From the NCBI GenBank assembly GCA_963765495.1, contig CAVXWP010000001.1, positions 256,001 through 320,000 of the forward strand: DNA of 64,000 bases. The letters run 5' to 3'. Positions 1-64,000 of the stretch are shown here, in pieces. The notes under the pieces were generated by a model, which was not told the origin of the DNA, made no database searches, and worked only from the letters and a program-made list of their open reading frames with translations. Positions within the stretch are counted from its first letter, which is position 1, and every line of letters begins with the position of its first letter. The DNA is from Blastocatellia bacterium (GTDB lineage: Bacteria > Acidobacteriota > Blastocatellia > UBA7656). The position numbers and the translations under genes are program-made.

Positions 1-804
1 GTTGTCGTGCAGAGCGGGGTCGAAATAGACGGTCCCGCGTCGCCAGCCAGTTCGCATGCGCCACCCCGTAAGCGCGCGCGCCACTTCGTATACGTCCCTT
101 TGAGTGTAGCCGCCGTGAACGCCGAGCGTGTGCAGTTCCAGTAGCTCGCGCGCATAGTTTTCGTTTGGCACATCATCCGGGGCTGCCTTTTTATTCTCTT
201 TGCCGTCGAGATAAACAAGCATCGCGGGCGATGTGGCGGATGTTCTTATGAGGTCACGGAAACGGCCCAGCGCATTCGCGCGAATCACCAGCCGATCATC
301 GGAAGGTTTCAGATAAATGCAATCGCCTTTTTCGATGTTTATGTTTAGATGATCGGTCCAGAATCCGACCATCACTTCAAACAACTGTCGCTTGCTGTAG
401 ACGGCTCGCAGGAGCGTGTGCCGCGTGATCTCTTCGCGCAGGACGGGCTTTTTGTATTCGTAACAGGTTCCGGGCTCGTGATAGAGAGTTTCAAATCGTC
501 TCGCTCGAAGATCGCACACCGTATCATCAATCGCTTCGGGCTGGAGTTGCTCTTCTATCCAGCGCTCCCGACCGAGAGCGCGTAAATGGTCCAGATCGCC
601 CGGCCACACGCCATAGGCTGCGCGCGCGAGCAGATGGAAATCAGGGTCTATATCAACGCCTGCCCCCACGTCGATCTTATCGGGGATCGACTGACCCATC
701 TCGCGCGTCAGGCGGCTGATTATCCGCTCGCAGCCCGCAAGGGGCAGCGCCCCCGTGGCGAGCGCCGATAATCGGAGCAATTCCCGGCGTGAAAATATCT
801 TCAT
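1..804 (-). CDS. DUF1800-family protein with Tat-lipoprotein-like signal (runs off the window start)
   Basis: Hand translation from ATG at 804: MKIFSRRELLRLSALATGALPLAGC...FWTDHLNI...SPAMLVYLDG...PNENYARELLELHTLGVHGGYTQRDVYEVARALTGW, the typical DUF1800 motifs. ATGA overlap with the upstream gene's stop. Not in the ORF track because it has no stop inside the window. Confidence 0.85.
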   Translation of the reverse strand, partial: MKIFSRRELLRLSALATGALPLAGCERIISRLTREMGQSIPDKIDVGAGVDIDPDFHLLARAAYGVWPGDLDHLRALGRERWIEEQLQPEAIDDTVCDLRARRFETLYHEPGTCYEYKKPVLREEITRHTLLRAVYSKRQLFEVMVGFWTDHLNINIEKGDCIYLKPSDDRLVIRANALGRFRDLIRTSATSPAMLVYLDGKENKKAAPDDVPNENYARELLELHTLGVHGGYTQRDVYEVARALTGWRMRTGWRRGTVYFDPALHDN

Positions 805-1334
805 GTCAATTCCTGTTTGTACTCGTTTGTATCCGATGTGAGCGTCGCCCGTTCGCGCTTGAACTTTACGAGTGACATCGTGATTGCGCCGGTCCCGATC
901 ACAAACGAGGCCGGCAGTATCAGAAACCATCCGAGTATAGGAAGAAGATAAGTTAATTCGAGAACGATTGCTCCGCGAAGCGTGGCCTTCCAGGGGCGTT
1001 CCAGATCGGCGGGTGATTTCAGCCTTTTGCCTATGGTTGTGGCAAGACCCGCCATACCCGTGCTCGCGAAAACCAGATACAGGCAGATGATCGCGCCCGC
1101 GCCAATTGCGCCCGCCGAGCCGAATACGTTCTTCACAGCCGATGCGATTATCAGGATCACGATGGTGATCGGAAGGCCCGCCAGAAAGGGCCCGGCAATA
1201 TTTCTTTCGGTCTTTTCAAATGCGCGAGCCGATGTCTCGGGCCAGAGCGCCGCGCACAGGAGCCACAGGGCCGGAAGCGCCAGAAGAAACCCGAGCACAA
1301 CAAGAAAGATAGCCATAGTGTCAGCCATCAACAT
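801..1334 (-). CDS. Multi-pass membrane protein of unknown function
   Basis: 177 aa with about 4-5 hydrophobic segments; GGAGG RBS upstream; translationally coupled to the DUF1800 gene. Confidence 0.75.
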   Translation of the reverse strand: MLMADTMAIFLVVLGFLLALPALWLLCAALWPETSARAFEKTERNIAGPFLAGLPITIVILIIASAVKNVFGSAGAIGAGAIICLYLVFASTGMAGLATTIGKRLKSPADLERPWKATLRGAIVLELTYLLPILGWFLILPASFVIGTGAITMSLVKFKRERATLTSDTNEYKQELT

Positions 1335-1578
1335 AGAAATACCCTCCTTCGAGGCGAGGTTTAGATATTAACTTTGGGGAGAGGACCTCAACTCACAGCC
1401 GATATTTACAACGAAGATGATAAAGCCAATGTTCGAACGGAAGATAAACTGCTTGATGAGAAGGGCTTTGCAAAAATGCAGCGGAGGAAAATTCAACTCG
1501 CCTTTCGTTCAAATCAACCTCCAAGAGTGCCTGGCGCATGTTGCCCGCAATTCAACACTGAAAGGCCCTGATGGGCCG

Positions 1579-3300
1579 TTATACTTTGGCCAGGGTGAGC
1601 CCCTGCTGGTCCTGATATTTTCCTCCCCGGTCGCTGTAGCTGGTTTCGCAATCTTCGTCGGATTCGAAGAAGAGGATTTGAATAAAACCCTCTTCGGCAT
1701 AGAGCCGCACGGGGAGGTTCGCGGCATTGTAAAGCTCGACCACAAGACGCCCGCACCAGTTGGCCTCAAGCGGCGTTGTATTGGCCATGAGTCCGCAATT
1801 GCGAACAAAAACCCCTGCCTCAAGCGCAAAATTGCCCGCCTCCGGAACCGTAAGGCAATAAACGTCGTGATCCCCTTTTATTTCGGAGACGGCAACCACT
1901 TTGTGATTTCTTTGAGCCTGACCTTTAAATGCCCGAACGACTTCCGAGAACCTTCGAAAGACGCTGCGGTCACACTGTAACAACCTGGCTGCTCCTCTGA
2001 TGGAACCCGTTTCGTCAAGCGCCGCTCGGACCACTTCCTCATCGATTTCAAAGCGCGTGTTCAATCGCCGCGCAATATCTCGTTGCTGTTGATGGCGCTC
2101 TTCGTCAGCGGATGCCCAGTAGTGTTTCGACTTCCGGGCAACCTCTTCCCGGCGTTCCGGGTGAGACGACCAGAACATTTCCTGCCGTTCGCGCTGCCGT
2201 TGACGGGCTTCTTCATTCCAATATATACGGCGCTGTTGCAGAACACGTGCCCGAATACCCTTGTAAGCATCGTCATTCCAGAATCGAATGGCTTTCTCCT
2301 GTTGCAGTTGTCTAAATCGCTCACGCCAGCCCTCGTCCTGGCGCAATCGATCAAAGGCCGCGCGGATTGAGGCGCTGTGTTCCTTCGGATCGAAATCCGC
2401 GCCATAGGTTTTATCATTGTGATAACGGATGTGTTCGCTGCCCTTCATCCGCACAAGATTCCACGGCATATTATTGGCTCGATTCCCGTCTACGTGATGG
2501 CGATGTGTGTCCGAGATATCTTCGTACATGCCGTTGCGCAAGTTCCATTCATCAGCAAGGCGATGTGTGGGGATCAAATGGCCATTGATCGGTTGATAAA
2601 CCGTTTCGTACCCACGGCTGACTTTACGATACAAAGGCATGAGCGAGTCACCGGGCCGCAGACAGTGAGCCTCGACTTTGCGACCATCTCTAAGGATAAA
2701 CTCGTGATCTGGAGTGCAGAGGATAGGTTCCTCGTTGTCGAGCGATATTTTCATGAGCGCATCGCGCCCGATGTATCGCGGAGCATCTAAGAGCGAAACA
2801 ATAATCCTTCCATACGGGCCGATACTGTATCCCCAAAACAACTCGCCCTGTTCAGCGCGCCGAGCCATTTCTTCGAGTGTCGGGGACGCGCCATTTACAA
2901 GAGCCACCCGCGTATCCCCGCTAAAACATCGCGCATAAGTGCTTTTGCCTATGGCAAGCGCCGTGACGTTGCGAGGTATGGCAAATCGCTCGATGGTGAC
3001 TCCGAGCGCATACGAATGCGGCGGCAGCAGCCAGTAATCCGACCCGTCCGAGGCTCGCCTTATAGGCACATCGAGCAGGCTGTTTGGATCGAAATTCTTC
3101 GGGTCTATCTCGGTCCCCGTCACGGGTGAGAAGACCTTGAACTCGTCTCGCGCCAAACGGCAATCGTAGCCGTAGCTTGAAAGCCCGCAGCTTATTATCC
3201 GCCTGTCATCGGTTGCGCGTATAAGTCTCTCTTCGAAAGGTGTTATCAATTCGCGCTCGCGGCACATCTGCTTGATCCAGGTGTCTGACTTGATTGACAT
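1579..3300 (-). CDS. dcd: dCTP deaminase interrupted by an intein (573-aa precursor, about 196 aa after splicing)
   Basis: N-extein ...SCGLSSYGYD...GKSTYAR and C-extein CGLMANTTPLEANWCG...KYQDQQG rejoin into the Dcd motif GKSTYARCG...TPLE. GGAGG RBS upstream. Confidence 0.92.
   Translation of the reverse strand: MSIKSDTWIKQMCRERELITPFEERLIRATDDRRIISCGLSSYGYDCRLARDEFKVFSPVTGTEIDPKNFDPNSLLDVPIRRASDGSDYWLLPPHSYALGVTIERFAIPRNVTALAIGKSTYARCFSGDTRVALVNGASPTLEEMARRAEQGELFWGYSIGPYGRIIVSLLDAPRYIGRDALMKISLDNEEPILCTPDHEFILRDGRKVEAHCLRPGDSLMPLYRKVSRGYETVYQPINGHLIPTHRLADEWNLRNGMYEDISDTHRHHVDGNRANNMPWNLVRMKGSEHIRYHNDKTYGADFDPKEHSASIRAAFDRLRQDEGWRERFRQLQQEKAIRFWNDDAYKGIRARVLQQRRIYWNEEARQRQRERQEMFWSSHPERREEVARKSKHYWASADEERHQQQRDIARRLNTRFEIDEEVVRAALDETGSIRGAARLLQCDRSVFRRFSEVVRAFKGQAQRNHKVVAVSEIKGDHDVYCLTVPEAGNFALEAGVFVRNCGLMANTTPLEANWCGRLVVELYNAANLPVRLYAEEGFIQILFFESDEDCETSYSDRGGKYQDQQGLTLAKV
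1798..2928 (-). mobile_element. Intein (377 aa) with HNH homing endonuclease
   Basis: Block A CFSGDTRV; block B LCTPDHEF; HNH motif HRHHVDGNRANN...NL...EHIRYH; block F/G VYCLTV...NFALEAGVFVRN followed by extein Cys. Confidence 0.9.
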
Positions 3301-3338
3301 CTATCCTCCGGTTCGCTGTCGCTATAAATTAAGCGAAA

Positions 3339-3367
3339 ACTCTAGCCGCCGCACCCGGCGAAGTCAA
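3339..3367 (-). promoter_or_regulatory. Putative sigma-70 promoter of dcd
   Basis: Minus strand TTGACT-17 nt-TAGAGT. Confidence 0.55.
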
Positions 3368-3652
3368 ATCAGCCCTCGCGATATTCGAGCCCTTATCTCG
3401 ATCCCTCGTGTCTGAGACAACGCTTTCAAGAAACCATATTTGATGCTGAAATTTTACTGTAATGTTTTTAGATATATTTCATAAGAGTATGAGCGAGCAA
3501 GTTTCAGGTGGTAGAGTTCAGGGCCTCTCTGATCAAAGTTGCACGAGAAGCATCTTTGTCTTGAGGAGTCTTCCTGCTCCTTGCCCCGATAATTGAGGGG
3601 CGCTTGCCTCTTATGAACACGCTTTGTTTTTTGGCTCAAAAGGAGAATCGGC

Positions 3653-4981
3653 ATGTCAAGCACTATGATAATCAGTGAAATACCCGAAGAAGACAGAGTG
3701 AAAGAAACCGACGCATTTTCTAAACATCTGGGTATGTTTGCCTTTCCAAAAGGCGCGCATCTGCTTGAGAGAACCAGACCCGTTGGAGAGTGGATTCGCC
3801 AGCGAACAGAGTTGAATACCTGGCCTTATGGTCGCTCGCTCGAACAGGCCCCCTCCACCATTACAACCATCAACAGCCAGAATGGTCGCATCGTCGCTGG
3901 CCTCAATTTCGGCTCTCAGGATTATCTCGGCCTGTCGTCGCATCCGGCGCTCCACGGGGCGGCGATTGAGGCGTTGCGCGAGTACGGTCCGCACAGCGCG
4001 GCCTCGCCTATGTTGCAGGGCAACACCCGTCTTTCGCGCAAACTCGAACGCTCGATTTCAGGCGTTCTCGATACCGAGCACGTGCTCTTGTTTCCCACGG
4101 GCTGGGCAGCCGGGTTCGGAACCATCGTCGGGCTTGTCAGGCCGGATGATTACATACTCATTGACCAGTTGGCTCACGCCTGTCTGATGCAGGGCGCTCG
4201 CGCCGCCACCGAAAAACACCGATTCTATAAACATAACAGCATCTCTGACGTTCGCAGAAAGCTTCAGGCCATAAGGGCAAAAGATACAAAAAACGCCATA
4301 ATGGTGGTTTCCGAAGGGCTCTTCTCGATGGATTCCGACAGCCCCGACATATACTCGCTTCAGGATGTGTGCAGAGATTTCGACGCGGTTCTTCTCGTAG
4401 ACGTGGCGCACGATTTCGGCGCTACGGGTCCGGGCGGAACCGGGCAGATAGGCATTCAGGATATGCTCGGCAAGGTTGATCTTGTCATGGGCAGCTTCTC
4501 AAAGACGTTCTCAAGCAACGGGGGCTTTCTGGCTACACACCAGCTTTCGGTCAGACAATACATAAGCATCTACGGCGGGTCACACACATTCTCAAACGCG
4601 CTTTCGCCCGTACAGGCGGCGGTGGCCGATGAAGCGATGGAAATAGTTCGCTCCGCAGAGGGCGACCAGTTGCGCGGCAAACTGATGTCGAACGTATGCC
4701 TGCTGCGCGCCCTGTTTAATGACCGGGGGATAACATGCCTCGGAAACCCGTCGGCCATCGTGCCTGTCAGCGTAGGAGACGAAACGCTTGCCAAGTGGAC
4801 GAGCTGCTTTATGGAAAAGAACGGGCTGATCGCAAATCTCGTAGAGTTCCCCGCCGTGCCCAGAGGAAAAGCCCGATTCCGATTCCAGGTAATGGCTTCT
4901 CATACCGAGGAGCAGATCGAATTAGCCGTAGAGACCTTCTGCCAATCAATGGAGCAGGGCCGCGCCATGCTCTACGCCTGA
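3653..4981 (+). CDS. PLP-dependent alpha-oxoamine synthase family enzyme (BioF/Kbl/SPT-like)
   Basis: Motifs NFGSQDYLGL, DQLAHACL, EGLFSMD, VDVAHDFG and GSFSKT (PLP lysine). Substrate cannot be assigned. Confidence 0.85.
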   Translation: MSSTMIISEIPEEDRVKETDAFSKHLGMFAFPKGAHLLERTRPVGEWIRQRTELNTWPYGRSLEQAPSTITTINSQNGRIVAGLNFGSQDYLGLSSHPALHGAAIEALREYGPHSAASPMLQGNTRLSRKLERSISGVLDTEHVLLFPTGWAAGFGTIVGLVRPDDYILIDQLAHACLMQGARAATEKHRFYKHNSISDVRRKLQAIRAKDTKNAIMVVSEGLFSMDSDSPDIYSLQDVCRDFDAVLLVDVAHDFGATGPGGTGQIGIQDMLGKVDLVMGSFSKTFSSNGGFLATHQLSVRQYISIYGGSHTFSNALSPVQAAVADEAMEIVRSAEGDQLRGKLMSNVCLLRALFNDRGITCLGNPSAIVPVSVGDETLAKWTSCFMEKNGLIANLVEFPAVPRGKARFRFQVMASHTEEQIELAVETFCQSMEQGRAMLYA

Positions 4982-4990
4982 TAAGCCATT

Positions 4991-5093
4991 GCGTGATGCG
5001 TTCACGTGATGCGTGAATTTCGATCTTATGGCCTGAAGTAATAATCTGAAACTTTACGCATCACGCGTCACGCATCACGTGAACGCATCACGC
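4991..5093. repeat. Palindromic element with GCGTGAT-heptamer arms
   Basis: GCGTGATGCGTTCACGTGATGCGTGA (4991-5016) and its exact reverse complement at 5068-5093. Confidence 0.9.
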
Positions 5094-5185
5094 CCGCCCT
5101 GTTGCCCTTCGCCTTTTGTTCAAATCCACCTCTAAAAATGATATATTTGCGGAAGCCCTGCAAATTCAAGGAGCTTCGATCTGTT

Positions 5186-6652
5186 ATGAAAAGCATTCCT
5201 GAGAGTGGAGATACGGTACTGAATTTTATTGACGGCCAGTGGCAGGAGGCGCAGTCAAACCTGTGGACCGACAGATACGACCCGTCCGACCGGGGCCGCC
5301 TGGTAGCCCGCGCGCCCGATTCCGCGAGGGAGGATGCGCGCCGCGCTATCGAAGCGGCCTCGCGCGCATCGGAGGCGTGGCGCGAGTGGAGCGCGCCGCG
5401 CCGTGGAAAGCTGCTGTTTGACTGGCTCGGCTGGATAGATGCCCGCAAGGAAAAACTGGCCGAGCTTCTGACACGCGAAGAAGGAAAGATTCTCGCGGAA
5501 TCCCTCGGCGAAGTGCGCCGCACGATGGATATACTGGAATTTACGGCCGGGATGGGCCGCAGGCTTTCGGGCAAGGTCTTTCCGGCAGAAGAAGCCGAGG
5601 TCTTCTGTTATTCGAACGCGCACCCCTTGGGTGTAGTCGGTCTCATCAGCCCGTGGAATTTTCCCGTAGCGATCCCCGTGTGGAAGCTTGCGCCCGCGCT
5701 CGTCGCCGGGAATACCTGTGTGCTGAAACCGTCGCCGCTCACCCCGCTCACGGCCACCGCCGTTGTGCGAGGGCTTGAAGAGGTGGGCCTCCCGGCAGGT
5801 GTTGTAAACCTCGTTCACGGCGACAGCGAACCGGGTGTCGAGTTTGTCTCTAATGAAACGGTTCGTGGCGTCTCGTTTACCGGCTCTACCCTTGTCGGCA
5901 AAAAGATCGCGCGCGCCGCAAGCGAACGTCTGCTTAAATTGCAATTGGAGCTTGGAGGCAAAAACCCTCAGATCGTCCTCGAAGATGCCGATCTGGATCA
6001 GGCCATAAATGCGGTTGTCGGGGGGGCGTTTGGTTCGACCGGGCAACGATGCACCGCGACCAGCCGCGCCATTGTCGTAGGCCGGGTCTATGACGATTTT
6101 CTGAGCCGCGTCGTCGAGCACGCAAAGGCAATAAAGATCGGGCCGGGGCTTGAACCGGGAGTCGAGATGGGGCCGCTCGTCGATAGCCGTGCTTTGGAAG
6201 GCGTCACGAGCTATGCGGAATCGGGAAGACGCGAGCAGGCGCGCTTTTGCGCGGGCGGCGCGCGTCCGGCAGGAGAGAGCTTTGAGCGCGGATTCTATTT
6301 CGAGCCCACGGTGATAGAAGCGAGCCCCGATATGCAAATCGCAAGAGAAGAGATATTCGGCCCCGTGCTTTCAGTCATTCGCGCGCGAGACCTCGATGAG
6401 GCGATTGCGATAGCCAATTCCGTGCGCTATGGTCTTACGGCTTCGATCTTCACGCGGGATGTCGCGCGCGTGTTTCGATTTACGGAAAAGACCGAAGCGG
6501 GCATGGTGCATGTGAATCGTCCGGGTGTGGGAGGGTATTCGCACACTCCGTTTGGCGGGATCAAAGAGAGCGGCTACGGCGGGCGCGAAGTCAGCGATGA
6601 AGTGCTCGATTTCTATACCGAAACCAGGATGGTCTATATCAATTACAAATAG
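5186..6652 (+). CDS. NAD(P)-dependent aldehyde dehydrogenase
   Basis: Motifs ISPWNFP, FTGST, LELGGKNP, GQRCTA, EEIFGP, PFGGIKESG. Start moved to ATG 5186 (AAGGAG upstream). Confidence 0.92.
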   Translation: MKSIPESGDTVLNFIDGQWQEAQSNLWTDRYDPSDRGRLVARAPDSAREDARRAIEAASRASEAWREWSAPRRGKLLFDWLGWIDARKEKLAELLTREEGKILAESLGEVRRTMDILEFTAGMGRRLSGKVFPAEEAEVFCYSNAHPLGVVGLISPWNFPVAIPVWKLAPALVAGNTCVLKPSPLTPLTATAVVRGLEEVGLPAGVVNLVHGDSEPGVEFVSNETVRGVSFTGSTLVGKKIARAASERLLKLQLELGGKNPQIVLEDADLDQAINAVVGGAFGSTGQRCTATSRAIVVGRVYDDFLSRVVEHAKAIKIGPGLEPGVEMGPLVDSRALEGVTSYAESGRREQARFCAGGARPAGESFERGFYFEPTVIEASPDMQIAREEIFGPVLSVIRARDLDEAIAIANSVRYGLTASIFTRDVARVFRFTEKTEAGMVHVNRPGVGGYSHTPFGGIKESGYGGREVSDEVLDFYTETRMVYINYK

Positions 6653-6682
6653 GCGTGATGCGCTCACGTGAGCGCATCACGC
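6653..6682. repeat. Perfect 30-bp palindrome of the GCGTGAT family, directly after the ALDH stop
   Basis: GCGTGATGCGCTCACGTGAGCGCATCACGC. Confidence 0.9.
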
Positions 6683-6756
6683 ATCATTGCACCAGACGGT
6701 TTGCCACTTTAGAATACCCGTTCACGCCCGATCAAATTAAGAAAAGGAGAGCGAGC

Positions 6757-8037
6757 ATGGGGAGGATCATAACCGCGATTGTCTCGGCGCTGCTTGTCTC
6801 GGCGCTGCTTGTCTCGGCGCTGCTTGTTTCGGCAGTTGCGCGCGCCGTCACAGGCGCGCAGGACCTTCAGTCACAGGTCAAAACCATGATGGAGCGCGCC
6901 GATGTCAGGCGCGCACTCGATTACCCGGACGCGCACCGCGACCAGATACTTGCCGAATGGAAGAGTATAACCGAGATCAATGCGCCCTCCGGCAAGGAGC
7001 GCAATCGGGCCGAGGCCGTGCGCCGGATGCTTGAATCCTACGGTCTCGATAAGGTTTATTACGACTCTAAAAGCAATCTTGTAGCCGTCAGGAAAGGAAC
7101 CGGCGGCGGAAAGGCCGTCGTGTTTGATGCCCACCTCGACACGGTCTTTCAAGAGGGGCTGAAGATAAAAGCCGAAATCCGCGAGGGTAAGATTTATGCC
7201 CCCGGAATCGGAGACGATACCCGGAACGTAGTCGCCATGCTTGCATCAATACGCGCTCTGAACGAAGCAAAAATCAAGACCCGCAATGATTTGATATTCG
7301 TCTTCACGGTCGAAGAAGAGACGACAATGGAAGGCGCAGAGATCTTTATCAAAGAGAACAAAGACCGCATAGGCCAGTATGTAGCCCTCGACGGCGGCTA
7401 CGAGAGCATGACCTACGGCGGCATAGGAATAAACTGGTATCGGCATCATTTCATAGGCCCGGGCGGGCACACGCGATCAAAGACGCCGCCCTTTTCGGCC
7501 GCTCTCCCGCTCGCTCGCGCCATTGAGCGCATCTACGCGCTCGAACTGCCCGAAGACCCCACGGTCAACATCAATATAGGGATGCTCGGCGGCGCGGAGG
7601 TGGTAAATGCCAAGGCAAGCGACGCGTGGTTTACGGTTGATTTGCGCTCGACCGATCAAAAGGCGATTGATGATTTCGAAGCCCGCATCAGTGACATCAT
7701 CCGCGAAGAGGCCGAGCGCGCCGGGCTCGAATCGAAGACCGAGGTCTTATCGCGGCTTCCGGCGGCGCAGATTCCAAACAATCTCGACTCGTTTACCGTA
7801 AGGATGAGCGAAGCAGTTCATCACGCTCTGGGGTTTGAAGATGTGACGCTCAGCCCCGCCGCTTCAAACAACGCCAACATAGCGTTGTTGGCCGGGTTGC
7901 CTGCCATCTCTACGGGGGCCGCCCCCTGCGGCAACGCGCACGCGCTCAGTGAATGGTGCGCGATAGAGCCGTTTTACAAAGGCATCAGAAAGGTCATAAT
8001 GCTTGAAATCGCGCTGGCCGGGCCGGATGGGAAATGA
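6757..8037 (+). CDS. Exported M20/M25/M40 metallopeptidase
   Basis: Motifs DAHLDTV, PGIGDD, TVEEE, ALDG, GGH, AHALSE; signal peptide. Start at ATG 6757 after AAGGAG. Confidence 0.85.
   Translation: MGRIITAIVSALLVSALLVSALLVSAVARAVTGAQDLQSQVKTMMERADVRRALDYPDAHRDQILAEWKSITEINAPSGKERNRAEAVRRMLESYGLDKVYYDSKSNLVAVRKGTGGGKAVVFDAHLDTVFQEGLKIKAEIREGKIYAPGIGDDTRNVVAMLASIRALNEAKIKTRNDLIFVFTVEEETTMEGAEIFIKENKDRIGQYVALDGGYESMTYGGIGINWYRHHFIGPGGHTRSKTPPFSAALPLARAIERIYALELPEDPTVNINIGMLGGAEVVNAKASDAWFTVDLRSTDQKAIDDFEARISDIIREEAERAGLESKTEVLSRLPAAQIPNNLDSFTVRMSEAVHHALGFEDVTLSPAASNNANIALLAGLPAISTGAAPCGNAHALSEWCAIEPFYKGIRKVIMLEIALAGPDGK
6781..6837 (+). repeat. 15-bp tandem repeat (VSALL x3 plus partial) in the signal peptide
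   Basis: GTCTCGGCGCTGCTT three exact copies, then GTTTCGGCAGTT. Confidence 0.9.
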
Positions 8038-8109
8038 ATGGGTGGGAAGAAGAGTCAACGGAGCTTTGAGATTTGAAACCTCGGATCGGCGCGAAATGAA
8101 GGAGGATCG

Positions 8110-8577
8110 ATGAGAGGATCAAAACTGTTATTCGTGGCAAGCTGGGTCATCCTGCTGGTGCTTGTCGTCGCCATCGCTTTTATCTCAATCGGGTCGCTCA
8201 GAGTGGCCTACACGAGCAATCAGGATCGGATAGCTTCGGGCTTCACTCTCGAACAGGCTAGAGAGGTCGGCGGCGAAGAGGCGGTAAAGGCTATTCAGGG
8301 CCGGCGGGCTACGGCGGCTACGTGGGCGCTCGGATTTGCGCTGCTCGCAGCCTGGGTCGTGCTCGTGCCTTACAGGCGAGGCGAGCGATGGGCGTGGTGG
8401 GCGCTGCTTGTTTCGCTTGGGCTTTCGCAATTGCTCTCGATAGCGCGAGTGCTTATGATAGGCGGGACTCAGGGGACAGGCGCATCAGGCATAGTGCTGG
8501 CCTTTCTTTTACTTGGCTTGCTTGCAGGCGCTCCGCGCATGTTTTCCGGCGGCTATATCCCGGCGCTCGATGATTAA
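8110..8577 (+). CDS. Four-TM membrane protein of unknown function
   Basis: Hydrophobic 155-aa ORF with PYRRGERWAWW motif; AAGGAGG RBS. Confidence 0.75.
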   Translation: MRGSKLLFVASWVILLVLVVAIAFISIGSLRVAYTSNQDRIASGFTLEQAREVGGEEAVKAIQGRRATAATWALGFALLAAWVVLVPYRRGERWAWWALLVSLGLSQLLSIARVLMIGGTQGTGASGIVLAFLLLGLLAGAPRMFSGGYIPALDD

Positions 8578-8580
8578 CTG

Positions 8581-9198
8581 TCACGCTCGATCAGGCGGGG
8601 GGAACAACTTCAGCAGGATAAGCCCGAGCGCCCATAATCCGGCTACGACGACAAACGTAGTCGCGAGCCAGAATTTCCAGTACGAATTAAAGGTCTCTTC
8701 CCATCCGGCGTAAACAATACGGGCGACGTTTATGTTCCACGCTTCGGGGGTCGTCAGTCGGGCGATTTCCTGAACAACCAGATACCAGAGCGTGGCATAG
8801 ACCCACGTCCATCGTCGGGCTCTGATTTTATAGAATGCAACCAGACCCACTATGAGGCCGCCTACATGAGAAAAGGTGGATGTCAAAAGCCATCCACCTC
8901 TTAGCACTACGTAATAAAACCAGAGCGCAAGCCCCGGAATCAGCCAGAACACCGCTACGCGAATCAACTCCGCGCGGCCGAGGAGCATCCCGACTCCGAG
9001 CAGCAGGACGCTGATGTTGCACATCCAGAGCATGTTGGCCGTCTCTGCGCGGTCGAGATAGTAAAACCCGTGCGCGGCAAAAAAGGCGAGCGGCACGAGG
9101 CCCGCCAGCCGCATGCCGGTTGACAGCCCGTCAGCCCTGTTTGCTTTCGATGTAGTGTCACGCCGAGCGGCCGGTCCTTGCGTAGCTTTTTCCCTCAA
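8581..9198 (-). CDS. Integral membrane protein
   Basis: About 6 TM segments (LWMCN, SHVGG, WNINVA); overlaps the stop of the upstream TPR gene. Start uncertain. Confidence 0.7.
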   Translation of the reverse strand: MREKATQGPAARRDTTSKANRADGLSTGMRLAGLVPLAFFAAHGFYYLDRAETANMLWMCNISVLLLGVGMLLGRAELIRVAVFWLIPGLALWFYYVVLRGGWLLTSTFSHVGGLIVGLVAFYKIRARRWTWVYATLWYLVVQEIARLTTPEAWNINVARIVYAGWEETFNSYWKFWLATTFVVVAGLWALGLILLKLFPPPDRA

Positions 9199-10514
9199 CC
9201 TTTCGCCGGGACATAAGGCTTTTTGATGTACTGCCCGGCAAGTTTATGAGAATCGAATACGTTCTCGCGTTTCAGCACCGTCTGGTATTCCTCTAAAGCT
9301 TCGTCGCGTTTGCCCGCCGCGTCAAGCGCCTGACCGGCGTGAAGGTAGGCGAGCGACACAAGCTGCTTTTCGGATTTGGGCCATCGCTTGACCTCCGCGT
9401 ACTTTTCGATGGCCTCCGTGTAACGGCCCGCGGCGGTGAGCGCCTCGCCCCATTGATAATTGATCAGGTCGGTGGCTTCCGAGGCTACGCGCTCGTCTTT
9501 GAGCATGGCGGCAAAGGCTGCGTCGCCGTCTTGCGGGCGATTCATGCGATAGAGCATCGCCGCGCGCTCGACGCCCAGCAGGTAATTGCGCGGATATTTG
9601 TTTGCCAGAAAGCTGATGTTTTCAAGCGCGCCTTCGGGATTGTTTTCGCGGCTGTAAAGACCTATCAACAGCACTCGCGCATCATCTGCCGCATACTTGC
9701 CGCGCGCGGCCACCATCTCGAGATATTCGAAGCCCTTCTTTTTCGAGCCCTTTAACCCGGCAAGTCGCGCAAGCACCTTCCAGACAAAAGGCAGGCTGTC
9801 GATGACGTATTCGTAAAGCCCTATGCTCAGATAAGCATCCACATAATCGGGATCGAGTTTGACTACCCGCTTTTGAATCTTGATGGAATCGTTTGCATCG
9901 CCGATGGCTTTGCGAAAGCTGCGTTTCAAGGTAACGGTGTAGCCTGCGCGCAACCCTTGCGCTGCTCCCATGTAATAGAGCGCCTCCGTATCCTGCGGGT
10001 TCTGTTTCAATCGCGCTTCGGAGACGGCTACGGCCTTCTTAATCAGAGCCTCGAACTGGCGATTGCGATCAGGGTCGAAGCTATCCTGCTCGGCATCCTG
10101 ATCGTAAAAAGATTCGCCCGAATAAAGCGAGGTCGAAAGCCTGCGGCTTGAGTTGAGAGTTTCGAGCCAGAGGTTGTTTGCGAGATAGACATATCCGGCC
10201 GGGTGGTCCGGGGCTATCTTCGTCATACGCTCGAACATCTCTCGGGCCTTTTTGTAATCGAGGTTGTAGACCGCTTCGTTGCCTTCGATTCTCAGCCGGT
10301 CAAACTCTTCCGCGTTTGATGAATTGCTTGCCCGCGCGGATTTCACCTGTGTGGATTTCACCTGTGTGGATTTCACCTGTGCGGATTTCACCTGTGCGGA
10401 TTTCGCCTGCTGTCTGGTCGCGCTTCTTGTCTGGGGGGTGGTCGATGCAATTGCGCCTGTAATGTTCGATGTAAAAATCACGAACGCAAGGAATAAAGCC
10501 TGTACTGCATACAT
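9195..10514 (-). CDS. Exported tetratricopeptide-repeat protein
   Basis: Signal peptide; TPR-like helices (EALYYMG, DAYLSIG, AYLHAGQALDAAG); AAGGAG RBS. Confidence 0.8.
   Translation of the reverse strand: MYAVQALFLAFVIFTSNITGAIASTTPQTRSATRQQAKSAQVKSAQVKSTQVKSTQVKSARASNSSNAEEFDRLRIEGNEAVYNLDYKKAREMFERMTKIAPDHPAGYVYLANNLWLETLNSSRRLSTSLYSGESFYDQDAEQDSFDPDRNRQFEALIKKAVAVSEARLKQNPQDTEALYYMGAAQGLRAGYTVTLKRSFRKAIGDANDSIKIQKRVVKLDPDYVDAYLSIGLYEYVIDSLPFVWKVLARLAGLKGSKKKGFEYLEMVAARGKYAADDARVLLIGLYSRENNPEGALENISFLANKYPRNYLLGVERAAMLYRMNRPQDGDAAFAAMLKDERVASEATDLINYQWGEALTAAGRYTEAIEKYAEVKRWPKSEKQLVSLAYLHAGQALDAAGKRDEALEEYQTVLKRENVFDSHKLAGQYIKKPYVPAKG
10336..10410 (-). repeat. 15-bp tandem repeat x5 (QVKS[AT]) in the N-terminal linker
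   Basis: G(C/T)GGATTTC(A/G)CCTG(T/C) five times. Confidence 0.9.
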
Positions 10515-10567
10515 CCTGAAATCTCCTTAGCTGATAAGATCCATTCGAGCAGGGACACGCGCATATA

Positions 10568-11575
10568 TCAGGGAATGATGATTGACAGTGCATCGGGCAC
10601 TATATCAAATTCCATCGGCAACGAGCCTATCAACTCTCCGTCGACCTCCACCCACAGCTCATCCGAAGAATTTACCTTGATGTGACGGCCTTTAACTATT
10701 GTTGCGCTCGTCCGGGCGGCATCGCCTCGCAGACATCTGGCGAAATCAGGCATATAAGCCAGGATGTTTGAGCGGGGCGGGAATATCGCTACTTCGAATA
10801 ACGCCTCTTCAAGATCGGCGTTGGGCGTTAATTTAAGGCCGCCGCCGTAGCTTTTGCCGTTGCCTATGACGGCGAACGCGCTTTCGTATGCTCGTCCGTC
10901 CACCTCTATCATAAACGGCTCTGCGCCCCACGTGGCGATATGCTTCATGCCCGAAATCCAGAAGGCGAACTCGCCTGTTCTCCGCTTCAGCTTCGGATTC
11001 ACCGCGCGGGTTATCGAAGCATCCAGCCCGATGCCTGCGAACATCAGAAAATACCTCTGCGGGGGCCGTGGGTCGGGGGCCGGGGGTCGGTTTAGATCGG
11101 TCGCCATGTCATAGCCCGGCTGACGATTGCTGTCTCCCGTTTCATCCCCGGCCCCAGGCCCTCGCTCCCCGGCCCCTGTCTGGACTACAGACAAAGCGCG
11201 GCCTAAAGCGATCCGTCGGGTCTTACCTGCGGCTATCACATCGGCGAGACCTTTCAAATCGGAAGGCATAAGGATGTCGCGCGCCACTACGTTGGCCGTG
11301 CCGCCGGCCCACACGGCAAGCGCGGCGTTGCCTCCGACTAAACCTTGAAGAACTTCATTGAGCGTTCCGTCACCGCCGTAGCTGACGACTATCTCTGCGC
11401 CTTCCGAAGTTGCTTCACGCGCAAGGCGAACAGCGTCGTTCGGCGCGGCGGTGGCGTGGGCCTCTGCTTCGACGCCGCGCTCTTTGAGTAACTCGATCAA
11501 CGCGCGGGCGTTTTCCGCGCGGCGGCCCGGACGGCCCGATATCGGGTTGTAGATTATGACTGCTCGTTTGCTCAT
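10568..11575 (-). CDS. Diacylglycerol kinase family lipid kinase (YegS/DgkB/BmrU-like) with an internal insertion
   Basis: Motifs IYNPISG, GGDGTLNEV, GTANVVA, GIGLDA, GNGKSYGGG, VDGE. Start set at ATG 11575, just below a sigma-54 promoter. Confidence 0.88.
   Translation of the reverse strand: MSKRAVIIYNPISGRPGRRAENARALIELLKERGVEAEAHATAAPNDAVRLAREATSEGAEIVVSYGGDGTLNEVLQGLVGGNAALAVWAGGTANVVARDILMPSDLKGLADVIAAGKTRRIALGRALSVVQTGAGERGPGAGDETGDSNRQPGYDMATDLNRPPAPDPRPPQRYFLMFAGIGLDASITRAVNPKLKRRTGEFAFWISGMKHIATWGAEPFMIEVDGRAYESAFAVIGNGKSYGGGLKLTPNADLEEALFEVAIFPPRSNILAYMPDFARCLRGDAARTSATIVKGRHIKVNSSDELWVEVDGELIGSLPMEFDIVPDALSIIIP
11061..11177. repeat. GGGGCC(A/G)-type palindromic element inside the lipid kinase CDS
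   Basis: Arm GGGGGCCGTGGGTCGGGGGCCGGGGGTCGG and arm CCCCGGCCCCAGGCCCTCGCTCCCCGGCCCCT; same family as the intergenic copies at 19063, 37328 and 48588. Confidence 0.8.
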
Positions 11576-11594
11576 CGTGTCCCTGTGTTGGTAG

Positions 11595-11610
11595 TGCAAG
11601 TTGGATGCCA
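11595..11610 (-). promoter_or_regulatory. Sigma-54 (-24/-12) promoter
   Basis: Minus strand TGGCATCCAACTTGCA: GG-N10-GC, one mismatch from TGGCAC-N5-TTGCA. Confidence 0.75.
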
Positions 11611-11700
11611 TTCAGATACGGCTGTAAGTATTCTAAAACCGCGTTTCCCGTAACATCAAGAAGGCCGGGGCGCAGGTTTTATCCGACTATAGTCGGAAAA

Positions 11701-11810
11701 GTGATACGTGAAGCGTGATGCGTGGCTTTCGGATAGATTGCCTGTTAAAGACTATTTCCAAGCCTGCTAAATCACGAATCGCGCATCGCGCTTCACTCTT
11801 CACGCATCGC
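11701..11810. repeat. GCGTGAT-family palindromic element
   Basis: GTGATACGTGAAGCGTGATGCGTG ... TCACGAATCGCGCATCGCGCTTCACTCTTCACGCATCGC; overlaps the methyltransferase stop. Confidence 0.75.
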
Positions 11811-12566
11811 TTTGAGTATGAGGTAGACGGGAATGCGCATCGCTCCATTGTAACGGTCGGCATTTTTGGCGACGAAATCAGCCGGTGGCTGAGGCTCGCA
11901 CAAATCCGTCACCTTGAGCCCGCTTGAAGTCAGCGCGTTGAAATAATCAGAGGTAGTATGATGATAACTCACTATGCGGCGACCCTCGGCGGGCACTTCG
12001 CCGCATGCCAGCCACGGGGTTTCAATCGAGCGAATCGGTTCGCCAAAATAATGTGTCTTCCAGTCTTCAGGCGGCATGTTTTCGTCTGGACCGGCTACGG
12101 GAAACCGCGCAGTGGAAATCGGGTGCAATACGCTTGCGATGAAGCGCCCCCGGGGCTTGAGAACTTTCGCCACTTCTCGCATGAACGCGTCAAGGTTCTG
12201 GATGTAATGCAGCGCCGTGGCAGTCAATACGAGATCAAATTCCGATTCCCCAAACGGCAAAGGGCGACTGATATCGGCGGCGGCCAGATCGAGTTGCGCG
12301 CCCTGTTTGCGAGCCTTTTCGAGCGCCAGCCTGATCATCACCGGAGACAGATCAAGCCCCGTAACCCGCGCTCCGCGTTCGGCAAGCCACAACGAATACG
12401 CCCCCGACCCGCAGCCAAGATCAAGTGCCCGCGCGCCTTCAAGCACGCCTGTCAGGCGTTCAATCGCAGGGCGTTCGATGTTTTCAGAATACGAATCAGC
12501 GGTCGTATTGAAACGGTCGAAGGCTTCGCCGCACGCGTTCCATGTGTTTTTCACATCATCGGACAT
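11793..12566 (-). CDS. Class I SAM-dependent methyltransferase
   Basis: Motifs ALDLGCGSG, GLDLSP, FDLV, LHY, LKPRGRF. Start set at ATG 12566; the longer ORF runs through a repeat element. Confidence 0.85.
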   Translation of the reverse strand: MSDDVKNTWNACGEAFDRFNTTADSYSENIERPAIERLTGVLEGARALDLGCGSGAYSLWLAERGARVTGLDLSPVMIRLALEKARKQGAQLDLAAADISRPLPFGESEFDLVLTATALHYIQNLDAFMREVAKVLKPRGRFIASVLHPISTARFPVAGPDENMPPEDWKTHYFGEPIRSIETPWLACGEVPAEGRRIVSYHHTTSDYFNALTSSGLKVTDLCEPQPPADFVAKNADRYNGAMRIPVYLILKAMREE

Positions 12567-12570
12567 AATC

Positions 12571-12704
12571 TGAGGGATGAGGGATGAAAAGGACTGTAGC
12601 GTAACAACTCGGTGAAAAGCGACTTGCCAGTTATCAAGATAATCACTGAGAGTCCTTTTCATCCCTCATCCCTCATCCCTCATCCCTCCTGAAATCCTTC
12701 ATCC
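12571..12704. repeat. AGGGATG-heptamer palindromic element
   Basis: TGAGGGATGAGGGATGA ... TCATCCCTCATCCCTCATCCCTCATCCC; abuts the guaB stop. Confidence 0.8.
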
Positions 12705-12705
12705 T

Positions 12706-14181
<1,476 letters not shown>

Positions 14182-14356
14182 TCAAAATAAATAAAGAAGA
14201 TTGATCCGACATGCCCCCCGAGATAAGCTCATTCGGGAAGCACAATATACGGTGCTGGTTCCATGTGGCCCCAGCAATGGAATGTATCAAAGGGGTTGGA
14301 GCTTTGCAAGCGCAGGCAATAAATCGTATCGAATGGACAAAAGATAAGGGCAACGT

Positions 14357-14397
14357 GAAGGAATAGACGGGATAAGGCTTATCCCGTCTATTCCTTC
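14357..14397. repeat. 41-bp perfect palindrome (20+1+20)
   Basis: GAAGGAATAGACGGGATAAG-G-CTTATCCCGTCTATTCCTTC. Confidence 0.85.
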
Positions 14398-14427
14398 CTG
14401 AGTTCTTTAAGAGAGTGTTAAAGCGAC

Positions 14428-14700
14428 TCAAGTCGCCTGACGGATCAGGGGAAGGATTTCCTTGAATTGATTGCGCATCTCTCTGAAGTCTCCCCGCAAA
14501 GTAAGCATGTCAGCGCGCGTGGCGTGAATCATGCTATCCATCCGGTCAAAGCGTTCATCGAACGCCTCCAGGCGCTCGTCAAATTTATTCAAACGCTCGT
14601 GAATCCCCTGTATTTGCGCTCCGAGGGTTGCTCCAAGCGTGTTTATTCGATCAAGTACGGTCTCGATTGTGGGTCTGGTCATAATATCGTCGCTGCTCAT
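14428..14700 (-). CDS. Small coiled-coil protein of unknown function
   Basis: 90 aa with heptad-like repeats (ERLNKFD/ERLEAFD/ERFDRMD). Confidence 0.65.
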   Translation of the reverse strand: MSSDDIMTRPTIETVLDRINTLGATLGAQIQGIHERLNKFDERLEAFDERFDRMDSMIHATRADMLTLRGDFREMRNQFKEILPLIRQAT

Positions 14701-14795
14701 CGCCAGTTCTCGCTTCCTGTCTCTGCAAGATCGCCTGGGGTACTAATATCAATACCCCTTCGTTCGACCCGAGTCAACGTTTGCGGAAGGGTTGC

Positions 14796-14825
14796 TTGAC
14801 AGTAATCTTTTGAGCTTGCTACTTT
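14796..14825 (+). promoter_or_regulatory. Putative sigma-70 promoter of proS
   Basis: TTGACA-18 nt-TACTTT with a TGn extension. Confidence 0.5.
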
Positions 14826-14891
14826 TGCTAATTGGACATGGCGTGGGAAAGCTGTCTTTATTGCGCGCCTGTTTTTTAAGGAGATACATAA

Positions 14892-16661
14892 ATGCGATGG
14901 TCTAAATTGTTCATACCGACTCTGCGCGAAGACCCGGCAGATGCCGAGGTCAAAAGCCACCGGCTGCTTGTGCGAGCGGGCTACATACGTCAGTTGACCT
15001 CGGGCGTCTATTCGCTGCTGCCGCTGGCCGAGCGCGTGCGGCTGAAGATAATCAATATAATCCGCGAAGAGATGAATCGAGCGGGCGCGCAGGAATTCTT
15101 TCTGCCCGCGATTCATCCGGCCGAGTTCTGGAAAGAATCAGGCAGGTGGGAAGTGATGGGTGACAATATGTTTCGGCTGCGCGACCGCAAGGGCAACGAT
15201 ATGGTGCTCGGCATGACGCACGAAGAAGTATTCACCTCCATCGCTCGGCACACATTAAACTCCTATCGCCAGTTGCCGCAGGTCTGGTATCAGATTCAGA
15301 CCAAGTTCCGCGACGAGGCCCGGCCCAAGTCCGGCCTTCTGCGCGTGCGCGAGTTCACAATGAAAGACGCGTATTCTTTCGATGTGGACCGTGAAGGGCT
15401 CGATAAATCGTTTCAGGGTCAGTACGACGCCTATTGCCGCATATTCACCCGCGCCGGATTGAAATACATAGCCGTCGAGGCGAGTTCGGGCGCGATGGGC
15501 GGAAGCCAGTCAACCGAGTTCATGATGCGCACAAACGCAGGCGAAGACAATATAGCGTTCTGCGAAAAATGCGGCTACGCGGCAAATGTCGAAAAGGCCG
15601 TTTCGCGGCTCGAACCCGTAGAGGATGAATCAACCACCGACGCGCCTGAGAAATTCCCGACACCCGGTGTGCGGACCATCAATGATCTCACAACGTTTCC
15701 GGGCGGCGCTTCGGCAGGTCGGCAAATCAAGACGCTTGTCTATATGCTCGACGACAAGCTCGCGCTTGTACTTATGCGCGGCGACCATGACTTGAACGAG
15801 ATCAAGCTTCAGGATGCCACGGGCGCTATAAACGTCAGGCCCGCGCAACCGGAGGAGATACGAGACGCGCTAGGGGCCGGAGCCGGATCGCTCGGCGCTG
15901 TCGAAGTTTCAAACGCCTCTCATCCGCGAGTATCTCAGGTGGTAGCCGATGAATCTCTGCGCGGGCGAAAGGGTATGACCACGGGCGCAAACGAAGACAA
16001 TTTCCACCTGCGCGGTGTCGCGGTTGAGCGAGACATCAAGGTAGACAAGTGGGGGAGCCTCCGTTCGGTCAGGGCGGGCGAGGGCTGTCCGAATTGCGAG
16101 GGCGTGCTCGATGTTTTTCGAGCGGTCGAGGTGGGTCACATCTTTAAGCTCGGCACGAAGTATTCAGCCAGCATGGGCGCGAATGTCCTGACCGCCGAAG
16201 GTAACGAGGTGCCGATCATCATGGGCAGTTACGGCATAGGCGTAGAGCGATTGCTGGCCGCTGCGGTCGAGTATCACGGCGATGAGGCGGGGATAGTATG
16301 GCCCGTTGCGATAGCGCCTTTTCACGTAGTCGTTACCCCGGTCAACACAAAGGATCAGGATTTAGTGGACGCGGCCGAAAGGATCTATCGCAAACTGGAA
16401 GAGGCGGGCATTGAAGTCCTTCTCGATGACCGCGACGAGCGCGCAGGCGTCAAATTTAACGATGCCGATTTGATCGGCGTGCCTTACCGTATAACCGTGG
16501 GCAAGAAGATCAAGGAAGGCAAAGTCGAATTGATGACCCGAGCCACTCGCGCATCGGAAGATGTGGCGATTGATTCGGTAGGTGAAACTTTAAAGAAGGC
16601 TTTAAGGGAGGCTCTAGAAAAGCCCTTCTATGAAGCTGCCATAGAAAACCTCGCCACTTAA
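14892..16661 (+). CDS. proS: Prolyl-tRNA synthetase (bacterial type with editing insertion)
   Basis: Motifs [62 protein letters not shown]. Confidence 0.97.
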
Positions 16662-16868
16662 ATCGGAATGCAAAAGATTGGTACAAACGAAACTCCAAAG
16701 TATGGTAATCAGAAATAGGCCGGGACGGACGCGGATGCGACGGATTTTCGCGGATCTGACCTTATATGATTTAATCCGCGTAGATCCGCCCGATCCGCGT
16801 CCGTCCCGGCCTATTCCGAGATGCATTCCATTCACACTCATTTGTACCAATCTCTTGCGGAGTGATTT
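16660..16868. repeat. Nested inverted-repeat element between convergent proS and ptsI
   Basis: Outer IR GCAAAAGATTGGTACAAA / TTTGTACCAATCTCTTGC; inner IR AATAGGCCGGGACGGACGCGGAT / ATCCGCGTCCGTCCCGGCCTATT. Confidence 0.8.
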
Positions 16869-16897
16869 AGAGCGGATTTCAATTGCGTTTAACTGTA

Positions 16898-16945
16898 GTC
16901 ATCGCCCTTCGGGCGATCCGGGCAAGGACAAGCCTTGCCCCTACA
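16898..16945 (-). repeat. REP-like element (GTAG-led hairpin), identical to 31861-31908
   Basis: 48-bp exact copy; minus strand TGTAGGGGCAAGGCTTGTCCTTGCCCGGATCGCCCGAAGGGCGATGAC. Confidence 0.85.
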
Positions 16946-16979
16946 TTCATGTGGTAGTTGATACAAAGACGCGATGATT

Positions 16980-18770
16980 TTATTTTATGGGCCAGGCAGC
17001 AAAAAAGCGCGGAGCCTGACGCGGTAGCTCGCGCCCGAGCAACTCTTTGACTTCGCTCATTGAAGGCAGCTTCATGGCTTCGCTGATGAGTGTTTGCACT
17101 CTTTTGAGTTCGATAGAGCGAATGGCATTTTTGATCAGGGGAATCGAACCGGGCGCGAGGCTCAACCTGCGAATGCCAAGTCCTATGAGGACTATGGCCT
17201 GTATGGGGTCCGAGGCCATCTCTCCACATACTTCAAGCGGCACATCGGCCGTCCCAGCTGCCCGCACGAGATGCGCGAGCGTGCGCAACACCGCCGGGTG
17301 CAGAGGTTGATAAAGATGCGCTACGTTTTCGTTTGCGCGATCAACAGCCAGCAGATATTGAATCAGATCGTTTGTGCCTACCGAAAGAAAATCGGACTCG
17401 CGCGCAAACAGGTCGGCCATCATCGCGGCGGCGGGCACCTCTATCATCACACCTACAGGAAGAGTCGGGTTGTGCTCGATTCCGGCGTGGGCAAGCTCAA
17501 TCTTCACCTCTTCGATTATCCGTTTGGCGTCGCGCAATTCGCTCGTCGTGCTGATAAGCGGCAACACTATACGCAGTCGCCCGTGCAGGTTTGCGCGCAG
17601 GATGGCACGCACCTGAGTGCGAAATATATCTTCCACCTTCAAGGCAAGTCGTATGGCGCGCAAACCGAGCGCCGGGTTTTGCTCTTCTTTGAACCCGGGC
17701 AGCGTCAGCTTATCGCCCCCGAGATCGAATACGCGGATGCTCGCCCCTGCTTCGCCCGTAGCTTCGGCGAGCATGCTATAGAGCCTGTACTGCTCCTCTT
17801 CATCAGGCAATTCCGGCAGGCGATTCACAAAGAAGAATTCCGAGCGGTAGAGGCCAATGCCTTCGGCCCCGAACAGAGGAAGAGATTCAATCTCCGAGAC
17901 AAGCTCGACATTTGCCCGCAAGGTCACCTGCACTCCGTCGATGGTTTCGGCGGGCTCGAAAGGTTGAGCTATGGGAGTGGTCTGTAGGATCGTGTCGTGC
18001 TCGCGTCTGTGCATATAAGCGCGGATGACCGGCTTTGTAGGCCGCAGTATGACTTCGCCCGCAACGCCGTCCACTATTATGGCCTCGCCCGACCTGACGC
18101 GTTTCGTCAAATCGTGCAGGCCGACAACTGCCGGAAGTCTCAGAGCGCGGGCGATGATGGCCGAGTGCGAAGTCATCCCGCCCGCGTCGGTTGCAAATCC
18201 GAGCACCCGATTGAAATCGAGTTCCGCCACGGTCGAAGGCCAGATGTCTTCGGCCACGATGACAACATCCTGCTCAAATTCCGACAGGTCGAATTTAGCG
18301 TGGCCCGACAGTATAGCAAGCAGACGGGTGGTAACATCCTCTATATCCGAAGCGCGTTCGCGCAGGTACTGATCGTTGACGTGTTTGTAAGCGTTGATGG
18401 CGCGGTCTGTCACATCGCGCACGGCCCACTCGGCGTTGACGCGGCGCTTGCGAATCTCCTGCTCCATTTCGTCGAGGAGGCGTTCGTCTTCGAGCATCAA
18501 TATGTGAGCATCGAGTATGTAGGAGTGTTTATATCCAAGCTCGCGAGCGAGGCGAATCTTTATCTCCTGCATCTGAGCGCGAGCTTCTTCAAGGGCCTGG
18601 CGCAGGCGTTTGATCTCTCTGGGAATCTGCGCCGACGTGATTCCTATGTAATAAAACTGATGCCGTCCGCGTTCATCCAGTCTGAGCACGCGGCCCACGG
18701 CAATGCCTGCTGATGCGGCAAGTCCAAGCAGTTTCACATCGCGCGAAACGGTCTTTTTAGAAGAGGCCAT
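16980..18770 (-). CDS. ptsI: Phosphoenolpyruvate-protein phosphotransferase (PTS enzyme I)
   Basis: Motifs GGMTSHSAI (phospho-His), GIGLYRSE, DLGGDK, NPALGLR, MIEVP, GTNDLIQY, CGEMA. Start at ATG 18770. Confidence 0.93.
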   Translation of the reverse strand: MASSKKTVSRDVKLLGLAASAGIAVGRVLRLDERGRHQFYYIGITSAQIPREIKRLRQALEEARAQMQEIKIRLARELGYKHSYILDAHILMLEDERLLDEMEQEIRKRRVNAEWAVRDVTDRAINAYKHVNDQYLRERASDIEDVTTRLLAILSGHAKFDLSEFEQDVVIVAEDIWPSTVAELDFNRVLGFATDAGGMTSHSAIIARALRLPAVVGLHDLTKRVRSGEAIIVDGVAGEVILRPTKPVIRAYMHRREHDTILQTTPIAQPFEPAETIDGVQVTLRANVELVSEIESLPLFGAEGIGLYRSEFFFVNRLPELPDEEEQYRLYSMLAEATGEAGASIRVFDLGGDKLTLPGFKEEQNPALGLRAIRLALKVEDIFRTQVRAILRANLHGRLRIVLPLISTTSELRDAKRIIEEVKIELAHAGIEHNPTLPVGVMIEVPAAAMMADLFARESDFLSVGTNDLIQYLLAVDRANENVAHLYQPLHPAVLRTLAHLVRAAGTADVPLEVCGEMASDPIQAIVLIGLGIRRLSLAPGSIPLIKNAIRSIELKRVQTLISEAMKLPSMSEVKELLGRELPRQAPRFFAAWPIK

Positions 18771-19047
18771 CCGAAAACTCCTCTCCGAATTTCTGCTCGA
18801 CAAGTTCAGCCAGCTCACGGGCTGCTCGCTCCTCATCCTCGCCCGTTGTTTTTATTATAAGCCATGTGCCGCGCGCTGCGGCCAGCAATAAAACGCTCAG
18901 AATGGATTTGCCGTCGGCAGTCTGATTTGTGTCTTCGCGGACCAGTTCTACGGAACTCGTAAACTGAGTAGCCCTGCGGACGAGGCGAGCCGCCGCTCGC
19001 GCGTGCAAACCCAGACGGTTGGTTATCATCACTCTTTGTTCTTGCAT
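18757..19047 (-). CDS. ptsH: HPr phosphocarrier
   Basis: Motifs GLHARAA (His15) and GKSILSV (Ser46). Confidence 0.93.
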   Translation of the reverse strand: MQEQRVMITNRLGLHARAAARLVRRATQFTSSVELVREDTNQTADGKSILSVLLLAAARGTWLIIKTTGEDEERAARELAELVEQKFGEEFSDGLF

Positions 19048-19062
19048 ACTCTTATAGGTTAC

Positions 19063-19218
19063 AGGGGCCAGAGGCCGGGGGCCAGAGGCCGGGGGTTGGT
19101 ATTTGCTTGCGCCTGTTTCAGGTACTTGCGTTTTTCCATTCCGACTTCTTCAAATTGGCTGTTGCGTGTCTGTCATTGACTACTAACCTTTGTGCCCCGG
19201 CCCCTACTCTGGCCCCTA
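19063..19218. repeat. GGGGCCA-heptamer palindromic element
   Basis: AGGGGCCAGAGGCCGGGGGCCAGAGGCCGGGG ... CCCCGGCCCCTACTCTGGCCCCTA; overlaps the permease stop. Confidence 0.8.
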
Positions 19219-20469
19219 GGCTTCAAGGCGCGGGTCTGCGGCGTCGCGCAGACCGTCTCCCAAAAAATTCCAGGCCATTACGGCGATAAAGATAAATACG
19301 CCGGGCGTGAGCACCCAGGGGAAATCGCTCAGATAGCGAATCTGCTGCGCGTCTATAAGCATATTGCCCCAGCTCGCTTCGGGCTCCTGAATGCCTGCGC
19401 CGAGAAATGAGAGCGCTACCTCGCCGAGGATATAGAAGGGAACCGACAGCGTGGCTGTGACGATTACAAACGAGAGCGTGTTTGGAAGTATGTGGCGGAT
19501 TATTATCCGAGGGCTTGAAAAACCCAGGGCGCGGGCGGCAATCACATACTCGTGCTCTTTGAGCGATAGCACCATGCCGCGTATCACGCGCGCCTCCGAG
19601 GCCCAGCCTATAAAAGCCAGTATGATGACGATGATCAGATAAACCTGCGTGGAACTGAGCCCGGTTCCAAAGACCTGCCGCATTATCAGGATAAAGTAGA
19701 GACTCGGCAGCGCAAGCAGCACCTCTACTCCACGCATCAGCAGAAAGTCTGCCAACCCGCCGAAGTATCCGGCTATGCCGCCCACGAACATGCCTATGGC
19801 GGTAGAGATTATTATGCCGAGAATGCCTATTGATAAAGAGACCTGCCCGCCATAAAGCAACCGCGAAAAGATATCGCGGCCCACCTTGTCGGAGCCAAAC
19901 AGAAAGATGCGGCCCGGTTCCTCTACGCCGAACAGGTGAATGTTCGACGGGATGACCCAGAGGATGCGATAGGAATCGCCGCGCACAAAAAATCGGATCG
20001 GGTATTTTATGGTCAGATCGTCGCTATAGGTCTTTAGCTGAATGTCTTCGGGTTTGATTCCATAGACAAACGGGCGCGAGAGGTTTCCCTGGCTGTCAAA
20101 CAGGTGGAGCCGCGTGAGCATGGGCGGATAGAAAGGCAGGTTTGTAGCCGAATCGTCGTAGGCATTAGGAGAGAGAAAACCTGCGAAGATGGCCGACAGA
20201 TAGAGCGCGACCAGTGTGTAAAGGCCAAACATCGCCGTGCGATTGCGGCGCAACTTCAGCCAGATTAGCTGCGAAGGCGACCGCCCGCCACTCGATCTTT
20301 TGCTCTCTCCTGTCTCTGCGTTTACGATTTCGCCTACTCGTGCAGGTGGCATCTGTTCAACAACCGCTTCGCCGGGCGCGCGTTCGAAGACGACGGGCCG
20401 CTCTTCGAGGGCGTGATCCGCTCGCTGTTCGTCCATCAATTCATCATCGCTTGTCGGGCGGTCGGTCAT
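19216..20469 (-). CDS. Oligopeptide/dipeptide ABC transporter permease (OppC/DppC-like)
   Basis: Motifs GSDKVGRDIFSRL, EYVIAARALG, RHILPN, SWGNML, GDGLRDAADP. Confidence 0.92.
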   Translation of the reverse strand: MTDRPTSDDELMDEQRADHALEERPVVFERAPGEAVVEQMPPARVGEIVNAETGESKRSSGGRSPSQLIWLKLRRNRTAMFGLYTLVALYLSAIFAGFLSPNAYDDSATNLPFYPPMLTRLHLFDSQGNLSRPFVYGIKPEDIQLKTYSDDLTIKYPIRFFVRGDSYRILWVIPSNIHLFGVEEPGRIFLFGSDKVGRDIFSRLLYGGQVSLSIGILGIIISTAIGMFVGGIAGYFGGLADFLLMRGVEVLLALPSLYFILIMRQVFGTGLSSTQVYLIIVIILAFIGWASEARVIRGMVLSLKEHEYVIAARALGFSSPRIIIRHILPNTLSFVIVTATLSVPFYILGEVALSFLGAGIQEPEASWGNMLIDAQQIRYLSDFPWVLTPGVFIFIAVMAWNFLGDGLRDAADPRLEA

Positions 20470-20501
20470 CTCTTATTACTCAAGTCGTAAGAGTTCAGCA
20501 G

Positions 20502-20570
20502 TGGCCACAGAGTCGCGGAGCCACAGAGAAAAGAATACAAAAATTTCTGTGGCTTTGTGTCTGCGGGGGC
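20502..20570. repeat. Imperfect palindromic element (GCCACAGAG units)
   Basis: GCCACAGAGTCGCGGAGCCACAGAG ... TTTCTGTGGCTTTGTGTCTGCGGGGGC. Confidence 0.6.
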
Positions 20571-20608
20571 AATGTTTCTCTCTTTCTGAACGGATGCTTC
20601 AAGTCGTG

Positions 20609-21580
20609 TTACTCAAGCCTGATTCGAGGATCAATTATCGCAAGCAGCAGATCGGCTATAAGATTTCCGGCTACGAGCATAAGCACCAGAATAGTAACGG
20701 CGGCCATCACCAGCGGCTCGTCCTTGTTTGTCAGGGCTTCATATACGAGAAGCCCGAGGCCGGGCCATCCGAAGACATACTCTGTAAGCAGCGCGCCCGC
20801 GAGCAGATAAGCGAGCGAAAATCCGAACAACGTAACAAGCGGATTGATGGCGTTGCCGAGCGCGTGCCGAAGTATGACGCGGCGGCGACTCAGGCCCTTT
20901 GCCCTCGCCGTGCGGATGTAGTCTTCTGAAAGCGTTTCGATCATCTCGCTACGCATCTGCCGCATGTACTGGGCCATACCAATCGTGCCCAGCACTATAG
21001 TAGGCAGCACGAGATGATGCAAGGTGTCTGTCAACTTCTGCCACGGCGTCATCATATCCCACATCGTCTGATTATGAATTCCGCCTACGGGGAAGAGCCC
21101 CGTCTTTGCCGCAAACAGTATCATCAGCAGAGAGAAGAAAACGGAAGGAATCGAGAGCCCGAAAAACGAGATAAATCCGCACAACCTGTCTACCCAGCGA
21201 TTGCGATTTACCGCGGCAAGCACTCCGAGCGGTATGGCCATCCCCCAGGAAAATATGAGAGCCGCCCCCGTCAGCATAAGCGTATTGAGAATCCGCTCTC
21301 CGATCATGCTCCAGACGTTTTCGCGATACAGGAACGAGTAACCGAAATCGCCCGTGAGCGCCGGCCAGAACCAGTACCAGTAACGCTCAAATATGTTGCT
21401 GCTGTCCAGATGATAGAGCCGTTCCATCCGGTATATGTATTCGGGAGAGATGCTTGGAGTGAGTTTAAGCTGACTCAGGTAATTGCCGGGCGAAAGCACA
21501 AGCATTGCCTTCGTGATGAAGGTGACCACGATGACAAGCGGGATGGCCGCCAGTAACCGCCTTATCAGGAAGGTCTTCAT
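20609..21580 (-). CDS. Oligopeptide/dipeptide ABC transporter permease (OppB/DppB-like)
   Basis: Motifs GDFGYS, DYIRTARAKGL, RHALGNA, EYVFGWPGLG, IDPRIR. Confidence 0.92.
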   Translation of the reverse strand: MKTFLIRRLLAAIPLVIVVTFITKAMLVLSPGNYLSQLKLTPSISPEYIYRMERLYHLDSSNIFERYWYWFWPALTGDFGYSFLYRENVWSMIGERILNTLMLTGAALIFSWGMAIPLGVLAAVNRNRWVDRLCGFISFFGLSIPSVFFSLLMILFAAKTGLFPVGGIHNQTMWDMMTPWQKLTDTLHHLVLPTIVLGTIGMAQYMRQMRSEMIETLSEDYIRTARAKGLSRRRVILRHALGNAINPLVTLFGFSLAYLLAGALLTEYVFGWPGLGLLVYEALTNKDEPLVMAAVTILVLMLVAGNLIADLLLAIIDPRIRLE

Positions 21581-21584
21581 TTTA

Positions 21585-21672
21585 GTCGGTGGTCAGTGGC
21601 CGGTGGTCGTTGGTCGGCAGTTGCAAAGCCGAAAACAGCTTCGATCTCCTAAAGTAGTCACCGACCACCGCT
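21585..21672. repeat. GGTCAGT/GGTGGTC-heptamer palindromic element
   Basis: GTCGGTGGTCAGTGGCCGGTGGTCGTTGGTCGG ... TCACCGACCACCG. Confidence 0.7.
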
Positions 21673-21673
21673 C

Positions 21674-23488
21674 TTATTGTTTGGCGTAAATCTCTTCGCT
21701 GTTCCACGAAAGGCGCGGCACCATATTTGACGGGTGTATGTTGCTGAACCTGGTCTTATAGGCGACGGCCTCGCGCGCAGCGATCAGATTTATATCGGGT
21801 AATTGCTCTGACCATATACGCTGAACCTCGGCAAATACTTGCTTGCGCTCTGACATGTCGGCAGTCGATTCGAATTTGGATACAAGTTCGTCAATGCGCG
21901 CTTCCCACGGAGTTGAAGGCTTCTTCTGGCTCGGAAATCCGATGTGGTTCAGCCCGGAAGAGAGAAGGACGTTTTTGTTGTTTACGGGGTCGGGCGGCAC
22001 ACCCGCCGACCAGCCCAGCACTATGGCGTCAAAGTTAAAGACCGACTGCATCATATCTATCAACACGTTGAACGAGATCGGATTCACATTGGCCTTTATG
22101 CCGACATCCTTGAGATTGCCGGCCACGAACCCCATAACGCTCACGCGCTGTGAATTGTCGGAATTGGTGACGAGATTGATCTCTAAGGTGTGACCCTCTG
22201 CATCTTCGAGAAAGCCGTCGTTGTTGGTGTCTTTCAGATTGATCTCGGCCAGCATCTGTTTTGCGCGTTCGGGATCGTATGGATACTTCTGGATGTCATC
22301 GGAATACCAGACGGTGTTTCCCGGAGTGACCAACGTATAAACCGGAACGCCGCGCCCGGCAAAAACCGTATTGGCCAGCCCTTCGCGGTTTATGGCGTAA
22401 GAGACGGCCTGGCGAAACTTCTGCTCTCGAAATATGTTCTGCTTCCACGTTTCAAGGAAAGGCTTTCCGGTAGACTTGTTGACACCGGTATTTTGATTGA
22501 AGGCCAGCCACGTAGAGTCGAGCGAAATGCCTGTGTCTTCCACCTTTATTTCATCACTTTCCATGCGCTTGACCAGCGCGACCTCTTCGGCGCGCACGCG
22601 GTCCATCCCGTCAATCTCGCCGGCCTGAAACTTTGCCGTGATCGTGTTAAAGTCTTTCGCTATGACGAAAATTATGCGGTCAAGATAAGGCAGGCGCTGA
22701 CCCTTTTCGTCCGCCTTCCAGAAGTAGGGATTACGTTCGAGCACCACGCGCTGACCCGTGACATACTCTTTGAAGCGAAACGGCCCAAGCCCTATCACAT
22801 CTTTAGGATCAGAGTTGACCTTCATCGTCTGATCGAAGGTGCCGGCGCGCAAATCCTGCTCCCACCTGTGCTTCGGCACAAGATAGAGGTTCAGTATCGC
22901 TACAAGAAATGCCCCGTTGGGCTGATGCAGATTGAAGCGAACCGTGTAATCGTCAAGCTTTTCTATGTCTGGATATATAGGCTTGTCGCTTTCGTCAGCC
23001 CCCTCTTTGAACATATCGCACGCGGCATTTTGAACTCTCTCATCGCGTACTACATCGTAGCTGAATATGACATCATCGGCTGTAAACGGCTCGCCGTCGC
23101 TCCAGCGCACGCCCCTTCGCAGATGGAAGGTCCAATGTTTGGCATCGGGTGAATTCTCATAACTCGTACACACACCCGAATCGTAATCGGGAGGATTGTC
23201 GCCGTTGCGATAATCTACGAGACAGCGGAAGAGGTGATACCACAACACGGTGCTTGAAGTTATGTCGGTTACAAGGATGGGGTTGAGTGTTTTTATATCG
23301 TTTGGAATCGCCAGCACGAATGTCCCGCCGTAATTGCCCGTCGCGCCTTTGTAAATATATACATCTTCAGGCTTTTCCCCCTCGAAAGGCGGATTTGGCG
23401 TTCCGGTTGCTCCTCCTGTCGTGCTGCCATTGCATGCGACAGAACACACCATCGCTATAATAACCATAGCGAGGACTGTTTTCCTCAT
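21674..23488 (-). CDS. ABC transporter family 5 substrate-binding lipoprotein (OppA-like)
   Basis: Lipobox VAC; motifs LRRGVRWSDGEPFTADDV, GLGPF, RNPYFW, FRQAVSYAINR. Confidence 0.92.
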   Translation of the reverse strand: MRKTVLAMVIIAMVCSVACNGSTTGGATGTPNPPFEGEKPEDVYIYKGATGNYGGTFVLAIPNDIKTLNPILVTDITSSTVLWYHLFRCLVDYRNGDNPPDYDSGVCTSYENSPDAKHWTFHLRRGVRWSDGEPFTADDVIFSYDVVRDERVQNAACDMFKEGADESDKPIYPDIEKLDDYTVRFNLHQPNGAFLVAILNLYLVPKHRWEQDLRAGTFDQTMKVNSDPKDVIGLGPFRFKEYVTGQRVVLERNPYFWKADEKGQRLPYLDRIIFVIAKDFNTITAKFQAGEIDGMDRVRAEEVALVKRMESDEIKVEDTGISLDSTWLAFNQNTGVNKSTGKPFLETWKQNIFREQKFRQAVSYAINREGLANTVFAGRGVPVYTLVTPGNTVWYSDDIQKYPYDPERAKQMLAEINLKDTNNDGFLEDAEGHTLEINLVTNSDNSQRVSVMGFVAGNLKDVGIKANVNPISFNVLIDMMQSVFNFDAIVLGWSAGVPPDPVNNKNVLLSSGLNHIGFPSQKKPSTPWEARIDELVSKFESTADMSERKQVFAEVQRIWSEQLPDINLIAAREAVAYKTRFSNIHPSNMVPRLSWNSEEIYAKQ

Positions 23489-23796
23489 CCCCTTACTCCT
23501 CCGAACAGTTTACACTGAGAAGATACCTGCCAGTACGAAGTTAGCCTAGAGGGCAAATGGATGTCAAACTCGGAGGGCGAGGCACTATGAGTATGAACTA
23601 TGACGGCGGAAGACGGAAGAGTAAAAGCCGCATTTGTGCTGATTTCTTCTTCAAAAAGTACGGTAATATGTGTCTCAGACAGGTTTTGCAGGCAACAGGC
23701 AGGGCCAGTCATCTCTAAGACTCACATGCCGGGATCGCAGGAAACCATTGATTGCCCTATGAAAAAGCTTTGCCTGGCCGGATACCCGGCTGATAA

Positions 23797-23825
23797 TTGA
23801 CGTGATTGAGGCTCTATTGTAGGAT
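23797..23825 (+). promoter_or_regulatory. Putative sigma-70 promoter
   Basis: TTGACG-17 nt-TAGGAT. Confidence 0.5.
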
Positions 23826-23900
23826 ATACGCCGCGCCAGCCCTTCTCTTAAATGGCTTTCAATCGCTCATAGACAACTGCTAGAGGACCGGGTAAAGGGA

Positions 23901-26900
23901 ATGAAAAAGATTATTCTGACGACTGTAATGGCTATAACACTGGCAATGATGGCGGTGCCGCGCAGCTATGTTTCGGCGGGGGCGATGCCCGGCAAGGCGA
24001 TCTCTGCGAGAGGCGCGTTTAACCCCTTGCAGCAGACGACCGACCCTTCGCCACTCTCGCGCAATGCGGCCCTCTCCGCTTCACTGGGCACCGCTTTGAT
24101 CAGAAGCGGCAACGGAAATTCCGAGGTGAGGTTGCTTGCCGATATCGACGGAAGCGAAGATCGCTTTTCCGATCACGAAGCCAGGGTGAGCGGATTGCCT
24201 GACGCGACGGTTGATCCTCAACAGGAGATGACTCGCGTAGCCATTTCAGAGCACACTCTGGCCAACGGATTCGATGAAAATATCTTTTACTCGGGCGACT
24301 CGGCGGGCAATGTCTATATAGGCGCAGACACTACAGGAGACGCGGCGGCCGATCTCTTCACAACCATCAGTATACCTGCGGTGCTCTCAGCCTTCTTCGG
24401 TTCATTGAGCGGCGCAAACGCTATCGCGATAACGGGGCTTGCGGTCAACCCCGTAGCCGACCTCACATCTTTTTCCAGAGTGAATGCGGCTTATTCGACC
24501 TTTAACGGGCAGATCGGCGAGATACTCTATATTGCATATTGGGATTCGAGCGGAACGCTACACCTAAACAACGGGAATCAGGTAGTGAGAAGCGGGTTGC
24601 TGGCCGTGCCGGTATCCGACCTGGCGAGCCCTGCCGGCGCCTCCTCGGGCGTTGTGACTTCGCAAGGGTTTCCGGTGACCGCAGGGCGACCGTGGGCGGT
24701 TGCCTTCTCAAGCTTTGGCAACCTCGCGGGCGTTTGCGTGGACGATGACGGCAATGCTTATTTTCAGCAGTCTGACTTATTGACTTTCACCGCCAGCAAC
24801 ATCGTAAAAGTCACATCGCTCGACGCGCCGGGAACGGGCGACGACCAGGCACCGGGATTTCAGGATCGCGCGCTTGTGGCACAGAACCCGGCGGTTCTCA
24901 CATCGCTAAACCCCGGAGCAGGCGATTACGGAAAGTTCGGAGGCACGCCCTCAAATCAGATCAATCGCCTCACAAACTATTCCGGCACCTCGCCTACGTT
25001 TGGCAACATCGTGTCGCTCGCCTGCGGGCCGGGCAACATCGTCTATGCGGCGGTCGCAAGGTCCGTAGTAGACACAGACGACCAGGATACCGAGGTAACC
25101 GAAGGCAGGTTTCGCAATCCTGTGGCGCTCGGGCCGACTCCGTCTATGGTAATCAGTTTTGCCGATTGCGCGGGCGCGCTCAACACCTGTATATCGCCGG
25201 ACGATAAGGTGAGCGGAACGCTGCCCGTGGCGGACGGGTTTGCCGATGTGGCGGCGACGGGGCTCACGCTTTCGTCGGGCGTCAATAACTTTAGGGTCTT
25301 TGTGCTTGGCAACGGGCCTGAGATAAGAGCAGCAGGATCAGTTATCGGAGCGGAACCGGCCAACACGTTAAAGCTCGACATGCAGATAGACTTTTCGATC
25401 CTTTCGGGGCTCGTGGTCGATGAAGAAAGCAAAGTCTATGTCATATCGGGCGGCGCGCCTGCCGATTCCATCTCGAGGGGAGGCGCTTCGCCTCTCAGAG
25501 GAGAGATACTCTCTTTTGAAGACGCGCACCCGATTGACCGCCGGGGCGATTTCGTGGATTTCAGGCAGGATACTTTGACGGCTCCTACGATAACAGGTGA
25601 CGGCGATTCGGATCGTTTCGACCACATTTTCTGGCAAGCGCCTACGGATGCGGCCACCGTAGCTCCGGCAGGGCTGTCGGGGCTTGCGCGCGGCTTTCTG
25701 CTCTACCTGAATCGAGCGCGCAAAAACGCGGCTCAATTCCCTTCGCTGCCCAACGGGGCGGCGCAGGCGGATGACGCCGCGACTGGGCCGATTGTATTTG
25801 AGAGTTTCGATCCGAGCCATCAGGTAGCCGGGGGCGATGGAGCAGTCAGCAGTTCGGGTGACGACAGCGGAGGCGAAGGCGAACCCATCGGGGAAGGGAA
25901 CCCGTCTGTCAGCAGTCCGTCCGGCGGATTCGAATTCCTGTTTTCGGCCAATGCTCCATCCGGCAATCCGTTTGGTTGTCTAAACCGAGTGTGGAATGCA
26001 TTCTTTCTCAACTCAAACGGCAACATAACATTCGGTTCTGGCGACACTGACGCCACCCCGACTATCGAAGAGTTCCGCGAGCCGCTTGCGAGGCTCGCGC
26101 CCGCCTGGGCCGATTTGAACCCGGCAAGTCGCGCCGAAGGATTTGCGCATACCTTCCCGGTGCAGGCGCTCGGGTTTGCAGATGTAAACGATTTCGTCAT
26201 TCGCTGGATCAACGTGCCTGAATCGGGCGGCGAGGCTTGCGGGTCGAGCAATACTTTTTCGGTCTTCCTCTTTGATGACGGGCAACTTGCGGATGAGAAC
26301 GCGGCTTCCGGGGTCACAGAAGGACCGCTCGCCCCGCGATTCAACTTGCTGAGTCACAACACGCGCGAGGCGGAAGCCTCCGCTTTTCGGATGTGGTATG
26401 GCCGGATGGATTTGCTCGGCACGCCCGATCAGCCTGTGATCGTAGGCTACTCAAACGGCGGGCCAACGCTTCTTTCTTCAGAGCCCGATTCGACCAACTG
26501 GTCAACGCTGGCTCCGCTGGCCGAAACGAGCCCTATCTATTTTGTAGAGCGCTTTGCAGACGCTGGCACATTCCAGCTATTCAATTCCGGCACCGAGCCC
26601 GCTCTGAACGAGGGACAGGTAATTCCCGCCAAACCGAGTTTCGATCTGCGCGGCGAGGGCAACGCTGCGGCTCTGTGCACGCCCGACGGCCAGACGGATC
26701 TGAATCGAGCGACTATCTCGATCAGTGTGATCTGCTCACAGGTGGTAGTTGATCCTCCGCCGCCCGGTCCTGTGATAAATTCGTGCAAACTGAAAAAGAC
26801 TGCAATGGGAGGCTTTAAACTAATTGTGACAGGTACCGATTTCACGGAAGGTATCACGGTGACAGTCGGTGGAGTAACACCTAAGAAGGTAAAGTTGAAA

Positions 26901-27050
26901 GACCCTGTAGCAGGTGCGCCAAATAATTTCACAAAACTGATCCTGAAAGGGAGAATATGCCAGGGATTGCCCGGCGCGGTGGTAGTGGTAAATCCGGGTC
27001 CAAACGGGGGAGCATCTCAGCCGTTTGCCTGCATCGAATCATGTCAATGA
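23901..27050 (+). CDS. Large exported protein of unknown function with a C-terminal IPT/TIG-like domain
   Basis: Signal peptide; acidic, beta-rich body; nidogen-like segment (FLNSNGNITFG...LAPAWADLNP); PPPP linker; Lys-rich Ig-like tail. Confidence 0.8.
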   Translation: MKKIILTTVMAITLAMMAVPRSYVSAGAMPGKAISARGAFNPLQQTTDPSPLSRNAALSASLGTALIRSGNGNSEVRLLADIDGSEDRFSDHEARVSGLPDATVDPQQEMTRVAISEHTLANGFDENIFYSGDSAGNVYIGADTTGDAAADLFTTISIPAVLSAFFGSLSGANAIAITGLAVNPVADLTSFSRVNAAYSTFNGQIGEILYIAYWDSSGTLHLNNGNQVVRSGLLAVPVSDLASPAGASSGVVTSQGFPVTAGRPWAVAFSSFGNLAGVCVDDDGNAYFQQSDLLTFTASNIVKVTSLDAPGTGDDQAPGFQDRALVAQNPAVLTSLNPGAGDYGKFGGTPSNQINRLTNYSGTSPTFGNIVSLACGPGNIVYAAVARSVVDTDDQDTEVTEGRFRNPVALGPTPSMVISFADCAGALNTCISPDDKVSGTLPVADGFADVAATGLTLSSGVNNFRVFVLGNGPEIRAAGSVIGAEPANTLKLDMQIDFSILSGLVVDEESKVYVISGGAPADSISRGGASPLRGEILSFEDAHPIDRRGDFVDFRQDTLTAPTITGDGDSDRFDHIFWQAPTDAATVAPAGLSGLARGFLLYLNRARKNAAQFPSLPNGAAQADDAATGPIVFESFDPSHQVAGGDGAVSSSGDDSGGEGEPIGEGNPSVSSPSGGFEFLFSANAPSGNPFGCLNRVWNAFFLNSNGNITFGSGDTDATPTIEEFREPLARLAPAWADLNPASRAEGFAHTFPVQALGFADVNDFVIRWINVPESGGEACGSSNTFSVFLFDDGQLADENAASGVTEGPLAPRFNLLSHNTREAEASAFRMWYGRMDLLGTPDQPVIVGYSNGGPTLLSSEPDSTNWSTLAPLAETSPIYFVERFADAGTFQLFNSGTEPALNEGQVIPAKPSFDLRGEGNAAALCTPDGQTDLNRATISISVICSQVVVDPPPPGPVINSCKLKKTAMGGFKLIVTGTDFTEGITVTVGGVTPKKVKLKDPVAGAPNNFTKLILKGRICQGLPGAVVVVNPGPNGGASQPFACIESCQ

Positions 27051-27056
27051 TGCGAA

Positions 27057-27449
27057 TCAATCAGTTTGACGTGACTTCGCCTCGAAAGCGCCCGATACTA
27101 TTTCACCGAGCCTCTGTGTGAATGCCGAGCGCGGCAGTATGTAATCGCATCCTGCCCGCTCGGCTGCCTGTTTGAGCGCGACCTCGACGTGCGAGAAAAA
27201 ACCTACTATTGGGACCTCGTTTAATTCGGGCCGCGATTTGAAGAACTCAATCGCCTGTATTGGGTTTATGCGGTTCGCGTGAAGGTCCACAAGCAGCAGG
27301 GCGGGCGGATTATCCACGATATTGTTTTCCAATTGCTCCTGCGATCTTATGCGCTCAAGAGTGCGGCCCGCCGCTTCGGCTGCTCCCTTTATCTTCGAGG
27401 CGAAAAACATATCATCAACTATCAATCCGATCTTATCTGTCATTGGCAT
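27057..27449 (-). CDS. Stand-alone receiver (CheY-like) domain protein, atypical
   Basis: Motifs LIVDD, PALLLVDL, PIVGFFSH, AGCDYILPRS. Start near 27449 or 27443. Confidence 0.75.
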   Translation of the reverse strand: MPMTDKIGLIVDDMFFASKIKGAAEAAGRTLERIRSQEQLENNIVDNPPALLLVDLHANRINPIQAIEFFKSRPELNEVPIVGFFSHVEVALKQAAERAGCDYILPRSAFTQRLGEIVSGAFEAKSRQTD

Positions 27450-27624
27450 AGGTCTGATCCTCTCGATCACTAATGTAGCAGGGAATTTCAATGAAAGGCG
27501 AATGGGAACAGACAGACCTGTTGAGGGAAACAAGCGCGCTTGCCAACGAAGCGCGTGAGCAAATAGAATATCCGACTTAAAGGCGAAAGGTTTCTCAGAC
27601 AGTTTTAAACAAGGAGATGAAACA

Positions 27625-28080
27625 ATGAGAGTAAAGGCAGTGTTCGTTTGCGCAATGATTTTTTTAGCTTCCGCAATCACTATACAGGCGGCCGATTCAA
27701 AGCTCGACGGAGCATATAAATACGTCTCTACGAAGTTCCCCGGCGGCGAGCAAACCGAAGCTCAGGCCAAAGGCATGATAGTCGTACACGGCAATTACAT
27801 GGCCTATGTTCAGGCCGGTGTGGACAGAAAAACATGGGACCAGAGCGAACCCGAAGACGCGCGCATGAAAAAGATGGTCGAGGCTTATCAGGGTTTGCGC
27901 GCCACGGCGGGCCATTTTGAAATCAGCGGAGACACGATAACCCTGCACCAGATGGCCCAGTCCGCCCCGAGCTCTATGGGTAAGGAAGCCAAATGGAAAT
28001 ACAAACTCGACGGCAACAAGCTTATGCTTACCCCCGAAGGTAACGCGCAGGTTGTCTTTACATTCGAGCGGCTTCCTTAA
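27625..28080 (+). CDS. Exported lipocalin-like domain protein
   Basis: Signal peptide; KLDGAYKYVS, ATAGHFEISGD, YKLDGNKLML; AAGGAG RBS. Confidence 0.7.
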   Translation: MRVKAVFVCAMIFLASAITIQAADSKLDGAYKYVSTKFPGGEQTEAQAKGMIVVHGNYMAYVQAGVDRKTWDQSEPEDARMKKMVEAYQGLRATAGHFEISGDTITLHQMAQSAPSSMGKEAKWKYKLDGNKLMLTPEGNAQVVFTFERLP

Positions 28081-28116
28081 ATCGCTTACGCTATAGCGCG
28101 ATTGGTAAATTTCGAG

Positions 28117-28149
28117 AAGCCGCCTCTATTGAAAGGGGCGGCTTTTTTT
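28117..28149 (+). terminator. Rho-independent terminator
   Basis: AAGCCGCCTCT-ATTGAA-AGGGGCGGCTT followed by a T run. Confidence 0.85.
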
Positions 28150-28229
28150 AGTCTGTATTTGTCTTTTCAATGCTTCAACCGGGTACGAGATAATCTAATT
28201 ATTTCCCGAAAGGGAATCTGAGGAGAGGT

Positions 28230-31200
28230 ATGACTTTGAGAATTACACGCCGATTCCTGCTGATCTATATGGCGCTTATACTTGCGAGCGCGCCCGTATC
28301 AACCCTTGCTCAGGAAGAAAAACCTGCGGCAGACAAGACCGAGCAGGAGGAAAACAAGAAACCTGCCGATCCGATGTCAGCGCCAACCTTTGCAGGTCTA
28401 AAGCTCCGTCTCATCGGCCCTGCTTTGACAAGCGGGCGCGTGGTCTCGTTTGCCGTAGACCCGGCAGACCGCTCTCATTATTTTGCGGCTGCGGCCTCGG
28501 GCGGAGTGTGGAAAACCACTAATGCGGGCACCACCTGGATGCCTGTCTTTGACGGCGAAGGCTCTTATTCGATAGGCACGGTTGTTCTCGATCCGAAGAA
28601 TCCTTCTACGGTCTGGGTAGGTGCGGGCGAAAACAACAGCCAGCGCAGCGTCTCTTACGGCGATGGCGTGTATCGCTCAGACGACGGCGGGAAAAGCTGG
28701 AAGAACATGGGGTTGAAAAACTCCGAGCACATAGGGGCCATAGCTATAGACCCGCGAAACACTTCGACGGTTTATGTGGCGGCTCAAGGACCGTTGTGGG
28801 CTTCGGGCGGAGACCGTGGGCTTTTTAAGACGACCGACGGCGGCAAGACGTGGGCGAAAGTGCTTATGATAAGCGAAAACACGGGCGTAACCGACATAGA
28901 AATTGACCCGCGCGACCCCGATACTCTTTACGCGGCGTCTTATCAGCGCCGCCGCCACGTCTGGACTTTGATAAACGGCGGGCCGGAAAGCGCTATCTAC
29001 AAATCGACCGACGCGGGCGCTACGTGGAACAAACTGAAATCGGGTCTTCCCTCAGTAGAGATGGGGCGCATAGGTCTGGCCGTCTCGCCCGCAAATCCCG
29101 ACACGGTCTATGCGACTATCGAAGCAGCTGACGAGAAGGGCGGCGTCTTTCGCTCGACCGACCGTGGCGCAACCTGGGAGCGCCGAAATCCATTCGACGC
29201 AACGGCCATGTACTACGGCCAGATAGTGGCCGATCCAAAAGATGAGGATAGAATCTATCTGCCGAACACGCTCCTTATGGTGAGCGATGACGGGGGAAAG
29301 ACCGTGCGCCCGCTCGGAGAAAAGTCCAAACACGTAGACAATCACGCCATATGGATTGATCCCGAGAACACGGATTATTATCTGGTCGGCTGCGACGGCG
29401 GAATTTATGAAAGCTTTGACCGGGGCGCAAACTGGAACTTCAAATCCAATCTGCCGATCACTCAGTTTTATGATGTCACAGCCGATAATGACACCCCGTT
29501 TTATAATGTGTATGGCGGGACGCAGGACAACTTCAGCCTTGGCGGCCCGTCGCGCACGCACTCGGCTTCCGGCATTCTGAATTCCGACTGGTTCGTCACT
29601 CAGGGCGGAGACGGGTTCCGCACACAGGTAGACCCCGAAGACCCGTATACCATCTATTCGGAATCTCAGCACGGCGGTCTTGTCCGCGTAGACAGGCGAA
29701 CGGGCGAGCGCATGGGGATTCAGCCTCAAGAGGGAAAAAATGAAGCGCCGCTCAGGTGGAACTGGGACTCGCCTTTTATTATCAGCCCGCATTCGCATAC
29801 GCGGCTTTATTTCGCCGCGAATCGGCTCTTTCGCAGCGATGATCGCGGAGATAGCTGGCGCGCATTGAGCGGCGACCTCTCCCGCCAGATAGACAGAAAC
29901 AAACTGCCCGTGATGGACAGGGTGTGGGGGCCTGACGCGGTCGCCAAGAACGCTTCCACGTCGTTTTATGGCAACGTGGTCGCCCTCTCCGAATCACCAA
30001 AGAAAGAAGGCTTGATTTACATAGGCACCGATGACGGGTTGATTCAGGTGTCGGAAGACGGCGGAAACAACTGGCGCAAAATAGAGAAGTTCCCGAACAT
30101 ACCCGATATGACTTACGTCAGCCGCATAGCGGCTTCCGAGCACGATGCCGGAACGGTTTATGCCTCTTTCGACAACCATAAAAACGGCGATTTCAAACCT
30201 TATCTGCTCAAGAGCACCGATGCGGGAAAGAACTGGGTTTCGATCAAGGGCAATCTGCCGGAAAGGGGAAGCGTGCTTGCGATTGCCGAAGATTCGATCA
30301 ATCCGAACCTGCTGTTTGCAGGCACGGAATTCGGATTGTTTTTCACGCTTGACGGCGGGCAGAAATGGATTCAGCTAAAAGGCGGGATGCCCACGATAGC
30401 CGTCCGCGACATCGTCATCCAAAAACGCGAAAACGACCTGGTCATAGGCACGTTCGGGCGCGGCATCTATATCCTGGATGATTTCTCGCCGCTCAGGGCC
30501 ATCACGCCCGACCTGCTCTCTCGTGATAACCTTCTGCCGGTCAAAAACGCGATGATGTACATACAAAGCCAGCCGCTTGGCGGGCGCGGAAAGTCTTTTC
30601 AGGGCGAGTCTTTCTATACGGCGGAGAACCCTCCATTTGGCGCGACCTTTACTTATTATTTGAAGGATTCGCTAAAGACCCGAAAGCAGAAGCGCAAGGA
30701 TGCCGAAAAAGAGGCGGAAAAAAAGGCCGCCTCGCTGCCTTATCCGACTATGGAAGAATTGAGACAGGAGGAGGAAGAGGAAGCCCCAACCGTAGAGTTA
30801 ACCGTTAAGGACGGGCAGGGGCGCGTAGTGCGGCGGCTTTCGGCCCCGACCTCTTCGGGGCTCCATCGTGTTAGCTGGGATTTGCGCTATCCGGCGAGCA
30901 CGCTTCCTCCGCCACGTTCGGGCGGGGAAGGCGCGGAGAGTATTTTCGCTGATCGTCCGTCGGGTCCGCTTGTGATGCCCGGCAAGTTCACCGTGACGAT
31001 TGCCCGGAGGGTAGACGGCGTGCTGACTCCGATTGCGGGGGCGCAGGAGTTTTCCGTCTTTGTGGAAGGCACCTCCTCGATGTCGCCCGCAGATCGCGCC
31101 GCGCTCGTAGAGTTTCAGCAAAAGGCGGCCAGCTTGCAGCGGGCCGTCTCGGGAGCCTTGCAGACCGCAAATGAACTGAAGACGCGCATGGGGGCGATAA

Positions 31201-31568
31201 AGCGGGCGCTGCTTGAGACCCCCGCGGCAGGCAATCAGATGACCGAATCGGCGCTGTCGATTGAAAAGAGGCTGGACGAAATACTTCGCGCCCTGCGCGG
31301 AGACACGGTGCTGCGCGCCCGAAACGAACCCGTCCCGCCTTCGATCAGCGAGCGGGTAAACGGGATAGTGTCCGACCAGCGAATGTCTACGTCGAAGCCC
31401 ACCGAGACGCAGATGACTGCCTACAGAATCGCGTCCGATGAGTTCAGTCAGGAACTTACAAAACTGCGTTCCTTAATCGAAGGCGATCTTGCGAGGCTTG
31501 AGAAAGAGATGGAAACGGCTGGCGCTCCCTGGACTCCGGGCCGCATCCCCGACTGGAAGGATAATTGA
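28230..31568 (+). CDS. Exported BNR/Asp-box (VPS10/sortilin-like) beta-propeller glycosyl hydrolase family protein
   Basis: Repeated SxDGGxxW Asp boxes; motifs IGPALTSGR, GGTQDN, GGDGF, RWNWDSP. Confidence 0.88.
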   Translation: MTLRITRRFLLIYMALILASAPVSTLAQEEKPAADKTEQEENKKPADPMSAPTFAGLKLRLIGPALTSGRVVSFAVDPADRSHYFAAAASGGVWKTTNAGTTWMPVFDGEGSYSIGTVVLDPKNPSTVWVGAGENNSQRSVSYGDGVYRSDDGGKSWKNMGLKNSEHIGAIAIDPRNTSTVYVAAQGPLWASGGDRGLFKTTDGGKTWAKVLMISENTGVTDIEIDPRDPDTLYAASYQRRRHVWTLINGGPESAIYKSTDAGATWNKLKSGLPSVEMGRIGLAVSPANPDTVYATIEAADEKGGVFRSTDRGATWERRNPFDATAMYYGQIVADPKDEDRIYLPNTLLMVSDDGGKTVRPLGEKSKHVDNHAIWIDPENTDYYLVGCDGGIYESFDRGANWNFKSNLPITQFYDVTADNDTPFYNVYGGTQDNFSLGGPSRTHSASGILNSDWFVTQGGDGFRTQVDPEDPYTIYSESQHGGLVRVDRRTGERMGIQPQEGKNEAPLRWNWDSPFIISPHSHTRLYFAANRLFRSDDRGDSWRALSGDLSRQIDRNKLPVMDRVWGPDAVAKNASTSFYGNVVALSESPKKEGLIYIGTDDGLIQVSEDGGNNWRKIEKFPNIPDMTYVSRIAASEHDAGTVYASFDNHKNGDFKPYLLKSTDAGKNWVSIKGNLPERGSVLAIAEDSINPNLLFAGTEFGLFFTLDGGQKWIQLKGGMPTIAVRDIVIQKRENDLVIGTFGRGIYILDDFSPLRAITPDLLSRDNLLPVKNAMMYIQSQPLGGRGKSFQGESFYTAENPPFGATFTYYLKDSLKTRKQKRKDAEKEAEKKAASLPYPTMEELRQEEEEEAPTVELTVKDGQGRVVRRLSAPTSSGLHRVSWDLRYPASTLPPPRSGGEGAESIFADRPSGPLVMPGKFTVTIARRVDGVLTPIAGAQEFSVFVEGTSSMSPADRAALVEFQQKAASLQRAVSGALQTANELKTRMGAIKRALLETPAAGNQMTESALSIEKRLDEILRALRGDTVLRARNEPVPPSISERVNGIVSDQRMSTSKPTETQMTAYRIASDEFSQELTKLRSLIEGDLARLEKEMETAGAPWTPGRIPDWKDN

Positions 31569-31573
31569 TCTTT

Positions 31574-31611
31574 TGCCGATCCGAGATTTCATTTGAGATC
31601 TCGGATCGGCA
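31574..31611. repeat. 14-bp inverted repeat after the stop codon (terminator or repeat-derived hairpin)
   Basis: TGCCGATCCGAGAT / ATCTCGGATCGGCA. Confidence 0.7.
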
Positions 31612-31763
31612 GCAGCCTTTCAGCCATCGCCTTTCAGCCATTGCGAGCGACCGTCTTCGCGACCGCGCAAATATCCTGTAATCGAGCAGACCCGTTTTTT
31701 TGCCCGATTATCAGATCGGTCTAAAGACATAATGGTTCTGCCTGTTTGACGATTCACCCTGTA

Positions 31764-31929
31764 TTAGACCAATTTCCAGTCGCATATACGGCAAATGTAG
31801 GGGCAGCCCGAATGAGTACATTTATTGTGGCTGCCCGAATCCGTCGTAAGCGCGATGATGGTCATCGCCCTTCGGGCGATCCGGGCAAGGACAAGCCTTG
31901 CCCCTACACTCATTCGGGAATTGGTATAA
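31764..31929. repeat. REP doublet (REPIN-like) inside a short outer IR
   Basis: TGTAGGGGCAGCCC at 31796 and GCCCCTACA ending at 31908, in inverted orientation; outer IR TTAGACCAATTTCC / GGGAATTGGTATAA. Confidence 0.7.
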
Positions 31930-32051
31930 GCGCTTCCATTTTCAATGAAGCTGACCCCTGAATATATAGGGGTGATTTGCCATACCGATATTTCTGAAAA
32001 AAAGTTTTTTCGTCTGCAAAAAAGCGGATGGTTTTCGCGTCAGTGTATAGT

Positions 32052-32320
32052 GAGGAGGAGAGAGGCTAAAGACCCCTCCTCCGCTCGGTTGAGTTGATAA
32101 TCGGATTCATATAGCGGTGGCGCCCTTCCGCTCAAGCAACAATGCCACCGGAGTTGGCTGGTTCCTTCGTTGCCAGCCTTGAACTCCTGGATGTGGAGAC
32201 TATCCCCTCCCCACATCCAGGTTTGAGCCTCAACCCTGCCTAAATCCGGCTTTCGCCTGAGAGCCGGGGGGCTCAATTACAAGGCGCGGGAAACATCCCA
32301 TTCCCGCGCCTACTATTCTT
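32052..32320 (+). ncRNA. Candidate multi-hairpin small RNA with C-rich loops
   Basis: Six consecutive stem-loops, TATAGT at 32046-32051 upstream, no credible ORF. Confidence 0.5.
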
Positions 32321-32360
32321 TAAACTCAACAACGACAATTTGCAGGCGAGAAATCCAATA

Positions 32361-32511
32361 GGGCAAACCCGTGCGTATCTTCCAACGACGCAGGCGGAGG
32401 ATGAAGCACCGCCCGGCCGGATGGTGGCTTGGAGTTTAGCTCTCGAAGGGGAAGCCGGCATTTGGTCCCGACTACATCAAACCGCCTGCGGAGATCTTCA
32501 CCACTTAGCCC
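32361..32511 (+). ncRNA. Candidate rod-shaped structured RNA (6S-like or cis-regulatory leader)
   Basis: Nested pairings GGGC/GCCC, ATCTTC/GGAGAT, CGCAGGCGG/CCGCCTGCG, GATGAAG/CTACATC, GGCCGGATG/CATTTGGTC, GGCTT/AAGCC. Confidence 0.45.
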
Positions 32512-32537
32512 AACAATAAATTTAGGAGGAGAAAACC

Positions 32538-32993
32538 TTGAAGACAAAATCTTTGCTTTCCCTGTTTCTCACACTTGGAGTTCTTTTAGGTTCAGCCGGG
32601 TTCACCAGAACATCGGCTCAAACAAGCGGCGACACTCTTTACAAGCGATTGGGTGGATACGATGCCCTGGCGGCAGTTACCGATGATTTCATAGGGCGAC
32701 TGGCATCAGATAAGCAGCTTGGCCGCTTCTTCGTCGGCCTCAGTGATAATTCGAAAATGCGCGTTCGCCAGCTGGTCGTAGATCAATTGTGCGCCGCCAC
32801 GGGTGGGCCGTGCCTTTATCTCGGCCGCGATATGAAGACCGCGCATAAAGGGATGGGAATTACCCAGCTGGATTGGACAATAGCAGTCAAACATCTTGTA
32901 GCAACGCTGGATAAATTCAAAGTGCCTACGAAAGAGAAAGATGAGGTGCTTGCAGCCATCTCCAGCATGAAGGGCGATATAGTAGAAAAGTAG
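32538..32993 (+). CDS. Group 1 truncated hemoglobin with signal peptide
   Basis: Motifs TLYKRLGG, LCAATGGP, YLGRDMKTAH (proximal His); AGGAGG RBS; TTG start. Confidence 0.88.
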   Translation: MKTKSLLSLFLTLGVLLGSAGFTRTSAQTSGDTLYKRLGGYDALAAVTDDFIGRLASDKQLGRFFVGLSDNSKMRVRQLVVDQLCAATGGPCLYLGRDMKTAHKGMGITQLDWTIAVKHLVATLDKFKVPTKEKDEVLAAISSMKGDIVEK

Positions 32994-33026
32994 TAATTCG
33001 CAACCTGATTGCCGACCCTCCTCGGC

Positions 33027-33056
33027 GCGAGAGGGCTTCGCTTTTAGCCCTCTCGC
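33027..33056. terminator. Hairpin downstream of the hemoglobin gene
   Basis: GCGAGAGGGC / GCCCTCTCGC; no clear T tract. Confidence 0.45.
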
Positions 33057-33304
33057 AAATCAGGGCCGACTAGCAGCATATCCTGAAACACAGGTCAGGG
33101 TCCGACACTCCTGCTGCCACTTTGAGCATTTTCAAGCTCCTTGCCTTATACTCCTACACATAAAGCGATTGCAAAATTCTGCAAGGTAATTGCGCCCGGG
33201 CAATCCTTATAATGTAAGACTGCATCAAAGCGCCCAACTCAGGGAAACAGAAATTCGATTGAGGCGTTTGACCCTCTGAGATTCTAAAGCGATGGAGGTA
33301 GTTT

Positions 33305-34258
33305 ATGCGATTGGGATTTGTGCTTATAGCGATAATATCACTGGTCTGGCTCTCCGGCTGTAGCGGCGAAGGGGGGATGGACCAACGAGAAGCAATGCCG
33401 TCTTCGAGCGGGCCTGCCGCGCAGCCACAAGCTGCCCCCGATGTTGAACAGGCAAAAAAAGCAAGCGTAGAGACGCGGAAGTCGGCCTTTGACGGCAGTA
33501 GTGATGTGAACATGAACCAGCCGGTCGTTGAAATGACCAGCCGCAAGATAATTCGTAACGACGAATTGAGTGTCGAAACCGATACTCCCGCCGACGTGCA
33601 GCGAAAGATCACGGCGATAGCCGAATCGCACGGCGGTTTTGTGGTCACATCTGAGTACAAACAACAGGACAACAGAAATCTGAGCCGGACCGGCGAAACC
33701 GTGACGATCGTCGCTCGCGTCCCATCGCTACAGTTTGAGTCTGCAATTGAGCAGATACGCGCAACAGGCAGCCGCGTCTTACAGGAGAAGGTCACAGGCC
33801 AGGATGTGACCGAAGAGTACATCGACCTTGAAGCCCGCATCAGCACCAAGAAGGCGCTTGAAGCGCAGTTTCTGGAGATCATGAAACAGGCCCGAAAGGT
33901 TTCCGAGGCGCTTGAAGTGCAGAGCCAGATAGCCGATGTGCGGACCGAAATTGAGAGACTCGAGGGCCGCAAACGCTTTCTTGAGAATCAATCCGCGCTA
34001 TCAACGATCACCGTCACCCTGACGACGCCCGCGCCTACGGTCACCGCCACAACCTCAGGCTTTGGCGACGATGTGAAAAAGGCTTTCGGAGACGGGGTTG
34101 ATTTTGCGGCGGCGCTCATTCTCGGATTGATTCGCCTGATAATCGTGTTGATACCGCTTGCGGTCTTTGTCTTCCTTCCCCTGGCCCTGCTGATTCGTGT
34201 GGCCGTCAGACGCTTTCGCGTCACGCGCAAACAGGAGCCGGTTACGGACATTCGATAG
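33305..34258 (+). CDS. DUF4349-family lipoprotein
   Basis: Lipobox LSGC; motifs [30 protein letters not shown]; C-terminal TM segment. Confidence 0.85.
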
Positions 34259-35159
34259 ACAAGGCCGATTCAATCTGACAGTTTGAATCGGCCCGGTCCA
34301 GAAGCAGGGGAAAGAACCGGCCCTCGATTTTTCCCCCTTGAGCGATCACCGGAACGCCCTCAAGCAGCGGCTCATTTGAAGCCGATACTACGCCGTCGCG
34401 AAAGACGTTTATTACTGCCCCCCTTCGCGGTCGGTCGGTATCGTTTTCGTAAGAGCCGTGAACCGTCAGAGGATGATGAAACGAAGCCTCGCCCTTTCGT
34501 AATTCGATGGCTATGGGCTGGAACTTGCTCTTTTGCTCTTTGGAAAGAACATCTTCGATAGCCTTCATATCACCCGCGAGTCCCGTAACCGGCAAAAGAT
34601 TCCAGAGGTGGCTCCCCGGTACGTAATGCACGCATCCGTTATCGCGAGTCGAATCGTCGAGCGCTATCCAGCACGACAGATGCGCCATCGGCTGAGTCCT
34701 TGTCCAGTAGGAATAGTCCTGATGCCACGCCACCACGCCTCCATGTCTCGGGGGCTTGCAAAACAACTGGTCGTGCCAGAAACGCACAGGGCCTTCGAGT
34801 AACTGAAAGGCCGGAACCGTGAAGGCCGGATTCCAGAGCAGGTCGTGAAAGCCGGTTGCAATTCGCCACGCCCCGAGAGCATGAAACAGGACTCTTGCGG
34901 GGTCTTTCGATTCGTTGCTGTTGTACTCGTAAAAAAGCTCTCTAAGGGGGTGCGCCGGGTCCATCAATTCATCCAGTTGCTCGCAGAGCAAGTCTACCTG
35001 CTCGGGGGTGAGCATTCTGATTCCGGCCAGATAACCATACTGCCGATAATGCTCGACCTGCTCGCGAGCGAGGCGGAAGCGTGCCCGCTCCTGCCCGGAT
35101 GAAGGCATAACAAACAGATCGCTTACGGGTTTATGATAAGCAGATAAATCTTCTGCCAT
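34242..35159 (-). CDS. Phytanoyl-CoA dioxygenase (PhyH) family Fe/2-oxoglutarate oxygenase
   Basis: Motifs WHQDYSYW (HxD), [29 protein letters not shown]. Start at ATG 35159 after GAGG. Confidence 0.88.
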
Positions 35160-35194
35160 CCGAATGCCCTCCTCTGAAACCGGATGCCGAGAGA

Positions 35195-36934
35195 TCAGTT
35201 GTGATATTTGTTGGTAATAGGCATGCGGCGGTCGCGGCCAAAGGCGCGCGGAGTTATCTTTATTCCGGGCGGTGACTGGCGGCGCTTGTATTCGGCTGCG
35301 TCGGCCCTGTTTATTACCCATTGAACAGTCCCGATGTCAAAGCCCTGGCTCGCTATCGCATCGGCGCTCATATCCCTTTCGATGTAGGCTTCAAGTATCT
35401 GATCGAGCACATCATAAGGCGGCAGCGTGTCCTGGTCCTTCTGATCGGGCCGAAGTTCAGCCGACGGCGCTCGCGTGATTATGTATTCAGGGATCACGGG
35501 GCGCGGTCCGCGCCGGTTGATGTAGTCGCTCAACTCATAAACAAGCGTCTTGGGAACATCCTTTAACACCGCAAATCCGCCTACCATATCGCCGTACAGC
35601 GTAGAGTATCCCACGCTCATCTCGCTCTTGTTTCCCGTCGAAAGCACGAGACCGTGAAACTTGTTCGACAGTGCCATCAGGATGTTTCCGCGAATGCGCG
35701 CCTGTAGGTTCTCTTCGGTCACATCCGGGGGCAGCCCGTCAAAGGCCGTTTCAAGCATTTTCAAGTACCCGCCAAACGTATCCTGAATGGCGATTACCTG
35801 ATAATGTATCCCGAGATTTTCCGCAAGCAGCCGAGCATCGCGCCCGCTTTCGGATGATGAATAATCCGTAGGCATAAAGACCGCGTTTACGTTTTCAGAC
35901 CCAAGCGCATCGGCGGCTATGACGGCCGTAAGCGCCGAATCAATTCCGCCCGAAAGACCTAGAAAGATTTTATCGAAACCGTTCTTTTCGACGTAATCCC
36001 GCGTGCCGATCACAAGCGCCTTATAAATCTCTTCGGCATCGTCGGGCGCTTCGTGCAGATGAGCCTCGGCAGGCGCTCGCTCGCTCGTCTGCTCGAAGTT
36101 GCTTTCGATCTCGATAACATAGAGCGACTCATCCGGGACTATGCGAATCTTTTCGCGGCGGCGGCGAGGGTCGTGCAACCGCTCGGAAAATACGCGCTCG
36201 ATGTTGATGTCGGCGATAATCAGGTCTTCTTCAAAGGCCAGCCCGCGCGCCACCACGTGTCCCGCTTCGTTGATGATCAGGCTGTTGCCGTCAAAGACAA
36301 GCTCATCCTGTCCCCCGACCAGATTGCAGTAAGCCAGCGCAACGGCATTGTCTTCGGCTCGCGTGCAGAGCATGCGCTCGCGATCAACTCGCTTTCCCGC
36401 GTTGTAAGGCGAGGCCGATATGTTGACGATCAGGTGCGCGTCGCCTAAAAGCGATTGCATCTTCGTAGGCCCGCCCGGATACCATATATCTTCACAGATA
36501 TTGATGCCGACTCGCGCACCTTCAAGCGAAAAGACGGGGCAGCGCCTGCCCGATTGAAAGTACCGCTCTTCATCGAACACGCCATAGTTAGGCAGAAATG
36601 TCTTATGATAAACGTCGACGAGTTTACCGCCTGCTATGACGGCGATGGCGTTGTAGATGTCTGACCCATCCGTATCAACGAAACCGACCAGGATTAACTG
36701 ATCCCCGGCCGCCTCTATCACGCTTTCGAGCGTGCGACGGTTCTCGCGCACGAAGTGGGGTTTTAGCAGCAGGTCTTCCGGCGGATAGCCTGTCAGCGCA
36801 AGCTCGGGAAAAGCGATAATATCGGGCGAAGCCGACTTTGCCCTGTGGATGTAATCAATCACAAGCTCGGCATTGCCCTTGAGGTTTCCAACCGTAGGAT
36901 TGATTTGCGCGAGTGCTACTCTGATAGTATTCAT
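35195..36934 (-). CDS. nadE: Glutamine-dependent NAD+ synthetase
   Basis: Nitrilase-fold glutaminase domain (FPEL, K, ICEDIW) plus synthetase domain ([33 protein letters not shown]). Confidence 0.95.
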
Positions 36935-36937
36935 TGG

Positions 36938-37053
36938 CAGTGATCGGTGATCGGTGATCGGTGGTCCGTAGTCAGTGATCGGTTCGTTGTAACCTTATCT
37001 TCGATTTGAAAATAGCGGCAATAGCCGGAAAAAATACTGACCACTGACCACTA
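36938..37053. repeat. GTGATCG/GGTCAGT-heptamer palindromic element
   Basis: CAGTGATCGGTGATCGGTGATCGGTGG ... CTGACCACTGACCACTA; contains the BMC-P stop. Confidence 0.75.
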
Positions 37054-37320
37054 TTTTTCAACTTCTACGGTGTCAACGATGCCGACAACGGCCGCGTCAA
37101 TCGGGCATTCCTTGCACTCGAAAGCCATGCGCGCCGAGCTTCCCTGCACGATCAGCACCGTTTCCTGATAGCCCGCGCCCACGGTATCAACCGCGACTAT
37201 ATGGCCCTTCTCGTCCTGACCGTCAACCCCGATCATGCGCGCAATGAGCAATTTACGCCCGTGAAGACGGTCGTCCTTTCGCGTAGCCACTACGGTTCCA
37301 ACTATTCGGGCTAATATCAT
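37051..37320 (-). CDS. BMC vertex (pentamer) protein, EutN/CcmL family
   Basis: MILARIVGTVVATRKD...AVDTVGAG...GSSAR...DAAVVGIVD. Confidence 0.93.
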   Translation of the reverse strand: MILARIVGTVVATRKDDRLHGRKLLIARMIGVDGQDEKGHIVAVDTVGAGYQETVLIVQGSSARMAFECKECPIDAAVVGIVDTVEVEK

Positions 37321-37327
37321 AATCGTC

Positions 37328-37426
37328 AGGGGCCAGGGGTCGGGGGTCGGGGGCCGGGGTTTACGGAAGAACGGCGCGCATTGCAACCGATTTACCGACC
37401 CCCGGCCCCTGACCCCCGAATCCCGG
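37328..37426. repeat. GGGGTCG/GGGGCCA-heptamer palindromic element
   Basis: AGGGGCCAGGGGTCGGGGGTCGGGGGCCGGGG ... CCGACCCCCGGCCCCTGACCCCCG. Confidence 0.8.
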
Positions 37427-37428
37427 CG

Positions 37429-37716
37429 CTATTTCCCGCGTGATTCGTAGGTGACGGGCAGATTTTCATCCACGGAAGAGTGCGGACGCGGGATGACGTG
37501 GACACTCACAAGCTCGCCCACTCGCCGGGCCGCCGCCGCCCCTGCATCCGTAGCCGCCTTTACGGCCGCCACATCTCCGCGCACGATGGCCGTGACAAGG
37601 CCCGCTCCGATCTTCTCGTAGCCGATCAGGGTGACGTTGGCGGCCTTGACCATCGCATCGCTTGCTTCGATCATCGCAACCAGCCCTTTGGTCTCGATCA
37701 TTCCAAGTGCTTCCAT
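37429..37716 (-). CDS. BMC hexamer shell protein (EutM/PduA-like)
   Basis: [10 protein letters not shown]...DAMVKAA...[13 protein letters not shown]...VHVIPRPH. Confidence 0.95.
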
Positions 37717-37729
37717 ATATTCTCCATTC

Positions 37730-38563
37730 TCATTGATTCATTTTGCTTGCGACCATGCGCGCAGCTTCCGTTATGAGCGCGGTCAATTCTCTTCGAGTGA
37801 GCGTTACGGTCTCGTCGCCGTTGCCTGCGGAGTGAGAATGAGTGGCGCTGCCTACGGCGCAATTCGACGCGTGCCCCTGAAGGTATCCGCACGCCTGACA
37901 GTTGCGAGCCTCAGCCCCCATGTACCCGGCTCGCTCTCTCACATCCAGCAGTTTGTCGATGGCGTCGGCAGGCAATTCATTTGGTCGCCCGACGATTCTG
38001 GCAATCAGGGTTATCTTGGCGAAATGTTCGAGGGTCTCCATCCGCGCGTGCGCCATATCGAGATCGGGTCCGTAGGCCACCGCTCCGTGATTGGCCAGCA
38101 ACAGCGCATCGTGATGCGGTATGTAAGGCGAGATCGAATCGGTTATCTCGTTTGTCGAAGGGGTGCCGTAAGCCGTGAGCGGTATGCAGCCAAGCGTGAG
38201 AATCACTTCCGAAAGCAATGGCTTGTCGAGCGCGACATTGGCAACGGCGAACCCGGTCCCGAAAGGCGGATGAGCGTGGACTACCGCGTGAACATCGGGC
38301 CGCAACCGGTATATGCTCTGATGCATCGCGAATTCCGAAGAAGGGTTTCTTTCCTGGTTCCGCAGTTTGCGACCCTCGATATCGACAAGCACAAGCATCT
38401 CTTCGGTCATCCGCCCTTTGCACACCATCGTCGGCGTAGTGACTATATTGCCGTCGCCGAGTCTTGCGCTGATATTGCCGTCGGAAGCGGCGACAAAACC
38501 GCTCTCATAAATGCGGCGGCCTATCTCGACTATATGCTCTCTTATTTCGCGCTCGGTCTGCAT
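37730..38563 (-). CDS. Class II aldolase/adducin family protein (FucA-like) with Cys-rich linker and putative encapsulation peptide
   Basis: Motifs [27 protein letters not shown]; tail [14 protein letters not shown]...[16 protein letters not shown]. Confidence 0.88.
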
Positions 38564-38717
38564 TGGAACCACTTTCGCTCGCTTCGAACTTCCGCAATTG
38601 GCAAGTGTCACGTGCAATGCGCCCGGCTGTCAAGCGACAGATAGCTGGGATGAACCTTTTGTGATCGCGTGGTGCGCGTTGACTCCGCCGCGCCCGGCTA
38701 CATATAGTCAACTTGTT

Positions 38718-39500
38718 ATGCAAAAACCGCCGGAATCGCGCCGCCCTCAAATTTTGCTCACCCGCCCGACCTATGAGTGGATCACTCGCGTAAGCCGGAA
38801 ACACGAACAACTCAAGAACCTTCGACTCTCCTCCGAGCAGAAAGCGAAGCTTGACAGGTGGGTTGAAATCGAGTTCGCTCGCTCGACTCTTTCCCTCTAC
38901 GGCCTCAACGTATCACACGAGCAGGTCTCGTTGATTGCCTCTCAGCCGTCGCAGGATTTGAGCCGGGCAAGCGATCAAGAGCGATCTATAGCCGAAACGA
39001 TAGGGGCGTTCCGCATCATAGCGGGGCTCGCGCAAAGCGAAGGGCGAGGGGCGGCGCTTACACCCGAATTTCTCTTGAAACTCGGCGACCCTTACGGTCA
39101 CGGAGGCCGATTTCGCAACTCATCAGGCGGTGCTGCGGGCAATTTGAAGCCTGTCTCGGCTCAATACCTGCCGGCTGCCATCGAGACCGCCTGCCTGTGG
39201 TTTTCCGCCGAATCGTTTGCCGAGCTAAATCCCGTTGAGCAGGCCGCGATAGTCCATTTGCGTCTTGTCGGAATTCAGCCTTTCGAGCAGGAGAATGAAA
39301 GAGTGGCGCTTGCCGCCGCAAGCCTCTTTACGCTTCGAAGCGATTTGCCGCCCGTGACAGTTACGCCGGAACGCGCTCCCCGTTATCGTGCGGCGCGCGA
39401 CGAAGGCTTGCGGATGAATACGACCCCGATGGTAGAGCTAATGGCTGAACTCATCGAGGCGACTCTCGATGAGATGATAGGCTTGATCCGAGGAAAGTGA
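38718..39500 (+). CDS. Fic/Doc-fold protein with degenerate signature
   Basis: NPVEQAAIVHLRLVGIQPFEQENERVA versus canonical HPFxDGNGRxxR. Start at ATG 38718, just below TTGACT-18 nt-TATAGT (38679-38708). Confidence 0.7.
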   Translation: MQKPPESRRPQILLTRPTYEWITRVSRKHEQLKNLRLSSEQKAKLDRWVEIEFARSTLSLYGLNVSHEQVSLIASQPSQDLSRASDQERSIAETIGAFRIIAGLAQSEGRGAALTPEFLLKLGDPYGHGGRFRNSSGGAAGNLKPVSAQYLPAAIETACLWFSAESFAELNPVEQAAIVHLRLVGIQPFEQENERVALAAASLFTLRSDLPPVTVTPERAPRYRAARDEGLRMNTTPMVELMAELIEATLDEMIGLIRGK

Positions 39501-39564
39501 TTCGCGCCGGACAATAGTAACCAACTTCAGAAGAAATCAACTTCAGAAACCACCCGCTCAAATG

Positions 39565-40611
39565 CTATTTGGATTTTCTGGGCGGCTTTTTCACCTGAAA
39601 CTTTGGCGAAAGACGCTTGACACGCAGATGATCCGGGTCCGTTCGTATAGCCTCATACTTTACGGCCACGGGCTTGCCGTTTTCGTCCATTTCGTGAATT
39701 GTGAAGCCTCTTTCGCCCGGTATGACCGGCAACAATCCCCGCAACCCGTCTTCGATGTAGGAGCCCGTATAACGGCCCTGACTCGGAGAATAATTCAGCA
39801 CCCATAGCCTCGTGAAATCGACGGGTGCGTCGGTGTCGAGGCTCTTCATCAAACCGATGTAGTTGTTCTTCGTCTCACCCTTTTTGCTCTTGTTGTGATC
39901 AAAGACAACCCAGCCGGTAAATATTCGACCTTCGCCTTCCAGATGCAGTATCTCGTCCGGCACATCGAGTTCGACCTGTCGCGCCCCCACCCAGCCCGCG
40001 CGCAATACTTCGGATTCGGGCAATCGAATCTTGTACCACAACACGGTTCGCGTCTCCGGTTCATCCGCCGTTTCATCGCTGTCTTCCGCGTCGGATTGTC
40101 GCGATTCGGGTTTAACTTTTGTGCGTGCCTTATCGACTATATCGACCTCGGTTCCCCGATTGAGATAAGTTACAAGCTCGCCTCCCGGCTCGATCCTCAG
40201 TCGGGTTGAGACCTTCAATCTTCCCTGAGCCTGCGAGGGTGTGTCTCTTGATTTCTCGAATAGATCGTTGATTCTATCCACGATAGATTTGTTTATGACG
40301 TAGCGCGCCTCGACCCAGCCAACGACCTCGTCCTTGTTTGTGGTCCTGACCTTGTACCATTCTTCGGTTCGCGTGGGGGTCTTGACTTCGGATTGGTCGA
40401 GAATGTCGAGCCGGTCGCCGCGCTTGAGTTCCACAAGGTCGAGCGCGACCATCGCGGTTGAAGAACGGACCTTCAATGTCGGAGCGATGACTACGCCTTC
40501 ATCTATCTTTGCATCCCCGGAAATCATGCTGCACGCGATCTGGGAAAGGCCCACAAACGCGATTGCCAGGGCAATAAATAATTGCTTCTTTATCTGCATT
40601 ATTCTCAGCAT
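39565..40611 (-). CDS. Lipoprotein with two bacterial SH3-like domains
   Basis: Lipobox IAC; LKVRS...LKRGD...WYKV...GWV and LRIEPG...LNRGT...WYKI...GWV. Confidence 0.78.
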   Translation of the reverse strand: MLRIMQIKKQLFIALAIAFVGLSQIACSMISGDAKIDEGVVIAPTLKVRSSTAMVALDLVELKRGDRLDILDQSEVKTPTRTEEWYKVRTTNKDEVVGWVEARYVINKSIVDRINDLFEKSRDTPSQAQGRLKVSTRLRIEPGGELVTYLNRGTEVDIVDKARTKVKPESRQSDAEDSDETADEPETRTVLWYKIRLPESEVLRAGWVGARQVELDVPDEILHLEGEGRIFTGWVVFDHNKSKKGETKNNYIGLMKSLDTDAPVDFTRLWVLNYSPSQGRYTGSYIEDGLRGLLPVIPGERGFTIHEMDENGKPVAVKYEAIRTDPDHLRVKRLSPKFQVKKPPRKSK

Positions 40612-40680
40612 TCTATCAATTGGATTAATTAAGAGCGTAACGGAGTGCGCAATCGAATGTCAACGAGCCAAGAGATGGGA

Positions 40681-40770
40681 ATGATGCGTGATGCGTGATG
40701 CGTAAGATAGGTATTTACCCTGTGACAAAAAGATGGCTCCTACCTCACGCATCACGCATCACTCTTCACC
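40681..40770. repeat. GCGTGAT-family palindromic element
   Basis: ATGATGCGTGATGCGTGATGCGT ... TCACGCATCACGCATCAC. Confidence 0.8.
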
Positions 40771-40777
40771 TGTTCTG

Positions 40778-41239
40778 CTATTGGCCGGGGGCGGCGCTTT
40801 TAATTTCTTCCAGCAGCGACTGAACCTTTGCAGAGTCATTCATTCGCCAGGCCGTGGCCATATCGAATACCTTTCTTCTGAGGTCGGCATCGCTCCCAAT
40901 CGAGCATTTGGATTTCGGATCGTCCCACAGCAACCCATTATTGACAATCTCTTCCGGGTGTCCCTCGTAAGGAGTCATTGGGTCTTTCGCGGCCATCTCA
41001 GACAGATGCGCAAGGCATTTATCCATCCCTTTAGGCACGCCCTTCATCATCTGGCTGCCACGGCGAGGGGACCTTCGGCGGCGGGCCTTTTGAGGTGCGG
41101 GCGTGGTTTCTTGTTGAGAGGCGGCAGCCTGCCCCTGCGCGGCGGGAACGGACGCAACAGCAGTGATTGCCGTATATTCAAGTCCTGTGGCGGTAACGGC
41201 TACTATGGTCAATACGATTTTTAAGAGATTAGCTCTCAT
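40778..41239 (-). CDS. Exported hypothetical protein
   Basis: Signal peptide, Arg-rich linker, two Cys; GGAGG RBS before ATG 41239. Confidence 0.7.
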   Translation of the reverse strand: MRANLLKIVLTIVAVTATGLEYTAITAVASVPAAQGQAAASQQETTPAPQKARRRRSPRRGSQMMKGVPKGMDKCLAHLSEMAAKDPMTPYEGHPEEIVNNGLLWDDPKSKCSIGSDADLRRKVFDMATAWRMNDSAKVQSLLEEIKSAAPGQ

Positions 41240-41413
41240 CAAAGGAACCTCCGTTGCTATAGTGTGGTCGCGCGAGTATGGCGACCCGTTTTGCGAGCAG
41301 GATAAATCTCAGGAAGAAATAACTGCTTTCTCCCTCTCAGCGTTCCGCGTAGTGAAAACCAACTACCTGTTTGAAGTTTACTTTCGGCTTCCGCAAAGAA
41401 AAAACGGCGCGGC

Positions 41414-42691
41414 TCATCCTCGTCTGCGCAATCGCTCGATGGCCTGGCGGAAACTGTCGCGCGTGCGATCCATCTGCTCGGCCAATCGGTTGATTTCATC
41501 CTCGGCAAGCGATGGCGGAATCCAATTACCGGCCAGCCCGTTTTGATCCTTTACGGGAGTACTGAGTTCACCGACACTCATTCGAGTTGCGGCTTCGGTC
41601 AGAGCCTCAAGCCTGATGCCCAGAAAGCGCCCGAATAGAAATCCTACAGCGCCTGCCAGTAAAAATGCCAGCACGCCGATGACGATTAGCAGAATTCCGA
41701 CCGTGACCGGGGCTTTAATCTCGCTTGCGGGTATGGCGCAGCCGATGGCTGCAACCTCGGTTCCGTCGAGCGATTTCACGCTTTCCCACGACACGGCGTA
41801 ATCGCGTCCGCCCGATTGAATTATCTCTTCGGTTCTGGCAGGATCGCGCCTCGCGCCTTCAAGCGCCCCTCGACCGCCGGAGTCGCGTTCCCCTTTTGCG
41901 GGAACGCTTGATGCGATGATCGTATCGCCGAGCGATATGAGCGCGCCCGATTCCGGTGCCTGACCGCCGTAAACGATCTGTCGCGCTTCGCCCACTATGG
42001 AGGATTGCAGAGGACCTCCGCCCGCGCGCGTCGTCGAAAAATTATTCAACATCTGGCCGATCAATACCACGCCGACGAAACGCCCCGCGCTGAAGATAGG
42101 CGCGGCAGCTTCGATCATCAGGGAATCCTCAACAAGCGATGAATCAATGCGAGCGACCTCGGCCATCTGCGCTAACCCCAAACGGGCCAGTTGCTCACGC
42201 GGCTCCACAACGGAAGAAGCAAGCGGGCGAATGCGCGATCCCGTTCCCTCAGAGATAACGCTCTCTGCAACCGGGTTCTTGTAGTCGTTTCCGAGGATGG
42301 ACTCCCCGGCCGAAGGGCGGTCGTTATGGCGGGCGATCACGCGCCCGCTTTGATCGGCAACTATCAGAAAATCGAGGCTGAATTCGTTTTGCGCTCCGGG
42401 CAGCATGTCCTGCAATCGCGCCCACGCGGACTGATATTCACTCGGTTCATTTTCGCGGCTGACAAGCACGCGGTTTGCGACTTCATCGGCGAGCCGCTGC
42501 GCGGCCGAGCGCATCTCGGCGAGCCGCTTTTCGTAAAGACCTTCGGCAAGCCGCGCATTATTTTGAAGGCGTTCGCGCGCGCGCGCGCGCGAATCGCGGG
42601 AGGTTTGATAAAGCACCAGAACCGAGGCTACGATCAGAGGAAGAATCGCCGCAACGGCACAAAGCGCTCCAAGCTTCTGGCTCAATCGCAT
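41414..42691 (-). CDS. Membrane sensor: TM - Cache-like domain - TM - HAMP, with no output domain
   Basis: LDFLIVADQSGRVIARH, EAAAPI, HAMP (LTEAATRMSVGEL...DEINRLAEQMDR), then a stop. Confidence 0.8.
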   Translation of the reverse strand: MRLSQKLGALCAVAAILPLIVASVLVLYQTSRDSRARARERLQNNARLAEGLYEKRLAEMRSAAQRLADEVANRVLVSRENEPSEYQSAWARLQDMLPGAQNEFSLDFLIVADQSGRVIARHNDRPSAGESILGNDYKNPVAESVISEGTGSRIRPLASSVVEPREQLARLGLAQMAEVARIDSSLVEDSLMIEAAAPIFSAGRFVGVVLIGQMLNNFSTTRAGGGPLQSSIVGEARQIVYGGQAPESGALISLGDTIIASSVPAKGERDSGGRGALEGARRDPARTEEIIQSGGRDYAVSWESVKSLDGTEVAAIGCAIPASEIKAPVTVGILLIVIGVLAFLLAGAVGFLFGRFLGIRLEALTEAATRMSVGELSTPVKDQNGLAGNWIPPSLAEDEINRLAEQMDRTRDSFRQAIERLRRRG

Positions 42692-42693
42692 AA

Positions 42694-42825
<132 letters not shown>

Positions 42826-42832
<7 letters not shown>

Positions 42833-45321
42833 TTGGCGTCTTTCGCGCACCGGAATCCCGTCTTATCATAACCCTTGTCGGCGTCAACGAATCCGCGATA
42901 AGAGGCATCGTGCTGTTTGTTGCCGTCGTATGCGCCCCCGCGTATCACGCGATAAGTCACGCTGCGCTGCAACTCGGGTTTGGGTGTAGGGCTTTTTGCA
43001 TAGAGATTGAATTTACTGGCAGTCCATTCCCAGACATTGCCTATCATATCGAGTGCGCCAACCGGGCTTGCACCGCCGGGGTACTGGCCCACTTCTTTTA
43101 TACCGTCGGTGTCAATATTGGCGAGGCTCTTGTCCCAATCGTTTCCCCACGGGTATATGCGACCATCCGCGCCACGAGCCGCCGCTTCCCACTCTTCTTC
43201 GGTGGGCAGCCGCTTGCCTGCCCACGCGGCATAATCGGCAGCATCCTTCCAGCTTAGGCCGGTTACAGGGAAATTATCCTGCCCTGCCTGATAATTATCG
43301 TTCTTCCAACCCTCGGGCGCGCGGTGCCCGGTCGCGTCAATAAACTTTTTATATGAGGCGTTGGTAACTTCGGTACGATCTATGTAAAAGGCTTTCAGAC
43401 TTACCATATGCTCAGGCTTTTCAAACTGATCGCCTTCATCGCGGCCTATCTTATAGGTTCCGCTTGCAACAAGCGCCATCCCTTCGGGCGCGGTCGGGGC
43501 CGTTGGAGTCGGAGCAGGCGGCGGAGCGGGTGATGTGGCAGGCACAGGCGGCGTCACTTCTGTAGTTTCAGTCCTGGGCGACCCGCCCGACAGATACCAC
43601 CAGCCCAGATAAACGGCTATGCAGATCATCACAACCCCGATTGCTATCGAAGCTATTGTCACGCTGCTTTTTGGGCTCGATGGCGGAGCCTCGCTCACGA
43701 TGATCCCGGGCGGTTCGTGCGCCGAATAAGGCGGGAGCGGTTGAGCCATTTGCTCGCGGTCATCCGAGGCGGCTTGCGCCGCCGACGTATCGATTACCTC
43801 GGTCTCATTGACGGGTATCGCCGCGTTGTCCGAGTGCGTATTAAACGGATCGGATTGATAAGGAGATTCGAATTGTGGTTCGGCGGGCGGAGGCACCAGG
43901 CCAAACGGGGCCGTGTGCACATCCTCAAAAGGCGTCTCAGAGACTATCATCGTAGGCGCGGTGTTTATTTCGGATTCGGCCTCTTCGGTTTCAATCGTTT
44001 CTGCCACCTCGTCTTCTGGTGCCTCGTCTTCTGGCGACTCGTCTTCTGCCGCCTCGCCGCTCTCAGGCGGCGGCGTCACTTCGGTCTCATAGACGAAAGG
44101 CGATTGCGACCGATCCTGTAAGAACTCATCGGGCAAAGCGCCCATCTGTATAGTGCCTCCGGGCAGATCGCCGCTTTCTTCCGGTATCGCTCCAAATTGC
44201 CCGGTTGCCGTATCGCTTTCGGCCTCGCCTGACAAGGGGGGTTCAAGTTGAAAGGCTTCGAGCGTCAACGCGGAAGACGAGACCCGGTTTGCCTCCGGTG
44301 TCAATTCGGAAGAATATGGGTCGCTTTTGGCCTCCGGGTGCTCGACCGGATTCGTAGTTCGTCGCTGAAAGTTTGCGGTTGGAGACGGCATCTCGCTTTC
44401 CGGGCCGACTCCCGGCAGCATCTCGGTTTCGGCGCTTACTGAAATTCTCTCTATTTCGACCGTCTCCGGTGCGAAAGGAAGAGCCTGATCTTGATCCGGC
44501 GCGGCATCAGGTGTGTCAATCGCAGATGCATTGAACGCGGGCGGTTCCGGCGCAGGCGTCTCGGACGCAAACATCTCAGGCGTGGGCGATTCATGCGAGG
44601 GAGGCTCAAAGGCAGGCGCTTCAAAAGCGATGGTTTCATTTTCGAAGACCGCTTCATTCTGCGGGGGCGAACTCATCCCCTCGGTCGAGATCAATGCGGC
44701 GGCCCGCTCCCTTTCAGACAGATGCTCCGGAAGATCGGGCAGCGTGCTCTGCCGGGCTTGCACCTCCGCATCGCCTCTCGTATCGCGATTCGAATCGGTA
44801 TCGTCAAACGACGCTCCACAAACGCGACACGTTCTTGAGCCAAGCGGGCTGAAGCTCGTGCACTGATTGCAAAGCAATGATGATGCGCCAAAGGGGCTTG
44901 CCGGCGCAGAGACGGACGCGCCGCAGGATTTGCAATACTTCGAGCCGGTATCGAGGTTTTCGCCGCAGGACGGGCATTGCGCGATCAGCGCCGTGGAACT
45001 CCGGGCGCTCTCGTTGCCCTTCCTGGCCCCCGATTTTTTAGTGAAATCGTGACCGCATCGAGTGCAGTTGAGCTCCCCTGTCGCATTCGAAGCGCCGCAA
45101 AGCGGGCACGAAACGCCTACGGACTCGCGCTTGCCGGAGACGAGATTGATGCCGCAGGATTTGCAGAAAGACCATTTCGGCTGTACCGCAGCCAGACAGG
45201 ATGGACAGGTATAGAGCTCGCTTGTGATGCGCGGGCGCTCAACCAGTCCCTGGCCGCACCATTTGCAATAGCGCAACCCTACGGGGAAGTCTAAATTGCA
45301 TTTCTCACAATACATATTCAA
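42826..45321 (-). CDS. Zinc-ribbon repeat / acidic linker / TM / FGE-sulfatase (SUMF1) domain protein
   Basis: Ten N-terminal CxxC motifs; long P/E-rich linker; one TM; FYIDRTEVTN, RLPTEEEWEAAARG, DMIGNVWEW, GFRCAK. Confidence 0.85.
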
Positions 45322-45383
45322 GCCAGGCCCAAGAAGGCAGACGACATAACTATAACCATCCGATGGCTGACAAGTCTACAGAA

Positions 45384-45489
45384 ATGATTCGTGAAGCGTG
45401 AAGTGTGATGTGTGGCCTTGAGATGGTGCCGAAGGTTTGAGCGCGCTTACAAGCCTGCTTGTGTCACAAATCACGTTTCACGAATCGCT
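45384..45489. repeat. GCGTGAT-family palindromic element
   Basis: ATGATTCGTGAAGCGTGAAGTGTGATGTGTG ... TCACAAATCACGTTTCACGAATCGC. Confidence 0.75.
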
Positions 45490-45490
45490 T

Positions 45491-46498
45491 TTACATTTCG
45501 CGTTCGACGATGAAGCGAGGCACGCTGAGCAGGGCTGTGCGGTACTGGGAGGGCGGAAAGATTGAGAGCGATTCGACCGCTTCATCGGCGTAGCGCCGGG
45601 CTTCGGCAAGGGCGCGGGCCAGAGTGCCTCGCTCGTCGATTAGATCGAGCACCTGTTTACGACTGACGGTTTCGAACCCGCGTTCGCGCATGACGGTTTC
45701 GATCATTTCACGATGCTGCTCGTTGCCTTCTTCCATAAGGTATATCAACGGCAGCGTCAGTTTGCCTTCGCGCAGGTCGTTGGCGACCGGCTTGCCGAGC
45801 TTGGCTTCGGTGGAGATGAAATCGAGCACATCATCTATCAACTGAAAAGCGACGCCGACCGACAGCCCGTAACGAGCCATCGCGCGGCGCTCTTCCGAGG
45901 TAGCGCCTGCCACTATCGCGCCTACTTCGGCACAGGTGCTGAACATGTAAGCGGTCTTGCGGCGGACGATTTCGAGATGTTCGGCCTCGGTGATCCGGCT
46001 GTTGCCGATCAGAGATAACTGGATGATCTCGCCTTCGACCATAAGGCGCGTCATCCCTGTCAGCGTTTCGAGTATGTCGAAATTGCGTTCGACCAGGCTC
46101 ATCTCGAAGGCCGTCATATAGAGCCAGTCGCCCATCAAGACCGTGATGTCGTTGCCCCATTTGGCATTGGCCGAAGCTCGTCCGCGCCGCACGCGCGCTT
46201 CATCAATTATGTCGTCGTGCATGAGCGTAGCCATATGGAGCATCTCCATCACGGCGGCCATGCGAATCGTCGAGGGCGTTGCCTGCCCCGATATGAGTCT
46301 GCTTGCGAGCGCGACCATCGCCGGGCGCACGCGCTTGCCCCCGCCCTCCTGCAGATAGCGGGCAACGGATGCAACCACCGGAGAGGCTTCGGCAACCTGG
46401 CGCTCGAACTCGTCTTCAACGAGCTTCAAATCATTCAGCACGAGAGAGAATATCTCTTCCGGCGTCATCTCGGCGTCTTCGGTCTTTGGCTCATCCAT
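45491..46498 (-). CDS. Polyprenyl diphosphate synthase (IspB/HepT-like)
   Basis: Motifs GGKRVRP, LMHDDIID (first Asp-rich motif), RRG, KTA, FQLIDDVLD (second Asp-rich motif), GKLTLP. Start uncertain (46498 or 46516). Confidence 0.9.
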   Translation of the reverse strand: MDEPKTEDAEMTPEEIFSLVLNDLKLVEDEFERQVAEASPVVASVARYLQEGGGKRVRPAMVALASRLISGQATPSTIRMAAVMEMLHMATLMHDDIIDEARVRRGRASANAKWGNDITVLMGDWLYMTAFEMSLVERNFDILETLTGMTRLMVEGEIIQLSLIGNSRITEAEHLEIVRRKTAYMFSTCAEVGAIVAGATSEERRAMARYGLSVGVAFQLIDDVLDFISTEAKLGKPVANDLREGKLTLPLIYLMEEGNEQHREMIETVMRERGFETVSRKQVLDLIDERGTLARALAEARRYADEAVESLSIFPPSQYRTALLSVPRFIVEREM

Positions 46499-46734
46499 AT
46501 GCAAGCGACTATGCATCAACTCAGATTTCTCCTTGAAATGCGACCGCCAATCATACCAAACCGGGCGTTGAGAAGGCAAAAGGCAAAACGAAAAGATATA
46601 CGCGTCGTATGCACGCGTCCCGCTTCCCTGAGCCGGTCTCTTCCTGTTATAGCCATTTGGTGCGTAACGCGCAACGCACAATCGCGTTTTCAATCCCGGG
46701 TCCGAGCCTCAATCGCAGCCCGTCGCGCCCTGTG

Positions 46735-46762
46735 TTGACAAGGTGAGAAAAACTGTTAGTTT
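46735..46762 (+). promoter_or_regulatory. Putative sigma-70 promoter of the pspA operon
   Basis: TTGACA-16 nt-TAGTTT with a TGn extension. Confidence 0.45.
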
Positions 46763-46908
46763 AAATTTTCGCCGATCAGTTGTTGTGGTAGACTTAATGA
46801 CGAAATCCAGACGGCCTTGCCCCGCGTCTTGTTTTAGAGAAGCCGGGCGCGTGCTTCGGCTATCAAAAATGCATCCGAGATCGAGGGCCGGCAAAAATAG
46901 GAGGGGAA

Positions 46909-47667
46909 ATGTGGAATAGACTCAAACGATTATTCCGTTCGATCTTCGGCGGGATGATCGAAAGGGCCGAAGACCCTGAACTGATACTCCAGCAGACCAT
47001 CCGCGACATGCGCGAGAAGGTCCCTGAGATGCAGAACAATGTCGCGCAGGTAATGGCCACCGAGAAGCTGCTGCAAAGAGAGATAACCACGCTCGAACGC
47101 GAAGTGATCGAGTATGACGCCAAGATCAAGGCCGCAATCAAGCAGGGCCGCGACGACATCGCCAAGACCTATATAACCGCTCTGCAGGAAAAACAGATCG
47201 CCCTCGACCGCTCGAAGCAACAACTTGAGAGCGCGAAGGCCGCAGCCAGCCAGGCCAAAAAGTTTCTCGACAACTACATTCTCCAGGTGAAGAAACGCAC
47301 CGCCGAGGCCCAGCAACTCGTAAACGAGGCGCGAGCCGCCAAGATGCAGGAACAGCTCTCACAGACCATGGCATCGTTTCAGATCGGTGACGACGCGGGC
47401 ACCTTTGGCGAGATGCGCGAGCGCATCCAGCGCCGGGCCGCTGCCGCCGAAGCGCGGATGGACCTTGCGACCGGCGGTATAGAGTCTACGATTCAGGACA
47501 TAGAGCGCGAGTCGCTGAATATACAGGTCGAAGATACATTGTCTGCCTACAAACGGCAGATGGGTGTAGGGCAGGATACGTCGCCTATGCCTGCGCCTCC
47601 TTCCATAGAGAGCGACAGCGCGGGCAAATCGCTCGGCCCTTCCGAGCGGTCGAAGACGCTTGAATAG
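46909..47667 (+). CDS. pspA: PspA/IM30 (Vipp1, ESCRT-III-like) family protein
   Basis: Amphipathic N-terminus MWNRLKRLFRSIF; EDPELILQQTIRDM; AAIKQGRDDIAK; FGEMRERI; long coiled coil; AGGAGG RBS. Confidence 0.92.
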   Translation: MWNRLKRLFRSIFGGMIERAEDPELILQQTIRDMREKVPEMQNNVAQVMATEKLLQREITTLEREVIEYDAKIKAAIKQGRDDIAKTYITALQEKQIALDRSKQQLESAKAAASQAKKFLDNYILQVKKRTAEAQQLVNEARAAKMQEQLSQTMASFQIGDDAGTFGEMRERIQRRAAAAEARMDLATGGIESTIQDIERESLNIQVEDTLSAYKRQMGVGQDTSPMPAPPSIESDSAGKSLGPSERSKTLE

Positions 47668-47672
47668 AAGCG

Positions 47673-47727
47673 GTGAATGCTGAATGATGAACGGGGGGGA
47701 TTAAATCACCTCATTCATCATTATCAT
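47673..47727. repeat. GAATGAT-heptamer palindromic element
   Basis: GTGAATGCTGAATGATGAA ... TCATTCATCATTATCAT. Confidence 0.65.
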
Positions 47728-47744
47728 GTTGAAAGCGGGTTTTT

Positions 47745-48587
47745 ATGCCTGAAAAGGTGAGCTATCTCAAAGAGGCGGCCAAAGAGCCGCTCAACATCTG
47801 GGCTATGGTAGGCTTTGTCGCTTCCTCGGTCTTTGCGGCCACGACGGATTTCTCGATGTTTGCCTGGGTTCCGCTTGCGGCAGGCGCGGCTGCCGAATCG
47901 CTCTATCTGGCGAGCATCCCGGCTACGAGCGCATACCGCAGACTTGTAGATCGCCGGGTGCGCCGCCGTGAATTTGCAGAGCGAGGCCGCAAGCGCGAAG
48001 AACTGATAAAGGCGTTCGACCCTCGCGAGCGCGAGGCGGTCGAATACCTGCGCTGGATGAAGAATCAGATATATCAAAACTATCAAAAATTTGCCCACGT
48101 CGCCGATGTGCCTGATAGCATCTCGCGGCTTGAAAACATCTGGGAATCCTATGTGGACCTGCTCGATGTTTATCGCCGCCGCAAGAATCATCTGCGCTCG
48201 ATAAATCGCCAGACGATTCAAAACCAGACCCAGCAGGCCGAGCGCGCCATGCAGTCGGCCCCCGACCCCGACACTCGCAGACTCTATGAAAAGAATATCG
48301 AAATACTTCAGAAGCGGCTCCAGACCTATAACGACATCGAGCGGTCGATGAAACGCGTAGAGGCTCAACTTCAATCAATCGAGAGTTTCTTCGGGCTCGT
48401 AAACGATCAGGTGGTAACGATGCCTACGCCCGATCACATTCTGTCGCTGGACTTCGAATCCCTGCTCTCTTCTATAGAGATCACCAAGGAGATATTGGAA
48501 GAGACGGCTCCCGTTCTCAGCCAGTTGGACGCCGCCGAGCGCACTTCGCAAGACCACATGCGGCCACCTGTGGCCCAGAGACAATAG
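47745..48587 (+). CDS. Membrane-anchored coiled-coil protein (two N-terminal TMs), unknown function
   Basis: Two hydrophobic helices, then about 200 aa of charged helical sequence; lies between pspA and the AAA gene. Confidence 0.8.
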   Translation: MPEKVSYLKEAAKEPLNIWAMVGFVASSVFAATTDFSMFAWVPLAAGAAAESLYLASIPATSAYRRLVDRRVRRREFAERGRKREELIKAFDPREREAVEYLRWMKNQIYQNYQKFAHVADVPDSISRLENIWESYVDLLDVYRRRKNHLRSINRQTIQNQTQQAERAMQSAPDPDTRRLYEKNIEILQKRLQTYNDIERSMKRVEAQLQSIESFFGLVNDQVVTMPTPDHILSLDFESLLSSIEITKEILEETAPVLSQLDAAERTSQDHMRPPVAQRQ

Positions 48588-48669
48588 CCGGGGGCCGGGG
48601 GTCAGGGCAGAACGACGAAGTCTTGCTCTCCGTGTCACCGGCCCCCGACCCCTGGTCCCCGGCCCCCGA
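48588..48669. repeat. GGGGCCG-heptamer palindromic element
   Basis: CCGGGGGCCGGGGGTCAGGG ... CCGGCCCCCGACCCCTGGTCCCCGGCCCCCG; starts right after the stop. Confidence 0.8.
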
Positions 48670-48675
48670 TTAGCT

Positions 48676-50382
48676 ATGTCAAGAACAAAACTACTCATTG
48701 ACGATATAGATCAATTGCCCGCGTGGGCTGCGCGAATGGCGCGCAAATACTATGCGGGAGAGGCGAGCCACTTCCTGATATACAACAACATTTATGATCT
48801 GGTGCGCGCCGGGAGCGATTACGTCAGCCTGCTCAATTATCTGCAACGCGAGCTTGTGGGCACAAAACATCTTGTCACCTACAATCGCAGCGAGGGGATA
48901 AAATTCGGATCAACCGAAGCCGAGCGCGCCTTTCTCGCGCAGTTGCGCGTGGCCGACCCGCTTGCGGGCCGCGACGCCGTAAAGCAACTCCCCAGAGACC
49001 CCGCCCGCGCAATACCGCTCATCGAACATTTTTTGCTCTACGGCGATCAGGTCGCGGTCATAATCAATTTCATGGATACGATCATCCCGGCAGGCGACAT
49101 CAGCTATATGTCGGGCGAAGACCGCACAAATCTGGTTGCCTTTCAGCGATGGATAACCAGCTCTCGATTGCTCAAGAAAGACAACATAGTCATACTGATC
49201 GCCGAAAGCGTAGCCGAGGTTCACCCGCGAATACGCCAGAATTCGCGGCTCGCCGCCATAGACATCCCCTACCCGGATGACAGGGAGCGGCTCGAATTCA
49301 TCAAGCACCTGAGCGAGCAATTGCCGCAGTTCAAGACCGATGTCGGCGATGAACAGACGGCGTTGCTCACATCGGGGCTGAATCGCGTGCATTTGAATTC
49401 GCTCATACGCAGCGCCGCCGTGGAAAACGAACCGATGACGGCCGACATGATTCGCCAGAAGAAGAAAGAATTGATCGAAGCCGAATGCGTGGGTCTTGTC
49501 GAATTCGTACACCCCAGATTCGGGCTCGATTCCGTGGGCGGCATGAAGAAGGCTAAGGATTTCCTGCGAGGCATAGCCGAAACCATACGCGAAGGAATAA
49601 CCGAAGAAGCGCCTATGGGCATTTTGATAAGCGGGCCTGTGGGGACGGGCAAGACATTTCTTGCCGAATGCTTTGCCCACGATTGCGGTTTGAACGTGGT
49701 CGCCTTCAAGAACTTCCGCGAGCGATGGGTGGGCTCGAGCGAAGCAAACCTTGAAAAGATATTAAACCTCCTGCAAACGCTTGCGCCCATTGTCGTACTG
49801 GTTGACGAGGCGGACGCGACTCTCGGCTCGCGCGAAACGGGCGGAGACTCCGGCGTAGATGCGCGAATATTTTCCAAACTAGCGGCGTCGATGGGCGATA
49901 CGAGAAACCGGGGCCGCATACTCTGGATACTGATGACCAGCCGCCCCGACCTGCTTCCCATAGACCTGAAGCGCCAGGGCCGGGCCGAAGAGCACATCTC
50001 GCTCTTCTATCCCGACACGGAAGAAGACCGCCTCGCCATAATCGAAGCGATGCTTCGCAAGCATAAGATCAATGTGGAGGTCGAAGACTGGTCCCCGATC
50101 ACAAAGAGCCAGTTGACGCTTTCGGGAGCCGACATCGAATCCATGTTGATCCGCGCACGCAGGGTCAGCCGCAATGCCGGGCGAAAGATCGTCACACACC
50201 CGGATGTCGAGCAGGTGGCAAACGAGTTCAGCCCGGCTCGCGACGAACTGGCCATCGAATACCAGGTGCTGGTTGCTGCTCGCGAGGCCACATCGCGCGA
50301 GATGGTCCCGGAAAAGTATCGTCACCTCTCTCCCGTAGAACTGAGCCAGCGCATCGAAGAATTGCGTTCGTTCATACGATAA
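48676..50382 (+). CDS. Classical-clade AAA ATPase with a probable degenerate N-terminal AAA module
   Basis: Walker A GPVGTGKT; pore loop RWVGSSE; Walker B VLVDEAD; second region of homology TSRPDLL...KRQGRAE. The N-terminal half has a Walker-B-like strand (VIINFMD) but no P-loop. Confidence 0.9.
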   Translation: MSRTKLLIDDIDQLPAWAARMARKYYAGEASHFLIYNNIYDLVRAGSDYVSLLNYLQRELVGTKHLVTYNRSEGIKFGSTEAERAFLAQLRVADPLAGRDAVKQLPRDPARAIPLIEHFLLYGDQVAVIINFMDTIIPAGDISYMSGEDRTNLVAFQRWITSSRLLKKDNIVILIAESVAEVHPRIRQNSRLAAIDIPYPDDRERLEFIKHLSEQLPQFKTDVGDEQTALLTSGLNRVHLNSLIRSAAVENEPMTADMIRQKKKELIEAECVGLVEFVHPRFGLDSVGGMKKAKDFLRGIAETIREGITEEAPMGILISGPVGTGKTFLAECFAHDCGLNVVAFKNFRERWVGSSEANLEKILNLLQTLAPIVVLVDEADATLGSRETGGDSGVDARIFSKLAASMGDTRNRGRILWILMTSRPDLLPIDLKRQGRAEEHISLFYPDTEEDRLAIIEAMLRKHKINVEVEDWSPITKSQLTLSGADIESMLIRARRVSRNAGRKIVTHPDVEQVANEFSPARDELAIEYQVLVAAREATSREMVPEKYRHLSPVELSQRIEELRSFIR

Positions 50383-50419
50383 TCTGAGATATCAAATCTC
50401 AAATCCCTTCGCCAGACCT

Positions 50420-50809
50420 ATGCCTGATGCAAAATTAAAGCTTTCGCTCCTTTCGGGCGCGTTTGCCGTTTGCAGATTGAAGCGCGACAGGGCGGTTCCC
50501 GATTGGGCAACGGCTGGCGACTTTTTCTCGGTCACGCGAACGCGTGATGAGCTTTCAATCGTTTGCCCTGAAAGCGTCGTGCCCGAAGATGTTACTTGCG
50601 AAAAAGGATGGCGATGTTTGAAAGTCCGGGGCACGCTCGATTTCGCTCTGGTCGGCATCCTGGCTTCGATGGTTGTGCCGCTTGCCGAAGCCGGCATCAG
50701 CGTGTTTGTCGTCTCTACTTATGATACTGACTACCTGCTCTTGAAAGAGCGAGACCTCGAAAAAGCCGCTCGCTCGCTTGCGGAGGCCGGGCATACGGTT
50801 GACCTCTGA
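50420..50809 (+). CDS. Tandem ACT-domain protein
   Basis: FFSVTRTRDELSIVC, GWRCLKVRGTLDFALVGIL, ISVFVVSTYDTDYLL. Confidence 0.88.
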   Translation: MPDAKLKLSLLSGAFAVCRLKRDRAVPDWATAGDFFSVTRTRDELSIVCPESVVPEDVTCEKGWRCLKVRGTLDFALVGILASMVVPLAEAGISVFVVSTYDTDYLLLKERDLEKAARSLAEAGHTVDL

Positions 50810-50841
50810 GGCCCGAAGCGTGAGGGCCGGAGGCGGGTTTC

Positions 50842-50871
50842 TTGACAATGCTCGGAGCCGGGCATTATAGT
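50842..50871 (+). promoter_or_regulatory. Sigma-70 promoter of hslV with a dyad filling the spacer
   Basis: TTGACA-18 nt-TATAGT; dyad AATGCTCGG-AG-CCGGGCATT; ATG only 8 nt past the -10 box. Confidence 0.65.
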
Positions 50872-50879
50872 CGCCATTT

Positions 50880-51443
50880 ATGGGGAAGAATCATTTTCAC
50901 CACGAAACACGACCGCGAGTCCGCAGCACAACCATCCTGTCTGTGCGCAGAGACGATCACGTAGCGGTGGCAGGGGACGGGCAGGTCACCTTCGATAAAA
51001 CGGTTATGAAATCGGGTGCGCGCAAGGTCCGCCGCCTCTTCAACGATAAGATAATCGCGGGATTTGCGGGCTCTACGGCCGATGCTTTCACCCTCTTCAC
51101 AAGGTTTGAAGCCAAGCTGGAACAGTATCACGGCCAGTTGCAACGCGCTGCCGTCGAGATGGGCAAAGAGTGGCGAACCGATAAGTATCTGCGCCATCTC
51201 GAAGCGCTGCTGATCGTTGCCGACGAAAAATCATCGCTTCTGATTTCAGGCGGCGGTGATGTGATTGAACCCGACGACGGAGTGCTGGCAATAGGTTCCG
51301 GCGGCCCATACGCTACGGCGGCGGCCCGCGCCCTGATTCGCCATACCCAGTTACCCGCAAGAGAGATCGTCAAAGAAGCCATGAAGATCGCGGGCGAAAT
51401 CTGCATCTATACAAACTCTGAACTTGTGATAGAAGAGATTTGA
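50880..51443 (+). CDS. hslV: ATP-dependent protease peptidase subunit HslV
   Basis: Short leader then TTILSVRR; [47 protein letters not shown]. Confidence 0.95.
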
Positions 51444-51454
51444 ACCGCCATAAA

Positions 51455-51541
51455 GTAAAAGGCACCGGATAAATCCGATGCCTCTTGGCCCCTCAGGTTT
51501 TATCATATCAATCGAGCATCGTTGGGTGATGCTGTAATTGC
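51455..51541 (-). ncRNA. Candidate sigma-54-dependent small RNA (about 85 nt)
   Basis: Sigma-54 promoter upstream; 5' hairpin AGCATC-ACCCAAC-GATGCT; intrinsic terminator AGGCATCGGA...TCCGGTGCCT-TTT. Confidence 0.6.
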
Positions 51542-51551
51542 CATATAGCAC

Positions 51552-51567
51552 TGCATCCCGCGTGCCA
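51552..51567 (-). promoter_or_regulatory. Sigma-54 (-24/-12) promoter
   Basis: Minus strand TGGCACGCGGGATGCA (GG-N10-GC). Confidence 0.65.
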
Positions 51568-51725
51568 CCAGCCCCGCTCTTACTCAAGCGGAGAGGTAAA
51601 TAGCTGATATTCGCTGAATTATCGCCGATATTCCTTGCCTTGCCGCTAGAATGGCCGACAGCCTTTTTGGGACAGAATTGCCGAGAAAAAAGCCATGCTT
51701 GCGATTCCAGGCTAAATCAAAAAAA

Positions 51726-51830
51726 GAGAGAGCTAGTTTTTGAGAGAGATAGTTTTTGAGAGAGATAGTTTTTGACAGAATTTACAAGATCAAAAAGATT
51801 GGAAGAAAATCCCGTAAATCCTGTCAAAAA
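51726..51830. repeat. 16-bp tandem repeat joined to an imperfect palindrome
   Basis: TAGTTTTTGAGAGAGA about 2.6 copies, then TTTTTGACAGAATTTAC ... GTAAATCCTGTCAAAAA. Confidence 0.75.
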
Positions 51831-51922
51831 GCGGTTGTCCTCACAGGCTTTCCCGAGAGAGCCGGGCAATCCCGGCATTGAGTGACTTTGTACCTGTCTG
51901 ATAGACTCGTGATGGTTTAAGA

Positions 51923-54505
51923 ATGAAGATATCCGGCTCGCAAACAATCAAGCTATCACTCACATTGCTTGCAATGGCGATGATGTTTTGCGCGACCCTT
52001 CCCTGTGGGTCTGCGCGAGCGACCTCGGATCGTAAACGCGAAGGCGCAGATTCTCCGGGTAATCCCGATTTTATCCTCTTCCGTCGAGGCGCGCTCGATA
52101 CTCGCGCAAAAAGAGAATCCGATAGCTCGGCGGCTGATTCGCTGCACATCTCGGCGCTTAGAGAGCCCGGACGAAGGCAATTGCGCGTAGTTCAATTCGC
52201 CGGACCCATCAAGCGCAGGTGGATCGAGCAATTAAAGGCTACCGGCTCCGAGATCATAGGTTATATCCCAAACAACGCATACATAATCCGAAGCAATGCG
52301 GGAGGGCTTGCCCGTATTGCCGCGCTCGACGCGGGTGAATCCGCTGATGATTCGAGGCCCATCCGATGGATGGGGCGCTTTGAGCCCCTACAGAAAATAG
52401 CGCCGGAATTTGATGATCGCGCTGTCGGTCTTAAAGAGAAGGGCCAGGCCGCCGTAGAGATCGAATTGCTCGACACCCCTGACAATAGCGCGGCCATCGA
52501 ATACATAAATCGAATCGCAACAACCGTAAATCAACCGCCCCGGCGGTTCCTCAAATTTGTAGTCGTGTGCGTCACTCTGCCAATCGAGCGGCTGGCCTCC
52601 GTAGCCGACTTCGATGAAGTGCTTTTTATAAACCCCGATCCGGCCCTGTCTCTGCAAGACGAGCGCAGTCTTCAAATAGTCGCCGGTAATCTGATCCCGG
52701 ACCGCACTCAGCCGACAGGCCCCGGCTACATGGGATGGCTCGAAGCTCAGGGTCTAAACTGGGAACCGGATTTCCTGATCGATTTCGCGGATTCAGGTCT
52801 TGATCACGGGTTCACATCAAAGGGGCTTGTTCATCCGGGGTTCCTCGATGCGGAAGGCGAAAGCCGCGTCGCGTATAATGTTAACTACACCAGAAGCGAG
52901 CAGTCGGAAGACATCACAGGTCACGGCACTATGACGGCTTCCATAGCCTGCGGGCGCGGCATAAGCGACCGGACCGATGAGGAAGGCTACATGTACGGGG
53001 TTGGAATAGAACCGAATGCCCGACTTGGCGAGTCGCGTATATTCGATGATTTCGGGGCGCTATCGCTCAAGGTGAGCTATTCGGAAATGATTTCGGCGGC
53101 CTATTCCAGGGGGGCGCGCATATCGAATAATAGCTGGGGCAACGGCAGCAATATCTATAATTCGCTCGCGCAGGAATACGATGCGCGCACTCGCGACGCG
53201 CAATCTACAATCGCGGGCAATCAAGAAATGATCTTCGTTTTTTCGGCGGGCAATCAGGGGCCGGGCGGTCACGTAAGCTCGCCCGGTACGGCCAAAAACG
53301 TCATCACCGTGGCGGCGAGTGAAAACTTTCGCCCCGAAGGAGTTGATTCCTGTGATCTGGACGGGCAAGGGCCGATAGGCCCCGAGGGCGCAGACAACTC
53401 GCTCGACATTCTGAGATTTTCATCCGGCGGGCCGACCGCCGATAACCGCTTCAAGCCCGACATCACAGCGCCCGGCACGCACGTATTTGGCGCGGCGTCT
53501 CAAGCGACTTTCTTTTACGGCAACGGATTGTGCCCCGGCAGAACTCTCTTTAACCCTTCCGGCCAGAGACTCTATACTTGGTCGTCGGGGACGAGTCTTG
53601 CGGCCCCTCACGTGACCGGAGCGGCGGCGCTTGCGCGCAAGTTTTTCGTGATGCGCGATCTGCTTGGAGACAACCGCGCGCCTTCGCCCGCGATGACAAA
53701 GGCATTTCTCGTCAACTCCGCATCTTACCTGACGGGCGAAAACGCGGGCGGCGACTTGCCGTCTGCGCGGCAAGGTTGGGGGCTTCTGGATATGGCCCGC
53801 GCATTCGATGACGGGAGCCGCAGACTGATAGATCAGACCACGGTCTTTACCGAAAGCGGTCAGCATTTCGAGATCAAAGGAGCCATTGCCGACCGCTCTC
53901 GTCCCCTTCGCGTGACGCTTGCCTGGACCGATGCGCCGGGGAGTCTGGCCGGTCCGGCTCTGGTCAACGACCTCGATCTGGAAATCACTGTCGACGGGCA
54001 GACCGTCTATCGCGGGAATAATTTTCAGGGTGAGTTTTCCGTCGCGACAGGTGAGGCGGACCGGCTGAACAATGTCGAATCCATCTATCTGCCTGCCGCC
54101 TCGATACCCGAGGGATCATCGGGCAACTTTACGATCACCGTCCGCGCAGCTAACATAGCGGGCGACGGCGTGCCGGGCAACGGCGATGATCTGGATCAGG
54201 ATTTCGCGCTCGTAGCCTATAACGTCACGGACCCAATCGTTACTCCGCCAAAAAAAGTCCCCACAGTGACCCTTGCGAGCTATGTGAAAAAGGTCCTGAC
54301 CATTACGGGAGAGAATTTCTCAGCCGATGCGAGCGTAGAGGTAAACGGAGAGATCGTCAATCGCGCCTTTACGTTCGACGCCGCGACCAATTCGCTCAGC
54401 ATCAAGAAGAAGTATAAGAAACTTAATCTGAAGAAAAACGATACCAACCAGATCGTCATCATCGAAAAAGGCGAGCGATCTCAAGCCTTCAGCCTGCAAC
54501 TCTAA
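51923..54505 (+). CDS. Exported S8 (subtilisin-like) serine peptidase
   Basis: Catalytic motifs ADSG, GHGT, SAGN, SGTSLAAPHV; propeptide; VTLAWTD and LVNDLDL module; Lys-rich C-terminal domain. Confidence 0.92.
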   Translation: MKISGSQTIKLSLTLLAMAMMFCATLPCGSARATSDRKREGADSPGNPDFILFRRGALDTRAKRESDSSAADSLHISALREPGRRQLRVVQFAGPIKRRWIEQLKATGSEIIGYIPNNAYIIRSNAGGLARIAALDAGESADDSRPIRWMGRFEPLQKIAPEFDDRAVGLKEKGQAAVEIELLDTPDNSAAIEYINRIATTVNQPPRRFLKFVVVCVTLPIERLASVADFDEVLFINPDPALSLQDERSLQIVAGNLIPDRTQPTGPGYMGWLEAQGLNWEPDFLIDFADSGLDHGFTSKGLVHPGFLDAEGESRVAYNVNYTRSEQSEDITGHGTMTASIACGRGISDRTDEEGYMYGVGIEPNARLGESRIFDDFGALSLKVSYSEMISAAYSRGARISNNSWGNGSNIYNSLAQEYDARTRDAQSTIAGNQEMIFVFSAGNQGPGGHVSSPGTAKNVITVAASENFRPEGVDSCDLDGQGPIGPEGADNSLDILRFSSGGPTADNRFKPDITAPGTHVFGAASQATFFYGNGLCPGRTLFNPSGQRLYTWSSGTSLAAPHVTGAAALARKFFVMRDLLGDNRAPSPAMTKAFLVNSASYLTGENAGGDLPSARQGWGLLDMARAFDDGSRRLIDQTTVFTESGQHFEIKGAIADRSRPLRVTLAWTDAPGSLAGPALVNDLDLEITVDGQTVYRGNNFQGEFSVATGEADRLNNVESIYLPAASIPEGSSGNFTITVRAANIAGDGVPGNGDDLDQDFALVAYNVTDPIVTPPKKVPTVTLASYVKKVLTITGENFSADASVEVNGEIVNRAFTFDAATNSLSIKKKYKKLNLKKNDTNQIVIIEKGERSQAFSLQL

Positions 54506-54508
54506 GAA

Positions 54509-54590
54509 GTGATTCGTGATACGTGATTCGTGACTTTCAGGCACTGACCTTTTAAAAGGCTTGTCGCTGACTTCACGCATCACGTATCAC
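54509..54590. repeat. GCGTGAT-family palindromic element
   Basis: GTGATTCGTGATACGTGATTCGTGA ... TCACGCATCACGTATCAC. Confidence 0.8.
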
Positions 54591-54684
54591 TACGGGTTTC
54601 AAGTTTAAATTCCGCAAAATCAGAGAGATAAACCCGCCCGTCAAGGCCGACTATCGTTTGACGCCGCAAGAGACCGAGTTATTA

Positions 54685-54762
54685 AACCCCGGTCCCGGAG
54701 GCCGCGCCGGAACTATAACCGTAGCGGGACAAACCTTTACATTGAAGCAGAAAGCGCCTTGA
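54685..54762 (+). pseudogene. Orphan fragment resembling the C-terminal half of a BACON domain
   Basis: Translates NPGPGGRAGTITVAGQTFTLKQKAP-stop; no clear start or RBS. Confidence 0.55.
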
Positions 54763-55123
54763 GACTTTCGAACCGAATTGAGGCGCACGGCAATATATAC
54801 CACACAACGAGTAAAAAGGCTGAGTTTTAAACTCGCGATTTAATCTGGCTAAGGCAGCCACAAATCGCCTCGCATTTCGTGGCTGTAAGGGCTGTCTGGT
54901 TATCGCTTATTCCGATCAGATAACCATTTGGGAATCTTCTTCGTTGTGATACTATCTGGGCTGCGCGCTGGGACTGTCATACCGTTGCCAGTTGAACTTA
55001 AAGCGCGCTATCGCGGATTTCATTTTAGAGTTTCTCATACGACGAATGCTTTTCTGAGGCTGGTTAAGGTATGAGATTGCTTCATCAACAACCGTATTCC
55101 AGAGATGACAAGATAGGTGACTT

Positions 55124-58100
55124 ATGAACAGGACATTTTTCAGCATTTCCCGAGGCCCGGCTCTCTTAACATTAAACCTTTTGCTGCTGGTCGCTTTCAC
55201 GCTGGCCCAGTCTGTCGGAGCCAGCGCCGACGATAATTTTACGATCAAATCTTCGGTTATAGCGGGCGGCGGCGGCTCGAGCACGGGCGGCGCACTGGCC
55301 ATTGACGGTACAATTGGTCAAGCCATGGTTGGTATATCAAGCGCAGGAAATTTCTCTGTCGCGGGCGGTTTCTGGAATACACTTACACAAATTCCCGCAG
55401 TCAGCAATTCGATATCAGGGACGATCTCTTATTGCATCGACAACTCAAAGAAAGTCCCCAACGCCACCGTCCAGACTACCAGCGGTTCCCCTTCCGCTTC
55501 CACTACTACTAACGCCTCCGGCTTCTATCAACTCGATAACCTCGGCACTGGCCCTTACACCGTTGCTCCTTCCAAAACCGGTGCCGTCTCCGGCATCTCT
55601 GCTCAGGATATCGGTATCCTCCGCCGCCTCGCCGCTGGCATCGATACCCCCACTCCCTGTCAATCCATCGCTGGCGATACAGATAACAACGGCTCGCTCG
55701 GCGCCCAGGACATCGGCTTCCTTCGAAGATTTGTCGCTCAACTTACTACCACTGGCATCACTGGCTCCTGGAAATTCTCTCCCGCCTCCAAAACCTATCT
55801 TTCCCTCGTCTCTAATCAAACAAACCAGGATTACGATGCCTTGCTGATCGGAGATGTTGACGGCAACTGGACCCCCGCTGCTCCTGATCCTGCTTCATTT
55901 CAGAAGAGTCAGGCTCCTTCGGCCACTAACCTTGCCCTCTCTTTGCCCAGTGTCGTTGCTCCTCCCGGTTCTACTGATGTCTCTATCCCGGTCATGGTTA
56001 ACGGCACTCTCACAAACGGCGATTTCGTTTTGGGCTACACAATCGAGATCAGTTTCGATCCCAGCGTGCTGGTTCCACATTCGCCCTCATTCAACACGAC
56101 AGGGACGGTTTCATCGACCGGGGTCGTCACAGAGAACACGGGTGTGTCGGGGAGGCTCCGACTTGTGGTCGATTTCCAGAATCCGCTGATATTCACAGGG
56201 CAGCAGACGCTGATAATATTGAGGTTCGATGTGGTAGGGACACAGGGACAGATGAGCGGGCTCAACTGGTTCTTCACGGAATTTGGGAGCGGCCCACCTG
56301 CCGTCACCACCACGACTACAAACGGCAACTTCACCGTCACAAGCCCCACTGCCGTAAAAGTCGATGCCTTCAAGGCCACGGGCTTTGACAAGGGCGTATA
56401 TCTCCAGTGGCAGACCGGGTTTGAATCTACTAACCTCGGCTTCAACATCTATCGCCAGCAGGCGGGCAAACTCTCTCTTGTTACGCCTGAAATATTGGCC
56501 GGGTCGGCGCTTTTGACAGGTGACACGCCCTTGCTTGCCGGGCGGAAATATTCGTGGTGGGATAATTCACCCGATAGTAAACAGGACGCGCTCTATTATC
56601 TGGAAGACATTGACCTCAACGGCACAAGGAGCCTGCACGGGCCGATAGTTGCAACCAGAGCATCAGGCAATCCGCCTGCTGGCTCTCGGGCCGAGTTGTT
56701 GAGCCGGATGGGCAGAGGCAAGGCTACAATCAGCGACTACGTCGCTTCCTCCTCCCCTGGCAGCGCCCAACTGGCAACCGTTTCCTCAAAGAAAGGATTA
56801 CAAAACTCCAGGCGAGAGACAGTGCCTGTTGATCTGGCGACCTCCTCTGCCATAAAGATGTGGATAGGCAATAGCGGGCTCTATCGCCTCACTCAGCCGC
56901 AACTGCTGAGCGCCGGCCTCGATTCCGGGATAGATCCGCGACTCTTGCAGATGTATGTCGACGGGCAGGAGGTTCCAATCCTTGTCACTGGCCAGGATGA
57001 CGGAAGATTTGATGCCGCGGACACAGTGGAATTCTACGCTTCGGCAATCGACAGCCCGTTCACCTCGAAGCGGGTCTACTGGCTTGTGGCAGGGACAGTG
57101 GCGGGAAGACGGATAACAAAGGTGACGAGTCCCGGGAAGGGGCAGAGCAACGCTAGTTTTACCTCGACCCTGGAGCGACGAGACAAGACGATCTACTTTT
57201 CGAGTTTGAGGAACGGGGATGAGGAGAACTTCTTTGGGCCGGTCATAGCCTCGCAGGAAGTCGATCAGTCGATAGATGTGAAAGATATGGCAGCGGGAGG
57301 AGGAACTGGGGCAGTGCTTGAAGTGGGATTACAGGGAGTAAGCGCGGTCAACCATCGAGTAAAAGTGAGGTTGAACGGGACGGAGTTGGGAGAGGTAAAT
57401 TACAGTGGGCAGGGAGCAGGAGTAGGGAGATTCACACTCTCAAGCGGGCAACTGGTGGAAGGAAGAAACGACATCAAGATGGAGGGGGTGGGAACAGGAG
57501 GAGATGTGAGCCTGGCCGAGTATGTGAGAGTGAGCTATGAGAGGAGGTACAAGGCGGAAGGAGATGAGTTGAGATTCCGAGCAGAGGGGGGCCAGGAGGT
57601 AAAGATAGGAGGGTTCACAAGCGAACGGATACGAGTATTTGATGTAACGGAGGAAGGGAATGTAGTGGAGATAGGAGGAGCGATAGAAGAGAGCGGGAAC
57701 GGGTATGAGATAGGGATCAAGGTAGGAGGAGCAGGAGAGAGAGAGATGATGGCGATAGAGGAAGGGGAGGTGAGAGAGGTAGGAGAGATGAGAAAGAACG
57801 AGGCGTCGAAGCTGAGAGCGACGAGCCAGGGAGCGGACCTGTTGATAATCACGACGGGAGAGATGGGAGGAAGTCTGGAAGGGTTGAAGGCGCTGAGACA
57901 GAGTCAGGGGATGGCGGTAGCGATAGTGAAGGTGGAAGACATCTATGACGAGTTCAGCCAGGGAGAGAAGACGCCGTATGCGATAAGAGAATTTCTGATA
58001 TATGCGAAGAGGAACTGGAAGAGGAAGCCGGGATATGTGTTGATGGGAGGGGATGCGAGTTACGACCCGAAGAATTATCTGGGAGCGGGGGAATGGGATC

Positions 58101-58861
58101 TGGTGCCGACGAAGTTGGTGGACACGGCGTATCTGGAGACGGCCTCAGATGAATGGATGGTGGACGAGGATGGAGACGGGATAGGAGAGATGGCGATAGG
58201 GCGACTGCCGATAAGGAGCGAGGAAGAAGGGATGAGGATGGTAGGGAAGATAATGAGTTATGAGAGAGGAGTATCGAGGAGGAGTGTGTTATTGGTATCG
58301 GATGCGAATGATGGATACAACTTTGAGCAGGCGAACGAAGAGTTGAAGGGGATGATACCGAAGGGGACGAGGATAGAAGAGGTAAAGAGGGGGCAGATGA
58401 GCGAGGAGGAAGCGAGGGCGAGGGTGATAGGAGGGATAAACGAAGGGCAGGCGATAGTGAGTTATGCAGGGCACGGGTCGGTGGATATATGGAGAGGAGA
58501 GATATTGAGGAGCGAGGATGGAGAGATAATGAGGAATGGTAATCAGTTGAGTGTATTTCTGATGATGACGTGTTTGAACGGATATTTTGAGGATCCGATG
58601 TTGGAGAGTTTGGGAGAGGCGATGATGAAGGCGGAGAGGGGAGGAGCGGTAGCGGTATGGGGGTCGAGCGGGATGTGTGAAGCGGGAGAGCAGGCGGCAG
58701 TGAGCAAGGAGATGATGAGGGAGCTAAACAGTGTGGAGGGGTTGACGAAGAAGAAGGTGACGATAGGAGAAGCGGCGAGGAGGGCGAAGGGGAGGATAGG
58801 AGATGTGGATGTAAGGAGGACGTACGTGTTGTTGGGAGACCCGACTATGCGCCTCAGATAA
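55124..58861 (+). CDS. Exported modular protein: Ig-like, dockerin-like, cohesin-like and peptidase C25 (gingipain family) domains
   Basis: Signal peptide; duplicated dockerin-like motif (ISAQDIGILRR / GDTDNNGSLGAQDIGFLRR); cohesin-like ISFDPSVL...ILRFDV; C25 motifs DIYDEFS, GDASYD, AIGRLP, YAGHGS (His), MTCLNG (Cys), LLGDP. Confidence 0.85.
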   Translation: MNRTFFSISRGPALLTLNLLLLVAFTLAQSVGASADDNFTIKSSVIAGGGGSSTGGALAIDGTIGQAMVGISSAGNFSVAGGFWNTLTQIPAVSNSISGTISYCIDNSKKVPNATVQTTSGSPSASTTTNASGFYQLDNLGTGPYTVAPSKTGAVSGISAQDIGILRRLAAGIDTPTPCQSIAGDTDNNGSLGAQDIGFLRRFVAQLTTTGITGSWKFSPASKTYLSLVSNQTNQDYDALLIGDVDGNWTPAAPDPASFQKSQAPSATNLALSLPSVVAPPGSTDVSIPVMVNGTLTNGDFVLGYTIEISFDPSVLVPHSPSFNTTGTVSSTGVVTENTGVSGRLRLVVDFQNPLIFTGQQTLIILRFDVVGTQGQMSGLNWFFTEFGSGPPAVTTTTTNGNFTVTSPTAVKVDAFKATGFDKGVYLQWQTGFESTNLGFNIYRQQAGKLSLVTPEILAGSALLTGDTPLLAGRKYSWWDNSPDSKQDALYYLEDIDLNGTRSLHGPIVATRASGNPPAGSRAELLSRMGRGKATISDYVASSSPGSAQLATVSSKKGLQNSRRETVPVDLATSSAIKMWIGNSGLYRLTQPQLLSAGLDSGIDPRLLQMYVDGQEVPILVTGQDDGRFDAADTVEFYASAIDSPFTSKRVYWLVAGTVAGRRITKVTSPGKGQSNASFTSTLERRDKTIYFSSLRNGDEENFFGPVIASQEVDQSIDVKDMAAGGGTGAVLEVGLQGVSAVNHRVKVRLNGTELGEVNYSGQGAGVGRFTLSSGQLVEGRNDIKMEGVGTGGDVSLAEYVRVSYERRYKAEGDELRFRAEGGQEVKIGGFTSERIRVFDVTEEGNVVEIGGAIEESGNGYEIGIKVGGAGEREMMAIEEGEVREVGEMRKNEASKLRATSQGADLLIITTGEMGGSLEGLKALRQSQGMAVAIVKVEDIYDEFSQGEKTPYAIREFLIYAKRNWKRKPGYVLMGGDASYDPKNYLGAGEWDLVPTKLVDTAYLETASDEWMVDEDGDGIGEMAIGRLPIRSEEEGMRMVGKIMSYERGVSRRSVLLVSDANDGYNFEQANEELKGMIPKGTRIEEVKRGQMSEEEARARVIGGINEGQAIVSYAGHGSVDIWRGEILRSEDGEIMRNGNQLSVFLMMTCLNGYFEDPMLESLGEAMMKAERGGAVAVWGSSGMCEAGEQAAVSKEMMRELNSVEGLTKKKVTIGEAARRAKGRIGDVDVRRTYVLLGDPTMRLR

Positions 58862-58885
58862 CGCAGAATGCCGCAATTAAATTGG

Positions 58886-58928
58886 AGAGGGGCTGATGAG
58901 TGGTATATCAACTCATCAGCCCCTTTCT
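58886..58928. terminator. Hairpin between convergent genes (probable bidirectional terminator)
   Basis: AGGGGCTGATGAGT / ACTCATCAGCCCCT followed by TTCT. Confidence 0.75.
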
Positions 58929-58951
58929 AATGAAAGTAAATCCGACTCCTG

Positions 58952-60352
58952 CTAGGGCCGGATGTTGTAATACCTGATCTTGCTGTTGAGCGTAGTCGTA
59001 TTCATTCCCAAAAGTTTTGCGGCGCGCGACTGATGGCCGCCTGTGATTTCCAGTGCGCGACGGATCAACTCGATCTGAAAGCGATTCACTTCATCATAGA
59101 AAGAGACGCCGCGCGACAAATCCATCTGCGATGCCAGGGTTTGCCCGCCCGTCTGCGCGGCGGCTTTTTGAGGATTGAGCACTTCTTCGCGCAAATCGCT
59201 CCGCTCGATGATCGAGCCGCGCGCTATTATAACGGCGCGCTCGATAACGTTTTCAAGCTCGCGCACATTGCCCGGCCAGTTGTACGCTTCAAGCAGCGAC
59301 AGGACCTCCGGGCTGATCTGATCGTATAGTTGCCTCGCGTTTTCCGCCGAGTACTTGCGAATGAAATGTTTTGCGAGCGGAAGAATATCCTCCCGGCGAT
59401 CACGCAAAGGAGGAAGGCTGATCTGAATCACGTTTAGCCTGTAATAGAGGTCTTCACGGAAAGCGCCTTCATCAACCGCCTGTTTAAGGTCTACATTGGT
59501 CGCGGTAATAACGCGCACATCCACCTGCCGACGAGTGGTGTCGCCTAAGGGTGTGAAATCGCGTTCCTGAATTACTCTGAGAAGTTTCGCCTGCGTCTCC
59601 ATCGAGATAGTGCCCATCTCGTCGAGGAAGATCGAGCCGCCGTCGGCTACCTCGAAGTATCCCTTTTTGGCCGCCACCGCGCCTGTGAATGCGCCGCGAA
59701 CGTGACCGAACAACTCCGATTCGAGCAGTTCGGTTGGGAGGTTCGCGGAGTTTACGGTTACAAAAGGCTTGTCGGCTCGCTGGCTGTGATTATGAATGGC
59801 GCGGGCGATCAATTCCTTGCCCGTACCGCTTTCGCCCGTGATGAGCACCGTCGAACGCGCGGGCGCTACCTGCTCGACGAACGAGAGAATATCGAGCATC
59901 TTGTTGCTGCGCGCTATTATCTCTTTAGCGGCGGTGCTGCGTTTGAGCGTATGTCTGAGCACGTGGCGCTCTTCGTCCTTGCGTCGCCGTCTGATGCCAG
60001 CCGCGATCAGCCCGAGGATTTCTCTGTTATCGAAAGGCTTCTTTATACAGTTGAACGCGCCGCGCTGCCACGCCGATATTGCCGTATCGAAGGTGGCGTA
60101 AGCGGTGATCATTATGATCACTGCTTCGGAGTCGAGTTTTAGTATTTCTTCGAGTGTCCTGAGCCCGCCCATGCCGGGCATCGAGACATCGAGCAAGACT
60201 ACGTCAACGGGCCGTTGCTGAAATTTATCTATCCCCTCTTCTCCCGTGCGTGCAAGGTCTACCTGATAACCTTCTCCCGTGAGCAGGCTTTCAAGCACAT
60301 CGCGCATAACTTCCTCGTCGTCCACGACAAGGATATTCTCTTTTTTTGCCAT
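58952..60352 (-). CDS. Sigma-54-dependent response regulator (NtrC/AtoC family)
   Basis: Receiver (ILVVDDE, LLDVSMP); GESGTGKE; ELFGHVRGAFTGA; FLDE; FREDLYYRL; WPGNVRELEN; Fis-type HTH. Confidence 0.95.
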   Translation of the reverse strand: MAKKENILVVDDEEVMRDVLESLLTGEGYQVDLARTGEEGIDKFQQRPVDVVLLDVSMPGMGGLRTLEEILKLDSEAVIIMITAYATFDTAISAWQRGAFNCIKKPFDNREILGLIAAGIRRRRKDEERHVLRHTLKRSTAAKEIIARSNKMLDILSFVEQVAPARSTVLITGESGTGKELIARAIHNHSQRADKPFVTVNSANLPTELLESELFGHVRGAFTGAVAAKKGYFEVADGGSIFLDEMGTISMETQAKLLRVIQERDFTPLGDTTRRQVDVRVITATNVDLKQAVDEGAFREDLYYRLNVIQISLPPLRDRREDILPLAKHFIRKYSAENARQLYDQISPEVLSLLEAYNWPGNVRELENVIERAVIIARGSIIERSDLREEVLNPQKAAAQTGGQTLASQMDLSRGVSFYDEVNRFQIELIRRALEITGGHQSRAAKLLGMNTTTLNSKIRYYNIRP

Positions 60353-60418
60353 AGAGTAAAATTTTACCAACTGGCGGCCACTGACAGCCAGCAAGTTGCG
60401 CCCAAAAGAATTGGGCGA

Positions 60419-63400
60419 TCACTTTTCCCAGAAAAACTTGGTCCGCGCTCTGGCTTCCGGGTAGACCTCATTCATGTTGTCTGTGTCGTAGAGCACGCCG
60501 TTTATCATCACGTAGCGGATCGTCCGGGTGTTCTGGATGTTTTCAAGCGGATTCTTATCCATCACCATCAGATCGGCCAGTTTCCCCGCTTCAAGCGAGC
60601 CGATGTCTTTTTCGAATCCAAGATACTCCGCGCCGTAAAGCGTGCCGCAACGTATCGCCTCAAGCGGTGTCAATCCTCCCTGCTGGAGCATCCATAACTC
60701 CCAGTGCGCGCCCAACCCCTGAAGCTGACCGTGCGCCCCAAGCTGGGCGCGGCCTCCTGCGCGCACTATATCTTTTACCGAGCGCGACAGGTCGATGTGA
60801 TAGAAATCGTCTTCGGGTACCATCATCCGGCGGCGCGAGCGCGCATCGACTACGCTGCGGGGCACGAAGCGCAACAGCCGTTCGTTCTCCCACACGTTCG
60901 TATGCTGATACCAGTAATTCTCACCCCAGATGCCGCCGTAGCCTACGATGAGTGTCGGCGTGTACCCGCTCTTGCTTCGCGCAAACAACGTGACCGCGTC
61001 TTTGTAAAGCGGAGCCACGGGTAGGGCGTGCTCTACGCCCGTGTGCCCGTCGAGGATGTGCGTAATGTTGTAGTAGTAGGTCGAGCCGCCTTCGGGGACT
61101 ACCATCATCTCCAGGTCGCGGGCGGCCTTGATGATCTCCTGGCGCTGGTTGCGGCGCGGCTGATTGTAGCTCTTTACGCTGATCGCGCCCACGGCCTTGA
61201 GCCGTTCGATGTTTGCCTTTGCGTCTTCATAGCTGTTGATGACCGCCTTTTCGGGATTGTCCGCGCCGTAGAGGATAAAGCCCGTTGAAAAGATTCGCGG
61301 GCCTGCCATCACCCCGGCCTTGACCATCTCCGATTGCGCGAAGACCATCTGCGTCGAGGCCGACGGATCGTGTGTGGTCGTGACTCCGAAGGCGAGATTG
61401 GCGTAGTAAGGCCATTGCTTTTCGGGCATGATGTCGAGCGCGTTATAGCCCATGTGCGAGTGGACATCAATGAGGCCGGGCATGATGGTCTTGCCCGCCA
61501 TGTCGATTTTTCGCACCCCTGCCGGGATGCTGATATTTGCGCCGATTGCCTTTATGCGATTGTCTTCGATAAGGATGCTGCCTCGTTCGATCACCTCGTC
61601 GCCCTTCATAGTGATGATGCGAGCGTTTGTCAGGGCGATCTGTCCGTGTGGCTTTGCGCTATCGAATTCAAAGCCTATCTTTGTGCTTGCGGGCGCGGGC
61701 GGCTTCTCGTCTTTTTCGAGTTTTCTGAAGATATTGTCGAGCGATTGCTGGTAAAAATTCTCGCCCAGCGTCCACTCTACCTTCCGGCTGTCGGCAGACC
61801 AGTCAAGCCAGTCGCCCGAACCTTCGGCGACCGCGTTGACCGGCACGAGTTTTTCCGTGGCGCTCAGTTTCAGGGTCTTTCCCGTCTTTGGAAACGGCGC
61901 GAGGTAAAGCTTGTGCAGCTCCTTGAAAAAGACCCAGGCGCCGTCGGGCGAGGGAATTATCTCAGAGGCGTATTTGGACTCGATGTGCTGCTGATAATCG
62001 TCGCCCGAAAGCTTTACGCTGCTCAGATAAGTCTTCGCGTCTTTCGATTCCATGAAGAAGATGCGGTCGCCTTCGGGGCTGAAAGTCAGAATCGGCATAC
62101 GGGCATTTGAGCCGCGACTCGAAAGGTCCATCACAAAATGATGCTCGCGCCCGTCCCAGTAATGGATTTCGAAATTCGATTCGCTTGCAAGGTCTTCTTC
62201 CTGATATACACTGCCGCGCCCTTTCAGATAAGCCACCCGTGTGCCGTCAGGTGAAAAGACGGGATTGGCGTATTGATCGCCGATAGTTGTGATCTTTCTG
62301 GCGTTTGAACCGTCGGCATCGGCAATCCACACCGCGCCCTTCTCTTCGTCAGACCACGTGACATAGGCGATCTTTTTGCCGTCGCGGCTAAAGGCAGGCG
62401 AGTATTCAAGGTATTTCGTATTCAGAAGTCGCTTGGGCGCGTTTGCGCCCCGCTTGACATAGAGCTTGCCGAGCGCGCTATAGATCACCGTGTCCCCGCT
62501 TTGCTTTGCCCAGCGCAGCAGTTTTGCAGTCGAGCGGTCGGGCGCTACTTCGTGATGGAATCGCACGGCATCGGCTACTTTTTGCGCTACGTGAGCGGTG
62601 AACGGTATGGGCGTGGCCTGTTTCGTTTCAATGTTGATCCTCGTGAATTTCCCCTGCGCGGTTATAACTATCGCCTTGCTGTCGGGCATCCAGTTATAGC
62701 CGGGATAGGTTCCAAAGACGGCCCAGGTCTCCTGCTGGTCGCGGGTCAGATTATCGTAGACAGGCCATTCGCGCCCGGATTCGATTTCGCGCAGGTAGAG
62801 AACCGTCTTCAAACGGTCGCGGCGAATGAATGAAAGATAGCGCCCGTCGGGCGAGACCTGCGGGCGGATTGACCCGCCCGACCCCCGCACAAAAACCGTG
62901 CGGCGGGCGTTTGTCATGTCGTAACGCTCGATCCAGTAAATGCTGTCATAGACGTTCTTGTTATAGTCAAACGCCGTGCTGTTGACGAAGTAAACGAATC
63001 GGCCTTTTGGATCAATCGCGGGCTCTCCGCTGTTGGCCGTCCAGTTTGGCTTTTCGGTCAACTGCACTCCCGTGCCGCCGCCGTTGATGTGGTACATCCA
63101 TATCTCGCCCGCGCCGAGCGAGCGCGTGTCTACGAAATGCTTTCGCACGAGCAGATACTGCCCGTCGGGCGTCCAGGCGGGGCTGTTTACAAGCCGGTAG
63201 GTCTCTTTTGTGATCTGGCGTCGGTCCTTGCCGTCCGCATCCATCACCCAGATGTTGTCGCCGCCGTCGCGGTCTGACGTAAAGGCGATCAGTTTACCAT
63301 CGGGGCTGAAGCGCGGCTGAGTCTCGTATGAAACGCCGCCCGAAAGCAACTCTGCGTGCCCTCCGGTGATCGGCATTTTATAGATGTCTCCCAGCAGGTC

Positions 63401-63616
63401 AAAGACGATCCATCGCCCGTCGGGCGACACATCCAGGCTCATCCATGTACCTTCATCCGTGTCGAATTCGATCATCGTTGAAGGCCCGTGATCGCCTTCG
63501 ACATCCCACTTTTCGGCCTTCTTTTCGGCCTCTTTCGATTCGTCCTGAAAGGGTAGAGCCTGAACAGCTACGCCAAGCCACAAAATCAGAATACAGACCA
63601 GCAGTCTTCTAACCAC
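60419..63616 (-). CDS. Exported PD40/TolB-like propeller plus amidohydrolase
   Basis: Repeated SPDG blades; PGLIDVHSH, GAHGQ, GSLEAGKLADL. GTG start at 63616 after GAGGTG. Confidence 0.9.
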   Translation of the reverse strand: MVRRLLVCILILWLGVAVQALPFQDESKEAEKKAEKWDVEGDHGPSTMIEFDTDEGTWMSLDVSPDGRWIVFDLLGDIYKMPITGGHAELLSGGVSYETQPRFSPDGKLIAFTSDRDGGDNIWVMDADGKDRRQITKETYRLVNSPAWTPDGQYLLVRKHFVDTRSLGAGEIWMYHINGGGTGVQLTEKPNWTANSGEPAIDPKGRFVYFVNSTAFDYNKNVYDSIYWIERYDMTNARRTVFVRGSGGSIRPQVSPDGRYLSFIRRDRLKTVLYLREIESGREWPVYDNLTRDQQETWAVFGTYPGYNWMPDSKAIVITAQGKFTRINIETKQATPIPFTAHVAQKVADAVRFHHEVAPDRSTAKLLRWAKQSGDTVIYSALGKLYVKRGANAPKRLLNTKYLEYSPAFSRDGKKIAYVTWSDEEKGAVWIADADGSNARKITTIGDQYANPVFSPDGTRVAYLKGRGSVYQEEDLASESNFEIHYWDGREHHFVMDLSSRGSNARMPILTFSPEGDRIFFMESKDAKTYLSSVKLSGDDYQQHIESKYASEIIPSPDGAWVFFKELHKLYLAPFPKTGKTLKLSATEKLVPVNAVAEGSGDWLDWSADSRKVEWTLGENFYQQSLDNIFRKLEKDEKPPAPASTKIGFEFDSAKPHGQIALTNARIITMKGDEVIERGSILIEDNRIKAIGANISIPAGVRKIDMAGKTIMPGLIDVHSHMGYNALDIMPEKQWPYYANLAFGVTTTHDPSASTQMVFAQSEMVKAGVMAGPRIFSTGFILYGADNPEKAVINSYEDAKANIERLKAVGAISVKSYNQPRRNQRQEIIKAARDLEMMVVPEGGSTYYYNITHILDGHTGVEHALPVAPLYKDAVTLFARSKSGYTPTLIVGYGGIWGENYWYQHTNVWENERLLRFVPRSVVDARSRRRMMVPEDDFYHIDLSRSVKDIVRAGGRAQLGAHGQLQGLGAHWELWMLQQGGLTPLEAIRCGTLYGAEYLGFEKDIGSLEAGKLADLMVMDKNPLENIQNTRTIRYVMINGVLYDTDNMNEVYPEARARTKFFWEK

Positions 63617-63672
63617 AGTTTCACCTCGCAGATTCTTAAGTCGGTTTGGATTGAACAAGATTAGCATAAACC

Positions 63673-63772
63673 TGATGCGTGATGCGTTCAATGATGCGTG
63701 AAGAGTGATTCGTGACTTTCAGCAAGGGCGCAGGTTTGAGACAACTCGCAAGCTTGCTCGAATCACGCATCA
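63673..63772. repeat. GCGTGAT-family palindromic element
   Basis: TGATGCGTGATGCG...GATGCGTGAAGAGTGATTCGTGA ... TCACGCATCA; contains the stop of the upstream gene. Confidence 0.75.
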
Positions 63773-64000
63773 GCCTTACGTATAGACGGCAAAGAAACAT
63801 CCCCCGCCTTTCTGATGTCGTAAGCGATCTTGATAAACAGTTGCAGATAACCAAGTGTAGCTACCGCCAGCAAAAAGTAAGGCACAAGCGCCGGGCCAGC
63901 CTCTCCTGTCAACACTATCCCGGTCACAACCGCGAGCATCATCACCACCATGGTGATCTGATAATGGACGGTTCGGTGCCAGAGGCTGAACAGGGTTACA
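63763..64000 (-). CDS. Membrane protein, C-terminal part (starts beyond the window)
   Basis: Frame stays open to the window edge: VTLFSLWHRTVHYQITMVVMMLAVVTG...YLQLFIKIAYDIRKAG. Confidence 0.6.
   Translation of the reverse strand, partial: VTLFSLWHRTVHYQITMVVMMLAVVTGIVLTGEAGPALVPYFLLAVATLGYLQLFIKIAYDIRKAGDVSLPSIRKADA

What the first reader, a model, noticed from the sequence alone, without database searches (positions are those of the whole stretch)
55440..58850. Extreme, switching strand skew inside one intact gene
Seen: 55440-55990 is C-rich (26 C vs 9 G in 55441-55500). About 56090-56290 turns G-rich, 56290-56490 is C-rich again, and 57100-58850 is strongly purine-rich (52 of 60 bases in 57721-57780, with 2 C). 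Synonymous codons follow the skew (GGC/ACT/TCC versus GGA/AGG/ATA), and the purine tract is rich in E, G, M, R and K while catalytic motifs survive. Neighbouring genes show nothing similar, and one switch falls at the cohesin boundary. Inference: a local strand-asymmetric mutational process acting per module, such as repeated recombination or gene conversion among paralogous cassettes.
Basis: partly seen in the sequence, partly recalled or inferred. Interest (0 to 1): 0.7.

Follow-up and report, generated by a model that had tools for sequence, protein, structure and literature searches.

The report
Purine-pyrimidine polarity of duplicated DNA
The strange strand bias in this protease gene is real, fills exactly a 3.5-kb cassette that exists twice in the genome, and is one case of a pattern seen in most repeated DNA of this soil bacterium and its relatives, which points to an undescribed bias tied to copying between repeats.

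Summary
Confirmed and widened. The gene (window 55124-58861, +, 1245 aa) encodes an intact C25-family peptidase. At fourfold-degenerate sites it is 8% purine in 55440-55990 and 93% purine in 57101-58858, against a genome mean of 47%. So the skew is purine versus pyrimidine, is strongest at silent sites, and is GC-neutral.

The skewed span matches a duplicated cassette: window 55400-58863 is 99.5% identical to a segment on another contig, and its flanks are unrelated. Its first 1.2 kb also occurs in a third, mosaic paralogue.

The same polarity, pyrimidine-rich 5' part to purine-rich 3' part on either strand, marks other multi-copy DNA in this genome. Examples are both tuf genes, two radical-SAM genes, surface-protein modules and several IS families. 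It holds in 87 of 92 repeat pairs of at least 1 kb. Single-copy genes lack it, with 12 of 2996 showing a comparable gradient.

tuf shows the gradient in 9 of 12 genomes of the same acidobacterial family and in 0 of 79 tuf genes from other taxa.

My best explanation is a strand-polar transversion bias tied to ectopic recombination between repeats, filtered by selection on the protein. That mechanism is inferred, not shown. Five literature searches found no description of it.

The parts
55124..58861 (+). Intact gene for a 1245-aa secreted multidomain C25-family cysteine peptidase. It has a hydrophobic N-terminal leader, a CarboxypepD_reg-like domain (aa 96-155) and Peptidase_C25 (aa 907-1244).
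   Evidence: ORF list; translation; Pfam (Peptidase_C25 E 7.5e-75 over profile 2-374 of 374; CarboxypepD_reg E 1.8e-08). The leader is read by eye.
55400..58863 (+). Duplicated cassette of 3464 nt, with 18 mismatches and no gaps against G000:C7:562206-565669. It is fused in frame to two unrelated N-terminal parts and ends 2 nt after the stop codon. It is the unit that carries the whole skew.
   Evidence: blastn. Flanks are unrelated (4-11 of 30 identical per bin). In the C7 gene, fourfold purine falls from 0.62-0.65 to 0.00 across the block's left edge in mid-ORF.
55406..56624 (+). Sub-block also present in a third paralogue (G000:C7:411486-410268, minus strand), 92% identical overall but a patchwork of 74-100% per 100 nt. 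This is a gene-conversion-like mosaic.
   Evidence: Downstream of 56624 the same paralogue is only about 69% identical where alignable and 49% at protein level.
55440..55990 (+). Pyrimidine-rich domain of the coding strand: 8% purine at fourfold sites; C 37%, G 19% overall.
55789..55813 (+). Patch of 11 differences in 25 nt that is unique to this copy; the other two copies agree with each other. All 5 G of the ancestral state are lost. Its 3 transversions are all R>Y, in the direction of the local skew. No donor exists in this genome.
56090..56490 (+). Weak double switch: 56090-56290 has GC skew +0.22 and fourfold purine 0.76; 56290-56490 has skew -0.22 and fourfold purine 0.24. The third copy shares it. 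Present repeat boundaries do not explain it.
57101..58858 (+). Purine-rich domain: 72% purine overall, 93% at fourfold sites, and 1.00 in windows around aa 846-936. It encodes the C-terminal module including the C25 catalytic domain (nt 57842-58855). The protein is enriched in E, G, M and K.
57535..58911 (-). Antisense open frames (105, 122 and 296 aa stop-to-stop). They are by-products of a pyrimidine-rich antisense strand that cannot spell stop codons, not genes.
   Evidence: The same frames recur in the C7 copy. Their fourfold purine is unremarkable (0.44). This reading is an inference.

Best explanation
The skew does not belong to the gene. It belongs to a 3.46-kb cassette that exists in two near-identical copies, with its first 1.2 kb in a third. 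It is one instance of a rule that holds for multi-copy DNA in this genome and in its acidobacterial family. Within a repeat unit, each DNA strand is pyrimidine-rich towards its 5' end and purine-rich towards its 3' end. I propose that the cause is copying between the repeats, meaning interlocus gene conversion or double-strand-break repair that uses the other copy. In such events new DNA is made, or heteroduplex is corrected, with a fixed strand polarity relative to the break. A transversion difference gives a purine-purine mismatch on one heteroduplex and a pyrimidine-pyrimidine mismatch on the other. If these are made or resolved unequally, each strand is pushed towards purines on one side of the events. 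In unique DNA the pushes from left and right cancel. In a repeat the ends of homology break that symmetry, so a gradient builds up that stops at the repeat boundary. Selection on the protein filters the changes. Silent sites saturate, Leu/Arg first positions and conservative replacements (L>M, A>G, D>E) follow, and the catalytic domain stays intact.

Shown: the skew, its limits, its association with repeats, its lineage range, and the gene's integrity. Inferred: that recombination causes it, and how the polarity arises.
For: (1) The skew is DNA-level and GC-neutral. Fourfold purine is 0.93 or 0.08 against 0.47 background, and fourfold G+C is 0.64 in the R domain against 0.67 background.
(2) The limits of the skew match the limits of the duplicated block.
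(3) Conversion-like mosaicism exists among the three paralogues, plus an 11-change patch that is derived in this copy.
(4) Genome-wide ORFs of at least 300 aa: unique ORFs (n=2996) have dR4 0.010 +/- 0.085 and 0.4% exceed 0.3. ORFs at least 80% repeated (n=74) have mean 0.296, 50% exceed 0.3, and none falls below -0.3. dR4 is fourfold purine in the last third minus the first third.
(5) At family level, 13 of 36 repeat families exceed 0.3.
(6) Plus-strand purine rises from left to right in 72 of 89 repeat intervals, against 48% of 2000 random unique intervals, and in 87 of 92 distinct repeat pairs of at least 1 kb. Flanks read 0.50, the inner left 0.43 and the inner right 0.565.
(7) Unrelated gene kinds share the pattern: two tuf copies (0.23 to 0.95, while neighbouring fusA, rpoB, rpoC and r-protein genes read 0.40-0.47), two radical-SAM genes (0.00 to 1.00), HYR/DUF11 surface-protein modules, and IS110, IS4 and other transposases.
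(8) The two ends are near mirror images. Pooled fourfold sites of the 13 families read A.11 C.38 G.13 T.38 in the first quarter and A.37 C.09 G.47 T.07 in the last quarter. A strand-symmetric DNA process predicts this; codon preference does not.
(9) Lineage range: tuf dR4 is at least 0.31 in 9 of 12 genomes of the same family. In the 4 genomes where both copies were held, the identity block equals the CDS. dR4 ranges from -0.27 to +0.16 in 79 tuf genes of other taxa and is 0.00 in E. coli tufA.
(10) Among the gene's 9 other paralogues in the genome, fourfold purine is graded from 0.46 to 0.73. Tandem near-identical duplicates in two relatives show weaker versions.
Against: Recombination as the cause is not shown.
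- Derived singleton changes in repeats with three or more copies show no directional excess: R>Y versus Y>R is 127/120, 68/62 and 32/27 in the left, middle and right thirds. Compositional equilibrium would also give balance.
- IS copies are identical because of recent transposition, not necessarily conversion.
- Seven currently single-copy ORFs also carry the gradient. At least 4 of them are relatives of the IS or integrase families. So mobility, not copy number, could be the common factor.
- Some near-identical repeats lack the gradient or reverse it: a Peptidase_S74 tail-fibre-like pair at -0.28, an Mrr-like pair at 0.03, and a TonB-receptor pair at 0.14.
- tuf is purine-rich throughout in 2 family genomes (G008, G021), although the repeat unit in G008 is the same CDS.
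- The sign change sits at 20-35% of the unit rather than at its centre. The wiggle at 56090-56490 is unexplained.
- This block is 99.5% identical to its copy, so its skew could predate the duplication.
- No enriched k-mer and no MutL or NucS presence/absence difference points to an enzyme.
- Repeat copies and related genomes are not independent samples.
Confidence: 0.5

Rival explanations
1. Mobile-DNA life cycle rather than recombination between resident copies. The skewed units (IS elements, shuffled cassettes) repeatedly pass through a polar, single-stranded or replicative copying step, such as transposition, rolling-circle transfer or uptake. That step loads one strand with purines, and duplicated host genes acquire the pattern secondarily.
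For: Most skewed families are transposases of several IS families. Single-copy relatives of IS or integrase families also carry the gradient. The cassette is fused in frame to unrelated N-termini, like a shuffled module. E. coli IS genes show mild positive values: IS30 0.08, IS5 0.18, IS3 insF 0.18, and IS1 insB 0.37 on only 83 sites.
Against: tuf, the radical-SAM pair and the surface-protein modules are not mobile elements. In tuf the identity block is exactly the CDS in four genomes. Transposition copies one strand across the whole element and predicts a uniform skew, not a sign change inside the unit. IS110-type genes in 15 homologues from other acidobacterial families show the opposite sign or none, -0.39 to +0.02. 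So the element type does not fix the pattern; the host lineage does.
Confidence: 0.2
2. Selection on the transcript or the DNA of this gene. Candidates are purine loading to keep the mRNA unstructured, a C-poor body that escapes Rho, a C-rich G-poor 5' part that acts as a Rho entry site, or codon choice that tunes translation.
For: The coding strand is the purine-rich one over most of the unit, as in general purine loading (recalled: Szybalski's rule). The purine domain is larger than the pyrimidine domain in most families. 55440-55990 is C 37% and G 19%, and 57100-58850 is C 12%.
Against: Single-copy genes do not show it, including the highly expressed fusA, rpoB and rpoC next to tuf. In the C7 paralogue the pyrimidine domain starts in mid-ORF at the repeat edge, not at a start codon. 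The 5' and 3' compositions are complements of each other. The protein pays a cost: 199 of 247 family-conserved columns are kept, against 83-97% in the other nine paralogues. No RNA data could be had.
Confidence: 0.1
3. Foreign origin. The cassette is a mosaic of pieces acquired from donors with different base composition.
For: Composition differs sharply from its flanks. The cassette is joined to unrelated sequence.
Against: G+C at fourfold sites is the genome's own, 0.64 against 0.67. No known donor class has 93% purine at silent sites. The protein is an ordinary member of a family with 11 copies here, and 27 of the 41 searched genomes (G000 included) have a match. The same polarity occurs in tuf.
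Confidence: 0.04
4. Assembly or base-calling artefact in repeats of a low-coverage metagenome-assembled genome.
For: The assembly does contain suspect stretches elsewhere. There is a poly(A) run of about 500 nt, and a repeat copy with 166 of 184 C read as T plus deletions. The only run that holds the sequence is probably its own source.
Against: 586 codons in a 72%-purine tract contain no stop. Changes concentrate at silent sites, and replacements are conservative. Logan contigs of run X1 rebuild the tract; 9 of 12 laid pieces are at least 99% alike. The tuf gradient recurs in 9 other genomes of the family assembled separately, including short collapsed contigs.
Confidence: 0.03

Closest known systems
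GC-biased gene conversion (gBGC), described for eukaryotes and proposed for bacteria (recalled; no paper read here)
   Same: A recombination-linked, non-adaptive drive that reshapes silent sites and then drags amino-acid composition along.
   Different: gBGC favours G and C equally on both strands and raises GC. Here GC is unchanged (fourfold G+C 0.64 against 0.67). The axis is purine versus pyrimidine, the sign flips within 1-3 kb, and the effect is confined to intragenomic repeats.
Replication-associated strand skew (GC skew; purine asymmetry of PolC-containing Firmicutes: PMC4070872, seen only as a search listing and abstract start)
   Same: A strand asymmetry that changes sign at a point, as at a replication origin. 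The purine excess is on the strand that would be extended outward from that point.
   Different: The scale and strength differ. The replichore skew of this genome is about 0.01-0.02, against up to 0.74 over 1.7 kb here. The pattern also follows each repeat copy whatever its orientation or contig.
Repeat-induced point mutation (RIP) of fungi (recalled)
   Same: A compositional change targeted to duplicated DNA and bounded roughly by the duplication.
   Different: RIP makes C-to-T transitions, lowers GC and destroys genes. Here the net change is transversional and GC-neutral, and the genes stay intact and conserved. A single C-to-T-converted repeat copy elsewhere (G000:C9:40487-41279) looks more RIP-like but may be an artefact.
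Concerted evolution of duplicated tuf genes by gene conversion (recalled from Salmonella and E. coli work; PMC6053082 on long-lasting concerted evolution in prokaryotes seen only as listing and abstract start)
   Same: Two tuf copies are kept 97-99% identical over exactly the coding sequence, with unrelated flanks.
   Different: No purine-pyrimidine gradient accompanies it outside this family. E. coli tufA has dR4 0.00, and 79 tuf genes from other taxa reach at most 0.16.
Peptidase family C25 (gingipain-like cysteine peptidases): the identity of the gene itself
   Same: Full-length Pfam match. The HG and C motifs are visible in the translation (SYAGHGS, MMTCLNGY). The C-terminal catalytic module sits on a multidomain secreted protein.
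   Different: Amino-acid composition is shifted relative to nine paralogues in the genome: E x2.1, M x2.5, G x1.6, K x1.6, and H, P, F, Q, L at x0.3-0.64.

Membership tests
Peptidase family C25 (gene product) | Match to the Pfam Peptidase_C25 profile above the curated cut-off over most of the profile | tested here: met
   252.9 bits against a cut-off of 23; profile positions 2-374 of 374; aa 907-1244
Peptidase family C25 (gene product) | Catalytic His and Cys retained | tested here: inconclusive
   H in SYAGHGS and C in MMTCLNGY are present, and 199 of 247 family-conserved columns are kept. Assigning them as the catalytic dyad rests on recall, not on a structural alignment.
GC-biased gene conversion | Rise of G+C at silent sites in the affected tract | tested here: not met
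   Fourfold G+C is 0.64 (R domain) and 0.56 (Y domain) against 0.67 background
GC-biased gene conversion | Association with recombining sequence | tested here: met
   The skew is confined to repeat units; there is mosaic identity among paralogues
Replication strand skew | Sign follows replication direction over replichore-scale distances | tested here: not met
   Contig-scale skew is 0.01-0.02. Repeat copies on either strand and on different contigs carry the same internal polarity.
Repeat-induced point mutation | C-to-T / G-to-A transitions with loss of GC and of coding capacity in duplicated DNA | tested here: not met
   The purine fraction changes from 0.47 to 0.93 at fourfold sites, which transitions cannot do. 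GC is kept and the ORFs are intact.
Diversity-generating retroelement target | Template and variable repeat pair differing at adenines of the template | tested here: not met
   The two copies differ at 18 of 3464 positions, of mixed types and not adenine-specific. No search for a reverse transcriptase nearby was made.
Transcription-linked strand asymmetry / purine loading | Present in genes generally and scaled with expression, uniform along the transcript | tested here: not met
   Unique ORFs have dR4 0.010 +/- 0.085. fusA, rpoB and rpoC read 0.43-0.44 next to tuf. The sign reverses inside the ORF.

The most novel reading that the evidence does not exclude
One family of Acidobacteriota has a strong, strand-polar, transversion-type drive that acts wherever DNA is copied between repeats. 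This could be an 'R/Y-biased gene conversion' or a purine-inserting repair synthesis. It is strong enough to take silent sites to 100% purine and to remodel protein composition, including EF-Tu's codons. Its sign is the opposite of a weaker gradient seen in IS110-type genes of other acidobacterial families. That opposition suggests the polarity is set by a lineage-specific property of the recombination or mismatch-repair machinery. Repeat-bounded purine gradients would then be a readable footprint of concerted evolution and of break and strand polarity in uncultured bacteria.
Probability: 0.4. Interest if true: 0.9.

Novelty: new variant of a known kind. Interest (0 to 1): 0.8.

Why it matters
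If the reading holds, recombination between repeats can impose a purine-pyrimidine strand polarity. That would be a new neutral force alongside replication skew, transcription skew and GC-biased conversion. Here it visibly overrides codon usage, even in tuf, and shifts amino-acid composition in a functional enzyme.

In practice, such tracts would be misread as foreign DNA, as codon adaptation or as antisense genes. They could instead serve as a sequence-only marker for long-lasting concerted evolution.

The lineage contrast offers a natural experiment for finding the responsible repair or recombination factor. It comprises 9 of 12 family genomes against 0 of 79 others for tuf, and an opposite sign for IS110 genes in other families.

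Tried and rejected
- Motif-driven (Chi- or KOPS-like) explanation. The most leading-strand-skewed 7-mer is the all-purine AGGGAAG (352 against 155). Neither it nor any other 5-7-mer stands out in five purine domains beyond position-specific composition (best z about 6 among thousands tested).
- Repair-gene presence or absence. MutL_C was found in 40 of 41 genomes, including 24 of 24 family members. NucS was found in 3 of 41. Neither gives a contrast.
- Polarising the process with singleton variants in multi-copy repeats gave no directional excess.
- Cross-genus tuf comparison at fourfold sites: 42-65% have diverged, and the transition share is 0.29-0.47. It is not clean enough to separate active maintenance from inheritance.
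- A donor for the 55789-55813 patch was not found in this genome.
- Cohesin or dockerin by Pfam at E up to 5: none.
- Expression: no RNA holder was listed for the stretch.
- Literature: five full-text searches listed nothing on purine-pyrimidine gradients in repeats. Only listings and abstract starts were seen, and no paper was read.
- The C-poor, T-rich three-gene tract on contig 8 was followed as a possible related case. It turned out to be a locally AT-rich locus whose orthologues vary from GC 0.40 to 0.61 among relatives. It is a different phenomenon.


Full report
1. THE OBSERVATION

The finding lies in one ORF, window 55124-58861 (+), 1245 aa. The window is G000:C1:256001-320000, in a 7.30-Mb assembly of 17 contigs.

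GC skew in 200-nt windows reaches -0.38 (55400-55599), +0.20 (56100-56299) and -0.19 (56300-56499). From 57200 to 58799 it stays between +0.44 and +0.74. AT skew is also positive there, so the tract is rich in purines, not just in G. Genome-wide, 300-nt windows have a skew sd of 0.098, and 50 of 145,880 exceed 0.6 in absolute value.

At fourfold-degenerate sites the bias is stronger, not weaker. 55440-55990 reads A.05 C.53 G.03 T.39. 57101-58858 reads A.34 C.05 G.59 T.02. The background from 2181 long ORFs is A.15 C.35 G.32 T.17. G+C at these sites is hardly changed (0.64 against 0.67), so the axis is purine versus pyrimidine.

No other ORF in the window comes near this. Windows of 60 fourfold sites range 0.23-0.72 elsewhere, against 0.03-1.00 in this gene.

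2. THE GENE

Pfam gives a full-length Peptidase_C25 match at aa 907-1244 (E 7.5e-75) and a CarboxypepD_reg-like domain at aa 96-155. No cohesin was found, even at E up to 5.

The C-terminal module belongs to a large family. There are 11 matches in this genome, and 27 of the 41 genomes searched (G000 included) have a match, with up to 32 matches in one genome.

Compared with nine paralogues in the genome, the purine-tract protein keeps 199 of 247 columns that at least 7 of the 9 conserve. The nine paralogues keep 83-97% in the same test. Its replacements are mostly conservative moves to purine-richer codons: L>M 9, A>G 5, D>E 4, L>I 3, V>I 3. Composition shifts to E x2.1, M x2.5, G x1.6 and K x1.6. 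The gene therefore looks functional, and the purine-rich state is derived.

3. WHAT THE SKEWED SPAN IS

Window 55400-58863 is 99.48% identical (18 mismatches, no gaps) to G000:C7:562206-565669, the 3' part of a 1925-aa ORF (stop to stop). Sequence on either side of the block is unrelated. The cassette is thus fused in frame to two different N-terminal parts, and it ends 2 nt after the stop codon.

In the C7 gene, fourfold purine runs 0.62-0.65 in the unique part and drops to 0.00 within about 40 codons of the block's left edge, in mid-ORF.

Window 55406-56624 also occurs in a third, full-length paralogue (C7:411486-410268) at 92% identity. Identity per 100 nt varies from 74% to 100% there, and the rest of that paralogue is only about 69% identical in nucleotides. 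This is a conversion-like mosaic.

At all 13 positions in this part where the two near-identical copies differ, the C7 copy agrees with the third copy. The window's copy is therefore the derived one. That includes an 11-change patch at 55789-55813 which removes every G and has no donor in the genome.

4. THE PATTERN IS NOT SPECIFIC TO THIS GENE

A scan of 4272 ORFs for windows of 80 fourfold sites (mean purine 0.475, sd 0.070) put almost only multi-copy genes at both extremes. These were:
- the two C25 cassettes;
- two identical radical-SAM genes (0.00 rising to 1.00);
- the two tuf genes (0.23 rising to 0.95);
- duplicated surface-protein modules with HYR and DUF11 domains;
- transposases of IS110, IS4 and other families.

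Next to tuf, the genes fusA, rpoB, rpoC and the ribosomal-protein genes read 0.40-0.47, so expression level is not the cause.

I define dR4 as fourfold purine in the last third of an ORF minus the first third.
- Unique ORFs of at least 300 aa (n=2996) give 0.010 +/- 0.085, and 0.4% exceed 0.3.
- ORFs lying at least 80% in repeats (n=74) give a mean of 0.296. Half exceed 0.3, and none falls below -0.3.
- Grouped into families, 13 of 36 exceed 0.3, 20 exceed 0.1, and 3 fall below -0.1. Many of the flat families sit within 15 kb of contig ends, where the 8.9-12.7-kb end duplications are probably assembly overlaps.

On the plus strand, regardless of gene orientation, purine content rises from left to right.
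- It rises in 72 of 89 repeat intervals of 0.9-5 kb, against 48% of 2000 random unique intervals. The mean profile is 0.50 in both flanks, 0.43 inside the left edge and 0.565 inside the right edge.
- It rises in 87 of 92 distinct repeat pairs of at least 1 kb.

Pooled fourfold composition of the 13 strongly graded families is A.11 C.38 G.13 T.38 in the first quarter and A.37 C.09 G.47 T.07 in the last. These are close to complements. So the rule can be stated without reference to genes: in a repeat, each strand is pyrimidine-rich 5' and purine-rich 3'.

Exceptions exist. A Peptidase_S74 tail-fibre-like pair gives -0.28, an Mrr-like pair 0.03, and the rRNA operons are flat. Seven single-copy ORFs have dR4 above 0.35, and at least 4 of them are relatives of the IS or integrase families.

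5. LINEAGE RANGE

The organism is an Acidobacteriota. Its EF-Tu is closest (89%) to a MAG labelled Pyrinomonadaceae among named records.

tuf results:
- dR4 is at least 0.31 in 9 of 12 genomes of the same family. It is 0.25 in one more. Two genomes are saturated, with purine 0.85-0.95 throughout.
- In the four genomes where both copies were held, the identity block is exactly the CDS, at 97.3-99.1%.
- In 8 genomes of other families of the class, dR4 runs from -0.22 to +0.21.
- In 79 full-length tuf genes of other taxa, the mean is -0.055 (sd 0.09) and the maximum is 0.16.
- E. coli tufA gives 0.00.

IS110-type transposase genes give +0.39 to +0.51 in the two family genomes that have them. In 15 homologues from other acidobacterial families they give -0.39 to +0.02, including a family with at least 12 copies at -0.35 to -0.39 (the loci of the unpublished genome G087 were not used). 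The opposite sign is unexplained.

Tandem near-identical C25 duplicates in two relatives show weaker gradients. Related genomes share ancestry, so these counts are not independent trials.

6. ARTEFACT?

Logan contigs of the one public run that holds the stretch (a soil metagenome, probably the source sample) rebuild the tract. Of 12 laid pieces, 9 are at least 99% alike.

A 72%-purine tract of 586 codons without a stop, changes concentrated at silent sites, conservative replacements, and recurrence of the tuf gradient in separately assembled genomes all argue against an artefact.

The assembly does hold suspect stretches elsewhere (section 9).

7. MECHANISM

What is shown:
- a GC-neutral, strand-symmetric, purine-pyrimidine pressure that is strongest at silent sites;
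- it is bounded by repeat edges;
- it is present in unrelated multi-copy families;
- it is specific to a lineage;
- in this gene it acts alongside evident conversion among paralogues.

What I infer is that the pressure arises during copying between repeats. In break repair that uses an ectopic copy, the top strand is newly made or paired to the right of the break, and the bottom strand to its left. A transversion difference then appears as a purine-purine mismatch in one configuration and a pyrimidine-pyrimidine mismatch in the other. Recalled biochemistry bears on this. MutS recognises G-G and A-A well and C-C poorly, and error-prone polymerases tend to make purine-purine mispairs.

Any inequality in making or resolving these mismatches gives a strand-polar purine drive. 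In unique DNA the contributions from breaks on either side cancel. In a repeat only breaks inside the homology count, so a gradient appears that ends at the homology edge. The direction of mismatch correction would set the sign, which could account for the opposite sign in other families.

Against this reading:
- there is no directional excess in singleton variants;
- IS identity is due to transposition;
- single-copy IS relatives are also skewed;
- the sign change is off-centre, and the wiggle at 56090-56490 is unexplained;
- there is no enzyme lead;
- this block's skew may predate its latest duplication.

I put the recombination reading at 0.5. The descriptive claim, that the skew belongs to the repeat and follows a genome-wide and family-wide rule, I put at about 0.85.

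8. COMPARISON AND NOVELTY

The pattern resembles GC-biased gene conversion in being a recombination-linked drive on silent sites. It resembles RIP in being targeted to repeats, and replication skew in having a sign change. It fails the defining feature of each: there is no GC gain, the net change is not transitional, there is no gene decay, and it is not at replichore scale.

Five full-text searches returned nothing on purine-pyrimidine gradients in repeats. Only listings were seen. I class it as a new variant of a known kind, namely compositional strand asymmetry and recombination-associated bias. There is a real chance that it is a new force in its own right.

9. SEEN IN PASSING

- G000:C9:32828-33324 is a poly(A) run of about 500 nt.
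- G000:C9:40487-41279 is a copy of C2:553748-554578 in which 166 of 184 aligned C read T. It also has 20 G>T, 7 A>T and 38 deleted bases, with no C gained and a single T>G in return. It is either a bad read built into the consensus or one-strand deamination of a repeat copy.
- G000:C8:350318-353368 holds three intact genes with fourfold C of 0.06-0.08 and T of 0.36-0.52. Orthologues of the acyl-CoA dehydrogenase gene vary from GC 0.40 to 0.61 among relatives.

Noticed in passing
G000:C9:40487-41279 (outside the window): Copy of G000:C2:553748-554578 in which 166 of 184 aligned C are T. It also has 20 G>T, 7 A>T and 38 deleted bases, with no C gained and one T>G in return. It abuts a truncated IS110-type gene. 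It is either one-strand deamination of a repeat copy or a faulty read in the consensus.
   Followed up: partly
G000:C9:32828-33324 (outside the window): Uninterrupted poly(A) run of about 500 nt in an IS-rich contig start. Probably an assembly artefact.
   Followed up: no
G000:C8:350318-353368 (outside the window): Three intact single-copy genes (a 357-aa ORF, a 251-aa ORF and an acyl-CoA-dehydrogenase-like ORF) with fourfold C of 0.06-0.08 and T of 0.36-0.52. Orthologues of the third gene range from GC 0.40 to 0.61 among relatives, so the locus is compositionally unstable in the family.
   Followed up: partly
G000:C14:103584-105713 and G000:C9:864576-866708: Two identical 710-aa radical-SAM genes with an HMPTM-type N-terminal zinc ribbon. 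They have the cleanest gradient in the genome: fourfold purine rises from 0.00 to 1.00, with the switch near codon 200.
   Followed up: partly
G000:C2:435719-436909 and 454395-455642; relatives G008, G015, G022: tuf duplicates are kept 97-99% identical over exactly the coding sequence. In G000 the first 90 codons are pyrimidine-rich at silent sites (0.23-0.30) and the rest purine-rich (0.78-0.95).
   Followed up: yes
loci L146-L164 (other acidobacterial families): IS110-type transposase genes outside the window's family show the opposite, weaker gradient, purine-rich 5' to pyrimidine-rich 3'. The gradient reaches -0.39 in a genome with at least 12 copies.
   Followed up: partly
whole genome G000, unique DNA of 11 contig parts: The all-purine 7-mer AGGGAAG is the most leading-strand-biased word (352 against 155). 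It is a candidate polar motif of the KOPS or Chi kind. A set of overlapping 8-mers (around TCGTGGAATTGAA) points to an oriented dispersed repeat.
   Followed up: no
window 57535-58911, minus strand: Long antisense open frames over the purine tract (105, 122 and 296 aa). A pyrimidine-rich strand predicts them; there is no sign that they are genes.
   Followed up: partly
G000:C1:125-166 kb, C7:549-566 kb: C25-module genes sit in clusters with further internal duplications of 2.9-3.5 kb. Two of them (C1:125744-127489 and C1:146601-148301) have intermediate fourfold purine of 0.72-0.73.
   Followed up: partly
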